A stretch of DNA of 64,000 nucleotides from Octopus vulgaris (taxonomy: Eukaryota). Shown piece by piece: positions 1 through 64,000 of the stretch; positions within the stretch are counted from its first letter, which is position 1; every line of letters begins with the position of its first letter. The translations under genes and the position numbers were made by a program. The stretch spans positions 69,378,001 to 69,442,000 of the forward strand of contig OX597823.1 in the NCBI GenBank assembly GCA_951406725.2, in the 5' to 3' direction. The notes beneath the pieces were generated by a model that had not been told where the DNA came from, searched no databases, and worked only from the letters and a program-made list of their open reading frames with translations.

Positions 1-3000
1 TAATCATTTTGTGTATACCTTATGTAAAGGTAGATCAATATTTCTTAAAGCTACACTGGAAAAGGAACTGAACACAGTAATACGAACAAAAATAAACAAC
101 TTCTGAACCAACAATAGAGCAACTAGTGAACCAAAAACAAAACCTTTACAGCCAACATGACAATCTCACCACCTATTTAAGAAATTCCATAGCTAATAGG
201 GGATCTTTTCTCCCTCTAGTCGAAAAGAGTACCTCTCCAGTGAATGAGAGTTTTTTCAGCCCATGAAGAAATATCTCAAACTAGTAGAGACACTGCAAAC
301 AACAAATAAATCGCTCAAGTCAATAAAGAGGGCTCTCCAAACAGTAAATAAGGGAGCTTCTATATTAATAAACGGTCTGCAGGAAATGGAGGCGATATCT
401 CACTCAAATCACCCAATGCTTCACTGTACTTGACCTGTTTCATTTTGTCTACTGGAAGGGGACAATGACCATAGCCTTTTACCAGTCCTTCGAATCGTGT
501 GTGTTTGTTGCCTTTAAAGTTCTGCTCATCCGTAAGAAAAACATAACGCCTGAAGTGGACGTTTTATGAGCTTGGCATTCCTGGAAAGCAGAACTAGGTG
601 TAGGGGTTGCTGCGGTGATGGAAGTGAAGTGAGGGGAGTAGACAATATAGTTGATAGGTGGATAGTAGACTAGTGTGTTAGGAGCGCCTAAGTGAAGGAG
701 ACACAAAGCATCGTCCATATTTGAAAATCAGAAGCCACTATAATAGAGTTAGAAAAGAGAGAGCGAGAGAGAGAAAGGCTGACTGGCAGATAGACTGAGA
801 GACAAACAGACAGAAATGGCAGTAGTCCGGGTTGCACGAAACATGAAAAACAATGGATCGTCCCCACTTGAATGTGCTTTGACCATAGGCCAATGAGATT
901 CAACGCTGAATTCCGGTTAAACAAAAATAACAACACTACCAGCAACAACAACGACGACATCAAATTTAAAATTACAGCGAGGTGGAATCTTGTGAGAGGG
1001 CATTATTCTTTAAGAAAATATCTCATTCAATATACATTCTTTTGCCGCAGAATTATATCACGAGAGTTTAAGGACTGAACAAGAAATAATAAAGATGAAA
1101 CCCTATACAATAGATAGGTATGAGTTCGAGATATACTACGAAAATTCCATTAAGCAATCTAGGATGCAAATTCTCTTATCCAAAGAGTTTTCGGAAAAGT
1201 GAAATGGAGAAACCTTTCTATATCATATTTACGATCCAATTTGAAATGCGGCAGTGAATCCGTTGCTGAGAGGATCTGCATATTATTTATATAAATACAG
1301 AAAGAACAGCCAATTGAAAGGTAGGAAGAAGACAATGCATTCGCCAGTTATTGTCCCGCTGTGTTTGGGGATTAAAAAACTTAAATTGATGATGATGATG
1401 ATTTTGGGTGATTGTGAGAAAGAAGTTAGTGATGGTGAGAGGAAGTGATTAGGAGGCGGAGGAATATACTAATAATTTTCGAATTCTAATCGAGCTTCTT
1501 TAAAAAAGGCAAGGATATATTAGATAATGTAATGAGACATAGTGTCAAAATAACGGGACGGTCATGCCTAGAACGCCTTTGATCATAACTCTGCCAGATT
1601 AGTTCTAACCTAGACCGGAAGAATATCCATTAACAACAATAAGATGCTAATGAGTGACCTTCTACAGCTCGCTCAGCCTACACGATATAGAAACCAAATT
1701 TTCCTCACATCACTCAAGCTAGAACTAAGTTCTCAGAATAGAAATTAAGGTGTCAGCATAAGTTCAAAAATTAATGGCTCCAAAGCATGTCTTTACTTAC
1801 GTTACGGCGATAATAGTGTTCTTGTAGTTGATGATGACGATGATGATGACGATTATGAAGATGGCAATTATGATGATGAGTTTTTTTTTCCCTTGCACCT
1901 TGAAGCACTAATTTTAATTAAGGCTAATGAATTTTCTTCTCATTACGCTTATAATTTCATTTAATTATAAACTTATATCCAGCTCTTCATATTGTAGCCT
2001 GCACTTAACTATTCAATATGTAGAAGGTACCATTGGGAAATTTTCAAATATCATTAATTTCAATTGCTTAATCAGTGAATCATATTCACACCAATATTTT
2101 AAACTGTCCAAGTTGTTGTCTGGTCAGGAGACTTTGTGTTGATTATGCTTCGCTGAAGAAGCACGTCCGATGTTGTATCTTCCAACTATCAAAGAACATA
2201 CACACCATACATACCTCCATTTAATTTTTGATCAATTAAAATTTCGTGTGTTCTCTCCCTTTCTCACTCTGAGAGTAATTTTCTTTAACTGTAATATATT
2301 TTCATCTCATTACAGCTATAATTTCAGTTGATTAAAAATTATTTCCGATTCACCAAATTAACTACTGTAGTCAGTCAGTAACTATATTCCCTTCATGCAG
2401 ACTGTCCTCTTGGGAAATTTTCCAATGTCTCTATTAAAGTAAACCTATGATATAAAATGTTCATTCTGCTTTGCTTTTAAGTCAAGCTAGTCTTTGAATT
2501 AACAGACTTCGCATGCATTCAACCATCAAAACATTACAGGAATTTTCCTCGTAACAGTAACTAATAGTTCTAACACTGCAAATTTGCCACAACAATTATC
2601 GAGAAATATTTTACTATGTTGCTCAAACTGCTAGAAATAGCAGCCAGTTTGTCTTAAAACATTCTAAAACATTCATTTTAAGTGAGAGCTACTTTGAATA
2701 ATGTAGAGTGCTAAATATAGCCCTAGACTGCCTTTGTTCATTCATCTTTGAGATCAGAGTCCATTGCAAGCTAAACAATAACAGATAGTAGTTGTAGGAG
2801 TGAAAGGCCCAAGAGAATTTGGCCTTAGAGAAACCACACAAAACACTCGATCTTCATTATTGTAGCATTTTATTTTTACTATAACTTATTTCAATAATCA
2901 TTGGCTGCTGTAGCTATTGGAAATAGTTTCCATATCGTCAGAGAGTGTTACCTGAGATAAACTGCTTTCCAAACCAGAGGAAATTTATTTTTACGCTTGA

Positions 3001-3882
3001 TCACTTAAGCCCACGAAACCGGAAACCGATATCGTCCATTATGAAGTTTTATTACAAGAGTTAGGAACTATTAGCACTTACAGTATTTTGTACATATAAC
3101 TACCATATGACGAGTTCTTTTTTTCTTTTCTGTCATTGGCATTCTTATTGTTGCTATCCTTTAGTCCCGAGTCAAATCTGGTTGAGCAGATAAATAATCA
3201 ACGATATTCCTATTATGAACATGTCTTTGTATTTACATGCAGTGTATCTATGACTGCATTAGCCAATGTCTTTAGTTCTTTTTCAATTTTAAGTCGGTAA
3301 GGAGCGATATGTAATATAATGGCGATTTAACTTCTCCTTCTCATATCTTGAGCGACCACGTAGAGGCTCCTTTAGTGTCTAACACCGCGAGTTTTGAAAC
3401 AAAGCACTGAACAGTATATCTTACAATATTTACAACGAAATAACACTGTATAATGGTGTTATGTTGTCATAACTACAACCATTAGTGAGAGTATTTATAG
3501 TGTTATAAATAAATCATTATAATGGTGTCCTTTAATGTTGTTGCTAACAGGACATTGCCGTGGTTTCCTTATTCGTGAGCGATACACATATACATAAGAC
3601 TCTATAGTCTGATGTATTATTCTCCATCTATATTTATAAGATGGATCGCGTGTCGGTTTTGACGACGAGAATTCTAGTTTTTATATCAATAGAACTAACT
3701 ACTATTATAAAGTAAGTGGATGAATATTTCGCAGATACTTATATTCGCATCGTTATACAACGTATTCTGGATGTCATTATACTGAGGAAATGCTCTGGCT
3801 ACTGGATATACAACAGGAATTCCAAAGTACCTGAAGAGTTTAAATAGATAAATAATAGAAAACAGATTGAACAATTTCCTTT

Positions 3883-3994
3883 ATTTAAAAATTACTACAA
3901 TTGTTTCGACACATTCTTACATCTCATCAATGTACTCGTAATCACTATCATTCATTCAATGTGTAAAATGTGCCTCCTCAGGTACTGTTTAAAT
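3883..3994 (-). ncRNA. Type I hammerhead ribozyme, retroelement-associated
   Basis: Minus strand reads ..cagtac CTGAGGA ggcacattttaca-(long loop)-tgtaagaatgtgtc GAAAC aatt GTA gtaattttaaat: intact core, paired stem II, short palindromic stem III (ACAATTGT), stem I tac/gta. Confidence 0.75.
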
Positions 3995-4352
3995 CAGTCC
4001 TTTGTGAGATCCTAGTCATTACACTCAGTGTGAGAATGCCTTCCCAATGCAGTGTGCTGTTTTCAACAGTTTACAAATAAAACTAAACTCATAATTATAC
4101 TGACAGACAAAATACAATCATAATCAAAATACAAAATACAATCATAATCAAAATACAAAATACAGAAATTAAAAAACTGACAAAAAAAGGGGGGATTAGG
4201 TTTACAATAAATTACAATTCTATCATGATAGATTATAAAAAGAATTAACTATAAAATTAAGCATTTAGAGATTATAACGTGACAGAGTGATGAAGACTGA
4301 CCATTTCTGTGCTTATCAATTGCTTTCTTAAAGAATCTAAATTGCCCCCTGT

Positions 4353-4678
4353 GAAGGTGCGTGACTTACTGGTTAGGGTATTCGGCTCACGAATGTAAGG
4401 TCGCGAGTTCGATACCCAGCGGTGCGTTGTGTTCTTGAGCAAAACACCATTTCACGCTGCTCCAGTTCGCTCAGCTGTAGAAATGAGTAGTACCCGTATT
4501 TCAAAGGTCCAGCTTGACACATTCTGAGTCACGTCATGATGAATACCATTGAGAACTACATTCAGTTTACACGTGTCTGTGGAGTGCTCAGTCTCTCGTT
4601 CGTTAATTTCATGAACAGGCTGATCTGTTGATCGCATCAACTGGAATACTCGTTGTCGTAACTAGAGGAGCGCCAGTT
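4353..4678 (+). mobile_element. tRNA-derived SINE
   Basis: A-box-like tgacttactggttag and B-box gagttcgataccc, then a body (ttgtgttcttgagcaa..atttcacg..gctccagtt) shared with 6585-6901. Confidence 0.75.
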
Positions 4679-4894
4679 TTCGTAATTATCCCACGCCTTT
4701 CACAATGAAGCACCTGCCCCCGTTCTCTACTCAAATCAGTCAATTTATAAACTCAATCTATGACCGTCTAGCTTTTATATCGTTTTTTTTTAAACCAGGA
4801 AATTAAATTAAGTAAATTCTCACCCGTATACATATAGATTCTTTCGTATACCCACATGACCAGATATGAAGGCAAGATGAATTTTAGCATAAAA

Positions 4895-5310
4895 TATACG
4901 TAGAATTATGCTTCCCGAACATATGGTTCCGGGTTCGGTCTTGGGCAAATGTCATATTATACCCTCCGGCCGACCAAAGCCTTGTAAGTGGATTTCGTAG
5001 ACAGAAATACAAAGAAGACCATCATACACATGTAAATATATCTGTGTTTGTTTGTGTGAGTGCGCGTGTGTTTGTGTGTATGTCTGCATGGTCTGTGTTT
5101 GTCCCCCACCATGGCTTGACAACTCGTGTTGGTGTGTTTACGTCCCGTAACGTAGCAAATCGAAAAAAAAACGATAGAATAAACACAAGGCTTAAAACAA
5201 AAAAAAAAACAAAACAAGTATTGGGATCGATTCGTTCGACTAAAGTTCTTCAGGGCAGTGCCCTGGCGTGGTCACAGTCTAGGGACCGAAACAAGTAAGT
5301 GGTAAAATAA
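4895..5310 (+). mobile_element. Bipartite SINE with internal (GT)n microsatellite
   Basis: Left part tggttccgggttc..ccgaccaaagccttgt..gtggattt and right part gtttacgtcccgtaac..gaaacaagtaa recur at 7017, 43500, 47215, 50600. Confidence 0.7.
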
Positions 5311-5348
5311 ATATCTATTTATAAATGCACACATACGACTTTTACATA

Positions 5349-5904
5349 TTGGGTTGTCCGGAAAGTTTTCAAGGTAAGGAAAAGTTCAATAAATACTTGC
5401 CATTACATTTTTGATCAGCCAAATATGAACCATTTTGTTGCACAATGCGACTTCATCTTTCCTTTAATATGAAAATACCCTCTTCCCAGAATTGAGGTGG
5501 TTTCATGGCAAAGAATTCACTAAGGTATCTTTTTACGTCATCCAAGGAATTGAAAATTTTACCATTAAGACTATTCTGCAAAGACCTGAATAAGTGGAAA
5601 TCCGAAGGAGCAATATCTGGTGAATATGGAGGGTGGCGTAACACATCCCAGCCGAGCAGCAGCAATTTTTGTCTGGTTCCCATAGCATCAATTGCCGAAA
5701 ATGAACTTTTTTATCTTTCATTTTAAAGGGTTACAGAATTAACACAGGTTATAAGAACATAAACCTTCTTCCACGAAAAGTCAGCTTAAACTGTGGCTCT
5801 AAATGCAGGTGTAGTCAAATCCTATTTTATGGACTCAACCACGTTCTAAAATAAGTCGAAAGGTAAGCTACTATCAATCGGCACGAACTTTCCGGACAAC
5901 CCAA
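5349..5904 (-). mobile_element. Internally deleted mariner transposon with intact TIRs and TA target duplication
   Basis: TA|ttgggttgtccggaaagtt ... aactttccggacaacccaa|TA; minus strand joins transposase N-terminus MKDKKVHFRQLMLW to C-terminus HPPYSPDIAPSDFHLF. Confidence 0.92.
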
Positions 5905-6584
5905 TACTATTTTTAAAATAGGCATACGTATACACTTCTTACGTACTATTTTAAAAACTGAAATAAATAAATACGAATATTATAAAGTAAAGTGAAATAA
6001 AAAGATACATGCGTGTACTTATTTATATATTCACACATGTACAATTCTTACTAGACTATTGTTTTAAAATACAAAAATTGATAATACGATTCAGTACAGT
6101 TAAATATATATATTTAAAATGAAGTATGTATTTTATATAACTTTATTATGTAATCACTATTCTTGCTTTGAAAAGTAGTAAGAATGTATGTATATTTTGA
6201 ATTTATGAATACATACATGTATTTTTATTATATTACATTTATTTATATATTTTACTTATAGAAATGCGCCAAAACAGTTGTAACGATTTAAAACCAAGAA
6301 TGTCATTCAATCCATTTTCTATTACACACACACTCATGTATATATATATATACATACATACATAAATACACGTAAATATACGTGTTTGTGTGAGTATACA
6401 CTATATATATGTGTGTGTGTGTATTCCATTTTTTCCTCAGCGTAAATCTAATACACTCTGTCTCCGTGTTATTAATAACTTTACTTATCTTTTATCTTTT
6501 ACTTGTTCCAACCATGTCTACACACACAGACGCACACACACACACATAAATGTATGTATGTATTTATGTAAGTATATGTGTGTA

Positions 6585-6901
6585 TGGTTTAGAGGTTACA
6601 GCGTCGGGCTCACAATCATGAGGTAGTGAGTTCGATTCCCGGACAGGACTGTGTGTTGTGTTCTTGAGCAATACACTTTATTTCACGTTGCTCCAGTTGA
6701 CTTGGCTGTAAAAATGAGTTGCCACGTCACTGGTGCCATCCTGTATCAACCTTTGCCTTTCCCTTGGATAACATCGGTGGCCTGGAGAGGGGAGGCTGGT
6801 ATGCATGGGTGACTGCTGGTCTTCCATAAACAACCTTGCCTGAACTTGTGACATGGAGGAGAACTTTATATGTGCAATCCCATTATCATGACCGAAAGGG
6901 T
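6585..6901 (+). mobile_element. tRNA-derived SINE
   Basis: B-box gagttcgattccc; head and body similar to 4353-4678. Confidence 0.7.
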
Positions 6902-7016
6902 TTTTTATATCATATATACATATATATATATATACATGTGTGTGTGTGTGTATGTGTGTTTGTGTGTCTATGAGTAGTATATATATGTACGTATGTATGT
7001 TTGTATGTATGTATAG

Positions 7017-7365
7017 ACGTAGTCATGGCTGTTTGGTAACAAACCACATAGTTACCGATTGAATATCACTCTTACTGTAATGTCCTTGCGACCAAAGCCT
7101 TGTGGGTAGATTTGGTAGATTGAAACACAAAGAAACTCGTCGTATATCTATGTGTGTGTGTGTGTGTGTTTGTGGCAGTGTTTGTTCCGCAGCGCCGCTT
7201 GGCAACCGGTATTGGTGTGTTTACATTCTCGTAACTTCTTAGCAGTTATGCAAAAGTAGCATAATAGAACAACTACTAGGTTTAAAATCTGGGGTTGATT
7301 CATTCGACTAAAATCCGTCAAGGTGGTTCCCCAACATAGCTGCAGACTAATGACTGAAACAACTA
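7017..7365 (+). mobile_element. Bipartite SINE (degenerate copy)
   Basis: Same left and right modules around (GT)n as 4895-5310. Confidence 0.65.
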
Positions 7366-7577
7366 TAATAAACGGTAAATAATATTTCATCAAATTGCTG
7401 CTTTCGTAAGGTATGAACACTTTCGATTTCATTTACCACAATACATAACTGGTATGTATTCTATAACTACAAAATTGATGAAAGACAAAATTAGCATAAA
7501 AACTCATTATATTAAGCACTTTGCTTCGAATTTCAAGTGGATCTCTTTGCAATAATGCTACTAAAGCTAGTACTGCT

Positions 7578-7781
7578 TTTCATTAGAGGCGCAGGACCTT
7601 TAATTTTGGGGGAAGGAGGATTTGCGATTACATCGATCCTGGCGCTCAAATGATACTTATTTTATCATCCTTAAAGGATGAAAAGCAAAGTTGATCTCAG
7701 CGGACTCTGAACGCAGAATGTAAAACGGACGAAATTCCGCTAAGCATTTTAGTCTGGTTTGTTAACGATTCTGCCAGCTCG
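7578..7781 (-). mobile_element. Abundant tRNA-derived SINE (gagctggcagaatcgttag family)
   Basis: Reverse complement matches the head and core of the full copy at 60161-60375. Confidence 0.8.
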
Positions 7782-7782
7782 T

Positions 7783-7800
7783 ATAATAATAATAATGATG

Positions 7801-7895
<95 letters not shown>

Positions 7896-7920
7896 AAGAA
7901 GAAGAAGAAGAAGAAGAAGA
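7783..7920. repeat. (AAT)n followed by (AAG)n microsatellite
   Basis: Read directly; explains the poly-I/R/L/F ORFs. Confidence 0.97.
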
Positions 7921-8782
7921 CATAGGGAAACCAAAAACCCAAATAAAGTTAAAAACCAGAACAAAGAACAGAAATTATCTGACTGGCAGGATAAGGTATT
8001 ACATGGCAGATTGCCAAAGATGGCTGCAGCAAACAGTAGTAGTGAGACATGGTTATGGTTGCAGAAAGGAAAGCTGAAATGGGGGACAGAAAGCTTGTTA
8101 GTAGCTGCATAAGACCAAGCATTAAGGACTAATTGGATAAAAGCCAAAATAGACAAAAAACCAAGTAGATTCCCAATGTAGGTTATGCAAATCAAAAAGA
8201 AGTGAAGGTAGCATGTGGCAGAGAAAGCCTACAAGACATGACAACCTAGGGAGAGTAATCCATAGGGAGTTATATAGAAAGCTAGCATTTGAACATACTA
8301 ATAAATGGTATGAACATTAACCTAGTAAAGTGCTAGAAAGTAAAAAAAATACAAGATGTTATGGGACTTTAACATTCAGACTGAGAGAGTGGTAGAAACT
8401 AGGCCTGATAAACTAGATAAAGAGAATAGAAAGTGCCAGATAATTGACTTTACAGTCCCAAATGATGTAAAAATTAACATAAGAAGTATAGAAAAAATAG
8501 CAAAGGACCAGGAGCTAGCCATTGAATTACAGAGATTATAGAAAGTGCGGGTAAAATGTTTCCCAGTAGTTACAGGTGCATTAGGAACTATCTCCAAAGG
8601 TCTGAACAGATGGATAGAGAAAGTAGGCATAAAATCCAGTTTAGTACAGCTCGAGAAAACAATGTTATTAGGGACACCAAGAGTACTTAGGAGGGTTCTT
8701 GGCATCTAAGACTACTTGTTGTAGCCCGATGTTGGGATTTTTGTTTTTTCAAACAGTTTAATTTGTTGTGTGTATATGAAAA
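7921..8782 (+). pseudogene. 5'-truncated, degraded R4/Dong-type LINE (C-terminal region and RLE endonuclease)
   Basis: WQDKVLHG..TWLWLQKGKLKWGTESLLVAA*DQAL; LWDFNIQTERVVETRPD..IIDFTVP..EKIAKDQEL..PVVTGALG; ends in (AAT)n. Confidence 0.88.
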
Positions 8783-8840
8783 TAATAATAATAATAATAG
8801 TAATAATAATAATAACAATAATAATAATAACAATAATAAC

Positions 8841-8890
<50 letters not shown>
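8783..8890. repeat. (AAT)n microsatellite / LINE tail
   Basis: Read directly. Confidence 0.95.
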
Positions 8891-9218
8891 TGATCACGTG
8901 CAGAAGTAGTGGGGGAGCATCATAGCTATGTGTTGAGAGAGATTCTTTGGGGTTTGAATAATTCAGCTCTGTTAAACATGGGTGTTTCGTTCAACATCCC
9001 TAAACAACCCTTATTCAGGGACCTTTTGAGCGGGATGGGTTACTCGAACAGATGAAAATTCTAACTGGGTCCCACGTGCAAGGTCATGTGCTGTTTATCT
9101 TGATAATGAGACCACCATGTCGCGCACATATGGCTGTGATCCATGTGCCTAGTGTACCTTTATCAGATGAGTAGTCATGATGGGTCTCACTTTGATGGCA
9201 TGCACTGCTCTCTCACTC
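8891..9218 (+). mobile_element. Left-truncated copy of the non-coding (AAT)n-associated element
   Basis: Colinear with the right ~60% of 38237-38791; ends gcactgctctctcactc(aat)n; (AAT)n on both sides. Confidence 0.8.
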
Positions 9219-9262
9219 AATAATAATAATAATAATAATAACAATAATAATAATAATAATAA

Positions 9263-12200
9263 TTTATTCTCATTATTTCGAACTAATACATACAGAGTGA
9301 GCCTTGAAGAAAGGAAGAGGAGGAAAAAGGAAAAAAAAATGTTCGGAGATAAAACTATCAACAAAAAAAATACAGACGAATATAGATCTGCTAGTCTTAA
9401 AAAGCTGCTCTATGAGCAATGCTTACATGTAGAGAACCCTAAACTGACAGATCCATCTCCTAATATAAGAATGGATGCTCGTCATGCTTCAAGGTCAACA
9501 AATCAAACAATAAACCGCATTGGTCGTTGCGCGGATTACAAAAGACCACGTACCCGAAAATTGAACCAAATTCTGATTGAAAAATCAGCTACTGGATCAA
9601 ATCTTCCCAACACACAGGAGCTGGACGTACCCCACAACCGGAATATTCCAACAGATGGCCATCCATGCTCATCACAAAATAATCAAAAGAAAAAGAAGGA
9701 AAAATGGTCTAGGGAAGATAATAAAGAAGTTCTTGAGGCCTTCTACCATGCCATATATTTCCCCACAGATAAGTCTAGCACTGTACAAGCATACTTAAAC
9801 TGGAGACAGAAACACCCTTGCCAACGTCAGAAGAAACATTATAAAAAAAAATTACTGACTGAAGAAGAGATTGATCAGGTTAGACAAGCAATATCGGATA
9901 AAATGAACGAAGCTGCAGCTAGAGAAGATAATACAGAGGAAATAATTATAGACCAGCCCAGGGCTGATAAAAACGAAGTGAGGATTGAAAGAGTTAGTAT
10001 AAGTGATAGGCAAAGTGAAATACTCCCTGAACCAATCATAAACACTAAGACAAATGAGCATCAAATAGATAAAGAAAGTCACACAAATATTGACCCAACA
10101 GAACTACATGAGCTAAAAAATCAAATCATGATTGAATGGCTGAAAATTAAAGAAACCAGCATGGATGAACGTGATACACTTCCTAAAATCCGCAACTCTA
10201 ACCAAAACATGAAAATAATTGGTAAAATCCGGCTTGCACTTAAGGATATAATTTCAGCTAATGATGTTGATATCACAAACATCAACCACCTATACTATGC
10301 ATCCGCGAAAATCTCAACGATCCTATGTGGTGTAAAGATTAGAAAACGGCAACATTCCCACATAAAGCCTTCTTGGCAAGAGCGTCTGCAACAACAAATT
10401 AAAATATTTAGATCTGACATTGAATATTTGAAAAACCTTAAGGCTCACAAGACTACCAAACCTACAAAAACCCCAAAATTACTGAAAAAATACAATATGA
10501 AAACTATACTTGATATTGATGCCACCATAGAAACCATCAAACAAAAGGTATCTGCCAAAGCTGCCCGCATAGCGAGGTATGAAAAGCGTGTTAGATTTTT
10601 CAAGGACAACAACATGTTAAAAAATAACACCAAGAATTTTTACAGGAAGATATGAAAAACAGCGTTTACTGCAAGGTCTGTACCATCAAAAGAAGAAGTG
10701 CAGGGATTTTGGAATAAAATCTGGGCAGAAGAAAAAACACACAACGAAAAGGCCCCCTGGATTGACAGAATATCTACAGAACTGGACCCCTTAGAAGAGC
10801 AAAAGTGGGAGGGTGTCAAGGTAGAAGATATAAGATCTGCTCTCAGGAGGTCAAGCAAATGGAAGTCTCCAGGAAAGGATAAAATTCCTAACTTCTGGCT
10901 GAATGCCTTCCCAGAGAGCCATGAACTGCTAACAGAACTGTACAATGATGTTTTGCAACACCCTAGTAGGATGCCTCCTTGGCTAGTTAATGGGTTAACA
11001 TTCCTGCTTCCAAAAAGTGAAGAAACAAATGAACCAAAAAACTATAGACCCATAACCTGCTTAACAACTATGTACAAAACACTAACATCTGTCCTGACGG
11101 AATATACCTATAGTTTTTTAACAGACAGCAGCATATTCCCTAATGAACAGAAAGGATGTAAACGTGGATCCTACGGCTGTAAAGACCAACTACTCATCAA
11201 TAAGATGATCTTAGAAGATTGTCACAAACGACACAAAAACTTATCAATAGCCTGGATAGACTATAAAAAGGCTTTTGATAGCCTACCACATAGCTGGATT
11301 AGGAAATGCCTGGAAATGTATAAGATAGCACCTACTCTGCGAAACTTCTTGACTGTAAGTATGAGGTCATGGAGAACCACACTAACTCTGAACAGTGACA
11401 ATGAATCCCTAAATGCTGGTGATGTAAAAATTTCGTGTGGTATTTTCCAGGGTGACTCACTGTCACCACTCCTCTTTTTTTATCCTTAATACCTCTCTCA
11501 AAGCTGCTCAATGACGCGCAGTACGGGTATAAAATGTTTGATAAAAATATAAATCATCTCATTTACATGGATGATTTAAAGCTTTTTGCAAAATATGACC
11601 AACAACTCAAGGGCTTACTAGCGATAGTCAAACAATTCAGTGACGACATCAGAATGCAATTCGGCCTCGATAAATGTGCAAAGGCTACCTTTATCAAAGG
11701 AAAAATGACAGAAACATCTAACGTTAACCTTGACCAGCAGAATGTCATAAAAGAACTAGACCCAGCGGAGAGCTACAAGTACCTAGGGGTAATTGAAGGG
11801 AACGGAATAAGGCATTCAGAGATGAAGGAAAGGATCAGGAGAGAATGCTATCGAAGAGTGAGAGCAATACTCAAGACAGAGCTGAATGCAAGAAACAGGA
11901 TCGAAGCGATCAATGCATTAGCCATACCAGTCGTGACTTACAGTTTCAATATTGTTAACTGGTCAATTACTGAAATATGTCAGCTCGACAGAAAAATAAG
12001 GAAACTGTTGACAATGCATAGAATGCACCACCCTAAGGCAGATACAGAACGACTCTATCTGCCAAGAAAAGAGGGAGGCCGTGGTCTTTTGCAACTGGCA
12101 ATAACAATGAAGATTGCTACAATTGGCCTAGACACCTACCTGAAAAACTCTGAGGACTGGATGTTAAAACTTGTCTCAAAACATGAAAACAAGAAAGCAT

Positions 12201-13341
12201 CATACTCAGTCACAAAACAGGCAAAGGAATATCTAAGTGAATTCCGAATACAACCAATTTCGGAATTAGAGATAGACATACAAGAAACAAGCACAGAAAA
12301 AGCTAGGCGCATGAAAACCCGTGCCAAAACTGCGGCCTTAGATATTCTGAATAATAAATGGCAAGAAAAACCTCTCTATGGCAAATACCCAAAGAGAGCG
12401 AATAATGCAGATATCGACAAAGCCCTGACCCATCAATGGCTAATGGCCTCTGGCTTAAAATCTGAAACAGAGGGGTTTATCATAGTAGCTCAAGATCAAT
12501 GCCTACCAACAAGAAACTACCAGGCCAACATATTAAAGAACGGCAGTAGCCCAACATGTCGTGTATGCCGACAACAAAATGAAACCATTGACCATGTTGT
12601 CTCCAAATGCAGTCTTCTAGCGCCTACAGAGTACCTCAGTAGGCATGATAGAGCAGCACAATATATTCACTGGGTAATTTGCAAAAACCTGGATTTGCCC
12701 CATGTAAAAAACTGGTGGGAACACAATCCACCTCCTGTGCTTGAAAATGACCACATCTCACTCCTCTGGAACTTCACCATTCAAACTGACAGGAAGATAG
12801 ATGCAAATAGGCCAGACATCATATTGAAAGACTTCAGACAAAGAACATGCCTCCTCATTGATATGACTGTCCCAATCGATATAAACGTATCTGTCAAGAC
12901 CTACCAAAAACTGAGCAAATATAAAGATCTTGAAATAGAAATCAGCAAAATGTGGAAGCTGAAGACTAAAACAATACCTGTTGTCATAGGTGCCCTGGGA
13001 ATGATAGCGAAAGGGACTGATTGCTACCTAACTCAGATACCAGGAAACCCCAAATGGCAGTAATTAAAAAGATAGTGCTCATGGGAACTGCTCATATCCT
13101 ACGCAAAATACTCTCTATGTAATCCCAAGGTTTAAAACAAACTTTTTTTTATTTATTTATTTTTTATTTTTATGTATTAGACATTCACTAGTACAACACC
13201 AAAAAAACACAAAAAAACCCCCAAATATATGGCACAGAACTTCTAACCTGTTGTCTCTTGAGGTCTCTGGGTGAGACTTGGAGCCAACTTGTACAGACAT
13301 AAAGCAAAAGTCAAACATAGAATAATAATAATAATAATAAT
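9263..13341 (+). mobile_element. Near full-length R4/Dong-clade non-LTR retrotransposon inserted in (AAT)n
   Basis: One long interrupted ORF with RT, CCHC and RLE domains; (AAT)n at 9219-9262 and 13321-13341; ~200-bp 3' UTR. Confidence 0.93.
9471..13122 (+). pseudogene. RT + restriction-like endonuclease polyprotein with one in-frame stop and two frameshifts
   Basis: KSPGKD, NYRPITCL, EQKGC, WIDYKKAFDS, GIFQGDSLSPLLF, HLIYMDDLKL, YKYLG, CRVC..ETIDHVVSKC, RHD, NRPDII..LIDMTVP..KLSKY; TGA at 10653, frameshifts near 11480 and 13053; start codon inferred. Confidence 0.92.
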
Positions 13342-13342
13342 A

Positions 13343-13537
13343 GTTTCAAATTTTGATACAATGCCAACAATTTCGATGGAGGGAGTAAAACGATTACAAG
13401 TCAGCTGACACTTATTTTATGACCATTGAAGGATGAAAAGCAAAGTCGATCTCAGCGGACTGTGAACTCAGAACATAAAAACGGATGAAATGATGCTAAT
13501 CATTTTGTCTGGTTTGCTAATGATTCTGCCAGCTCGC
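13343..13537 (-). mobile_element. tRNA-derived SINE
   Basis: Reverse complement of the gagctggcagaatc family. Confidence 0.8.
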
Positions 13538-13559
13538 AAAATACTACTACTACTACTAC

Positions 13560-13616
<57 letters not shown>

Positions 13617-13639
13617 TGATGATGATAATTGATGACGAT

Positions 13640-13860
13640 TAGGGCAGCGCGCTGGCAGAATCGTTAGCACGTCAGGCGAAGTGCTTAGCGATATTTCGTC
13701 TGTCTTTATGTTCTGAGTTCAAATTTTGCCGAGATCGACTTTGCCTTTCATCTTTTCGGGGTCGATTAAATAAGTACCAGTTACGCACTGGGGTCAATGT
13801 AATCGACTTAATCCCTTTCTCTGTCCTTGTTTGTCCCCTCTATGGGCAATAAGGAAATAA
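13640..13860 (+). mobile_element. tRNA-derived SINE with Tx1-like tail
   Basis: gctggcagaatcgttagcac..ttctgagttcaaatt..gtttgtcccctctatgggcaataagg. Confidence 0.85.
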
Positions 13861-13953
13861 ATAATAATGATGATGATGATGATGATTTCATTTATTTGCC
13901 ACAAGGGCGAAAGATGAGGGGACAACAGGAAGATAGTCATAAAGAGTGAGGGT

Positions 13954-14006
<53 letters not shown>

Positions 14007-14474
14007 TACTATTATTATTATTATTATTATTATTATATACAATAAATCAACCATCATCAGGAATTAATTAAAGTATAATTGGCAAAAACTAAAATTATAA
14101 CGGAAAACTAATGGTATGGATAAGGAAGGACAGTAGAAAAGCAAAGTGGAAAAGGAAGAAGAGAAATGAACTGAAGACAATGATGGTGATAGTGATGATG
14201 AAATGATTATGGGGATTACAGCAAGGATGGTTAAGTGTAATTATGCAAATAATTAGCATAATGATGATGGCAATAATAATTATGGTATTTTTATTTCATA
14301 TAAAATTTTTATGACAGAAAAAAATAAAGAGTGGTTTCTATGAATATATCATAGGATCTCTGGCTATGGGGTGAGGAAGAAAAGGAACAAATGACATTGG
14401 TCTTCTTCAAGCAGGGGACCGATCCCGAATATTTGCAAGAGAATACGTGGTGTTGTTAAGCAGAAAGACAGATT

Positions 14475-14703
14475 GATGATGATGATGATGATGATGATGA
14501 TGACGATGATGATGGTGCTGGTTGTGATGCTGAGGATGATGATGAGGACGATGACGATGATGATGAGGAGGAGGAGGACGTTTATGATGATGATGATGAT
14601 GATGATGAGGACGATGATGATTATATGATGATGATGGTGATGATGATGAGGACGATGATGAGGATGATGGTGATGAGGATGATGGTGATAATGATAATGA
14701 TGA

Positions 14704-14752
<49 letters not shown>

Positions 14753-14885
14753 GGTGGTGGTGCTGAGGATGATGATGATGATGGTGACGATGATGATGAT
14801 GATAGTTGTGAGGATGATGGTGATGATGATGATAATGATATTGGTTATCGTGGATTTGTCAGTGGTGGCAGCGGTGGCGGTGATA
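14475..14885. repeat. Degenerate (GAT)n/(GGT)n trinucleotide tract
   Basis: Read directly. Confidence 0.95.
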
Positions 14886-15780
14886 GACTTCGTGCCTAGT
14901 AAGCACTAACATTTGGAACGTTTGCATTACTGAAAATGTCGGCGATGGCGGAGATGATGCTCATGTTTGTGGTGATTGCTGTGGTTTTGGAAGGTGTCAG
15001 GGTTATTAATGATAATGACACCTACCGCAGTTGTTTGTGGGGATGTAGAAAGTGATTATGGTGACGTTGTTGGGGCTAAATTATAACCAGCATCAAACGT
15101 AAGATGTCGAAAGAATAATGTAAAAGAAAACATTTCTAGAATCGTCTTTGAAATGTGTTTGCTTGTGGGTGTCCCTGCTTGTGTGTAGGTGTGTAAAGTG
15201 TGAGAAGAAGATATTGAAGAGGATGACGTGTGAGATAAAGATCAAAGAGAATGAGCGAGAATGAGTTATAGACGAAGAGATGGAGAATGAGATACAGAGA
15301 TCGGCAGAGGAACTGAAGAGGTAGAGATGGCATGAGTGAGATTGAACGAGAAAGACTGGGAGATAAAGAATTATGGATGCAGTAATTAAGATAGGGAATG
15401 AGTGAACAATGAAAATAATAACAAAAAGCAAAAAAATATATATAAAAATAGATAAATGAAAGGAGATAGAAAAAGAGAAATGAAGAGATAGTTTTGCAGA
15501 GAAATATAAAAGAAGAGAATGCGAAATAGCGGAAATAAGTGTAGCATTAAGAGGAAGAGAATAAGTGAAAGATGAGAGTAGGAATGATAGAGTTGACCGA
15601 AGAGAAAATAATGATTTCTTTCAGAAATAATACAAAATATGAGGTGAAATTACAAAAAAGAGCAGAGACAAGCAGAGAAAAATAGATGGAAAGATATAAT
15701 TAAAAAATCGCATAAGAGAAGTTACGTGCTGCAGTGATTGATAGGTGGCAGACAGTCAGGCAGGCAGACATACGCATAGT

Positions 15781-15838
<58 letters not shown>

Positions 15839-16038
15839 AAAAAAACATGGCGCAGAAATATACTGAAATTAATAGGGAATGAGAGAGAGAGAGAGAGAAA
15901 ACAAGGCGCAGAAATATACTGAAATTAATAGGGAATGAGAGAGAGAGAGAGTAAGTGGTATTTACTGAAAAAGAAGGTGAACGAGAGGGTCTTTCCTTGA
16001 TGTCTTTTCGTTCCATTAATAACGGACAGAGGATTAGG

Positions 16039-16079
16039 GAGTAACAGCTGTCATGTTCTAAGCATGACAGCTGTTACTC
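16039..16079. repeat. Perfect 17-bp inverted repeat (hairpin)
   Basis: gagtaacagctgtcatg ttctaag catgacagctgttactc. Confidence 0.9.
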
Positions 16080-17073
16080 TCGATACATTCGACAGGGTTC
16101 CTAAGTCATATTAAACTTATTGATGCTGTTCTTGTTGTTTTCGATATGGTTTCCTTTCTAATAAAGATAATATGTGACTTAAAACAGAGACTAGGGAAAC
16201 TGATAAGAAAAAATAAAACAATAGATAATATATCATGCACTTTTTGCTAGTTTCTTTTTATATGATATTTTAAGGGAATATATCAGATGGCGAAAATTAA
16301 GACGTATATCATTTGCTTATTAAAATTTCTTGTGATTCGTTATTTGATCCCTAAGGTATTTCTTACATTAGGATATTTTTGAGAGCCACAAATCAAGAAT
16401 ACCGATAAGTCTTTTGTATTTCTGTAAGAGAGGAGATTTATTCCATTAATTCGTTTGCTGAGATTAATGAGATGTGAATGGATGAAAGAATTTCAATTCC
16501 TCTTGTGAGAATATGTTTTGTGTAAATTTTAAGAAAGACTGGCGCTGTATTTCACAAGAAAATAATAAATGATATAGTGGAAGAGTCATACCTCTGTTTT
16601 TCAAACGAAGTGAAGTGGTTACATATGTCTTTGGGAAGATAGTGGGAAGCATCTCTGGCAGATATGTCAGAGATCCTTCAGACGTGTCTAGGATGCATAC
16701 CTCATCGATCAAAGCACGATGTACAGAAAAATATGTCTGGTCTTTATGACCTAGAATCAGGTGTGGATAGATGCAGAAGTGGAGAGGTACGTTATCATGG
16801 ATTTCTGATTCACTATATGATTTTCAAGAATAAGGAGATCAGATTCAGAGATATTAGCAGGGAGGTGAATATTTGGTTTTGTCATCAGATTAGTGCAACA
16901 GTTCGAGCATGAGTTGAGCATAAAGGATACCGATGATGATACACACACATAATACATATGTCAATATACACATATAATACATTAGACAGACAGACAGACA
17001 TACAGACACACAGATAGATAGATACAGAGAGAGAGAGAGAGAGATGCATGATAATGCAAAATAACTACATAAA

Positions 17074-17919
17074 CAAGGTCTTTTCAGAAGTTTTGAGACT
17101 TTTTTTTTAGGAGAGGTAATTATAACTGTCCTAAACTATTGAAGTTATTGTAATTTTAGTATGTCATTACTATACTTTTAATAAGCTGGCACCGCATACT
17201 TTTGTTATTCCAGATCGAAGAAATTGGCTGTTACAGCACTTTGAACACAATATGTAAGCTGACAAGTTTGCAGAAGGCAGTCAAAAGGTGACGATAATTT
17301 TGAAGCTCGCTTCAAAAGGTTCGTGTTAAACTGAGTAAACGCTACAGAAACATAGGATGAGTTCCAGACTGCTTATGGATTTATTATAACAGCCTTAGCA
17401 TCTGGTTTTCGCTGGAACAAGAAGCTAGACAAAACAAGTTCACAGGGAAATTCATGATGATCCCTTAGGACATCATCTACATCTACTGGGTTCCCACTGG
17501 CCAGAAGGCCAACTAATACTACTTTGTGGAGGTTTTGAGAATCATTTTGTCGCAAAAAGGCCAGAGCATCTGCACCACGACAATGAAACAGTCTACAATT
17601 TCATCCTGGTAACCAACGACTTGACAGAGATGAGCATCCATAATGTCCTTCACTCCACCACCCCTACAGTCCAGACTTTACTCTTTGCGATTTTTGGTTG
17701 TTACCTAAACTGAAGAAAGATGAAGGAGGCTGTGACAAAGGTCGTGGACACTTTCAGTTCGATGGACGTCCATAGGGCCTTCACGAAGTGGCTGGACCGC
17801 TGCAACATGTGCATTGAATTTAGGAGATCCTACTTTGAAGGTGATTATAGTTTTGTAGTTCTTTGATATTAATAAAAATCTCTCCTGAAAGAATCTAAAA
17901 ACGTCTGAAATATACCCTG
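17074..17919 (+). mobile_element. Degraded mariner with degenerate TIRs
   Basis: Ends caaggtcttttcagaagttttgagac / aatctaaaaacgtctgaaatataccctg|ta; remnants LHHDN and HHPYSPDFTLCDFWLLPKLKK. Confidence 0.8.
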
Positions 17920-18759
17920 TATACATATATGTGGGTGTGTTTGTGCGTGCGGTGCGATATCAGAGGAAAAGAGAAACGTAAAACTCGAATCAAAGGAGGA
18001 TGATTGCGATGTTTGTTCTGCGTTGCGTTACAGACACTCGTTTCCCACTGTTCGACATCGTAAATGCAGTGAACCAGTAACTGGCCTGTCGGAGATCTGT
18101 AACCAACGACTATGTTATTCACTAGTTGCAATGGATTATAAATACAATTACCAAATAACACCTGCCGACTTTTGTTTCACTGGTTGAACTCACTTCAAAT
18201 AAACTTCAGAAACCTTCAGGACAAAACTGAAAATATCACAACCTATTTATTTGAGAAGAAACAAGTAAATTTTTTCTTCATTTTTTTATTTAAGATATCT
18301 AAAAGTCATAAAATAGAATAGAAAATTTTCTAGTATAAAATAAAAGTGATAACATTACTTATTAAATTATATGAAAGATTATTTATGAATTTAATATATA
18401 TTGTTTTTATTTTATTTTCTGTCTGAAGAAAATAATCTTTTACATGTCAGTCTATTGCGAGTGGAATTGAATCTGAGCCAAATGAAGTTCTTTGGAAGAG
18501 AAAAGTAAAATCAATATATAAAAATATAGAATGTAATATGAATAAATAAATAAATAAATAAATAAATAACACGTGTGCTTACTTTTACTTTTACTTTCTC
18601 TGTCTTGACAATGAGCTTCGAAAACATTTAATTTTGCTTTTTGAGATAAAGGAAATATCTTTGAACATCTCCAGCAACTACAGCAGTGAAAAACATCCAT
18701 ACGTAAAAATGCAGAGACTGACATAGACACAAACATACAGACACATTCACACATATATG

Positions 18760-18800
<41 letters not shown>

Positions 18801-19636
18801 CATCAAATGTGTATATTTTATGATACGCTTTTCATAGAAAATTTTTGGAATCAAATAATATAAGGTTATAATATAGCATTGCAAAGATATTCTTAAAAAG
18901 TGTTAAGCTTATATTCTTCAGTAAATCTTACAATGTAAATGTTTTAAATTCGAAATATTTTCTCGATGAATCTCATTGCCAACACGAAACTATATTTTAA
19001 ATTTATGTCAATGCCCTTGTTATGCGGATCAATGTTATACCATAATTAATAATTTTATGCTTCTGAATATTTGTAACACAGATACATGTGGCATCTGTTA
19101 GAAACAGATGCGCTAACAGGTTATCAGAAGAATTTCAGAAAACTTTAATCAACTAGATGCTTTCTTTGTATATTCCAAACTATATGCTACACAAAGAGAG
19201 AAAAGTGGGGTATATATATATATATATATATATATATTGAAAAAGAGAGAGGGGAGGGAGGCAAGAGAAAGAGAGGGAGATAGTAGGAGGCGAGAGAGAG
19301 AGACGGAGACAGAGAGGGTGAGAAAGAAAGAGGGAAAAGAGATGAGAAATTATGTTTGTGAATGCAATTGTATGCCTGTGTATTTGTGTATCTATGTGGA
19401 AAAGAGTAAACTATAAGATTTGTTCCACATTTTGTACTAAACACCTCGGAGCATTGACCAATTATGTTACTGGAACTCATGAGAGATACGAGTGATTAAC
19501 ATTCCCGCTTTTTATTAATTCTTATTTGGCTCGTTTATATTTAATATTTACACTTCTTTGCTTCTATACAAAATTGTTACATGACCAATTCACTTTTAAT
19601 TATCAATTCATTATATGTATATACATAATACATACA

Positions 19637-19710
<74 letters not shown>

Positions 19711-19919
19711 TACTTATGTGCACACATATATATCTACATGTATGTATGTATATACATGCTGACACGCTCACACATAAACAGGCGGGCTGAGGACAGTAAC
19801 ATGCAATTTAATGCCGGAAATTTTATAAACGTATGCTCTCTCTGTCTCTGTCTGTCTGTCCCTATATATATTATATCTATGCGCGCGCGCACTCGCGTGT
19901 GTGTGTGTATGTATGTGTG

Positions 19920-19962
<43 letters not shown>

Positions 19963-19974
19963 CAAATTTGCAGA

Positions 19975-20110
19975 AAACAAAAGACGAAGAGAGGTGAAGG
20001 AACAATATACATGTGTATTAGTTTAATGCTCGCGTAGAATGGAAAAGTATTTGATGTTTCGAGCCTACGCTCTTCGACAGAAAGGATTAAGAGATCAAAA
20101 AGAAAAAAGA
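19975..20110 (-). mobile_element. Probable Penelope-type terminal repeat with degenerate minimal hammerhead motif
   Basis: Minus strand CTGTCGAA gagc gtag gctc GAAAC ATC at 20053-20080. Confidence 0.5.
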
Positions 20111-20954
20111 GAAAGAACGCAAAAAAACGGTCTGAGGAAATATGTGTAGGGATAAACGGTCATATATGTATATATAGATGTATATATAGCGAGAGAGAGA
20201 AAGAAAGAAATTGGGTGATAGATACAAAGAACAAATACCTGTATATACATTTTATTGAGACAGGACATAAACGGTGAATCTTCGTCAAGCAAACAACATT
20301 TTGGTAAAAGTCCAATCAACAATGTATGGCTGAAAAGGAATGAAGAAACTGATGAGAGAAGTAATCTATAGGTGTGCGACAAATCCTATTTTGAATGATA
20401 GTGATGATTCCGGGATGAAGGATCTAAGATCCTTAAGAAGGAACTCCCAGCACGCGGGCATTCTCTTCTGATGAATTCTGAAATCTATTGGCATCCGGTA
20501 TGCGGAATCTTCAATTGAGGGCGCTTCCATAAGCAAGTTGTTAGAAAGTCTGTGAGAGTGCGTTTGTATGCATGTGTGTATGTGTATGCGTATGTATACG
20601 TTCGCACGTGTGTATATGTGTGTGTGTGTGTGTGTGTTTACATATATCTTGCTTTATACTTGTTTCTGTCTTTAGACGGTAGCCATGCTGGGTCGCCGCC
20701 TTGAAGAATTTTAATCGAACAAATCAAACACAGTGCTTACATTTTTTAAAGCTTGGTACTTATTGTATCGGTTTCTTATGCTGTAACGCTAAGTTACGTG
20801 GGCGTAAACACACCCAAATCAGTTCCCAAGTGGTGGCGGTTAACAGACACTGACACAAAGCCATACGCATACACATGCACACACATATAGCTTTTACCTT
20901 TTATCTTTTATCAGTTTCAGCTGGAGGGCTGCGAATATGCTGGGGCACCGCTGT

Positions 20955-22070
20955 TAGCTTTGCAACGCTTTTACTACTTGAAATCTGCTCTGGTATGAGA
21001 CATTTGGTGAATGAAGGGATTTAACGTTGCTGCTCACATTTACATTTCCTGCTGCATGAGAACAGTAGCCCAAGCATTACGAATGTAGGCCAATGCTATT
21101 TGAGGATCTTTTGCTATATCGTTTTACAGTTTGCTTTATGAAAGTTAAGAATGCAGAGTTTTCGGGAGTTTCTTATAATCTGTAGCTCCTTTTGGACCAT
21201 ACACAGTCAGCTCTATTATACTGAGATCCGAGACTAATGTCGTTGTTACTTGCACATTATGAATGAGATCTATATTGTTTGTGAAGCAGAGACCGAATAA
21301 ATTATTTACTCTGGTTGGAGAACAATTTTTTCCATGCCATGGTTGAGCAGTGACTCACCCACCGCTTGTTAGCAGTGTATTATTCCTGAGAACATGAGGC
21401 CTTTGGGCCATCCCGCATCAAGTAAGTTGAAGTCACCCACAAGGAATACACAGATGTGTTTGATCTAGTTTAGTGAGAACATCTGCTCTTGCGAGGCAGT
21501 CTCCAAACATGCTAGTGATTGGAGCTTCTGGTGTGCGATATATGATACTTATAACAATATCAATTTTCTTATATGAACAATTTGAGTGTTACGTACTGAA
21601 TTTGAATATAACAACAAAACCTGAGGCGCGAGGTCTTCACAGATGAATACAGCGATCCCACCGTGACTCATGTCTTGCCTGTCCGTCCGTAATACAACAT
21701 ATTTTGGTATGTGTACTTCTGCATCCCTTATATCAGGTCTAAGATGCATTTCTACAAGTGTTATCTACGCACGTAGCATGAGTACATGCAGTGAAGTCTT
21801 TCAGCAAAGAGACTTTTGTTTTGTTGTTGAGGAGCAACAGACCTCCAATATTCAATAGAAATATTGGTGTATCGTTTGTGCTGGTCATAGTAGTGGCCAT
21901 CCTGTATCTGCCAAAATTGGTTGTTAAGAGGAGATTTTGTCTTTGTGCTAGAGTTAATCGATGTGTAAGACATATAAATACACAGCATATCCATTTTCTT
22001 AGGTTTTTACCTACGGAATATAGAAAGTAAAAAGAGATGTTGTAATACATGCCTATTTATTCATTAGCAT
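20955..22070 (-). pseudogene. Degraded LINE AP-endonuclease region (CR1-group-like)
   Basis: LLNIGGL..HLRPDIRDAEVHIPKYVVLRTDRQDMSHGGIAVFI..FLVGDFNL..PTRVNN..LCFTN..LVSD. Confidence 0.8.
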
Positions 22071-22123
22071 AAAAGAGCCAATAGAAAAAAACATTGAAAT
22101 CAATACAAAGTAATGATGATGAT

Positions 22124-22155
<32 letters not shown>

Positions 22156-22762
22156 CGACGACGACGACGACGATGACGACGACGTGGAAGAAAAAGATAA
22201 TTAGAAGTAAGAAAATGAGAAGATTAGGTGCATCGTTTTACTACTGATGATGATGGAAATAAATTTAGTCTTAATATTCTTTGTTATATTTACACAAGGC
22301 CTGCGATTTTGTGGGGGGGGGTAAACCGATTCCATCGATCCGAGTCCTCATTGGCCCCGAAAGAATGAAAGACAAAGTTGATTTTTCTAGGCAGATATAT
22401 TACAGTGAGAAAGAAGTTTAGTTGTGTGTTTAACAGTTAATTTTATAACTTTCATAATTAAATTATAAATTTCATTTGTTCCAGGACAAACATGAGATTA
22501 GATTTTTTTCTTTAATATTTTTAATGTTTTCTTTTCTAATACAGATAAAACGTATGTTATTAAAAAACGATCTCATTATACTGCAACAACCACCAACAAC
22601 CCATCGTCGTCACCATTATCGTCAACTTCATCATCATCTGAAAACACTAATAGTTGGAGTACATGTGGTTCATTCCGAGATCTCTCTGCACATTTAGATA
22701 TATCTGTATGGTCTGCCATAGGTTTCAATCCATCCTGGCACACTCATATACACACATGTATG

Positions 22763-22816
<54 letters not shown>

Positions 22817-23003
22817 GATGAATGAATTATCCTAGTATGGATAATTCTGTTAATCGATACTTCGGTAGCAAATTCACTTCAGTAAAACACGGTTGAAGTT
22901 ACATGCCAAGGGCTAAACCCCGTGTTCGTGTGTGGAAATTTGTGTGTTTTTTTTATATGAATAAATCAAAAGAATGGAGTCGAACGAAGATTTTATCAAA
23001 ATT

Positions 23004-23098
23004 CCTTTACTTTCGACATATGTTTCGAATACTGCATATTCTTAATTCCGAAGGAATGAAGGTTGCATTATGCCGTCTTCTCATCAGAAAATACAAGG
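23004..23098 (-). ncRNA. Type I hammerhead ribozyme in the PLE 3' region
   Basis: ccttgtatttt CTGATGA gaagac..gtattc GAAAC atat GTC gaaagtaaagg; palindromic stem III ACATATGT. Confidence 0.8.
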
Positions 23099-23629
23099 AA
23101 CCTCCATCAGCCTCGAGACGAACAAAAGCTTCTTACCGTCTGCCTACATGGTTTCCACAGTGATAATGAGTATTTATTAAAAATAATCCGTTATAAGCAA
23201 TGACGTCAAAATTGGATGGAAGGAGGAAGTTATAAAAAAATAGAAAGGGGACAGTTTGTATGCTGTATGTATGGGGATTGTCGGGTGTATGTTTTGTTAA
23301 TGAGTTTGAGTGTTTGTGTGTGTGTATGAGTGTGTGTATGAGTGTGTGTATATAACTGCATCTGTGTCTATGTGTGTGTGTTTGCAAATGTATATGTGGG
23401 GGGAACAATTGTCAAATATATATAGTATTAATGTGAGAAATTTTTGTCTGTGTGTTTGATTGTGCGCATGATAGAGAGAGAGAGGGGGGAAGGTAGAGAG
23501 AAAGAGATAAACATACGCCAACTATATTTAATGTTTGATGCAACAGAATAGAGAGGAAGCATTTGTCTACGGTATTGGTTTAGACGTGAAAGTAATTATT
23601 AAAACCAAGGAGGTTATCTATATTATTTA

Positions 23630-24055
23630 TTATTTATATGAGTGGAAGGTATGTTTTTGCCAATGTTTACATCTATAGGATTTTTCTATTATTGTGTTTA
23701 CCAAGGGGAATTTGGCGAAAAGTATATAGAAGAGTTCAGAATTACAGATGCAACAATATTTCCTGCCCTTATCAAAAGGAAAGGATACAGATAATATGGA
23801 CCAATCCAGCTTGAAAGTTATATTGTTGTCCTTAAGACGCCAAACTAATTTACTTAGTCCTGTACTATGCTGTTTTCTCTTATCTCGTAAAGTTGAATAA
23901 TGGTTGGAAATTCTCTGGGACAATGGAGAAGTTGTCGCACCAATATAAAAGAAGACATCGGTACCGTAAGAAATTTTACACTGGTAAATGGAATTTTTAA
24001 TTTGGGAATTACTGGACAAGAACTCTAATCTGTTAGGGTTATCCTCCCAGATCAA
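23630..24055 (-). CDS. GIY-YIG endonuclease domain of a Penelope-like element (out of frame with the upstream linker)
   Basis: SIYQCKIS..FYIGATT..QRISNH..STGLSKLVW..DWSIL..CCICNSE..LVN..CKH. Confidence 0.85.
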   Translation of the reverse strand: MIWEDNPNRLEFLSSNSQIKNSIYQCKISYGTDVFFYIGATTSPLSQRISNHYSTLRDKRKQHSTGLSKLVWRLKDNNITFKLDWSILSVSFPFDKGRKYCCICNSELFYILFAKFPLVNTIIEKSYRCKHWQKHTFHSYK

Positions 24056-25254
24056 GACGGAGTTTTTTATTGTTATGATTACTGTTTATATTATTGCTAG
24101 CATTAACTACTAGACTATTTCTTTTATTGTTATTATTATTAATTGTACTATAACCGGCATTATCACTGATAATAGAAATGTTGTTGTTGTTGTTGCCATC
24201 AACACTACCACTGTTATTAACCCGACTAATTCTATTATTAATATTATCATTGCTAACACTAATTTTGCTACGAATGTTGGTACTATCAATACTATTTCTA
24301 TTATTATTATTGTATGTTTGGTTGGAATTGTTAAGAATAGTGTTGGAAGTCCCGGGTGAAGAATCTTTGTTTAGCAGCTTGTTATTATGGGAAGCAATAA
24401 TTTGCGATAGATTTCTAGTGTTAGAGAATGCAATTCTTACCTTATGTGAATTGATAATAGAATAATACCTAGAATTCCTGGGAAAGTTCCTAGCCACTGC
24501 TTCACGGAACTGTAAAGGAAGGTTCGATTTGATTTGTTTTCCGAAAGGTATAACAAACCAGATATAGTTTTTTTGTGGACTTAGAATTGTTCATAGTGCT
24601 ACTAGTGATAGTAAGGGGAAACTTTCTATTTCTCTTATGTATAGGGGTGCGGACGTTGTTAGAACTGAAATTATTATTACCACTATTTCTATTGTTATTA
24701 GTTTTCTTATCCTGAGAAGCATATATTGGTATATATATATACGATTTGAGAAAAGGAATTTCCAAATCAATCAGATACAAGCCTTTAGCATTACACGCAT
24801 CTGCATATCGTACAGTGGGGTCAAGATTATCATATATCTATATATTTAACTAGAAATATACAAATATATAATAGAAATCAATAATAATTCAGTTTTGGGG
24901 ATTAATAGATATGCGGGTATTCTATTTCAGACAATGCAAAAAATAACCTGAATAGTATATCCGAAATTAAACACGTGGTGTCTATTTTCACATCACGAAA
25001 TAATACCTTAAATGATATAACCAGTATATCAGCAGGGTATAAAATTTACTTCCTTAATTATCTCCTACTTAACTTAAAATTAAAGTTATCAATTATCTAT
25101 GCAAATAGATACTACGAGTTTACCTTCAGATATATTCATTAGGTTACTTTTTTTTTCCTTTGTATTATCTGAAATAGAATACCCGCATATCTATTAATCC
25201 CCAAAGCTGAATTATACATACATACATACATACATACATACATACATACATACA

Positions 25255-25310
<56 letters not shown>

Positions 25311-25313
<3 letters not shown>

Positions 25314-26162
25314 GGTTGGACAAAATAATGGAAACACCTAGCTTCATGGCATTATAATTTTGAGATATTTACAACACCATCAAAAGCTCGTTTATTTTTA
25401 TGTTTTTTGATTTGTTATTAGTGTTGCTTAATTTGTTTTGCTAATATGTTTCTTTTCAGATATCATCAGAAAAAGGTAAATGAAATTCATTAAAATGACA
25501 GATCTATTGGACTTTCAAAGAGATCAAATTGTAGGTGTTCGTATGGCAGGCGCTAGCGTAACGAAAACAGCCGAAATGTTTGGTGTATCAAGAAGTACTG
25601 TCTCAAAGTAATGACAAACTTTGAGAAAGGAGGAAAAAACCTCCTCGTCGAAACAAAACCAAAATTTTCAGATAGGGACCATCGGACTCTTACGCGAATT
25701 CTTAGGAAGGATCACAAAAGTATAGCTCACAAAATTACCGCAGAGCTCAATGACAACCCCGAGAACCCAGTTTCCACAAAAAAAAAGTTCACTAGGAGCT
25801 GCACAAAGCCGGATTTCACGTGAGGGCTGCAATCAGAAAACAACTACTTTCAAAAGCAAACGTTTAGAGTGAAGTAAAAATTGGTCCCTAAAGCAAGTGG
25901 AAGAATGTTATTTTCTCGGACGAGCTATCCTTTACCTTATGTCCGACTACCGGCCGAGTATATGTGTGGAGACAGCCAAAAGAAGCATTTGACCCAGACT
26001 GCCTTCTTCCAACTGTTAAAAATGGAGGAAGATCTGTGATGATCTGGAGCGCTATATCTTGGAAATCCGCCGGCTCAACAGTTTCTCTTCGTGGCAGAAT
26101 TAATAGTCAAGACTATTAAAGCATTTTATCTAATTCATCCTATGTTTGTGGAGCTGTTTTCC
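25311..26162 (+). mobile_element. 3'-truncated Tc1-like transposon
   Basis: TA|cagggttggacaaaataatggaaacacc end; MTDLLDFQRDQIVG..TAEMFGVSRSTVSK HTH; WKNVIFSDE..GRVYVWR..PTVKNGGRSVMIW. Confidence 0.88.
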
Positions 26163-26349
26163 ATGGGCGCATGTATTTCATTTATTTCCATTCGTATTTT
26201 CCACTGAAGAGGAAAAAATCATTGAGATTAATTCCGAAATTGATTCAATATAGAAATAACGAACTTTAAAAAAAAATCTGTTGGCTAGCTTTCCTCGATT
26301 TCGGCACAACATATTTCTGTAGTGGGTATATGATAATATTCATTTACCC

Positions 26350-27309
26350 AGCCAAACGCTGGGTAAATGAATTCAATCGTGGCAGGGAGAGTGTGGAAAA
26401 TGATCCCAGACAAGGGAGACCTCAAGCCACAACTACCAAGGACAATTCTGACCTTGCTCTTGGTATGATAATAACAGATTGCCGAATAGCATGTCGTCGG
26501 ATAGCCGAGAGACTGGGCATCTCAATTGAAAGAGCAGACAGCATTGTGACAAAAGGACTTGGGTTCTCAAAAGTTTCTGCAAGATGGGTCCCTCAACTTT
26601 TGAGCCCTGAACAGAAATGCACCAGGTGCACTTTTTCCACGAGCTATCTGGACTGTTTGAAGTTGATGGATAGAATTTTCTTGCTTGTTTCATTACTATC
26701 GACGAAATTTGAGTTCATCACTACCAGCCGGAAACCAAAGGACAATCAAAGCAGTGGAAGCACACATCTTCTCCTACCCCAAGGAAGACCAGGGTAATTC
26801 CTTCATCTGGAATGGTCATGGCGTCCGCTGTTTGGGATTCTCAAGGTGTTTTTCTGATCAATTACCTTGAAAAGAGTCACACTGTGACAGGGCTGTATTA
26901 TTCTCAGCTACTAAAACGCCTCCGAGAAGCAATCAAAGAAAAAAGGCCGGGAATGCTCACCAGAGCATCCCGACAATGCTCCTGCTCACACCTCAGTGAT
27001 TGTGTATATGAACTTGTTACCCATCCGCCTTATTCGCCAGACTCAGCCCCCTCTGACTTTCATCTATTTCCAAAAATGAAAAAAGCCCAGGCTGGTCGCC
27101 ATTTTACCAGTGACAATGACGTCATAGACGTTGTAGGAAGTTTCTTGGAGTCTCAAACAAAAGAGTTCTTCTACACCGGGATAATGGTGCTTCAGCACCG
27201 CTGGAGGAAGTTTTTCAGCTATTGAGGGGGACTATGATGAAAAATAAATCATCAGAAGTTTTGTACCATGTTTTGTTTTTTGAGGCTCAAAACTTTACAT
27301 ACACCCTCG
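26350..27309 (+). mobile_element. 5'-truncated mariner transposase pseudogene
   Basis: DPRQGRP, SARWVPQLL, TIDE, HPPYSPDSAPSDFHLFPKMK; right end aaactttacatacaccctcg|TA. Confidence 0.9.
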
Positions 27310-28514
27310 TATATGAGTGATGGGCGTAAGTACATATTATGTGTGCGTGCATTTGACAATAACACCGTATAACATTATACAGAATATATGCTTCAGATAT
27401 CTGGAGACTGTGCTTCTAAATGCATCATGTTTTTGCAGGTTATGGGAGGAAAAGCTAGAGAAAACGTATAAAGGAAACTAAACAACATTGGGTTAAAATT
27501 TTCCTGAAGGTATTGGATCGAAATGGAAAGGAAACATTAAGAAATGCGGTAGGAAATTTAAGAATGATAATAATATTAGAAGAATGCAAAATAGAAAGAA
27601 TTCTTTTTGTTCGAAAACTAACTTTGTTAGTTGAAATATTTAAAGGTAATTGAAATTGCCTTTGTACGCTTTACAGGAATTGTAGCAGTATGTTTACGTG
27701 TGAAGGTAATCCATCACACAAATAATACAAAGATGAAACTGCCATTATCAATTACTTGGTATAACAGGCTAAAATGAAATTGTTTCTGTTTGAACAAAGA
27801 GAGGTAGGAATGTTAAAGGATTACTCTTCTCAACAAAAGAAAAATAATTTTTAGTCTTACTGCCCTCTTTTTATATATTTATATATTTTTTGTTTAAATG
27901 TTTTGCTGAAAATGATAATTCTTTCAATTAAATTTAATAGATATTGCTTTCAGATAATTATGTCATTGATGGATATCTAAAATTTTGAAATATTCCAGGA
28001 GTCCTGTGCATAAGGCAGCTTTTAAACAATTACAAAATGTTAAATATTTTCTTTATGTATGGAACACCTGAATGATAAATTACAGATTTATATATTCTGA
28101 CAAGAAATTTTACTGATGACAAAAAGACATGTGTTGCGAGAATTAGGCTTTCAGACTTATGTCTTGCTATTTATAGCTATTTGTGCCATGACTGAACATA
28201 TCTAGGGTTAAACACATTGCACCAATGACAATACTGTTTTTTTTCTTTAGGGCATAGTATAACTAGGGCTACATAATCTAAGGTGTACTTAATTATTTTT
28301 AAACGGTATGGTGTAATATGAGGTGGAGCTTAGATGCGAGGTATATCAGGTTTAAGGAGAATAAAAGTGATCCTTCTTTGGCTCATAAGCTAATTTCTTT
28401 ACTTCTGTATTGTACATCATGTCGGTCCAATTTTGGATGGCTCCAGTCAGTTATTTTTTTCTCTAAGATATGTCGCTAATCCCTCGTTCATGGAAGAGAG
28501 ATGGAGAGGGAGCA

Positions 28515-28560
<46 letters not shown>

Positions 28561-29420
28561 AGAAAAAGATACTGTTTTTATCAACCAATGAAAAATGAAA
28601 TACAAAATTAACCTCGCTGGGTTTTAAATTCACAACGCAAAGAGCCGAATAAATAATGCAACGTTTTATCCAAAGCTCTAACAACCCTCTGAATCAGTTT
28701 TTTTCCCAATTCTTTGCTCCCTTTCAGTAACCTTTGTCTCAGAATCACAGATAACGAAATTGGGAAGACAAGGCAGAACCATCTCAGTCATTGCTGGATG
28801 AGCATCTCGTAACGTGTGATTGGAGAAGTGTTTTCTTCATGACTAGTACATTAAGGACTTCACAACGAAGTCTACAGGTACGTATATATATGAAACAGAT
28901 TTCCATTATAAATCATTGACGTAGTAGTAACAGTAATATTGTAAATATGGATGTGAATTCTAATAGTCTGCAGTATTCATTTTAAAATCATGTCGGAGAA
29001 AAAGCTATCCATAATAAATTCCGAGGAAATTACTGTTCTTCTCCGTCAGAAGTTATGTCGTTTAAATTCATTATGAAGTAGAATATGTTAATAAACTGTT
29101 AGGAAGAAGAAAAACTTGACATTTTAGGCAAGGCCTTTTTGACGGAAACCAACGCTAATTTCCAAATATTTATTGAAGATCCAATGTGATATTCTTATAT
29201 TGAGAAGAGGCGATTGTTATTTCGGGAATTTCAAATCTGAAATATTCGCTGGAAGGTATATATTCCCTATCGAAATTTACAGAACTAGATAGTTAGATTC
29301 ATCACAAGACTGAATGTCAACTCATAATAAGTTCTGTATACAAGTGTGCAAAAATCATATTCATCAGCCAACAGCTAGAAAATATACATAACGTAAATTT
29401 TCACGAAACAATAATACCAA

Positions 29421-30363
29421 CTAGCAGAAAGACCGCCCTCCGAGCTGTTTTCTGCTACACACTTGATAATATTTTCACGTTTGATTCCCAATTCTAATTA
29501 TTCTAATAATGATAATAATTCTAAATCTAATACTGATATTTTACGCCTAATCATTTCTTTGTATAATAGAGCTCACATGCTTAGTAAACATTGCTTTCAT
29601 TATTTTATCAGTCATAATCTCGCTTTTTTAAACAAATATTGAGGTAGTCTAACTAAGGAGGGGGTAGCAGTTTGTGAAGTGTTAACTTCCCCTCAAAACA
29701 ACATAGCGATTTCAATTCAGCAGCCCATAAGTAAGGTTTGTTTTCCGAACAAACAAATTGTCAAAGAGGCTCTCTGCATTATGTGGCTGTACAATAGAGA
29801 AGACAGCCTGTTCTTGAAAATTATTGAAACTGACCTTTCATTGCTAATCCTTTAACGGAATTCTTCCTAGTTTGAATATGTTTTCTCTTGTACTCCTGCT
29901 GTAAATATTCGGTTTCGTCTCTCAGCACCTTGTTTGTTGGCACAGTTGTTTTTGTTTTTCACTGAAGTTTGGAAGACTTCCGATTTGATACACATCATCA
30001 ATAGACAGCTGAACAGTAACAGGCGGTGAAAGCTGGCTCAGTGTCTTATTTTGAAGTAGGATATTCTCTCGACATACCTAAACCAGTTTGTAGCGGAAAC
30101 ACAATCATCTCTACGTCTACGTGTATATTTAGACATTTGTTTCAGTCGCTTTGCCCTGGTTTTATCTGATTCTGTTGCTCGCCTTTCTTTCTGCCGTCCT
30201 GCTTTTGCTGCTAAATGTTCTCTTTCAGGTGCATATTCCTTTGGACGCCCCATGTTGAATTGTAAAATTCTAATGTGGTATTTGTGTAATAACGAAATCA
30301 AAAGTTGATTGTGTGTATTTATATTACAGAGACTGTGCGTTTTTATATTAGAGAGACAGTGTA

Positions 30364-30394
<31 letters not shown>

Positions 30395-31234
30395 GAGGGT
30401 GGGGAGAGAGAACAGTGCAAACAATGAATGAAATAAACATGAAATGAAAAAATTGTATAAATAAAAGCTCATTAGAAACTATCCAATACGGAATATTTAA
30501 ATTTGTGAACTTGAAATATTCAATAAGAGAAGGAAGTTCAGAAAGTAAATTCTTCTGAAAACTTCAATTTATAAAAGATCTCACTGGCTTAGTAAATATT
30601 TCTTTCAGTAATTTATCGTAGATGTAATATATTTCTTATTTAAACAAACATCAATGTAACCCAACTGCATTTAGCGTGCTAGAAATAGCAGTGATCACAT
30701 AGTTATTGTAAGGTTTATAGCGTTCCAAACAGCCATACCAACAAAATCACTTAATTTTTTAAAAATTATACTGGTATGTAAAAAAATTTTCATTTTATCA
30801 AAATTATTCATTTAATAAATTCCGGAAACTGATATTATACTTGAAATTGTGCCTCGTATCATAAGCCTCGAAGTTGTATACATATTTTCTCTAATAGCAT
30901 TCATTCATTCAATAAATAGTTTTTTACATTACATATAGAATAAGCTGTTGATTTTGCATATAGCGAATTAAAACATGGATTGAAAACATTGAAATGAATA
31001 TATATTAAAGTATCCTTAATGAAAATAGAGGTGAGAGAGAGTGAGAGACTGTTGCAGATGAAAACGGAACATTTCACCTACAACGAATTAATATCGTTTA
31101 TTAAACATTAAAATCTACTCCGTAGTGAATGCAAAGAATATATAAATTTGTGAAAAACTTGTTGTTCAAATATTCAATAAACTTCAGGAATCGAAATTTC
31201 AGGAAGTTTCTTGGAACATGAATTTATAAAAAGA
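29421..31234 (-). mobile_element. Probable non-autonomous Helitron with two candidate 5' ends
   Basis: Minus 3' end: imperfect GC-rich hairpin then ctg CTAG|T at 29421; A|TCTTTT starts at 30578 and 31234; basic peptide MGRPKEY..ERRATESDKTRAKRL resembles RepHel N-termini. Confidence 0.5.
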
Positions 31235-31354
31235 TTTCCAGACGGCCAAGCCTTTATAATTGCTTTATTTTAGCAACTGTTATGTACCTAATTAATAAGC
31301 AGCCTACTCCATTATAATAAAGATATATTTCATTATAGTGTTTCGACCAGTGAA

Positions 31355-31655
31355 AGCGTGTTGCCTAGTGGTTGGACTTACTCTGATGATTATTTTAAGG
31401 TCACGGGTTCAATTCCTAACATGACAGCGTATGGTGTCCTTGATTAGATCAAGACAATTTATATGATGTTGCTCCAACTCTAATGACCATAAGGTTTACT
31501 GGTGCAGCCATGTTTTCTTTAACTGTCACGATCTACTGGGCCAAGTGCGAAAAGCACGACAGGACATATCTCTTCTTGATTAACCGGGCACCTAGACCAG
31601 TAAGGGAACGTATGGAACATTGTACCAAAACCTACGCCCTTATGTGAAAACCAGC
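31355..31655 (+). mobile_element. Old tRNA-derived SINE
   Basis: ttgcctagtggtt A-box and gggttcaattcc B-box. Confidence 0.55.
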
Positions 31656-31860
31656 CAGTCATTTGTCCATCGCTCTGTCAGATTGTTGGTTGGTTGGGTG
31701 GTTGGTTTGCAGGCTTGTTTGTTCATTCACCTTTTGTGAATTGTTTCGCTCGTCCCTTCGTTCGTCTGTCTGTCCGTCCGACTGTTCTTTCGTTTGATCT
31801 TTCGTCTGTTTATCCATCCATCTTTTTCGTAGACCGTCCGTCCAGATGACTGTCGCATGC

Positions 31861-32076
<216 letters not shown>

Positions 32077-32699
32077 AGGTTGAATTACCTCTATCAGATT
32101 GGTGTATGTGTGCGTGTGTGTGTATATGACGAAACTGGCACTACAGTGTTTGTTTTTCTGATTCAAAAACAACCAGCATCTTCGATTTCTAAACCAGTTT
32201 TATCTGAGAGTAGCTGATTTCTTAATTGAATGTAGTTTCGACATTGTCCTTTCTTAAATAAAACAACTATAATCATTATCATCTAATCGTCTCGGGCCAT
32301 TTTTGCTTTTAAAACGATGTTTATTGTCATCGAAGCTGAAAGATTGTAATATTGTTATAGATGTTTGCTTATAGTTTTAAAATAGCTTTAAACATTAATG
32401 CTCCAGTCTCACATTCTGAATAGTATTTCAATGCCCACAATGTCGGCCTGGCATTCTTTCAGTTATTATCTTCGTTCAACAACTTCTGAAGGTTTCGATG
32501 TTGGAATACACTTATTCTATTACATATGTCTTTGTTATATTGGTGACGATATTGTTAATGCTAATTCGAATTGCGTTCCTTGTGTCAAAGCATATTTTAT
32601 ACTGGTCAGTTGGTCTGCTAGAAATAGCAGCCAAATATTCTTCAAATCATGATCCTCTACTTAGGAATACTCAAGAGTATAATGGATAATGTAACCTGA

Positions 32700-33568
32700 G
32701 ATAAGCCGTTTGGATATTTTCCATCAGGTTAGATGGAGGGCTTAGAGCTACCCTTCTCCCAACTCTTTTCACAAACGTTCTTGCCAATTTTAATTCTTCT
32801 TCATCTATGTGGAAACTTTCCATACTTCCTGCCGCAAACAAAAGAATCGGAGGCGATATCATCGTTTTTATGTTTCATTTCTTTCGTATTGCTGCCCTAA
32901 TTGCTGTTATTGTTGTTGTTGTTGTCGTCGTCACTGCTTTTGCTGTTGCTGTTGTTGTTGTTAAGCAACAAGACGGGTAAAAGTGATTAGGTGATGGTCT
33001 AGGGCTTAGGGGCGGGAGACCCCAGACCTTGGAAAAAAAAACTTTGGTCGTCTTGTTGTAGTCGAGGGCTCTTCGTTGACGCTCAACACCAATGGGAGGT
33101 GGCCATCGAAGTCGATGGAAATGGAGATCTCCAGGTCCAAATTCTTGAACGGCCGCTGTTGCTGCTGTTGTTCTCGTTGACACCGAAAGTTTTGACGTTG
33201 CTTAGAGAGGAAACATTATCCGCCTCGGCGACGTCATTAAGTTTAGGCCAATCGGTATTCTTATTCTCATTTTTACCGTTTCTTTGTCGAACATTATGAT
33301 GGCTTCTTTATCAGCCATATTTAAATAATTTTAAAATATTGCTATATATTTGCTTTTTCCGAAAGTAGTTGAAATACAAAAATTATTGACGCGCACCCCT
33401 TGCAAAACCCCCTGCACAAAAATACTATCTACGCAGTCCACACAACCTCAGAATTGCACTGGTCACAACAAAAATGAAAACATGAGGCCTTAGAAGGCCG
33501 AAAAGTTTACAAACACTTTTTCAACTTACGGAACTCCAAATTCCAGTGACTTTCCAGCATGGCAGCCA
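32700..33568 (-). mobile_element. Possible 5' end and decayed first ORF of an unclassified retroelement
   Basis: GC-richer broken reading frame starting near 33319 after a short leader that abuts (AAT)n; no diagnostic motif recognised. Confidence 0.25.
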
Positions 33569-33572
33569 TAAT

Positions 33573-33637
<65 letters not shown>

Positions 33638-33654
33638 TAATAATAATAATAACG

Positions 33655-33828
33655 ATCAAGTTTTCAAATTTTTATCACAAGGGCAGCAGTTTTGGAGAAG
33701 AGGATGAGTCAATTACATTAACCCCAGTGTTCAACTGGTACTTATTTTATCGACTCCCAAAAGGATGAAAGGCAAAGTCGACCTCGACGGAAATTGAACT
33801 CAGAACGTATCGACGGACGAGATGCCTT
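33655..33828 (-). mobile_element. tRNA-derived SINE fragment between (AAT)n tracts
   Basis: ggatgaaaggcaaagtcgacctcg core on reverse strand. Confidence 0.8.
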
Positions 33829-33848
33829 AATAATAATAATAATAATAA

Positions 33849-33854
33849 TTATTA

Positions 33855-33892
<38 letters not shown>

Positions 33893-35864
33893 GTCTGTGC
33901 ACTGCTTCTAACGCTGGAGATGTACTACGGTGCCAGCTGTTCACTACCAGTTAACTGAAGTAACACCCCTTATATTTCGAGCACCATCCGGAGCATTCGA
34001 GCGGTTCCAAGCAGTGCTGTTTTCTGAACGTGCACCACCCTTATTTCAGCCCCTATTTGCTGTATGTAGTTTTCAAAATTTTTACTCACTGTTCCCAGGG
34101 CTCTGACAATTATTGGTACTACTACCACCTTTTTCATCGAGCACAACTGCTTAACCTCCCACGCTAACCTGTCATATCTATCAACTTTTCTTTCTTCCCT
34201 ATCGCAAACCTTGTTGTCGGCTGGGCATGCTATATCTATGATCCAGCATCGTTTGCTTTCTTTCTCAATTAACACTATGTCTGGCGTCCTGTTCTCTACC
34301 CATGATTGCACTGTATCATAAAATCACATAGGATCTTTGCATTGTCATTTTCGATAATGCCTTCGGGTTTTTGTTCATGTCACTTTTTTTGCTTTGTCAA
34401 GTCCATACTTGTTGCAAAGATTTCAATGGACAATCCTTGCTATATTGTCATGACGTCTCTTATATTCTTTCTGGGCTAGTGGCTTACATTGACTGGTAAT
34501 ATGCCATCCGGTTTCACCATTTTGTCTACAGATTCTGCAATTATCACTTACTGATGTGTTGGCTATTCTGTATTTGATGTAATACGTTCTTAGTGCTTGC
34601 TCTTGGACAGCACAGAATAGAGTCTCCACTTCTGGTTTTAAATCACATTTAGTTATCTATAAACATCTCTTTTCTTTGTCTTATCTTCATCATCTCTATG
34701 AAATTGTCCTTGCATTCTTTTCTTTATCCACCTATTTTCAGTTTCATTCATTCTCAAATGTTTGTACAGTGCTTCATCTTTGCAATCTTCCATCCTACAC
34801 AAGCCTGACCTTCTTCCAGTAATAGCGGTTCAGTCTCATTTTTTACATATCATGCTCTAATGCTGTGTTCGCATCCAATCAGTCATCTCCCCACTCTAGA
34901 TACAGTCTATCCGTGTCACTTTTTGGGTGGAGTGACCCATATCTAGTCAGTAACTTCCTTGTCTTCCTATCTAAGCTATTTAGTTCGTCTACTGTCCATG
35001 CGAATACCCCTGCTCCATATCTAAGGAGTGAAACCACCCAGGTGTTGATAGCTTCAATTTTAATCCGTCCGTTTAATTTCTACTTAAGGATTAGTCTCAG
35101 TCTGGTACTGCATCAGGACATTGCAAATCTGTGATTTTGAACAGAATATTTGCTGTAACCTATCTTTTATAACAAAACAAAACAATACACATGCTAACAT
35201 ATCCAATCAGTTAATATCAAAAGCTAAGTACTCCACCTTAAATTTTTCTGTCATTCCTTTCTCAATCAATTTATCCATTTCCAGAATCCCCAAGTACTTA
35301 TAGCCCGTCTCTTCTATCTGCTTCACAACCTCCCCCGACGGTATCGCTAGCCCGTCCATACATTTGATTTTGTCCCGAACTCCATTCTGAAATCAGCACT
35401 GAAAGTATATGCCGTATCAACGATGGACCTAACTTGGGATTTGTCTTTACCAAAAGGTTTGAGGTCATCCGTGAATAACAAGCGGTTGACTTTTTGTTTG
35501 CGGCTCTTGAATACATACCAAGCCTTTGCTTTTCTCAGAATCAGATTTAGTGGTATCATGCACAGTACAAAGATCAGTGGGGACAGGCAGTCCTCTTGGT
35601 AGATACCACTCCTGATTTGTATTGTCCCTAAACTCCTTCCATATTCTGTCAGTTCCGTCCTCCACTTCGCCATACTTTCTACAAGCACTCGCTCAACATT
35701 CGATGCAATGCCAAATAAGTTCATATATTCTATAATCCAAGAATGTGGGATCATAGCGTACGCCTTATGATAATTGATCCATGACATGGCTAAGTCAGTT
35801 TTCCTCCTCTTGCAGTCTCTAAGTACAGTTTTGTCTATCAGGTGTAGATCCTTGGTACCTCTGC
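33849..35864 (-). pseudogene. 5'-truncated degraded R4/Dong-type LINE (RT to RLE) with (AAT)n tail
   Basis: CRGTKDLHLIDK, WINYHKAY, GIYQEDCLSPLIF, LLFTDDLK, CRIC..HITSQC, RRHD, RTPDIV..IIDIACP; plus-strand (ATT)n at 33849-33892. Confidence 0.9.
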
Positions 35865-35994
35865 ACTTAGCTTTTGATATTAACTGATTGGATATGTTAG
35901 CATGTGTATTGTTTTGTTTTGTTATAAAAGATAGGTTACAGCAAATATTCTGTTCAAAATCACAGATTTGCAATGTCCTGATGCAGTACCAGAC
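35100..35994. repeat. 130-bp inverted repeat: 35100-35229 vs 35865-35994
   Basis: Arms are exact reverse complements by manual comparison; the same peptide appears in ORFs 35121(+) and 35347(-). Confidence 0.93.
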
Positions 35995-37004
35995 AGTGGC
36001 TTTCATAGCTTTTGATCTTTACTTATTGGAAGTGTTGTCATGTACATTGTTTTGTCTTGGTATAAAAAAAATGATCTACAGCAAATACTCTGCTCAAAAC
36101 CACTGATTTGCTTTTCAGTTGTTTAACCTTACCCAGTAGGGCATGTTCCTCAGTGGCTGACTTTATGTGCATCTCTGATCACAAGCAGAAGTGGTTGGGG
36201 AGCATCATAGCCGAGTACTGAAAGAAATCTTTTGGGACTTGAAAAATTCACCATTAGAAACATGAGTGTTTTGTTCATTCTTAAAACAAACCTAATTTAG
36301 TGACCTTTTGAGCAAAATGGACTTCTCGACATGAAGAAAATTCTATCTGGACCCCACCTGCAAGGTCATGTGCTAGCTGTCAGATTCGTTAGCATGCTGG
36401 GTAAAACGCTTTGAGGAATTTCGTCTAGATTCCATTCTGAGTTCAAATTCCGCTGAGGTCAACTTTCATCCTTTCGTGGTCGATAAAATAAGTACCAGGT
36501 TAGGACTAGGGTCGATGTTGATTACCTCTCCGCTGCATACGCACACAAACTTCCAGACCTAGTGCCTATAGTTGAAAGGGTTATTATTGCTAATGATACT
36601 GATATTAGCCATCTTCATACACCCTTACAATGTGATTATGCTGAAAGCCTTTTGAAACTGTGGTATTCGTGTTGAGAAATTATTTCTCATAGACGTATAG
36701 TGTTAAAAACACTAAAACATTAGCGGTCTCTCGGCAAAATGCGACATTAGTTTCCTTACTAACAATGTTTTACTGTATGAACTAGTACTCGATGTTTTAC
36801 TTGACATGAGGTGATGTGGATATTTGCTACTGAAAAAACTACCAAGCAGATCTATCGTGAGATGAGATCACCATGTCGGGCACATATGGTTGTGATGCCT
36901 GTACCTGGTGTACTCTTATCAGATGGGCAGTCAATACAAGAATATTGGACTTCATATATTTGTACCCCAGGGTCAATTTGATGGTATTCGCTGCTAACTC
37001 ACTC
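35865..37004 (+). mobile_element. (AAT)n-associated non-coding element: partial copy (35865-35971) plus full diverged copy (35973-37004) interrupted at 36372-36850
   Basis: Colinear with 38237-38791 on both sides of the interruption. Confidence 0.8.
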
Positions 37005-37900
37005 GTCAACAATAACAAGAACAGCAACAACAACGGATAAATGTTAGAACAATAATATCAATAACTACAGTAACATTGATGAAAATTGTGATTCAGTATT
37101 ATTTTGACAGGAAAAACACTGACAACGAAGTAATTGCAGATCATATGACAACAGCATCAAATTATACTTGTCATTACATTTTCTTGCAACAACCCATACA
37201 ATGTCAGACAATAAATATACAGTCTGGTTTTAAAACAAGTTTAAAAAAGTAGAGAAACCTATTGAAAAAATAAAACATGTCTTTCTTGCATGAAGCCTTT
37301 TAAAAGTATGCTGTATCCATCTTAAGAAGTATCTCTTATAGATGTTTGGATTTTAAAAAAAAGATATCAGCAACAGGCCAAGTTCGCCCAGCATTGTTGG
37401 TGGAAATGATGCATCTGAATTTCTGCTTGGTAGTTTTTTCAGTAGCAAATATCCACATCACCTCATGTCAAGTAAAACATCGAGTACTAGTTCATACAGT
37501 AAAACATTGTTAGTAAGGAAACTAATGTCGCATTTTGCCGAGAGACTGCTAATGTTTTAGTGTTTTTAACACTATACGTCTATGAGAAATAATTTCTCAA
37601 CACGAATACCACAGTTTCAAAAGGCTTTCAGCATAATCACATTGTAAGGGTGTATGAAGATGGCTGATATCAGTATCATTAGCAATAATAACCCTTTCAA
37701 CTATAGGCACTAGGTCTGGAAGTTTGTGTGCGTATGCAGCGGAGAGGTAATCAACATCGACCCTAGTCCTAACCTGGTACTTATTTTATCGACCACGAAA
37801 GGATGAAAGTTGACCTCAGCGGAATTTGAACTCAGAATGGAAACTAGACGAAACGCCTCAAAGCGTTTTACCCAGCATGCTAACGAATCTGACAGCTAGC
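36372..37900. repeat. 479-bp inverted repeat: 36372-36850 vs 37422-37900
   Basis: Reverse-complement match including non-SINE sequence; about five substitutions seen, no net indel; 571-bp spacer. Confidence 0.95.
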
Positions 37901-38152
37901 CACCTTAGCAATATTGGTTTCAAATTTTGGCACGAATTCATCAGCTTTTGATTAAGTGCCAGCAAAACGCTGGGATCGATGTAATCGATGGACATCCTCC
38001 CTCGAATTACTGTGCTCAATTAGTACTTATTTTATCCACCCCAGAAGAGTGAAAGGCAAAGTCGACTTCGGCGGTACTTGAGCTCGGAAAGTAAAAACGG
38101 ACTAAATGCCGCTAAGCATTCCGTGCTGAAACCTCTACCAGCTCACTGCCTT
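37690..38152 (-). mobile_element. Two adjacent tRNA-derived SINEs
   Basis: Family core on reverse strand at ~37690-37906 and ~37915-38152. Confidence 0.8.
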
Positions 38153-38153
38153 A

Positions 38154-38211
<58 letters not shown>

Positions 38212-38236
38212 TAATAATAATAATAATAATAATAAA

Positions 38237-38791
38237 ATGCCCTGATGCAGTACTAGACACTGGCTCTCATGGATTCTGATCTTAACTGATTGGAAGTGTT
38301 ATCATGTACATTGTTTTGCCTTGGTACAAAAGATGGGCTACAGTAAATATTCTGCTCAGTACCACATATTTGCTTGTCAGTTGTTTGACCGAAACCAGTT
38401 GACCATGTCCCTTACTAGCTGACGATTAGTGCATCTCTGATCATGAGCAGAAGTAGTGGGGAGCATCGTAGCCGGGTGTTGAGTGCAATTGTTTTGGGTT
38501 TGGATAATTCCCCTTTGGAAACATGAGTAGTTCGTTCAACATCCTTAAACAACCCTTATTCAGGGACCTTTTGAGCGGGATGGGCTACTAGACCAGAAGA
38601 AAATTCTAACTGGGTCCCACCTGCAAGGTCATGCACTGTTTATCTTAATATGAGGTCACCATGTCTCACACATATGGTTGTAATGCATGTGCCTGGGGTA
38701 CCCTTATCAGACGGGGAGTCATGATGGGTATACTGGGCTTCGTATATTTTACCCCAGTGTCACTTTGATGGCATGCATTGCTCTCTCACTC
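38237..38791 (+). mobile_element. Full-length ~555-bp non-coding element inserted in (AAT)n
   Basis: atgccctgatgcagtac...tgctctctcactc; (AAT)n on both sides; related copies at 8891, 35865 and 35973; strand inferred. Confidence 0.82.
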
Positions 38792-38964
38792 AATAAAAAT
38801 AATAATAAATTAGAATTTCCTTCATTTGCGATTCAGTGTCGAGAATAATAATGATGTGACCCTTGTTAATATTAGTCCTAAGCAAGCCTTGACTTATCAA
38901 AAGGCGTTTTAGTTTTGACCATTCCGTTTTTCTTTATTGATGCTGAGTATCGAGGACACAATCG

Positions 38965-39408
38965 AGGCCAGTAATTCGAGGGAGGATGTCCATCGATTAC
39001 ATCGATCCCAGTGTTTTGCTGGCATTTACTCTATCGACCGGAAAAGATGAAAGGCAGAGTCGACCTCGACAGAATTTGAACTCAGATCATAAGGGCGGTC
39101 GAAATGCCGCTAAGCATTTTGCCCAGCGTGTTAACGGTTCTGCCAGCTCGCCACCTTAGTATCAAGGACAATATTTTTCAATAAATCATTCTTGTATCAG
39201 GCGGTAAAGTATGATTTGCAGGAGATTTTGTTATTTGATATGAGGGGCAAGTGGATTACATCCATCTAGTACCCGACTGGTACTTATTTTATCCACCCGA
39301 AAGGATGAAAGGAAAGTCGAATTCGGCAGAATTTGAGCTCGGAGCATAAACACACTCAAAATACCACTAAGCATTGCGTGTTAAAAATTGTACCAGCTCA
39401 CTGCCTTA
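38965..39408 (-). mobile_element. Two tRNA-derived SINEs
   Basis: Family core at ~38965-39158 and ~39240-39408. Confidence 0.78.
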
Positions 39409-41984
39409 GGAATAATAATATTAAATTAGAATTTCCTTCATTTGTGAACAAGGGTCAAGAATAATAATTCTAGCTGGTGAAGCGAACACAGAAAGGTTTC
39501 GAATTTGAAGATCTATTAGATTGGAAGAAATTGAACTCCTCGTAGTATTCTTAATTTCGGTATTTTGAATAAGATTTTTAATAGAAAAGCTGAATTATAT
39601 GCATAGGAAATGTTAATATCACTTACTATATATTGATCAAACCCGTGAATTGCCAATCTTTAGTTTGGAATCAACTTGTGTCACATTATCGCCATTAGAG
39701 TAATTTAGTTCACTTCACATATTAAATACGCCATGTTCTAACTGAATTTAGTGGAATTTTAGCATAAACTAACCATGAAAATAAAACATGTGATGACCAG
39801 TATCAATTTAATTGATTATGAGTCCAAATTGACATTCTCATTTGAACATTTTCTCGTGGTTCTAGCAAGTCTTAACCAAGCTAATTAGAACATCAAAAAG
39901 TATTATGTCTCTTCTAGTCCTCTTTATAAAAATATGTATTTAATTTTTTTAATTTAATAACTTCTATGCATTGAGTTAAGAGATCCAACCAGCTAAAGCA
40001 TCAAAATTGTAAAATTTTCAAGTAAACTTCATTGGAACAATGCATCTCTCGAGTACATATCGTAGGCTGATATAAATGGAACTTTAACAATGATGAATTA
40101 CTCGAAATATCTCTTATAGAATTTGAGGCGGTTTTATTTGTAAAATAATGAAAGAAAATGTTTCACGAAATACCACAAATGAAAGTATTAGATACACATT
40201 TAAGTTATATGAAAGCTATACAAATTGAGAGTGTTATAAAGTTATCATTAGATATTTTTAGGTTTAAAATTTACAATAATACATTCAACACCACATTCGT
40301 AGTCAAAAAAAGAAAATTCTATATTAAGAAGTACGATAAATATGATAATCTTTGAAAACTATAAATTAATTTCAGAGCAGTAGAAATGGTATTAATATTG
40401 TTTCTATATCGTTGCTAATAAACAGAAAGAAATGACGATATTCAATCAGAGTAGCCACAAATTGTGCTACTTTTTTTAAACGTAGCAGTATGAAGACTTC
40501 AAATCTATGATGGATTTTAATCGTCATCTTAAATGGAATTATGTAAACAGGTTCTTTATTATGCAAATCATATTAAATTTGCAACTAATTATCTGAAGAC
40601 TGTGAATACTACTGATTACGAGAAATTAATGTTCATTTTAATCAAACACAAATTAAGCTGCAGAATTATACCCCTTGTTCATATGTTATACACATCGACA
40701 CTTTTCCAGTAATTTTTTTTTTTAATTCACAGTTATATTTTAGTAATTATCGTCTGAAAATCTACCTGTCAGTACTTCAAGAATATTAAAAAAAAAAACG
40801 ATAATTTATAGCAAAGTGCAAAATCTCTCTTTGATTTATATATCATATACCGCCAAGTTAAATCTTCGTAAAAGTTTACTCGGACATTCTTCCTATCGGA
40901 CAACTTGTAAAATAGCTGATGCCATTGACTCTCCATTTAAAATTCAAATTAATTCTGCAACATATCGTGGTCCAAAATACTGGCATTAAAATTATACCAT
41001 TATGGTATTCGAGGTATTACAAAGAAGAATTTTAGATGTTAAGAAGCAGATAAAATATATTTAGTTTCAAGTACCGCCACAACTATGGCAATTAATTGTA
41101 GCACAATGTTCATCTAGTTTCTAGTGTTTGGACAAGCCCAGTAACGTTCTACTTAACGTTCTACTTAAACGATATGCATGCAACACGAAATATAATAAAA
41201 GAGATCCAATATATAGATATCGCAATACCGTGTCACGTTCTTTTTTACGTATAGATAATAACGTTAAGTGTGCACATAACATGTTAATGTAATCAACTAA
41301 AAAGACAAAATTCCTTCATTTCGAACTCAGTTACGTTCATCTCTATTCCCTTGTGCAGCCACATCTAAATTAAGATGCATTCTAGCTCGAGGAGCTGTGA
41401 GCAAATTGGTACGAACCGAACAATCGCATTATGCATGAAGAAAATATATTAGACACAGTGCGTGACTGAGAAAATTCTGTATTTGTATATGCATTTGGTT
41501 AAGTATTTCTACTACTACAAATTGGTCGTAGTTGGTGTTTATCAATGCAGTTTACATCTACTTGGTTGGTATTTAGATGCAAATATTCACTAAATCTAGT
41601 AGATGGGTTATCGAACCTTTACCACATCTTTCTATTGTGTATGCGATGCATAAGCTGCTCTAAATTAGCAGGGTTGGCGTAGGATACCTTCACGGTGTGC
41701 CAATTAAAGATAGCATGATACCGATTAGATTTTAAGAAAACACCTGTCCAAAGCAGCAAAAAGCTTTCCAGCGATCTTGGTTGAAACATGCAAACCGAAA
41801 ATCGGGTTGTACCAGAAGACATCGTGATTCCTATATCCTTTATCTGAGTTCTCAAACGGTAATGTTGTGGTGGTATACAATGTGCATCGCATTTGGAAGA
41901 CTTACCAGTGTTGTGTATGCCTGCTTCTTTTATATATTGGATTTTCTCACGGTACCCATCCCTAGCTAGAACAGTATTATAATA

Positions 41985-42625
41985 AGATGCACGAGGAGAT
42001 TCGAAACAGATAATCTACAGATGCTTGTAGAAATATTCTTAACTAGTCCCCGTATAATCGAAGGTGGAAGGTTGGGCGCTAAGTTAGCGTACTTAATATG
42101 ATCATTTGGCTTATGAAATGGTTCAAATAATTCAGTATCAAGATAGAAGATAGCGTCAAGAAAATTCACTCTACGACAATCTTTGCCTATAGTAATTTTT
42201 ACTGCTAAATTTTTGAAATGCCTAAAGTAAATTTTCCCATGCTTTTCTAACTCTATTTTATTACTTCTGTCTAGAAAAAATAAGGCGTTGTCCCTATATA
42301 GACCCCCTGTTACTTCCGGAAAGGAAGACTGGATTAATGAAAGGATATATATTCCGACTGGGTCACTGCCCTGAGCAGAATCATGTTAGCCCATTGCTCT
42401 ATCAAATGCATCCTCCCTATCTAATCTACTCCATAATACACCATCAAAATATACTAGGGTGGCTCGCGCGGGTTGATAGTGGCATAGTAGCTCTCTGTAT
42501 CTAGTTGCAAGAATTTACTAGTCTTACTAATTTCTAGAAGCTTGAATCATCCAACCACCTCTTGGGTATCAGAGCAAATGGATAATCTAATTTTAGACTT
42601 AAGGATGGGTATTAATTACTCTAGC
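41985..42625 (-). pseudogene. Penelope-like reverse transcriptase fragment
   Basis: FLQLDTESYYATI, FDRAMG*HDSAQ..VGIYIL, GGLYRDN, VNFLDAIFYL..PFHKPNDHIKY..NLPPSII. Confidence 0.82.
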
Positions 42626-42632
42626 AATGTAT

Positions 42633-42669
<37 letters not shown>

Positions 42670-42704
42670 ATATATATAAGACCCGGAGACAGATATATAG
42701 ATAT

Positions 42705-43490
42705 GTTACTTTATGGCCACACAGGGCTGAACACAGAGAGGACAAAATACAAAGTAGAGCTTTTCTTTTTGGGAAGAAGAGAAAAAAAGTGGGTCGAATT
42801 CCGATCAAAAGGGATCGTTTAAAAAAAAGGTGGGGACGATCAATAGGGATTGAGTATCACAGAAATGTCAATGGAAAAATGGAAAACGGATTAGGTTTAT
42901 CCGTGGAATGAAAAACATACGGAAAAGACCACGGGAACCTTTGGCAATAGTGTCATGCAAAAAAACACATTACTTAAGTGGATCTCTTTTTTCCTTTCTT
43001 TTTTTTTGCTTTTTGGTTCATAGAATTATGCTCAAGTTGGCTCCGTCATTCACACGTGCCATCCTTGCTACATTCACCCATCTTTTTTTGAAAAATTCAC
43101 TAGACAAAACTTCCCTCTCTACTCTCACCTTCCTCTTCAAGTGATACTTGAAGAAGTTGATGATAGATTCACCAGAGAGGAAAGTGTTTCTCTCTAGACC
43201 TTTCAGGCGCATCCACCATACACATTCATTCGCCATAGCCTCAAGTACGATGTAAATGGCTCTTCATGCCCGTTTGAAGGAAAAAGGCACGACAATATAT
43301 TCACGAAAGACTTGGTTGATAAACTGACTCGTCGCACACGCGATAGCAGTCGTTCGACATAGGCCCATAGGCCGGAAATGGTTGGACACTGCACGAGTGC
43401 ATGCAGAACTGTTTCGTCGCTCTGATCTCATCTCGGGTAGGTCGGCTCCGTGTTTCTAAAGCTGTGTTTGCCGAGTTTATCCCGAGCGGG
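42705..43490 (-). mobile_element. L1/Tx1-clade LINE 3' fragment with 3' UTR
   Basis: DETVLHALVQCP..LWAYVERLL..VWWMRLKG..HLKRKVRVEREVLS..FKKRWV; tail tttgtcctctctgtgttcagccctgtgtggccataaag. Confidence 0.82.
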
Positions 43491-43499
43491 TTGCACTTG

Positions 43500-43800
43500 T
43501 ATTTATTCTATCAGTCACAGTTGCCGAACTGCTAAATTTCGGGGACGTAAACAGTAAAACCGGTTAAGTAGTGATGCGGAACGAGCATAGACACAAAGGT
43601 ATACACTCACACAAACACACGCACATACATACAAACACACACATATATATACATCTACAACGGGCTTCATCTAGTTTCCGTCTACCAAATCCACATACAA
43701 GGCTTTGTTTGGCTCGAGGCTATGCTAGAAGACACTTGCCCAATGTGTTAGGCAGTGGGATTGAACCTGGAACCATGTGGCTAAGAAGCAAGCTTCTTTA
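43500..43800 (-). mobile_element. Bipartite SINE
   Basis: Reverse complement of the modules at 4895-5310. Confidence 0.7.
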
Positions 43801-43924
43801 TTTTATGAAATATGCCATAAAGGCAGTACACAGATGGGACGAAGAAGGACAGACAAGCACAAAGGGTGAAGAAGTTGCTTTTAGTTAAAAATTAATGTTC
43901 GTATGAATGATATGATTACAGACG

Positions 43925-44960
43925 TAATTTTAAAATTTATTTATATAAATATTGTTGCAAAAAGGAACAATTTGCCTCGGAAGGAAAGGAATCCAGCCAT
44001 CTGGGTAGAACCTTTGCTGCCTACCACCGACGCCACTTACCTGGTGCCGGTCACTCTCAACCTGCTTGCTACCAGCTTCCATCTTTTTACAAATGTACTT
44101 AGCGACAGGCACATCTTCTCCAGCCTGATCTTATTAGCTGGTCGCTAAAAAAGTTTACCAACCCCTGCCGGAGACGAAGGTACCTGTCAATATCCGTCTT
44201 ACAAGCGTCTTCCATACTGTTTCTTCCAGTCGGCTACTACGCAGAAAAAAAAACAAGCCTTCCTTTCCCTGTTAAGGGAGGGAGGCGGCACAATCTCGAC
44301 GATAGACTCAGCCGATTATTGTACTCTTCCCATCGATGACAACAGTTGTTCTGCGAAAACTATCAGTCCCTTTAATACCGGACACTCCTCAAATGCGTGC
44401 AAGACGGTTTCCCTTTCTTGCCCGCACCTCGGACATGTCGGCGAGACGGCACTTCCGTGCCTTGACAGTTTGTCTCGAACAAGTAACGCCGCACGGGAGC
44501 ACTGCTAAGCCAGGGATTTCTGGTAATTATGCAGATACCTCGGCCCGAACGTTCTCGTGAACAGGTTGATCAACTGATTTTCATCGTAGCCCAATGTCTC
44601 CCCCAAGACATCTTCGGACATAAAGCCCTCTAACTCGCTATAAATATCCACAGTGGTACTCCTGCTGCCGGCATTGCCCGCCCGAGAGAGTAACTGAAGT
44701 GCTTGACGGCACTCCAATTGCCAGCCTCCCAGCCTAGGTCTCTGCTTGACCCATGCTCCAATTTCCGTTAAGGACGTTAAATGCGGAAGGTAGAACCGGA
44801 CGTGCGGTGACTACACCTGCTTCCCATCCAGGTAAAGCCAGAGGTGCCTCAACCTAAACGCGAGTTTTCGCATCTTCAGCCAAGGCATCCCTAACCCAGC
44901 CGTTAGCAGTTTCTGGCAGCAGACAGCGCTTCACAAGCGGCTTTCCTCCCTTCCACCAAA
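43925..44960 (-). mobile_element. Second L1/Tx1-clade 3' fragment (degraded)
   Basis: GC-rich; ends KIRLEKMCLSLSTFVKRWKLVA, paralleling the C-terminus at 43018. Confidence 0.68.
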
Positions 44961-44962
44961 AG

Positions 44963-45736
44963 CGGAAAGCTCGATAAATGGGTACCTTATGAGCTCAATG
45001 AAAATCAAAAAGTTCGGTCTTTTAATGTGTGCCCGATGCTCTTTCTGCGAAACACCAATGATCTCTTTTTTGACCGAATCATCACTTGTGATGAAAAGTG
45101 GATCCTTTATGATAACCTTAAACGATCAGGTCAATGGCTTGATCGTGAGGAGTCCACCAAACTTTTCCCAAAGCCAAAGTTGCATCAGCAAAAGATTATG
45201 GTGACTGTCTGGTGGTCTACAAATAGTGTTGTCCATTAAAGCTTTCTGGAATCCAATCAGAGCATTACGGCAGAGGTTTACTGCAACCAGTTCGCTGAAA
45301 TACATGCTCACTCGCAAAAAATGAGATCTGCATTGATGAATCGACGTGGCCCAATTCTGCTCCACGATAATTGACAGCTACATGTTGCAAGAATGACGCT
45401 GCAGAAACTCACAGACTTGGGATACGAGACTTTACCACATCCTTCATATTCTCCTGATCTTTCACCCACTGACTACCATTTTTTAAAGCATTTAATCATG
45501 TTTTTAAGTGATAAAACTTTCAAGTTTAAACCAGAGGTGGAATTAGCTTTTGAAGATTTCTTAGCATCAAAGCCAATAAGTTTTTATCAACGTGGCATAA
45601 ATAATCTCGTTGATCGATGGCAGAGATACATAGATGATCACGACTCATACTTTGACTAATCAAAACATTTCTATTGTTAATTTTTCCAGAATAAAATTAT
45701 GTTTCTGAAATCGACCATTATTTTCGGAACAACCTA
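44963..45736 (+). mobile_element. 5'-truncated mariner transposase pseudogene
   Basis: KLDKWVPYEL, IITCDEKWILYDN, KIMVTVWW, LLHDN, HPSYSPDLSPTDYHF; right end cattattttcggaacaacctaa. Confidence 0.92.
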
Positions 45737-47214
45737 AAAAGTTTCAAAGAGAAAGCTACTATAGAAGACTCATAGTACAATAGTAACTGTATAATAACAC
45801 TTTATTCTCCGATTTGAAGCGACAATTTATGAATAGAAACAAATGACTGAAAAATGATGAGCTAACCCCCAGCCAGAATCGAACCCATAAATCAAGCCTA
45901 TATGTATGAGTGTGTGAGTATGTGTGCATGTGTTTGTATGTATTGCTTGTATGTATATATACATATATATTTGCTTGTATACTGAAACATTTAATTTTCT
46001 TTTATTTTCCATTGTTTCGTATATATGTGTTCATGAAAATATAATATATAAAAATAATGCAGGAAAAGTATATAACAGTATCGGAGAATACAACAGAAGT
46101 GAATATAACAATAAAAATGTATTTAAATGTCAGATGTGAGTCTTTCACGATATAAATGTTCCAGCCTGAACACACAATAACGGATCGAGTTACTTGTCAA
46201 GCAAATACAATTCTCAAAGCATTTGTGGTAAACAAAACGAAATGAGAGATGATCTACCGTCATTGCATGATTTATCTTTAGCATCGCCACTCCTAGCAGT
46301 AGTGTTTCAAAACAGTGCAATTTGTTTATCTGAGAAATATTTCATCTTAAAGACTCCACCTCTCCCCCGGGTGGTCTATGTTGAGATATTCAACACCGCC
46401 TCTGATCTCTTGGCTGCCTTTTGTGAAGATCACAGTGTTACAACCGTTCGGGTTGAGAAGGAACGAGCAGAAAAGGGGGGAAAACAAAACTGTATTACTG
46501 ACGTCAATATTAATGACTTATGACGATGATGATCACGATGACAGCAATGATGATGATGATAATGATGATGATGACGACGACGACAATGATGATGATGGGC
46601 AGGGCGGATGGTGATGGTGGTGTACGCTTATGATAACAACAACGAAAACAAAACAATAATAATTCTATTCGTTCAAAGTGGTGATGAATGAGACAAGAGT
46701 ACAATACCGGTAATTAGATAGAAAACAGCCACCGTTTGAGCGGTTGTTTGCCATCCATTGTACAGTCAGTCACGCTCAGAAGCAACATAACTAGCTATGT
46801 CTATTTATGCGAGTGTTCTCAATGAAAGGGAAAATGTCATTTTTCATCTGCACGTTAGTTAGTTTGGCAGCCGTGATTGGAGGCGGAATGGCGTATGCAA
46901 TGTCTCTACAGTTTGCTGAAAATGCAGTTAAAGTGTAGAAGCGGTTTACAGTTGTCTGTTTCTATTACACTTTGCTTACACACACGCACTCTGTTGTTTG
47001 TAATTTAATTTCAGTATTCGTCGAACAGATTTATGCGTTTATCTTTAACTTCTAATACTTTCAGTTATCGGACTGTGGTTATGCTGGGGCATCGACTTAA
47101 AGGGTTTAGTCGAACATACTGACCCCAGTACTTATGTTTGATGAGAGCTAATCTGGGACTAAACAACTGCAGTGAAAATTAGTTTGAAAAGATAAAATCG
47201 AACCTGCGCTGTCC

Positions 47215-47355
47215 CTAAATACCTTGCTTTGCAACCACTTAGTATCGGGTTCAGTCCCACCACGCTGTACATTGGTGAAGTATCTTTTATTATAGTCTCG
47301 GGGTAACCAATACCTTGCGAAGGAATTTGCAGACGGAAACTGTGTGGAAGCCCAT

Positions 47356-47393
<38 letters not shown>

Positions 47394-47441
47394 TATATAT
47401 ACATATGTGTGTATGTATCTATGTACACGTTTATATATATA

Positions 47442-47476
<35 letters not shown>

Positions 47477-47810
47477 GTGTGTGTGTGTGTGTGTATGTGT
47501 GTGTGTGTGTGCGCGCGCGTGTGTGCGCGCGCGTGTGTATATCTATGTACACCTGTATATATATATATGTATGTGTGTGTGTCTATGTATGAATTATGTG
47601 CGGACGCCTTTGTCTCCGTGTGTGTTCACCACTTCTTCTTGAAATGGTGTTGGTTTGTTTATGTTGCCACGACTCAACGCTTAGGCGAAAAGAGATAGAA
47701 GGAATACGAGACATAAAAAAAAACTGTAGTAAGAGCGATTTATTCGATTAAGTCCGTCAAGGTGGTGCCCCATCTTGGCCGCAACTGAATGACTAAAACA
47801 TGAGAGAAAG
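47215..47810 (+). mobile_element. Bipartite SINE with expanded internal (TA)/(GT)/(GC) microsatellite
   Basis: gggttcagtcccac left module, ~230-bp microsatellite, right module ending ggccgcaactgaatgactaaaac. Confidence 0.7.
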
Positions 47811-48077
47811 CAAAGCAGAAGTGTACATGTGCAGTATACTACGTCGTTAGTCGTCATTTTTAACCCTTCGCTGTTCCTCGATTTACTGGAAATAGGGGAC
47901 ATGAATATAGACATTTACTAGAAAGAGTGGTTAGGAATATGCAGACGCTTTTTCAGTTTTGCGGAGGCCTGGACAAGTTTCTTTCAGAAGATTGGTGGTT
48001 ACATATGCGTGCATGCAAATCGCTTCCATAATTTAGTTCTTTCTTTCTCCGTTCTCTCTTCCGGCTCTCTCTCCCGG

Positions 48078-48120
<43 letters not shown>

Positions 48121-48393
48121 TAACTATTTTCCAAAGTCGCCGATATGAGCCCATGCACCACGGCTTAAATTCTGTCCTTTGTATCACGTGACACACATTG
48201 TTCAACGTGTCTTTTTATGAAAACGCTAGCGTGTCAATTAATCCTTAGCATTTCCTGATACGCTGGACAGGGAAAGGGTTAAAGAACACGCTATAGTTTT
48301 GATAAAAAGACATGTTGTTGTACGATGCAGTCCTAGATATGTGAATAGACAGAGTGGCCAAGACTAAAATGGATGTGTTTAATGGTCTATTCT

Positions 48394-48809
48394 TATTTCT
48401 TTACTGCCCACAGGGGGCTACAGGCAGAGGGGACAAACAAGGACAGACAAACGGTTTAAGTCGATTATATTGATCTCAGTGAGTAACTGGTACTTAGCTA
48501 ATCGACCACGAAAGGATGAAAGGCAAAGTCGACCTCGGCGGAATTTGAACTCAGAACGTAGCGGCAGATGTAATACCTATTTTTTTACTACCCACAAGGG
48601 GCTAAACACAGAGAACAAACAAGGACTGACAAACGGATTAAGTCGATTATATCGACCTCCAGTGCGTAATTGATACTTACTTAATCGACCCCGAAAGTAT
48701 GAAAGGCAAAGTCGACCTCGACGGAATTTGAACTCAGAACGTAAAGGCAGACGAAATACGGCTACACATTTCGCCCGGCGTGCTTAACGTTTCTGCCAGC
48801 TCGCTGCCT
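48394..48809 (-). mobile_element. Tandem SINE dimer inside one 18-bp target-site duplication
   Basis: TSD tgtttaatggtctattct at 48376-48393 and 48810-48827. Confidence 0.88.
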
Positions 48810-49216
48810 TGTTTAATGGTCTATTCTATCAGAAATAAGCTGCGACTAAACAAAAGCAGGGACAGCTAAGTGTAATTTCTTTTCTTTGTTTTACAGCAAT
48901 GGAAGCATTTCATTAAGTATCTGAAAATAATTTCATCTGTGAATTATTTTAGCTCTACGTGGAATAATTAATGATCGAATAATGTCAAAAATTATACCAG
49001 TATTAGTTTAACACTAGCAACATTTTACAAAGCCCAAAAGTTAAAAGTGCATGCACTATATCATCCATCCACCCATTCATACATACATACATCGATACAT
49101 AATCCATAAATAAACATTTAAGTTAATCTTTTTTATAAAGTTATCTATAGATACACAGATATAGAAAAAATACAGCACCTCATCTCTAGCTGTTATCATC
49201 TAGCTGTTATCATTCC

Positions 49217-49266
<50 letters not shown>

Positions 49267-50512
49267 TTTCTCTCTCGCTCTTTCATGCTCTCTCTCTCTC
49301 TCGCTCGCTCGGTCTCTTGCTCTCTCTCATACTTTTTCTCTTATACACACAGGCATATATACACACATATACTTACATATATGTATGTATGTATGTATTT
49401 ATCTATCTATATATAGACACCCGCACGCACACATGGGCACACGCAAATACACACACACACACACACATATAACTATACATACATTCAACCTACATACAAG
49501 TTGGTGAGAAAGTTGAATACTAAGATTCGACTTCCAACTACATCACTCTCAAACCACCACACATTACCACTTTAAAGAAAAAAGGACAAATTGCACATTG
49601 TAGATCTGGATACACAGAAAACATCTGTGAGACATATTTGGCCATATTTCTGTTGTTCAGCGATAACTTGTGGTGAAACAAGATACAACATTTAAGAGCT
49701 GGATTTGGGGAATCGGGAATAAAATATCGAGAAATCAAGAATACTATTGTAGATTGAATTTTGTGATGTAATAAAGGTTTTATACGCAGCATAGCTTTTT
49801 CCCATTGTAGAATTTTAACGTACGTTTTCCTAGACATTGAAAAACATTAATCTGATTACTAGCTTGGTAGCATCAGTAAATTCTTTATTACACGTATTGT
49901 AATGTAATATATTGTTAAAGTAAGCAGATTCTCGAAAACCGAGTTATCTAATACAATATAAATCTAGCGGATAACATAAGGCTAAATTCAAAACAACGAT
50001 TTTAGCATTTAAAACACTTAAGTAGATATCAATAAAAGAAGCAGGTTTTGTAAAACCATTTCGCACAAAGCAATAGTATACAAATTAAAAGAAATGAAAT
50101 CCAAAGTGAAGGGCAACGACAACAATCCAACAAAGATAACTTGGAAACCTTAAGAAAGAAACGGATATATAACACATTAAGTTGTAATTAATATATACAA
50201 TCCTTGACGAGAGTGACGCAAAAGGAACACAAAACAGTCCTGATATATCAGAACATTGGGAAATGCTTCAAAAGGAAAGAAGAACACAAGGAATTCTCTA
50301 CAGCCCCAAATAGAGAATAATGTGTTACCAAAATAAAAATGCTAGGGAACCTTAAAAGTGATCGATATTTCTGTGAATTCTCCTACAAATTCTATTTCAT
50401 CGTCTTAAATAAGTAATGAGTAACATTAAACAGTGTTGTCCATAAAAAAGCTGGTTAGAATCCTGCTCAATCTAGAAGGTTGACGATAATAATAGCATAT
50501 AGAACAGATCTC

Positions 50513-50551
<39 letters not shown>

Positions 50552-50599
50552 ACACATACACCCAAACACAGACACACACGTACACAAGCATATACACTT

Positions 50600-51005
50600 T
50601 TACATTTTACTTGTTTCAGGCAATAGACTGTGACCATCCTGGGACACAACCTTGAAGAATATTAGTCGAGCGAATAGACCTCAGTACTTGGTTCCTTTTT
50701 CAGCTTGGTACTTATTTTATGCATCTCTTTTGCCGAACCGCTAGGTTATGGGTACATAAACACACCGACATCATTTGTCAAGCGGTGGTAGAGGACAGAC
50801 ACAAAGGCTCACGCGCGTGCTTGCACGCACACGCACACATATCCTACGGGTTTCTTTCAGTTTCCATCAACCAAATCCACTAACAAGACTTTGATAGACC
50901 CAAAGCTATAGTAGAAGACACTTGCCCAAAGTGCCACGCAGTAACACTGAACCCAGAACTATGTCTTTGGGAAACAAACTTCTCACCACACAGTCACGAC
51001 TGCGC
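50600..51005 (-). mobile_element. Bipartite SINE
   Basis: Both modules present on the reverse strand. Confidence 0.78.
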
Positions 51006-51008
51006 TTA

Positions 51009-51074
<66 letters not shown>

Positions 51075-51692
51075 TAAATGGATATAGATATATAAATCAG
51101 TTCTATAGTTGTTATTATCGTCGAGCCTCACCACACTATCTCTGTCTCTTTCTCTTTCTCTCTATCTCCCCACGCACACATACACACCCACATTAATTAA
51201 CTGCGAGAAAACAGGATAAGAAAAAAGTCATTCATGAGAATGCGAAATTAATATACAGAACTTAACAAAAACAATTCGGACTCGTGAAAATAAACTGAAA
51301 TACTAAATCAGTAAATCCTTTGAGGATCGGGATTAAAAACAAAACATAAGAAACAAGATAAAACAAAAGAAGAATATCCAAAACAATAAACTGTAGCAAA
51401 ATTTTCATAGACAGACGATTCGAAAAACCATTTAAGCAATGCATACGGGAAGGGCTTAGTCAATACCATGGAGCCCAGTACTTAAGAGCTACTTGTTTTA
51501 TCAGTTCTGAAAGGATGAAAGGTTAAATTGATCCAGGCGGTATTTAAAATCACGGAGCAGAAAGTTTATTAAATATAAATGAAAAGAGTGAACCAAATTA
51601 AAATAATACATAAATAAGATAGCGTTATATTTCGGGATGGTCTTTTTAAAAAATTATTTGCCAAAAATACACACAAACTTAAATAAGATAAG

Positions 51693-52050
51693 CAATATTC
51701 GTAGCCACTTTAACATGGCTGTCCGTTCGAGCAGACTCTACTAGGATATTTTAACTCCGAGAGGACATCTCTTCTAGCTTGTTAACGATGCACAGCTGCA
51801 TCCGATAAAATTGTGAGCAAGGGAGCGATCTTCTACCATCTCATAGCGACGGGGACCAGTAGATCAGTCCTGGTTTCTGCTATTTCTGCCATTCCTCAGA
51901 TGTGCATCGTTAACCAGCTAGAAGAGATGTCCTCTTGGGGTTACAAAATCGCAGTAGAGTCCGCTCGAACGGACAACCATGTTAAAGGGGCTACGAATAT
52001 TACTTGTCAGTACAACTACTGCGTTGATCTCTTAGAGAAATTTTAGAACA
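51693..52050. repeat. Inverted plus direct partial copies of the hammerhead-bearing repeat unit
   Basis: ~51693-51898 is the reverse complement of ~54009-54215; ~51897-52050 is a direct copy of ~54110-54262. Confidence 0.88.
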
Positions 52051-52092
52051 AGCATTTTTGCTTATTGAAAAATCAGCGACTGTGTGCTCGCT

Positions 52093-52159
<67 letters not shown>

Positions 52160-52164
52160 TATTG

Positions 52165-53980
52165 CGTGCAGAGTGAGCTGCTATAATCTCTATCAGACTC
52201 GGTTTTTGTTGTTTTTTGAAGAATTCGAAGCGAGATTTTTGTGCGAAGCCAACATTGTTGGGTGGAAGTGAATAATGGAAGAAAAGAAGAGTTATGCGGA
52301 AGCTACTGGAGGTCGAGATACCCTGGACCCACGTGTCCTGAAGCCGAAGAGAATGGCATGGAATGAAGTAAAGGTAGCAACATATGGCATGATAAAAAAA
52401 AGAAGGGTCATACATAAAAATGACACTGCCAGAGGAGGAAAAAAGAAAATTTCAAAGCAGGACGGTGATATTCAGAACATTTTCGAATGAAAATAGGTGA
52501 ATAGATCACGCGCCGTAGGAAGAGATAGAGGAAATATTGACGGAACGAATGGGTGAAAGAATAACTTTCTTTGCAAGAGGAAGGAATACGCGACTATAAT
52601 AGTCACCTTTGCATCAGAAGAGGAGGCGAAAATGAACGACAACAGACAGATACTGGAAGAGAATTGGACGTTGATGCCGAACTGTTTGCGCAAAAGAATC
52701 GTCAGGGTCAGGGTGGGAAGAATCCCACCGTCCATAGACCCAGAATGGGTAATAGTTGTTGGTGAAGGGAAGTGAAAACCTGAACATTTGCATAATAAGC
52801 AGAACTCAACAATTGAATTGCTGGGGATATGGTATTGAAGTAATTTGTGCAGCAAGCTCAGAATATTACGAGGAAATGGCAGAAACTGTGAAATTACCAA
52901 ACGGTGAAAAACTGGAAGTAATGTTGGTGGGGAGACCCCTCAAAATGTTATGGATACAGTGAAAGGGGGCACCGGAGAAGGAAATGCCCTAGAGCAGCAG
53001 TATAAATGGTGGAAGAGACTATTTAGGCAGATATAGTGGTGGAAAAAAACAGAGGCAGAGGACAGAAATTGATGGGAATTTGGCAGAGGGAAAACCCAGG
53101 AAAAGAGAGTGAAGAAAGTCATCAACGACAGTGAAAGTAAAGAAGTGTAAAGGAATGGAAGAAGAAACTCAACCCACGACGAGAAACGGAGAAAATTTAC
53201 CAGTGGAAGTACCAGCAATTGAATCAAAAGGACAGAGTCATGCAGACAAGTAACAAGACAACCCGGAATTACGGAAACCTAAAGACAGACACACAGACGA
53301 AACACAATGAACACAAATGAACACACAGACACACAAATACAAGAACAAACAGACACACAAATACACGAACACGCAGACTTAGAGACGGAAATACAAGAAC
53401 CCATAAAACAGCAGGAAAATAGAAACAAAAAGAGACAACAGGAAAAGCACAAACGAAAAGAAAAATTATAGTGAGATAGGACGCCCCAACTTAAAAGGAA
53501 TGCAAAATTGAAAGACAATATGAGAGATAGAAGTGGTAAGTCATTGTAAATTTGTAAAGACTGTAACTGAGAGAAATGATTGTTTGAAATTTTTAGGGAA
53601 AATAGGAAAAAAAATAAAGTTTTGAAACTGTTGAAAGAACAGGTTTCCAAAAGTTTTTTTTCTGAACACTGTGATAAACTTTAGTTCTCTTTTAGTTTTA
53701 AAAAACGAAAAGAAATAATTAAGGACTGTATGAACATTTATTATGTTAGGGTGAAAGCGAAGAGGGAAGTCGCGGTTTCGCCCCGAAGTGAGGCTAAAGG
53801 TTGTGTAAAACTTAATGGTAAAGGAATACACGGTTTCATCTCGCAGCGGGAGCGAGATGGCCGGCTCATTTACATTGTAAATATATTCATTTCACATTCA
53901 TCATCCTTCATATGTTTTATGTTCCCGCATGTCTTTGTATGTCCCCTCTGTAATTAGGCCTTATACCTGTAATAAAGAAT
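52165..53980 (+). mobile_element. ORF1/gag-only non-autonomous retroelement (Tx1-like tail), decayed
   Basis: MEEKKSYAEA start at 52275; IVTFASEEEA..RVRVGRIPP; knuckle C-YG-Y-SERG-H-RRRK-C at 52946-52987; no EN/RT recognised; tail ttgtatgtcccctctgtaattaggcc..aataaag. Confidence 0.7.
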
Positions 53981-54002
53981 TAATCTCTAGCAGACGAGGT
54001 GT

Positions 54003-54053
54003 CCAGTACTGAGGAGTGGCAGAAATAGCCCGAAACCAGAACTGGTCTACTGG
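54003..54053 (+). ncRNA. Canonical type I hammerhead ribozyme
   Basis: ccagta CTGAGGA gtggc-agaaata-gccc GAAA ccag-aa-ctgg TC tactgg; perfect 6-bp stem I; predicted cut after GUC at 54047. Confidence 0.9.
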
Positions 54054-54317
54054 TCCCGTCACTAGTAGATGGTAGGGGTTCGCTTCCCTGTTCACAATTT
54101 TATTGGATGCAGCTGTGCATCGTAAACCAGCTAGAAAATATGTCCTCTTGGGGTTAAAAAAATCGCAGTAGAGTCCGCTCGAATGAATAACCATGTTAAA
54201 ATGCTACGCATATTACTTGTCAGTACAACTACTGCGTTGATATCTTAGAGAGATTTTAAAACTAGTAAATAAGATTCCTAAAATTATAAAACTGGAAATT
54301 TTCCAACTGAAATATAG

Positions 54318-54540
54318 GAGTTAGTTAGTTAGTTAATCTTTTGGCTCAAAAAGCAAGGCCATGTAGGGGGACATGGAGTTATGTACAGGGTGGTGTTCAT
54401 GTAAAGAGTTCAGGCCACTTGTGGTCAAGGGAGACTTTGAACCGAGTGGTCGTCGGCATCTTCATCATCTCGTCCGGCAGCTTATTCCACGGATCCGCAA
54501 CCCGGACGGAGAAAGCCCCTCTCCTTCGATTGAGATGAAA
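54318..54540 (-). mobile_element. CR1-type LINE 3' end with (TAAC)n tail
   Basis: FHLNRRRGAFSVRVADPWNKLPDEMMKMPTTTRFKVSLD..; plus-strand gttagttagttag. Confidence 0.82.
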
Positions 54541-54699
54541 GTTAAGGATTGAGTTAAGGAACTAGTATAGAGAGACACCTTAGAGTTTTGAAAAAAAAAA
54601 AAAGAATTCTCTACATAACAATGGGTGATGGCTATTGACGTTATGAAAATATAAGTACCAGATGGTTCTGAAAATTCTTGTCTTTAAGAATATCGCGAA

Positions 54700-54865
54700 A
54701 GGCTAGGCTGGAGGCCAAACCTTCCTAATTTACTGTGCTTAGAAAAACTGAAGGACTGCTGCAACAAGCATGTGAATCTCAGAGGGGAATATGTTGGATA
54801 AAATTATAATTAACCGATACTCTATTTTCTTATATCCAAACCCGGGAACTATTCAGCACCCCTCG
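54700..54865 (+). mobile_element. Mariner 3' end remnant
   Basis: aacaagcatgtgaatctcagaggggaatatgtt (..NLRGEYV) and right end gaactattcagcaccctcg|TA. Confidence 0.6.
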
Positions 54866-55829
54866 TAAATGTTATAGAAAACCGGAGAACACTATCTGGA
54901 TCTCACTGTAGAATACGAATTTTTGGGTAAAACATTGTAGTAAGCGCATAAAAGCTTGTCATAAACATAAAGAGAATCCAATAAACCATCCAAATGGATT
55001 CCATGAACATTTTACGCATAGTCATACAATGTTGCTACTACCTTCTGCCAAGAAGAACATTTCTAATTAGTGACCAATTAATATGTCTCATAAAATGCAA
55101 CGAACTCTCCGTCATCTATGGGAAGGCGGATTCATTCTGACTTATTTAAAAATAAGCACAGTTGCTCCCCATAGGGCACAAAGTGCAGCATACAGTTATC
55201 TCAAATAACATTTAAATACTCATTTAATGCTCTCAGAATCCTGGTCAAGTGTCTTCTACTATAACCTTTGGAGTATTGTAGAAGGAAACATCACGGTATT
55301 CGGTTTGGTTAAATAAATGCATAACTAACTAACTAAATAGTAAATAGCACGCACAAATATAAAAACTTATGAAGCACACATACTTGTGTACTAACATACG
55401 CCCACATGCGACAAATGCAAATTTATCCGCACGCACATTCATATTCATGGCACATGCACACGTACATATATTCATACATGATAGACATAAGCTTTGAGTG
55501 ATAGTAGTTAGCTCTGTAAAAGGCTATTAGATTAGAGTTAATGAGGTTAAATAGAGAAATAATGTTAGAGAATTCTAGAGTAGTGAGTAAGCTAATGAGA
55601 AAATTAGAATACTTGCTTAAGAAAGCAATTACGACTAACGTGCTGGCAACAAAGTTGCCAACAACTGACAAGATACGGGAAGCGATGGCTAACTGTACAA
55701 GGGAGAAATAGCTGAAGCTGAATGCAAGATTTCTTTGATTATGCAAGACATTTGTTAGTCTATTAGCAGATGCCTGCTGCAACTGGTAGTAGAACAGGAG
55801 AATTCTCAATCCTACGGAAACAGGTACAG

Positions 55830-57700
55830 TAGTACTGCTGAGAAAAGATCCGAACATGAATATAGTGGTTTAAACAACTTGAAATCCGCAACTCTGCTAA
55901 ATGCAGTTGAAAAGGTTGGCTAAGATATTAGCTATGTGAGTGGTGCTTGTCGTTGACACACTGGTAGGTGAGACACGATCATGTCCCATACTAAGCAGAT
56001 CTATCCGCGACAAATTCCTCCTCACACGATACATTATAGAAAGGTTAGGTAAAATATCTGTCTGGCATAGGTGGGATGCTGATTAACTTAGATCAATCGA
56101 AAGGGTCGACTATCAATACTTCGCAGCTGTCTTCGAGCTAGTTTCGGATCCAGTTTTGGAAACCTGGATCGCAGCGAAGTACGGTGACACTTCCTCGGAA
56201 GTCATAGTAAATGTTCACCTATCAGAACCACTCAGAATCATACGTTCGGTCCATCAAAGCTACACCTTCTGTCGCTTTCTGTACATAGTAATCCTGGGGC
56301 CACAAATGCAGATGTTGGGTGTCTCAATGATCATCCTGTGAAACTAGGATACGGAAGATCCGTATTAGCACATGCGTGCGACGTTGCCGTAATAGTGTCG
56401 AGCACCAAATACACGGAGGTGATCGGTATTATGCTAATCGGAATATGAGGCGGTGATAAGAGCAGAAATTAATTAGATGTTACATGCAGTTCCACACCTG
56501 GCGCGACAGATCCATGTCATTGAACAGCGTCATGGTGTCCTGGATGGCTGGACCGGTAAATTCCTCGGCATTCTGTTCGGTCCAGATCGTTAGATAGGAA
56601 CTGGAAAGAGGTGACGAGCAGGATGGCGTCTCACACCCAGAAATAGCCCGCTTCATGGCTGATTAAAATGAAGTGCTACTTCTCTCGCTTTCTGTGAAGC
56701 GGACGCGTTTCGCTGGTCAGACTGTCTATTTACTATTAACATCCGCTGGAGGACTGCGCATACTATGTCTAATGATGCATGGAATGCGCTGAAGCTACGA
56801 CATCTCCAGCGTTTCATTAACAGTGAGCAGGCGTAGTTGTCGTTTGCTACACACGTTTGTCCGTAACTCGTCTTTTGACTGAGCTGCAGTCCCTAAACTA
56901 AGCGTAGACCGAGGCAGAGCATCTGAAATCTAGTGTGTCATCGGGACACTCATAGCCACCCTCAGCTTGTAGGTCTATGATGTTGGTGGATGCTCCACTC
57001 TGGCATTCTATAAAAGATTATGTGTTGGGGAGTGCAACGAATGCCTAATTTTTTCCAGAAGCCTTTTAGGTCCTAACCCATGGATAATTTCCACAAATAC
57101 ATGGCTTGGTAGTGTTACCAAAGAGCATTGCCGATTCGGGAAAAAAACTCTACAGGTGTATCAGTACCAGCAGCAACCCCTACTCGAGATGCACAAAGAG
57201 CGATGAACCTGTCCTGAAAGCGCTTATCCAGTGCTCGAGCATTGCTGATGTAATGCCGAATAGCTGTTTTCACGTGCAGGATGCACCCGGTTATACGCCG
57301 ACTCCATCGTAAAGATTACATGCCTGCCTTTTTTTTATTAGGAAATACAGGCAGTTTTCGTCTGCCTGGAAGCTAATGCAAAATAGGTTGTATACTAGAC
57401 GCGTCTGAATTGAAGACAGACGTTTCCCTTCAAGAGAAAAGTGAGGACCGAGAGAGGATGAATGTAGTAAGAATAGTCGGAGTGAATTGACCTGTAGATA
57501 GAAAGATACAATGGAGAAAGGAGTAGATAATGCAATATAGTTATCAGGATGTCTCAAAATATACGGGGTTCCCTCACGGCCTCTATTACGGCGTTTCTGC
57601 CCTAGTTATAGTTCTCTTGACAATTATCTTTGTTTTAGTTTGCACGTATTTATGTAACTGCCTACTGTCTTTTGCCTCTTGTTCTAAATGCTTTTTCTTA
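55830..57700 (+). pseudogene. Highly degraded L1/Tx1-clade RT region
   Basis: Broken motifs INLDQSK..RVDYQY, decayed SVRQG-like and AYADDV-like segments, C-terminal DE.VL..LIQC, paralleling 43203-43430. Confidence 0.7.
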
Positions 57701-57899
57701 CGGCTTATGCCAGCAATATATAAATTATTATTATTATTATTATTATTAATCACTTGCAGTATCCGCCGAGGTCAACCTTGCGTTTCATTACCTCAGAGTC
57801 AATAAAAATAAAATAAGTACCGGTTGGATACTGGAGTCAATGTAATTGACTATACCTCTCCTACAAAATTTCAGGTTTTGTGAAGAAAGGATTATCACC

Positions 57900-58030
57900 A
57901 CTACTACTACTGCTACTACTACTATTACTACTACTACTACTACTACTAGTAGTAGTAGTAGTAGTAGCAGCAGCAGCAGTAGTAGCAGCAGCAGCAGTAG
58001 TAGTAGTAGTAGTACTAGTAGTACTAGTAG
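57900..58030. repeat. (ACT)n abutting (AGT/AGC)n: self-complementary microsatellite
   Basis: Read directly. Confidence 0.93.
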
Positions 58031-58905
58031 TTGCTGTTGTTAAAATTTGTTGTATTTGTGATGCTTGTATATTCCGCTATAAAATAAATAAATGAAAATA
58101 AAATTTTTTAAAAAATAGAACATAAATCATGTATGAACCCCGTAGCATAATCAGACTATGTCATAAAATTATAAAATCCAAACAAACAAGCAATAACAAG
58201 AACAACAACAAGAAATTAAAAATAACCACCAGATGGAAACGACCCGATGAATAGAAATGTTTAGTGAAATACAGCATAATTCAAAAAGTTATTCAATAGA
58301 TTCTATTCAGACTGATGTTCAAAGATTTCTATAGAAATAGCAGCAAGTTATCTCCTGCAATGTTGGCTACCATTTCTGTTTGCAAACCATTAATCTGTAT
58401 TCAAGAATTGTTTAGTCCCATTTATAAACATTAGAAATGTTGCATTCCTCTAGCTCTATGCTTTAAACTGAAGTATTGAAATAAAAGAAAAGAGTGTTAT
58501 TTACAAAAAAAAGATGCCACTCTGTCGTGTTTCTTAAAAATAAAATAAAAATTAAATTCAACAAAATATATTTCATATTTACTATAAATATTGCTAGGAC
58601 AGGAGATGTCTCAGTTGATATGAGTCATTTAATATCGTATCAAATAATATAAGCTGCAGAGAAGGCATTTTTTTCCTGTCATGAAAGATGATAGTATGAT
58701 AGAAAAAAATCAATCGTTAAAGCATAGAATAAAATGATTTGCGCCATTTGGTTATGAGTTCAAATTCTGCAGAGGTTAAATTTGCTTTTTATTATTCCGA
58801 AGCCAATAAAATAAAGTCCAGGTGCAACACCGTCTTTTCGGACACCGACAGTCCGATACATCTCATAACCTCCACTAATTTACGAGAAATAGCTTCAAAT
58901 ACCTG

Positions 58906-59135
58906 TTTATTTATTACCCACAAGGGGCTAAATATAGAGGGGCAAACAAGGACAGACAAACGGATTAAGTCGATTAAATCGACCCCAGTGCGTAACTGGT
59001 ACTTATTTAATCGACCCCGAAAGGATGAAAGGCAAAATCGACCTCGGTGGAATTTGAACTCAGAACGTAACGGCAGCCGAAATACCGCTAAGCATTTCGT
59101 CCGGTGTGCTAACGTTTCAACCAGCTCACTGCCTT
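58906..59135 (-). mobile_element. Full-length SINE with 18-bp TSD and Tx1-like tail
   Basis: TSD aatagcttcaaatacctg at 58888-58905 and 59136-59153. Confidence 0.92.
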
Positions 59136-60160
59136 AATAGCTTCAAATACCTGCCGCCTTGTAACTAGTTCATTGTTACCTTGTGCAGAATTTTTTTTTA
59201 CTTATGTTGAACCTATGTGTGTGTGTATATTTCTGTGTGTGTGTATATGTGTGTAAGAATGCGTGTGTGTATATGTGTGTAAGAATGCGTGTGCGGAATA
59301 TTTTGAGGCTTGGTTAGAGGTGGAAAAAAGAACATGAAAGAAAGAAACAAATAAGGAAACAAAGAGAGACAGGAAGAAGGAAAAACACAGATTGTAATAT
59401 ATTGCATAGCCTGCCCCAATTGCAAGGAAAATTGTAATGGCAAAACCAGCAGTCTCTTTTTTCCAGCGTGCAAGAATTCACAAATAACATATCATTAAAA
59501 CAGAATTGCCCAAGATTACGAAGCATGGAAATATGTGGAAACAGCAGATTCAAGATTTTTCTCTTTTTCAGATGACCAAGGGATTGTAAAAAGTGCCAGA
59601 AGATAATGGAATTATATTTTATTAAACAGTTGTACCTAAACTAAATGTATACAAAGCGAAAAATATATTTATGAACACTATTAAGGTTTTCTCATTATTG
59701 TTACTAAAATAACTGGAAAAAATTCACTTAAGCAACCAACACACAACAGACACACTGTTTCACATAAATACACTTACATATACACACACGCATATATACA
59801 ACAACCTTTCAAGACAAATATTCTACAGCTAGTTAACGTGACAACCGACAAAATATACAATGACTAAAAGAAAATTGAGCGCCTCAGCTGTCGTCAGTTT
59901 GAACCATCCCAGAAACGAAAAAAACTCTTTCTGACGCTGGATAGCATACTACTGATCAAAAATACAATTTCAACCATCTCAAAAAGACCCGTTTCACCCT
60001 TTCTTTCTGTCTTTAGTTATTTATTTTCTCTTTTTTCCTTTCTCCCTATCCTTTCATTTTCCCTTCTTTCTTTCCCTAACCAAGCCTGCAAGTATTCACC
60101 ACAGAAACGTATTTACACACACATACATACACACATAGATTCAACATTACAAAGAACATT

Positions 60161-60375
60161 AAAGGCGGCGAGCTGGCAGAATCGTTAGCACGCCAGGCGA
60201 AATGCTTAGCGGTGTTTCGTCTGCCGCTGTGTTCTGAGTTCAAATTCCGCCGAGGTCGACTTTGCCTTTCATCCTTTCGACGTCGATGAATTAAGTACCA
60301 GTTGAATACTGGGGTCGATGCGATCGACTTAACCCTTCCCCCAAAATTTCAGGCCTTGTGCCTATAGCAGAAACG
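60161..60375 (+). mobile_element. Full-length SINE with ~15-bp TSD, alternative tail
   Basis: ggcggcgagctggcagaatcgttagc..gagttcaaattcc; TSD attacaaagaac(a/t)tt at 60146 and 60376. Confidence 0.92.
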
Positions 60376-60919
60376 ATTACAAAGAACTTTACCACCCATA
60401 TTAAACACTAGATTGTTTTCAACTAATTCACAAATATATAAAGGCATAAAGTTTCTGTAAAACAAATCATTCCTGGTGAATCTCTGAAACGAGATGAAAG
60501 CGTTCAGCAAATAATTACCCAAAAGTCTGACTATATACTTTTTCTTAATGTTTAAAATTTGTGCACCACTTCAAGATCCTACACATACACACTAACATCA
60601 TAAATATATATTTGAATGTATGCAAATAGTACGTATAAATGTGGGAACTTACCGGCACACGCACACACACTAACCCGTAGATGTGCAAATACATAAAATG
60701 TGACACTTTTGTATAACTATATTTCAATTGGTACTTGAGGTTAGTGAAATCAATTCAACATTGAAAGTGATTCTATCAACCGTTACCATGGCAATCAATG
60801 TCTGCCACATAACACTCTAAATACATTAATAACTGCGGAAAAATTTCTAAAGACCCGAGCAGAATTTTAAATGGTGCACATTTATGCAAAGTAAAACTGA
60901 ATAAGTAAATATACAGAAG

Positions 60920-61360
60920 AATTTCATAATTTTCATTCATTCATTCATTCATGCATTCATTTATTCTGTCATTCTTTCATTCCAACATCGATTCGTTCCA
61001 CCATTTATTCATTTCTTTATTGATTTATTCTGTTCTTCAGATATTCTCTCATTCATTCCGTCATCCATAAATTGCATAATATATGTTATTCTGTTCATTC
61101 TTTCCAATTATTCATAGGTTCCTTCCTATTCATTATTCATCCATTTCATTATTCTATCATTTCATCATTCATTCTATCTTTCATTCAATTCTTCATTCAT
61201 TTCTTTATTCCTTCACTCCTTTATTCAGCTATTCATTATTTACCCATGTCATTATTCAGTCATTCTGACGTTAATTTATTTATTCATTCCATCGTTTGCC
61301 CATCTTACATTCAGTTTTGTTTTACTCACTCATTCTTTAATCAATACATTCATTCAGTCC
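60920..61360. repeat. Degenerate (ATTC)n tract
   Basis: Read directly. Confidence 0.8.
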
Positions 61361-63394
61361 AGAAAATAATATTTTCCTCCACATTCTAATACACACGTCT
61401 TCTTGTAGCACTAATATCGTCCGGCCGTCTTTCTTGCTCAAAAGTTGCTTTCAACCTGTGTAGCGAAGCGCCTCCGTCCCATGTTTTACAAAGAACAAAA
61501 AAAAATAACGAAAGACAACAGTTTATTTTAAAGAAATAGAAGTTAATTTTCAGCGACGGTTTATTATACATATTTTCATATACTGTCCCATCCAATATGT
61601 CCCACTTTTTACTAGGGTGGTCTCGTGCTTCCTACGATAATTCTTACATAAATTACCAAAGAATGCTTGGAGTGACACAAGAAAATTATATTTGAACTTG
61701 GCGTATTATTAGCCATGTTTTAACTGACAAAAATCACGAACTTTAATCCAACCAATCTTTATTTAAAAAAAAGAAAAAAAAATGTTTAAAATATAATCAT
61801 GCGACCGGGACTAAATACACTATTTCTAAGAAAAGTCACAAGCCCTCTAAACAACCAGAAGCCCTGTAAACATCTAGAACCCCACTTCCTACACTGGACG
61901 ACCTTTGTGCAGTCACAATACTTCCAAGAGTGCGTTCCTATCCAGGTTATGGAAAACTGTGATAGAGAGAGGACACTATGTGGCAGGAATTGTTTGAACT
62001 CAGCACTGCATACGAAACACATCTTTTTACTGCAACATTGTTCTTTCTGCCGTTATACGTATAATGTACGTCGGAGCTTCTTCTTCATATTCTTCTCTTC
62101 CTCCTCCTCTTCCCCATTCCCTTCCTCCTTCTCTGTCTCCTTCACCTGAAGCTTCAGACCAACCCTACTTAAGCTGGGCTATGACAAAAGGCATTCGAGG
62201 TATGACCAGCATATTCCTTATTTTTCCATATATGTATCTAAGATATTATTCGATTACGTTCTGCTCTTCCAGTTTTTTTCTACAAGGTAGGGTAGACGCT
62301 CTTTCGTTAGTTCATTTGGTAGCCATTTTATCTAAGGGGTAATGACATGTCTATCTTTTAGTGTATTTTATATGAGCGAACAACAACTAATATAACAATC
62401 GGGCCTTTGTACAGTCACCCCATTTGGCGTTTATATCAAGGCCAACTCTGTTTGAGCACAACTTTAATCAACGACTTTCCATATTAACAATAACCATCCA
62501 AACTTTACTCACTCATAGTACACCCTGAATCCTATTGTCCAATGTCTATGAGTAAAAGCAGGTGGCCTTGTAGTTAGGCTGTTTGGACTCAGGATCATAA
62601 ATACGTGGGTTAAATTACTAGAGCGGATGACACGATGGGGTCTTTTCTGTTCTTGTCACAGTTTTTTAAATTTTTGAATTAAGTAAAAATTTTCAAATTT
62701 GGTATATCGATGTAATTTTTCACGCTGAATCTGATTTTGTTGTTCACTTGTTCCAGAAAACTTGAAGAAAAATGTTATAAAGATTTACAGTTTGGTATTT
62801 TTATCTAATCGGAAAATAGTGTTTGGAAGCTGGCATTTTCTACATGATAGCTATCACAAAATGAAAGCAAGACATTAAAACGACGATGCTTTATTAAACA
62901 TAATGAAAGCAAATCATAACGACAATGAAAGACGTAAGAAGTTTTGAAGTTCAAATAAGTTTTAATGATTAATATCATGTGAAACGGTTCGAACAGTCAA
63001 GTAAATAATTTAAGAAAGAAAAAATCCTCGTTAAAAAGACACAGTAATGTAAAACAATGTTAAACAGATACAGTAATGTAAAACAAGCGGTCGAACAGGC
63101 ATGTAAACAATTTAAAAAGGAAAAATCCTCAATCAATTTTTTAAAAAATAAATCTTACAAAAAAAAAAAAAAAATTTGTACGTTATAGTATTGTAATAGT
63201 TCAGTTCATGCAAACAAATAATACATTTTTATAGCGAAAATCAGAAATACGAAAGTTCAGAATATAGGTATTCGTCAAAGAAAATAGGTCAACAAGTAGT
63301 GGTTGTAGCAGATTTAAACAGACGACATCTTGGATCGTTACTATAGAAACCAGCACCGATATGTCTGTGGCTTTCCATTAGCTAAAATTACTCA

Positions 63395-63605
63395 AAGGTG
63401 GTGAGATGACAGAACCGTTACCGCACGAGGCAAAATGCTTAGCGGCATCTGCCTTTACGTTCTGAGTTCAAATACCTCCGAGGCAGAATCTACCGTTTTA
63501 TCCTTACGGGGTCTATAACATAAGTACCAGATGAGTACTGGTGTCGATGAAATCGACTTACCAATTTCCCTGAAATTGCTAACCTAGTGCCAAAACTTGC
63601 AAGGT
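63395..63605 (+). mobile_element. tRNA-derived SINE (diverged)
   Basis: Same head and core as 60161. Confidence 0.8.
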
Positions 63606-64000
63606 TTAAAAGCTATAACTTATTATTTATTAATTTATAGCAATAATGAATTTCATTTTCCTAATTAGCATGCAAAAGTATACCATTACACCAAATTTGA
63701 AAACAACTGGAACAAAAGTTTTTTTTTAACTAGAAAACTGCGATAGCAACAGGAAAGATACGCGCGATGTACACTTGAGGAAGGCAATTCGTGTCACGAT
63801 ACCCAAGTACACTGAGTTGTAATGAGCACTATCTAGGTGCTGGTACAGGCTCTCTTCTCCTCTTACTGTCACATCCATATCGTTGAGTGAGTTAAAAATC
63901 AGAGTACTGCGTGGATATTGATTAGTTGTACTTCAATAATGTAAGGTATGATTTGAAAGAAACTTACCTGCCACTTCTTGCATGAAGAAAGACTACACAG

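Follow-up and report, generated by a model that had tools for sequence, protein, structure and literature searches.

A window of 64,000 nucleotides from Octopus vulgaris (assembly GCA_951406725.2, contig OX597823.1, positions 69,378,001 to 69,442,000 of the forward strand; coordinates below are those of the window) contains two nested elements, a hammerhead repeat of ~370 bp and, interrupting it, a 1.78-kb LINE derivative that codes for ORF1 only (Table 1). The derivative sits at a site used by its whole family and by autonomous relatives, including position +1 of U1 and U2 genes, and comparison of these copies makes it likely that the elements home to snRNA-type promoters and are transcribed from them.

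The nested locus

Empty hammerhead units elsewhere in the genome have a 371-bp monomer that passes through a short TA run into the leader preceding the hammerhead; the LINE derivative therefore interrupts one unit. An earlier sequence-only reading of the window had set the unit at ~270 bp, short of its true length of ~370 bp, and had considered an ORF1-only, Tx1-like derivative that was nested in hammerhead repeats and had landed in the (TA)n tract. The nesting holds and the tract exists, but the tract belongs to the unit itself and is not where the LINE landed. The direct partial copy and the adjacent inverted copy described upstream are also present, the only complete hammerhead being that of the downstream unit; the direct copy has no hammerhead and runs on through the (TA)n to 52185, beyond the 52050 first assigned. 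What that reading overlooked are the inner 18-bp duplication and the outer 10-bp direct repeat. The two inner copies are identical at 15 of 18 positions and end just 5' of the hammerhead, and the 5' copy is closer to the leaders found in sister copies than to its 3' counterpart, which would follow from a donor RNA beginning at the unit leader. The outer repeat, taken with the 5' inversion, looks like the result of the hammerhead unit's own insertion event. The window copy is a fossil, since its ORF1 is broken and the spacing from upstream motif to leader has been stretched to 114 nt, the latter by expansion of the (TA)n.

Table 1. Features of the nested locus, in window coordinates
Feature	Position	Strand	Remark
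Outer 10-bp direct repeat, left copy	51680..51689	+	probably the target-site duplication made when the hammerhead repeat inserted
Inverted partial hammerhead unit (5' inversion)	51690..51898	-	starts at the ribozyme core; stem I has no 5' strand
Direct partial unit, monomer positions ~128-371, including promoter-like end	51897..52185	+	
Motif like the U1/U2 upstream motif (-57 to -60), probable proximal sequence element	52072..52093	+	114 bp from the leader
(TA)n tract	52095..52162	+	expanded form of the unit's normal short TA run
Inner duplication, 5' copy; host-derived leader	52186..52203	+	first base is the putative transcription start
ORF1-only non-autonomous LINE derivative, probably L1/Tx1 group	52204..53982	+	family of at least 119-219 candidate copies
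Decayed ORF1	52275..53471	+	stops and frameshifts; two RRM-like domains (modelled) and CCHC knuckle in relatives
Zinc knuckle	52946..52987	+	second Cys replaced by Tyr in the window copy
AATAAA at the 3' end of the LINE derivative	53971..53976	+	without poly(A) tail
Inner duplication, 3' copy	53983..54000	+	first 18 nt of the unit leader
Type I hammerhead ribozyme (descriptor parse)	54003..54053	+	predicted cleavage 54047/54048
Downstream hammerhead unit	53983..54265	+	end near the family's stereotyped 3' end
Outer 10-bp direct repeat, right copy	54266..54275	+	

The type I hammerhead reported for the downstream unit was recovered by the descriptor parse, with an intact core, six of six stem I pairs and the same predicted cut. 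Rfam returned no hammerhead match in the window and the minimum-energy fold of the isolated motif is no better than those of shuffles (z 0.13), so the call relies on the descriptor fit and on stem pairing across the unit families (designated A, B, C, D and D3 here): stem I covaries, with at least four of five pairs in 20/25 cases compared with 17/5000 random windows. Stem III, for its part, is in many cases a short palindrome.

The hammerhead unit has at least 1,421 candidate copies in the 2.8-Gb genome, most of them solitary. The monomers, of 371 bp and 355 bp, are non-coding and show partial tandems, stereotyped 3' ends and 5' inversions; they place a type I hammerhead in a non-coding tandem unit within the 150-450 bp range of non-LTR retrozymes. 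Type I hammerheads, short or palindromic stem III, partial tandems, stereotyped 3' ends and 5' inversions likewise appear in published descriptions of non-LTR retrozymes and Penelope pLTR derivatives (in portions of PMC7229834 and bioRxiv 10.64898/2026.07.22.740005). On its sequence the hammerhead repeat is of the non-LTR retrozyme type, with predicted ribozyme activity; unlike described retrozymes, the octopus units have, upstream, a motif like that of U1 and U2 and are targets of LINEs, and no linked RT was found. The units probably spread by a route of their own, of the Penelope type. In two small samples, no ORF with RT and GIY-YIG domains lay beside 29 A or 30 D unit loci, and no hammerhead unit appeared as a flanking repeat of 40 GIY-YIG loci. 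A family with a 781-aa GIY-YIG ORF was considered as the autonomous partner of the unit and set aside, no link between the two being found. It is a young high-copy family (L296-L304) with an ORF of ~479 aa followed by the 781-aa ORF, which ends in the GIY-YIG domain, and the descriptor finds no hammerhead in it. Head-to-head arrays of hammerhead units with the same inversion breakpoints were seen at different loci (L127/L128, L200/L204 and L203).

The ORF1-only family and its autonomous relatives

At least 119 candidate copies were obtained with the ORF region, of which 40 were scored, and at least 219 with the 3' end; the copies share fixed ends corresponding to ~52204 and ~53982. The decayed ORF with a C-X2-Y-X4-H-X4-C knuckle that had been noticed earlier was confirmed, its relatives having CX2CX4HX4C, and no match to RT, endonuclease or any other part of ORF2 was found within 52204-53982, also as first described. 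The poly(A) tail claimed just before the hammerhead unit is not there: the AATAAA is present and a poly(A) run is absent. Other copies of the family also end without poly(A), and their 3' tails resemble those of autonomous families. The family thus codes for ORF1 without ORF2, is discrete and amplified, and has a LINE-type 3' end, in the manner of HAL1. In relatives, modelling resolves ORF1 into two RRM-like domains and a knuckle; the model has a pLDDT of 70 and matches tandem-RRM structures, ZCCHC3-like clusters match ORF1 at 0.88-0.91, and zf-CCHC falls under the Pfam cut-off. All named homologues of the window ORF are Octopus proteins.

ORF2 fragments adjoining some ORF1-only copies led to a young autonomous family of 5,527 bp with both ORF1 and ORF2. 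Its ORF2 is open over 1,134 aa in L123 and contains APE, RT and zf-RVT domains over the cut-off (PF03372, PF00078 and PF13966), the best solved match being human L1 ORF2p (E 7e-63). Placement of the autonomous relative and the ORF1-only family in the L1/Tx1 group of LINEs is the best reading of these similarities; no named Tx1 reference was returned among the matches, and the Tx1 label is one we assign to the lineage from its architecture. ORF1 of the window family is 22-25% identical to that of the young autonomous family, and several ORF1-only families share the target, with 24-39% protein identity to one another or to autonomous ORF1. Chimeras exist in which an ORF1-type 5' part is joined to autonomous ORF2 pieces (L095, L096 and L091). 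In L099, L100, L165 and L169 a related ORF1-coding element lies reversed inside the ORF1-only element at position ~1409-1427; its recurrence in at least four loci reflects either a second hot spot or one amplified event.

The ORF2 first found nearby, in L097 and L098, was rejected as the autonomous partner, for it belongs to another family located in TATC repeats. This second young APE-RT family (L097:892-3657 and L098:1103-4549) is flanked by TATC repeats, has an ORF2 open over 1,149 aa and is ~58% identical to the promoter-targeting family. More decayed LINE ORF2 fragments are found in the window at 43063-44967 (-), 55511-57181 (+) and 10827-11477 (+). The window also carries, at 48394-48759 (-), two tandem copies of an abundant SINE, presumably similar to the octopus OK SINE, in which the final ~45 nt are similar to the 3' tails of both the ORF1-only element and the TATC-associated LINE; the shared tail suggests that the SINE is mobilised by the same LINE group.

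Target sites in hammerhead units and snRNA genes

Among 40 distinct 3' ends of the ORF1-only family, a hammerhead core follows 25, in 23 cases at 27-28 nt, against a null rate of 36/2000. The leader plus another copy of the ORF1-only element follows seven further ends, and the leader plus a related element follows four, so that 36 of the 40 lie at a hammerhead leader or a tandem LINE. The remaining four have no recognisable core: in one an internal duplication precedes a hammerhead, another has just the leader, the third a degenerate unit, and the fourth is off target. The host units fall in at least three diverged families (A, B and C). Target specificity, duplications and 5' truncation are found together, as expected for elements of the Tx1 type, in which duplications span ~15-23 bp. 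The sequence-only reading had entertained a landing between two units; the adjacency is not fortuitous, the site being a fixed target used across the whole family, nor are the two parts adjacent only here, the window's unit family lying directly downstream in 4/30 ORF loci, window included.

The autonomous family uses the same sites. Its 30 best 3'-end loci continue into a hammerhead unit (19), a leader and another LINE (three), U2 from its first base (four), a U2 leader and a second copy (one) or other DNA (two), one locus having no 3' end; U2 genes were identified by Rfam. A pattern search for the LINE tail joined to U2 gave 10 matches and none for the reversed control, and the six matches inspected are five LINE ends, one of them from an ORF1-only family, and one ordinary promoter. 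Other ORF1-only families occupy these target sites too. The only U1 insertion found, L174, belongs to an older relative and is 5'-truncated; it sits at +1 of a U1 gene, whose promoter lies upstream, and shows a loss of ~10 nt and no duplication. The full-length copies in U2 consist of the promoter, U2 positions 1-14, a 14-nt leader of the D3 hammerhead-unit type and the LINE body. As this extra leader begins exactly at the unit's leader, the 5' end of the donor RNA would be the unit leader, which is probably the start site of the unit.

A motif starting ATCAG lies 56-62 nt upstream in snRNA genes (U1, 15/16; U2, 12/12) and in the host units (D, 32/36; D3, 6/7; A, 6/13; B, 4/5; C, 2/2), with a null of 479/20000 (2.4%); TA expansion and truncation are common in A units. 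It is absent from all three off-target sites. Apart from an A at +1, the leaders of A, B, C and D units, U2 and U1 have little in common, and the distance from motif to insertion is nearly constant across them. A position ~60 bp upstream of +1, common here to U1 and U2, is that given for the snRNA proximal element in part of PMC4494074. The motif is probably this element, which would imply binding by SNAPc; the label is taken from its position in U1 and U2, since ten U6 loci inspected by eye have no such motif.

Mode of targeting and relation to known systems

We tentatively propose, with rather less than even confidence in the scheme as a whole, that this LINE lineage is an animal equivalent of Ty3, tethered to SNAPc-dependent start sites as Ty3 is to Pol III genes. 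It would insert at +1 of U1, U2 and thousands of mobile retrozyme promoters, capture the promoter, have the target-matching 3' end of its RNA defined by the host hammerhead, support several ORF1-only parasites and at times be carried as a composite by a Penelope-type route. On the reading given at the outset, which we consider likely, the upstream motif would be the SNAPc-bound proximal element, and the first base of the leader the start site of the unit. A LINE copy at +1 would be transcribed from the host promoter into an RNA that starts with 14-18 host nucleotides and closes with host sequence from read-through. The autonomous APE-RT protein would then use target-primed reverse transcription to move the ORF1-only RNA in trans, with one nick no more than ~5 nt from +1 and another at around +14 to +18, and the older window family would likewise have had a partner in trans. 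A promoter-bound factor together with short homology of the RNA's host-derived ends to the target may direct the insertion. The resulting duplication should keep the host RNA sequence whole downstream but severed from its promoter, which would drive the LINE; in repeat units, read-through RNA could be trimmed by the hammerhead located ~65 nt downstream, and the units would be a source of promoters scattered in their thousands. Relatives of the family are covered by contigs from four possibly-RNA runs; as contigs do not show RNA ends, strand or level, they carry no weight here.

A promoter-bound tether combined with short homology is mildly preferred by us over recognition of sequence alone. 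In the latter case the same nested, target-specific insertion would be guided by the endonuclease and by pairing of the RNA ends, and the link to promoters would reflect which copies get transcribed and survive, an account that we consider possible though on balance doubtful. The off-target sites favour sequence recognition, since they lack the motif and one of the three, L076, has a duplication resembling the B leader. The donor leader in the U2 copies matches the first 14 nt of U2 at nine positions, and Tx1 specificity is usually ascribed to the endonuclease (as put in part of PMC4494074). LINE subfamilies also cluster with host subfamilies, with six changes against a shuffled mean of 11.9. 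Against recognition by sequence alone stand the unlike leaders, A at +1 aside, at a near-constant distance from the motif, and the use of such unlike leaders by copies that are 99% identical.

A further alternative is one composite, retrozyme-like element in which a unit with an ORF1 passenger is cut by hammerheads, circularised and copied by a Penelope-type RT. The sequence-only reading had offered such a single, ribozyme-processed, chaperone-coding element as one origin, which now appears improbable. None of 29 other copies of the unit carries the ORF element within 1.5 kb, and the ORF element also occurs in several unit families, in tandem and off target, with relatives in U1 and U2 genes. 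LINE copies ~99% identical are found in U2, in unit D, and in unit D3, which is itself 70-73% like D. At a palindromic locus the LINE arms differ by two substitutions in 5.5 kb and the whole arms by 16, so the LINEs are younger than their hosts. A tree was built from the 17 copies whose alignment covered 1 kb or more, leaving out the other 23 ends as shorter or unlabelled; on it host labels require six changes against a minimum of two, and one clade per host is rejected (p-AU 4e-8, 9e-8 and 0.016). The 5'-truncated on-target copies L073, L250 and L260 retain the host promoter and leader upstream, as L174 does in the U1 gene, and the off-target copies L076, L238 and L266 have duplications of 15-18 bp. 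At the level of sequence, the truncated on-target copies and the near-identical copies in unrelated hosts show independent targeting; a composite could not yield U1 and U2 insertions, off-target duplications, tandem LINEs or truncated copies with an intact upstream promoter.

A composite would be consistent with the 5' inversion and outer 10-bp repeat of the window, and with part of a set of 21 loci with truncated or unexamined copies: ~13 have no upstream unit within 6-9 kb, although they do have one downstream, and four abut another inserted repeat. One-sided loss after insertion is common, though, for in roughly 8/29 ORF-query loci it is the 3' end that is missing. L251 and L252 have the same inversion junction, the same internal deletion and the same 3' end, but L252 is indel-rich and may be an assembly duplicate. 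It is possible that the composite is occasionally re-mobilised as a whole, by a route that would be secondary and not the origin. A repeat at several 5' junctions was first taken for a 5' inversion of the parent LINE and is actually a separate element in inverted pairs; it adjoins several truncated copies (L156, L161 and L164-L167) and is probably the end of a non-autonomous DNA transposon. Finally, that a LINE fragment came by chance to lie in a microsatellite flanked by two repeats is very hard to credit even in a genome dense in repeats and (TA)n tracts, given 36 of 40 3' ends at a hammerhead leader or tandem LINE and an insertion point 24 bp beyond the (TA)n.

Each part of the favoured scheme, tethered insertion at snRNA-type start sites, has a precedent: target-specific Tx1 elements, HAL1, retrozymes, the newt satellite 2 promoter, and Ty3 and TRE5-A. 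The site of the Tx1-clade LINE Keno lies inside U2, near +37, unlike the octopus site. Keno and Utopia share a site (according to part of PMC4640811). The Tx1-clade LINEs treated in part of PMC4494074 (Tx1L in Tx1D, Keno in U2 and Tx1-Mar in Mariner-N4) resemble the octopus lineage in having APE-RT, a fixed target in a multicopy RNA gene or transposon, tandem insertion and duplications of about 15-18 bp; the octopus lineage differs in using several unlike targets that share a promoter position, +1 of U2, U1 and hammerhead units. R2 is described there as also promoterless and co-transcribed with its multicopy RNA target, but it has its own 5' HDV-like ribozyme and a restriction-like endonuclease, whereas the octopus ribozyme belongs to the host repeat and lies 3'.

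Ty3 and TRE5-A, as far as they are described, likewise insert position-specifically at or near start sites set by a transcription complex, to which they are tethered via TFIIIB. They differ in element class or target machinery (tRNA genes, TFIIIB), and they neither carry a host leader nor take over the promoter, as we infer for the octopus LINEs. HAL1 (half-L1) is described from mammals and is, to our knowledge, not target-specific. It resembles the octopus family as a non-autonomous LINE derivative coding only ORF1 (in part of PMC5753468), whereas here several ORF1-only families share a target. An snRNA-type promoter has been reported for newt satellite 2 (as cited in part of PMC2220036). No LINE located in retrozymes or at position +1 of an snRNA-type promoter is described in the literature covered, which did not extend to Repbase, to subscription journals or to supplements; the octopus families may already be catalogued there.

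If true, the proposed targeting would add a promoter-defined target class for APE-type LINEs, which are usually credited with an endonuclease sequence preference, and the young element with an intact ORF2 is material for testing it. The LINE insertions would also amount to a footprint left by nature, from which the start site and promoter type of animal retrozymes could be read, a subject on which little is published, and the arrangement would be a case of one selfish RNA parasitising another.
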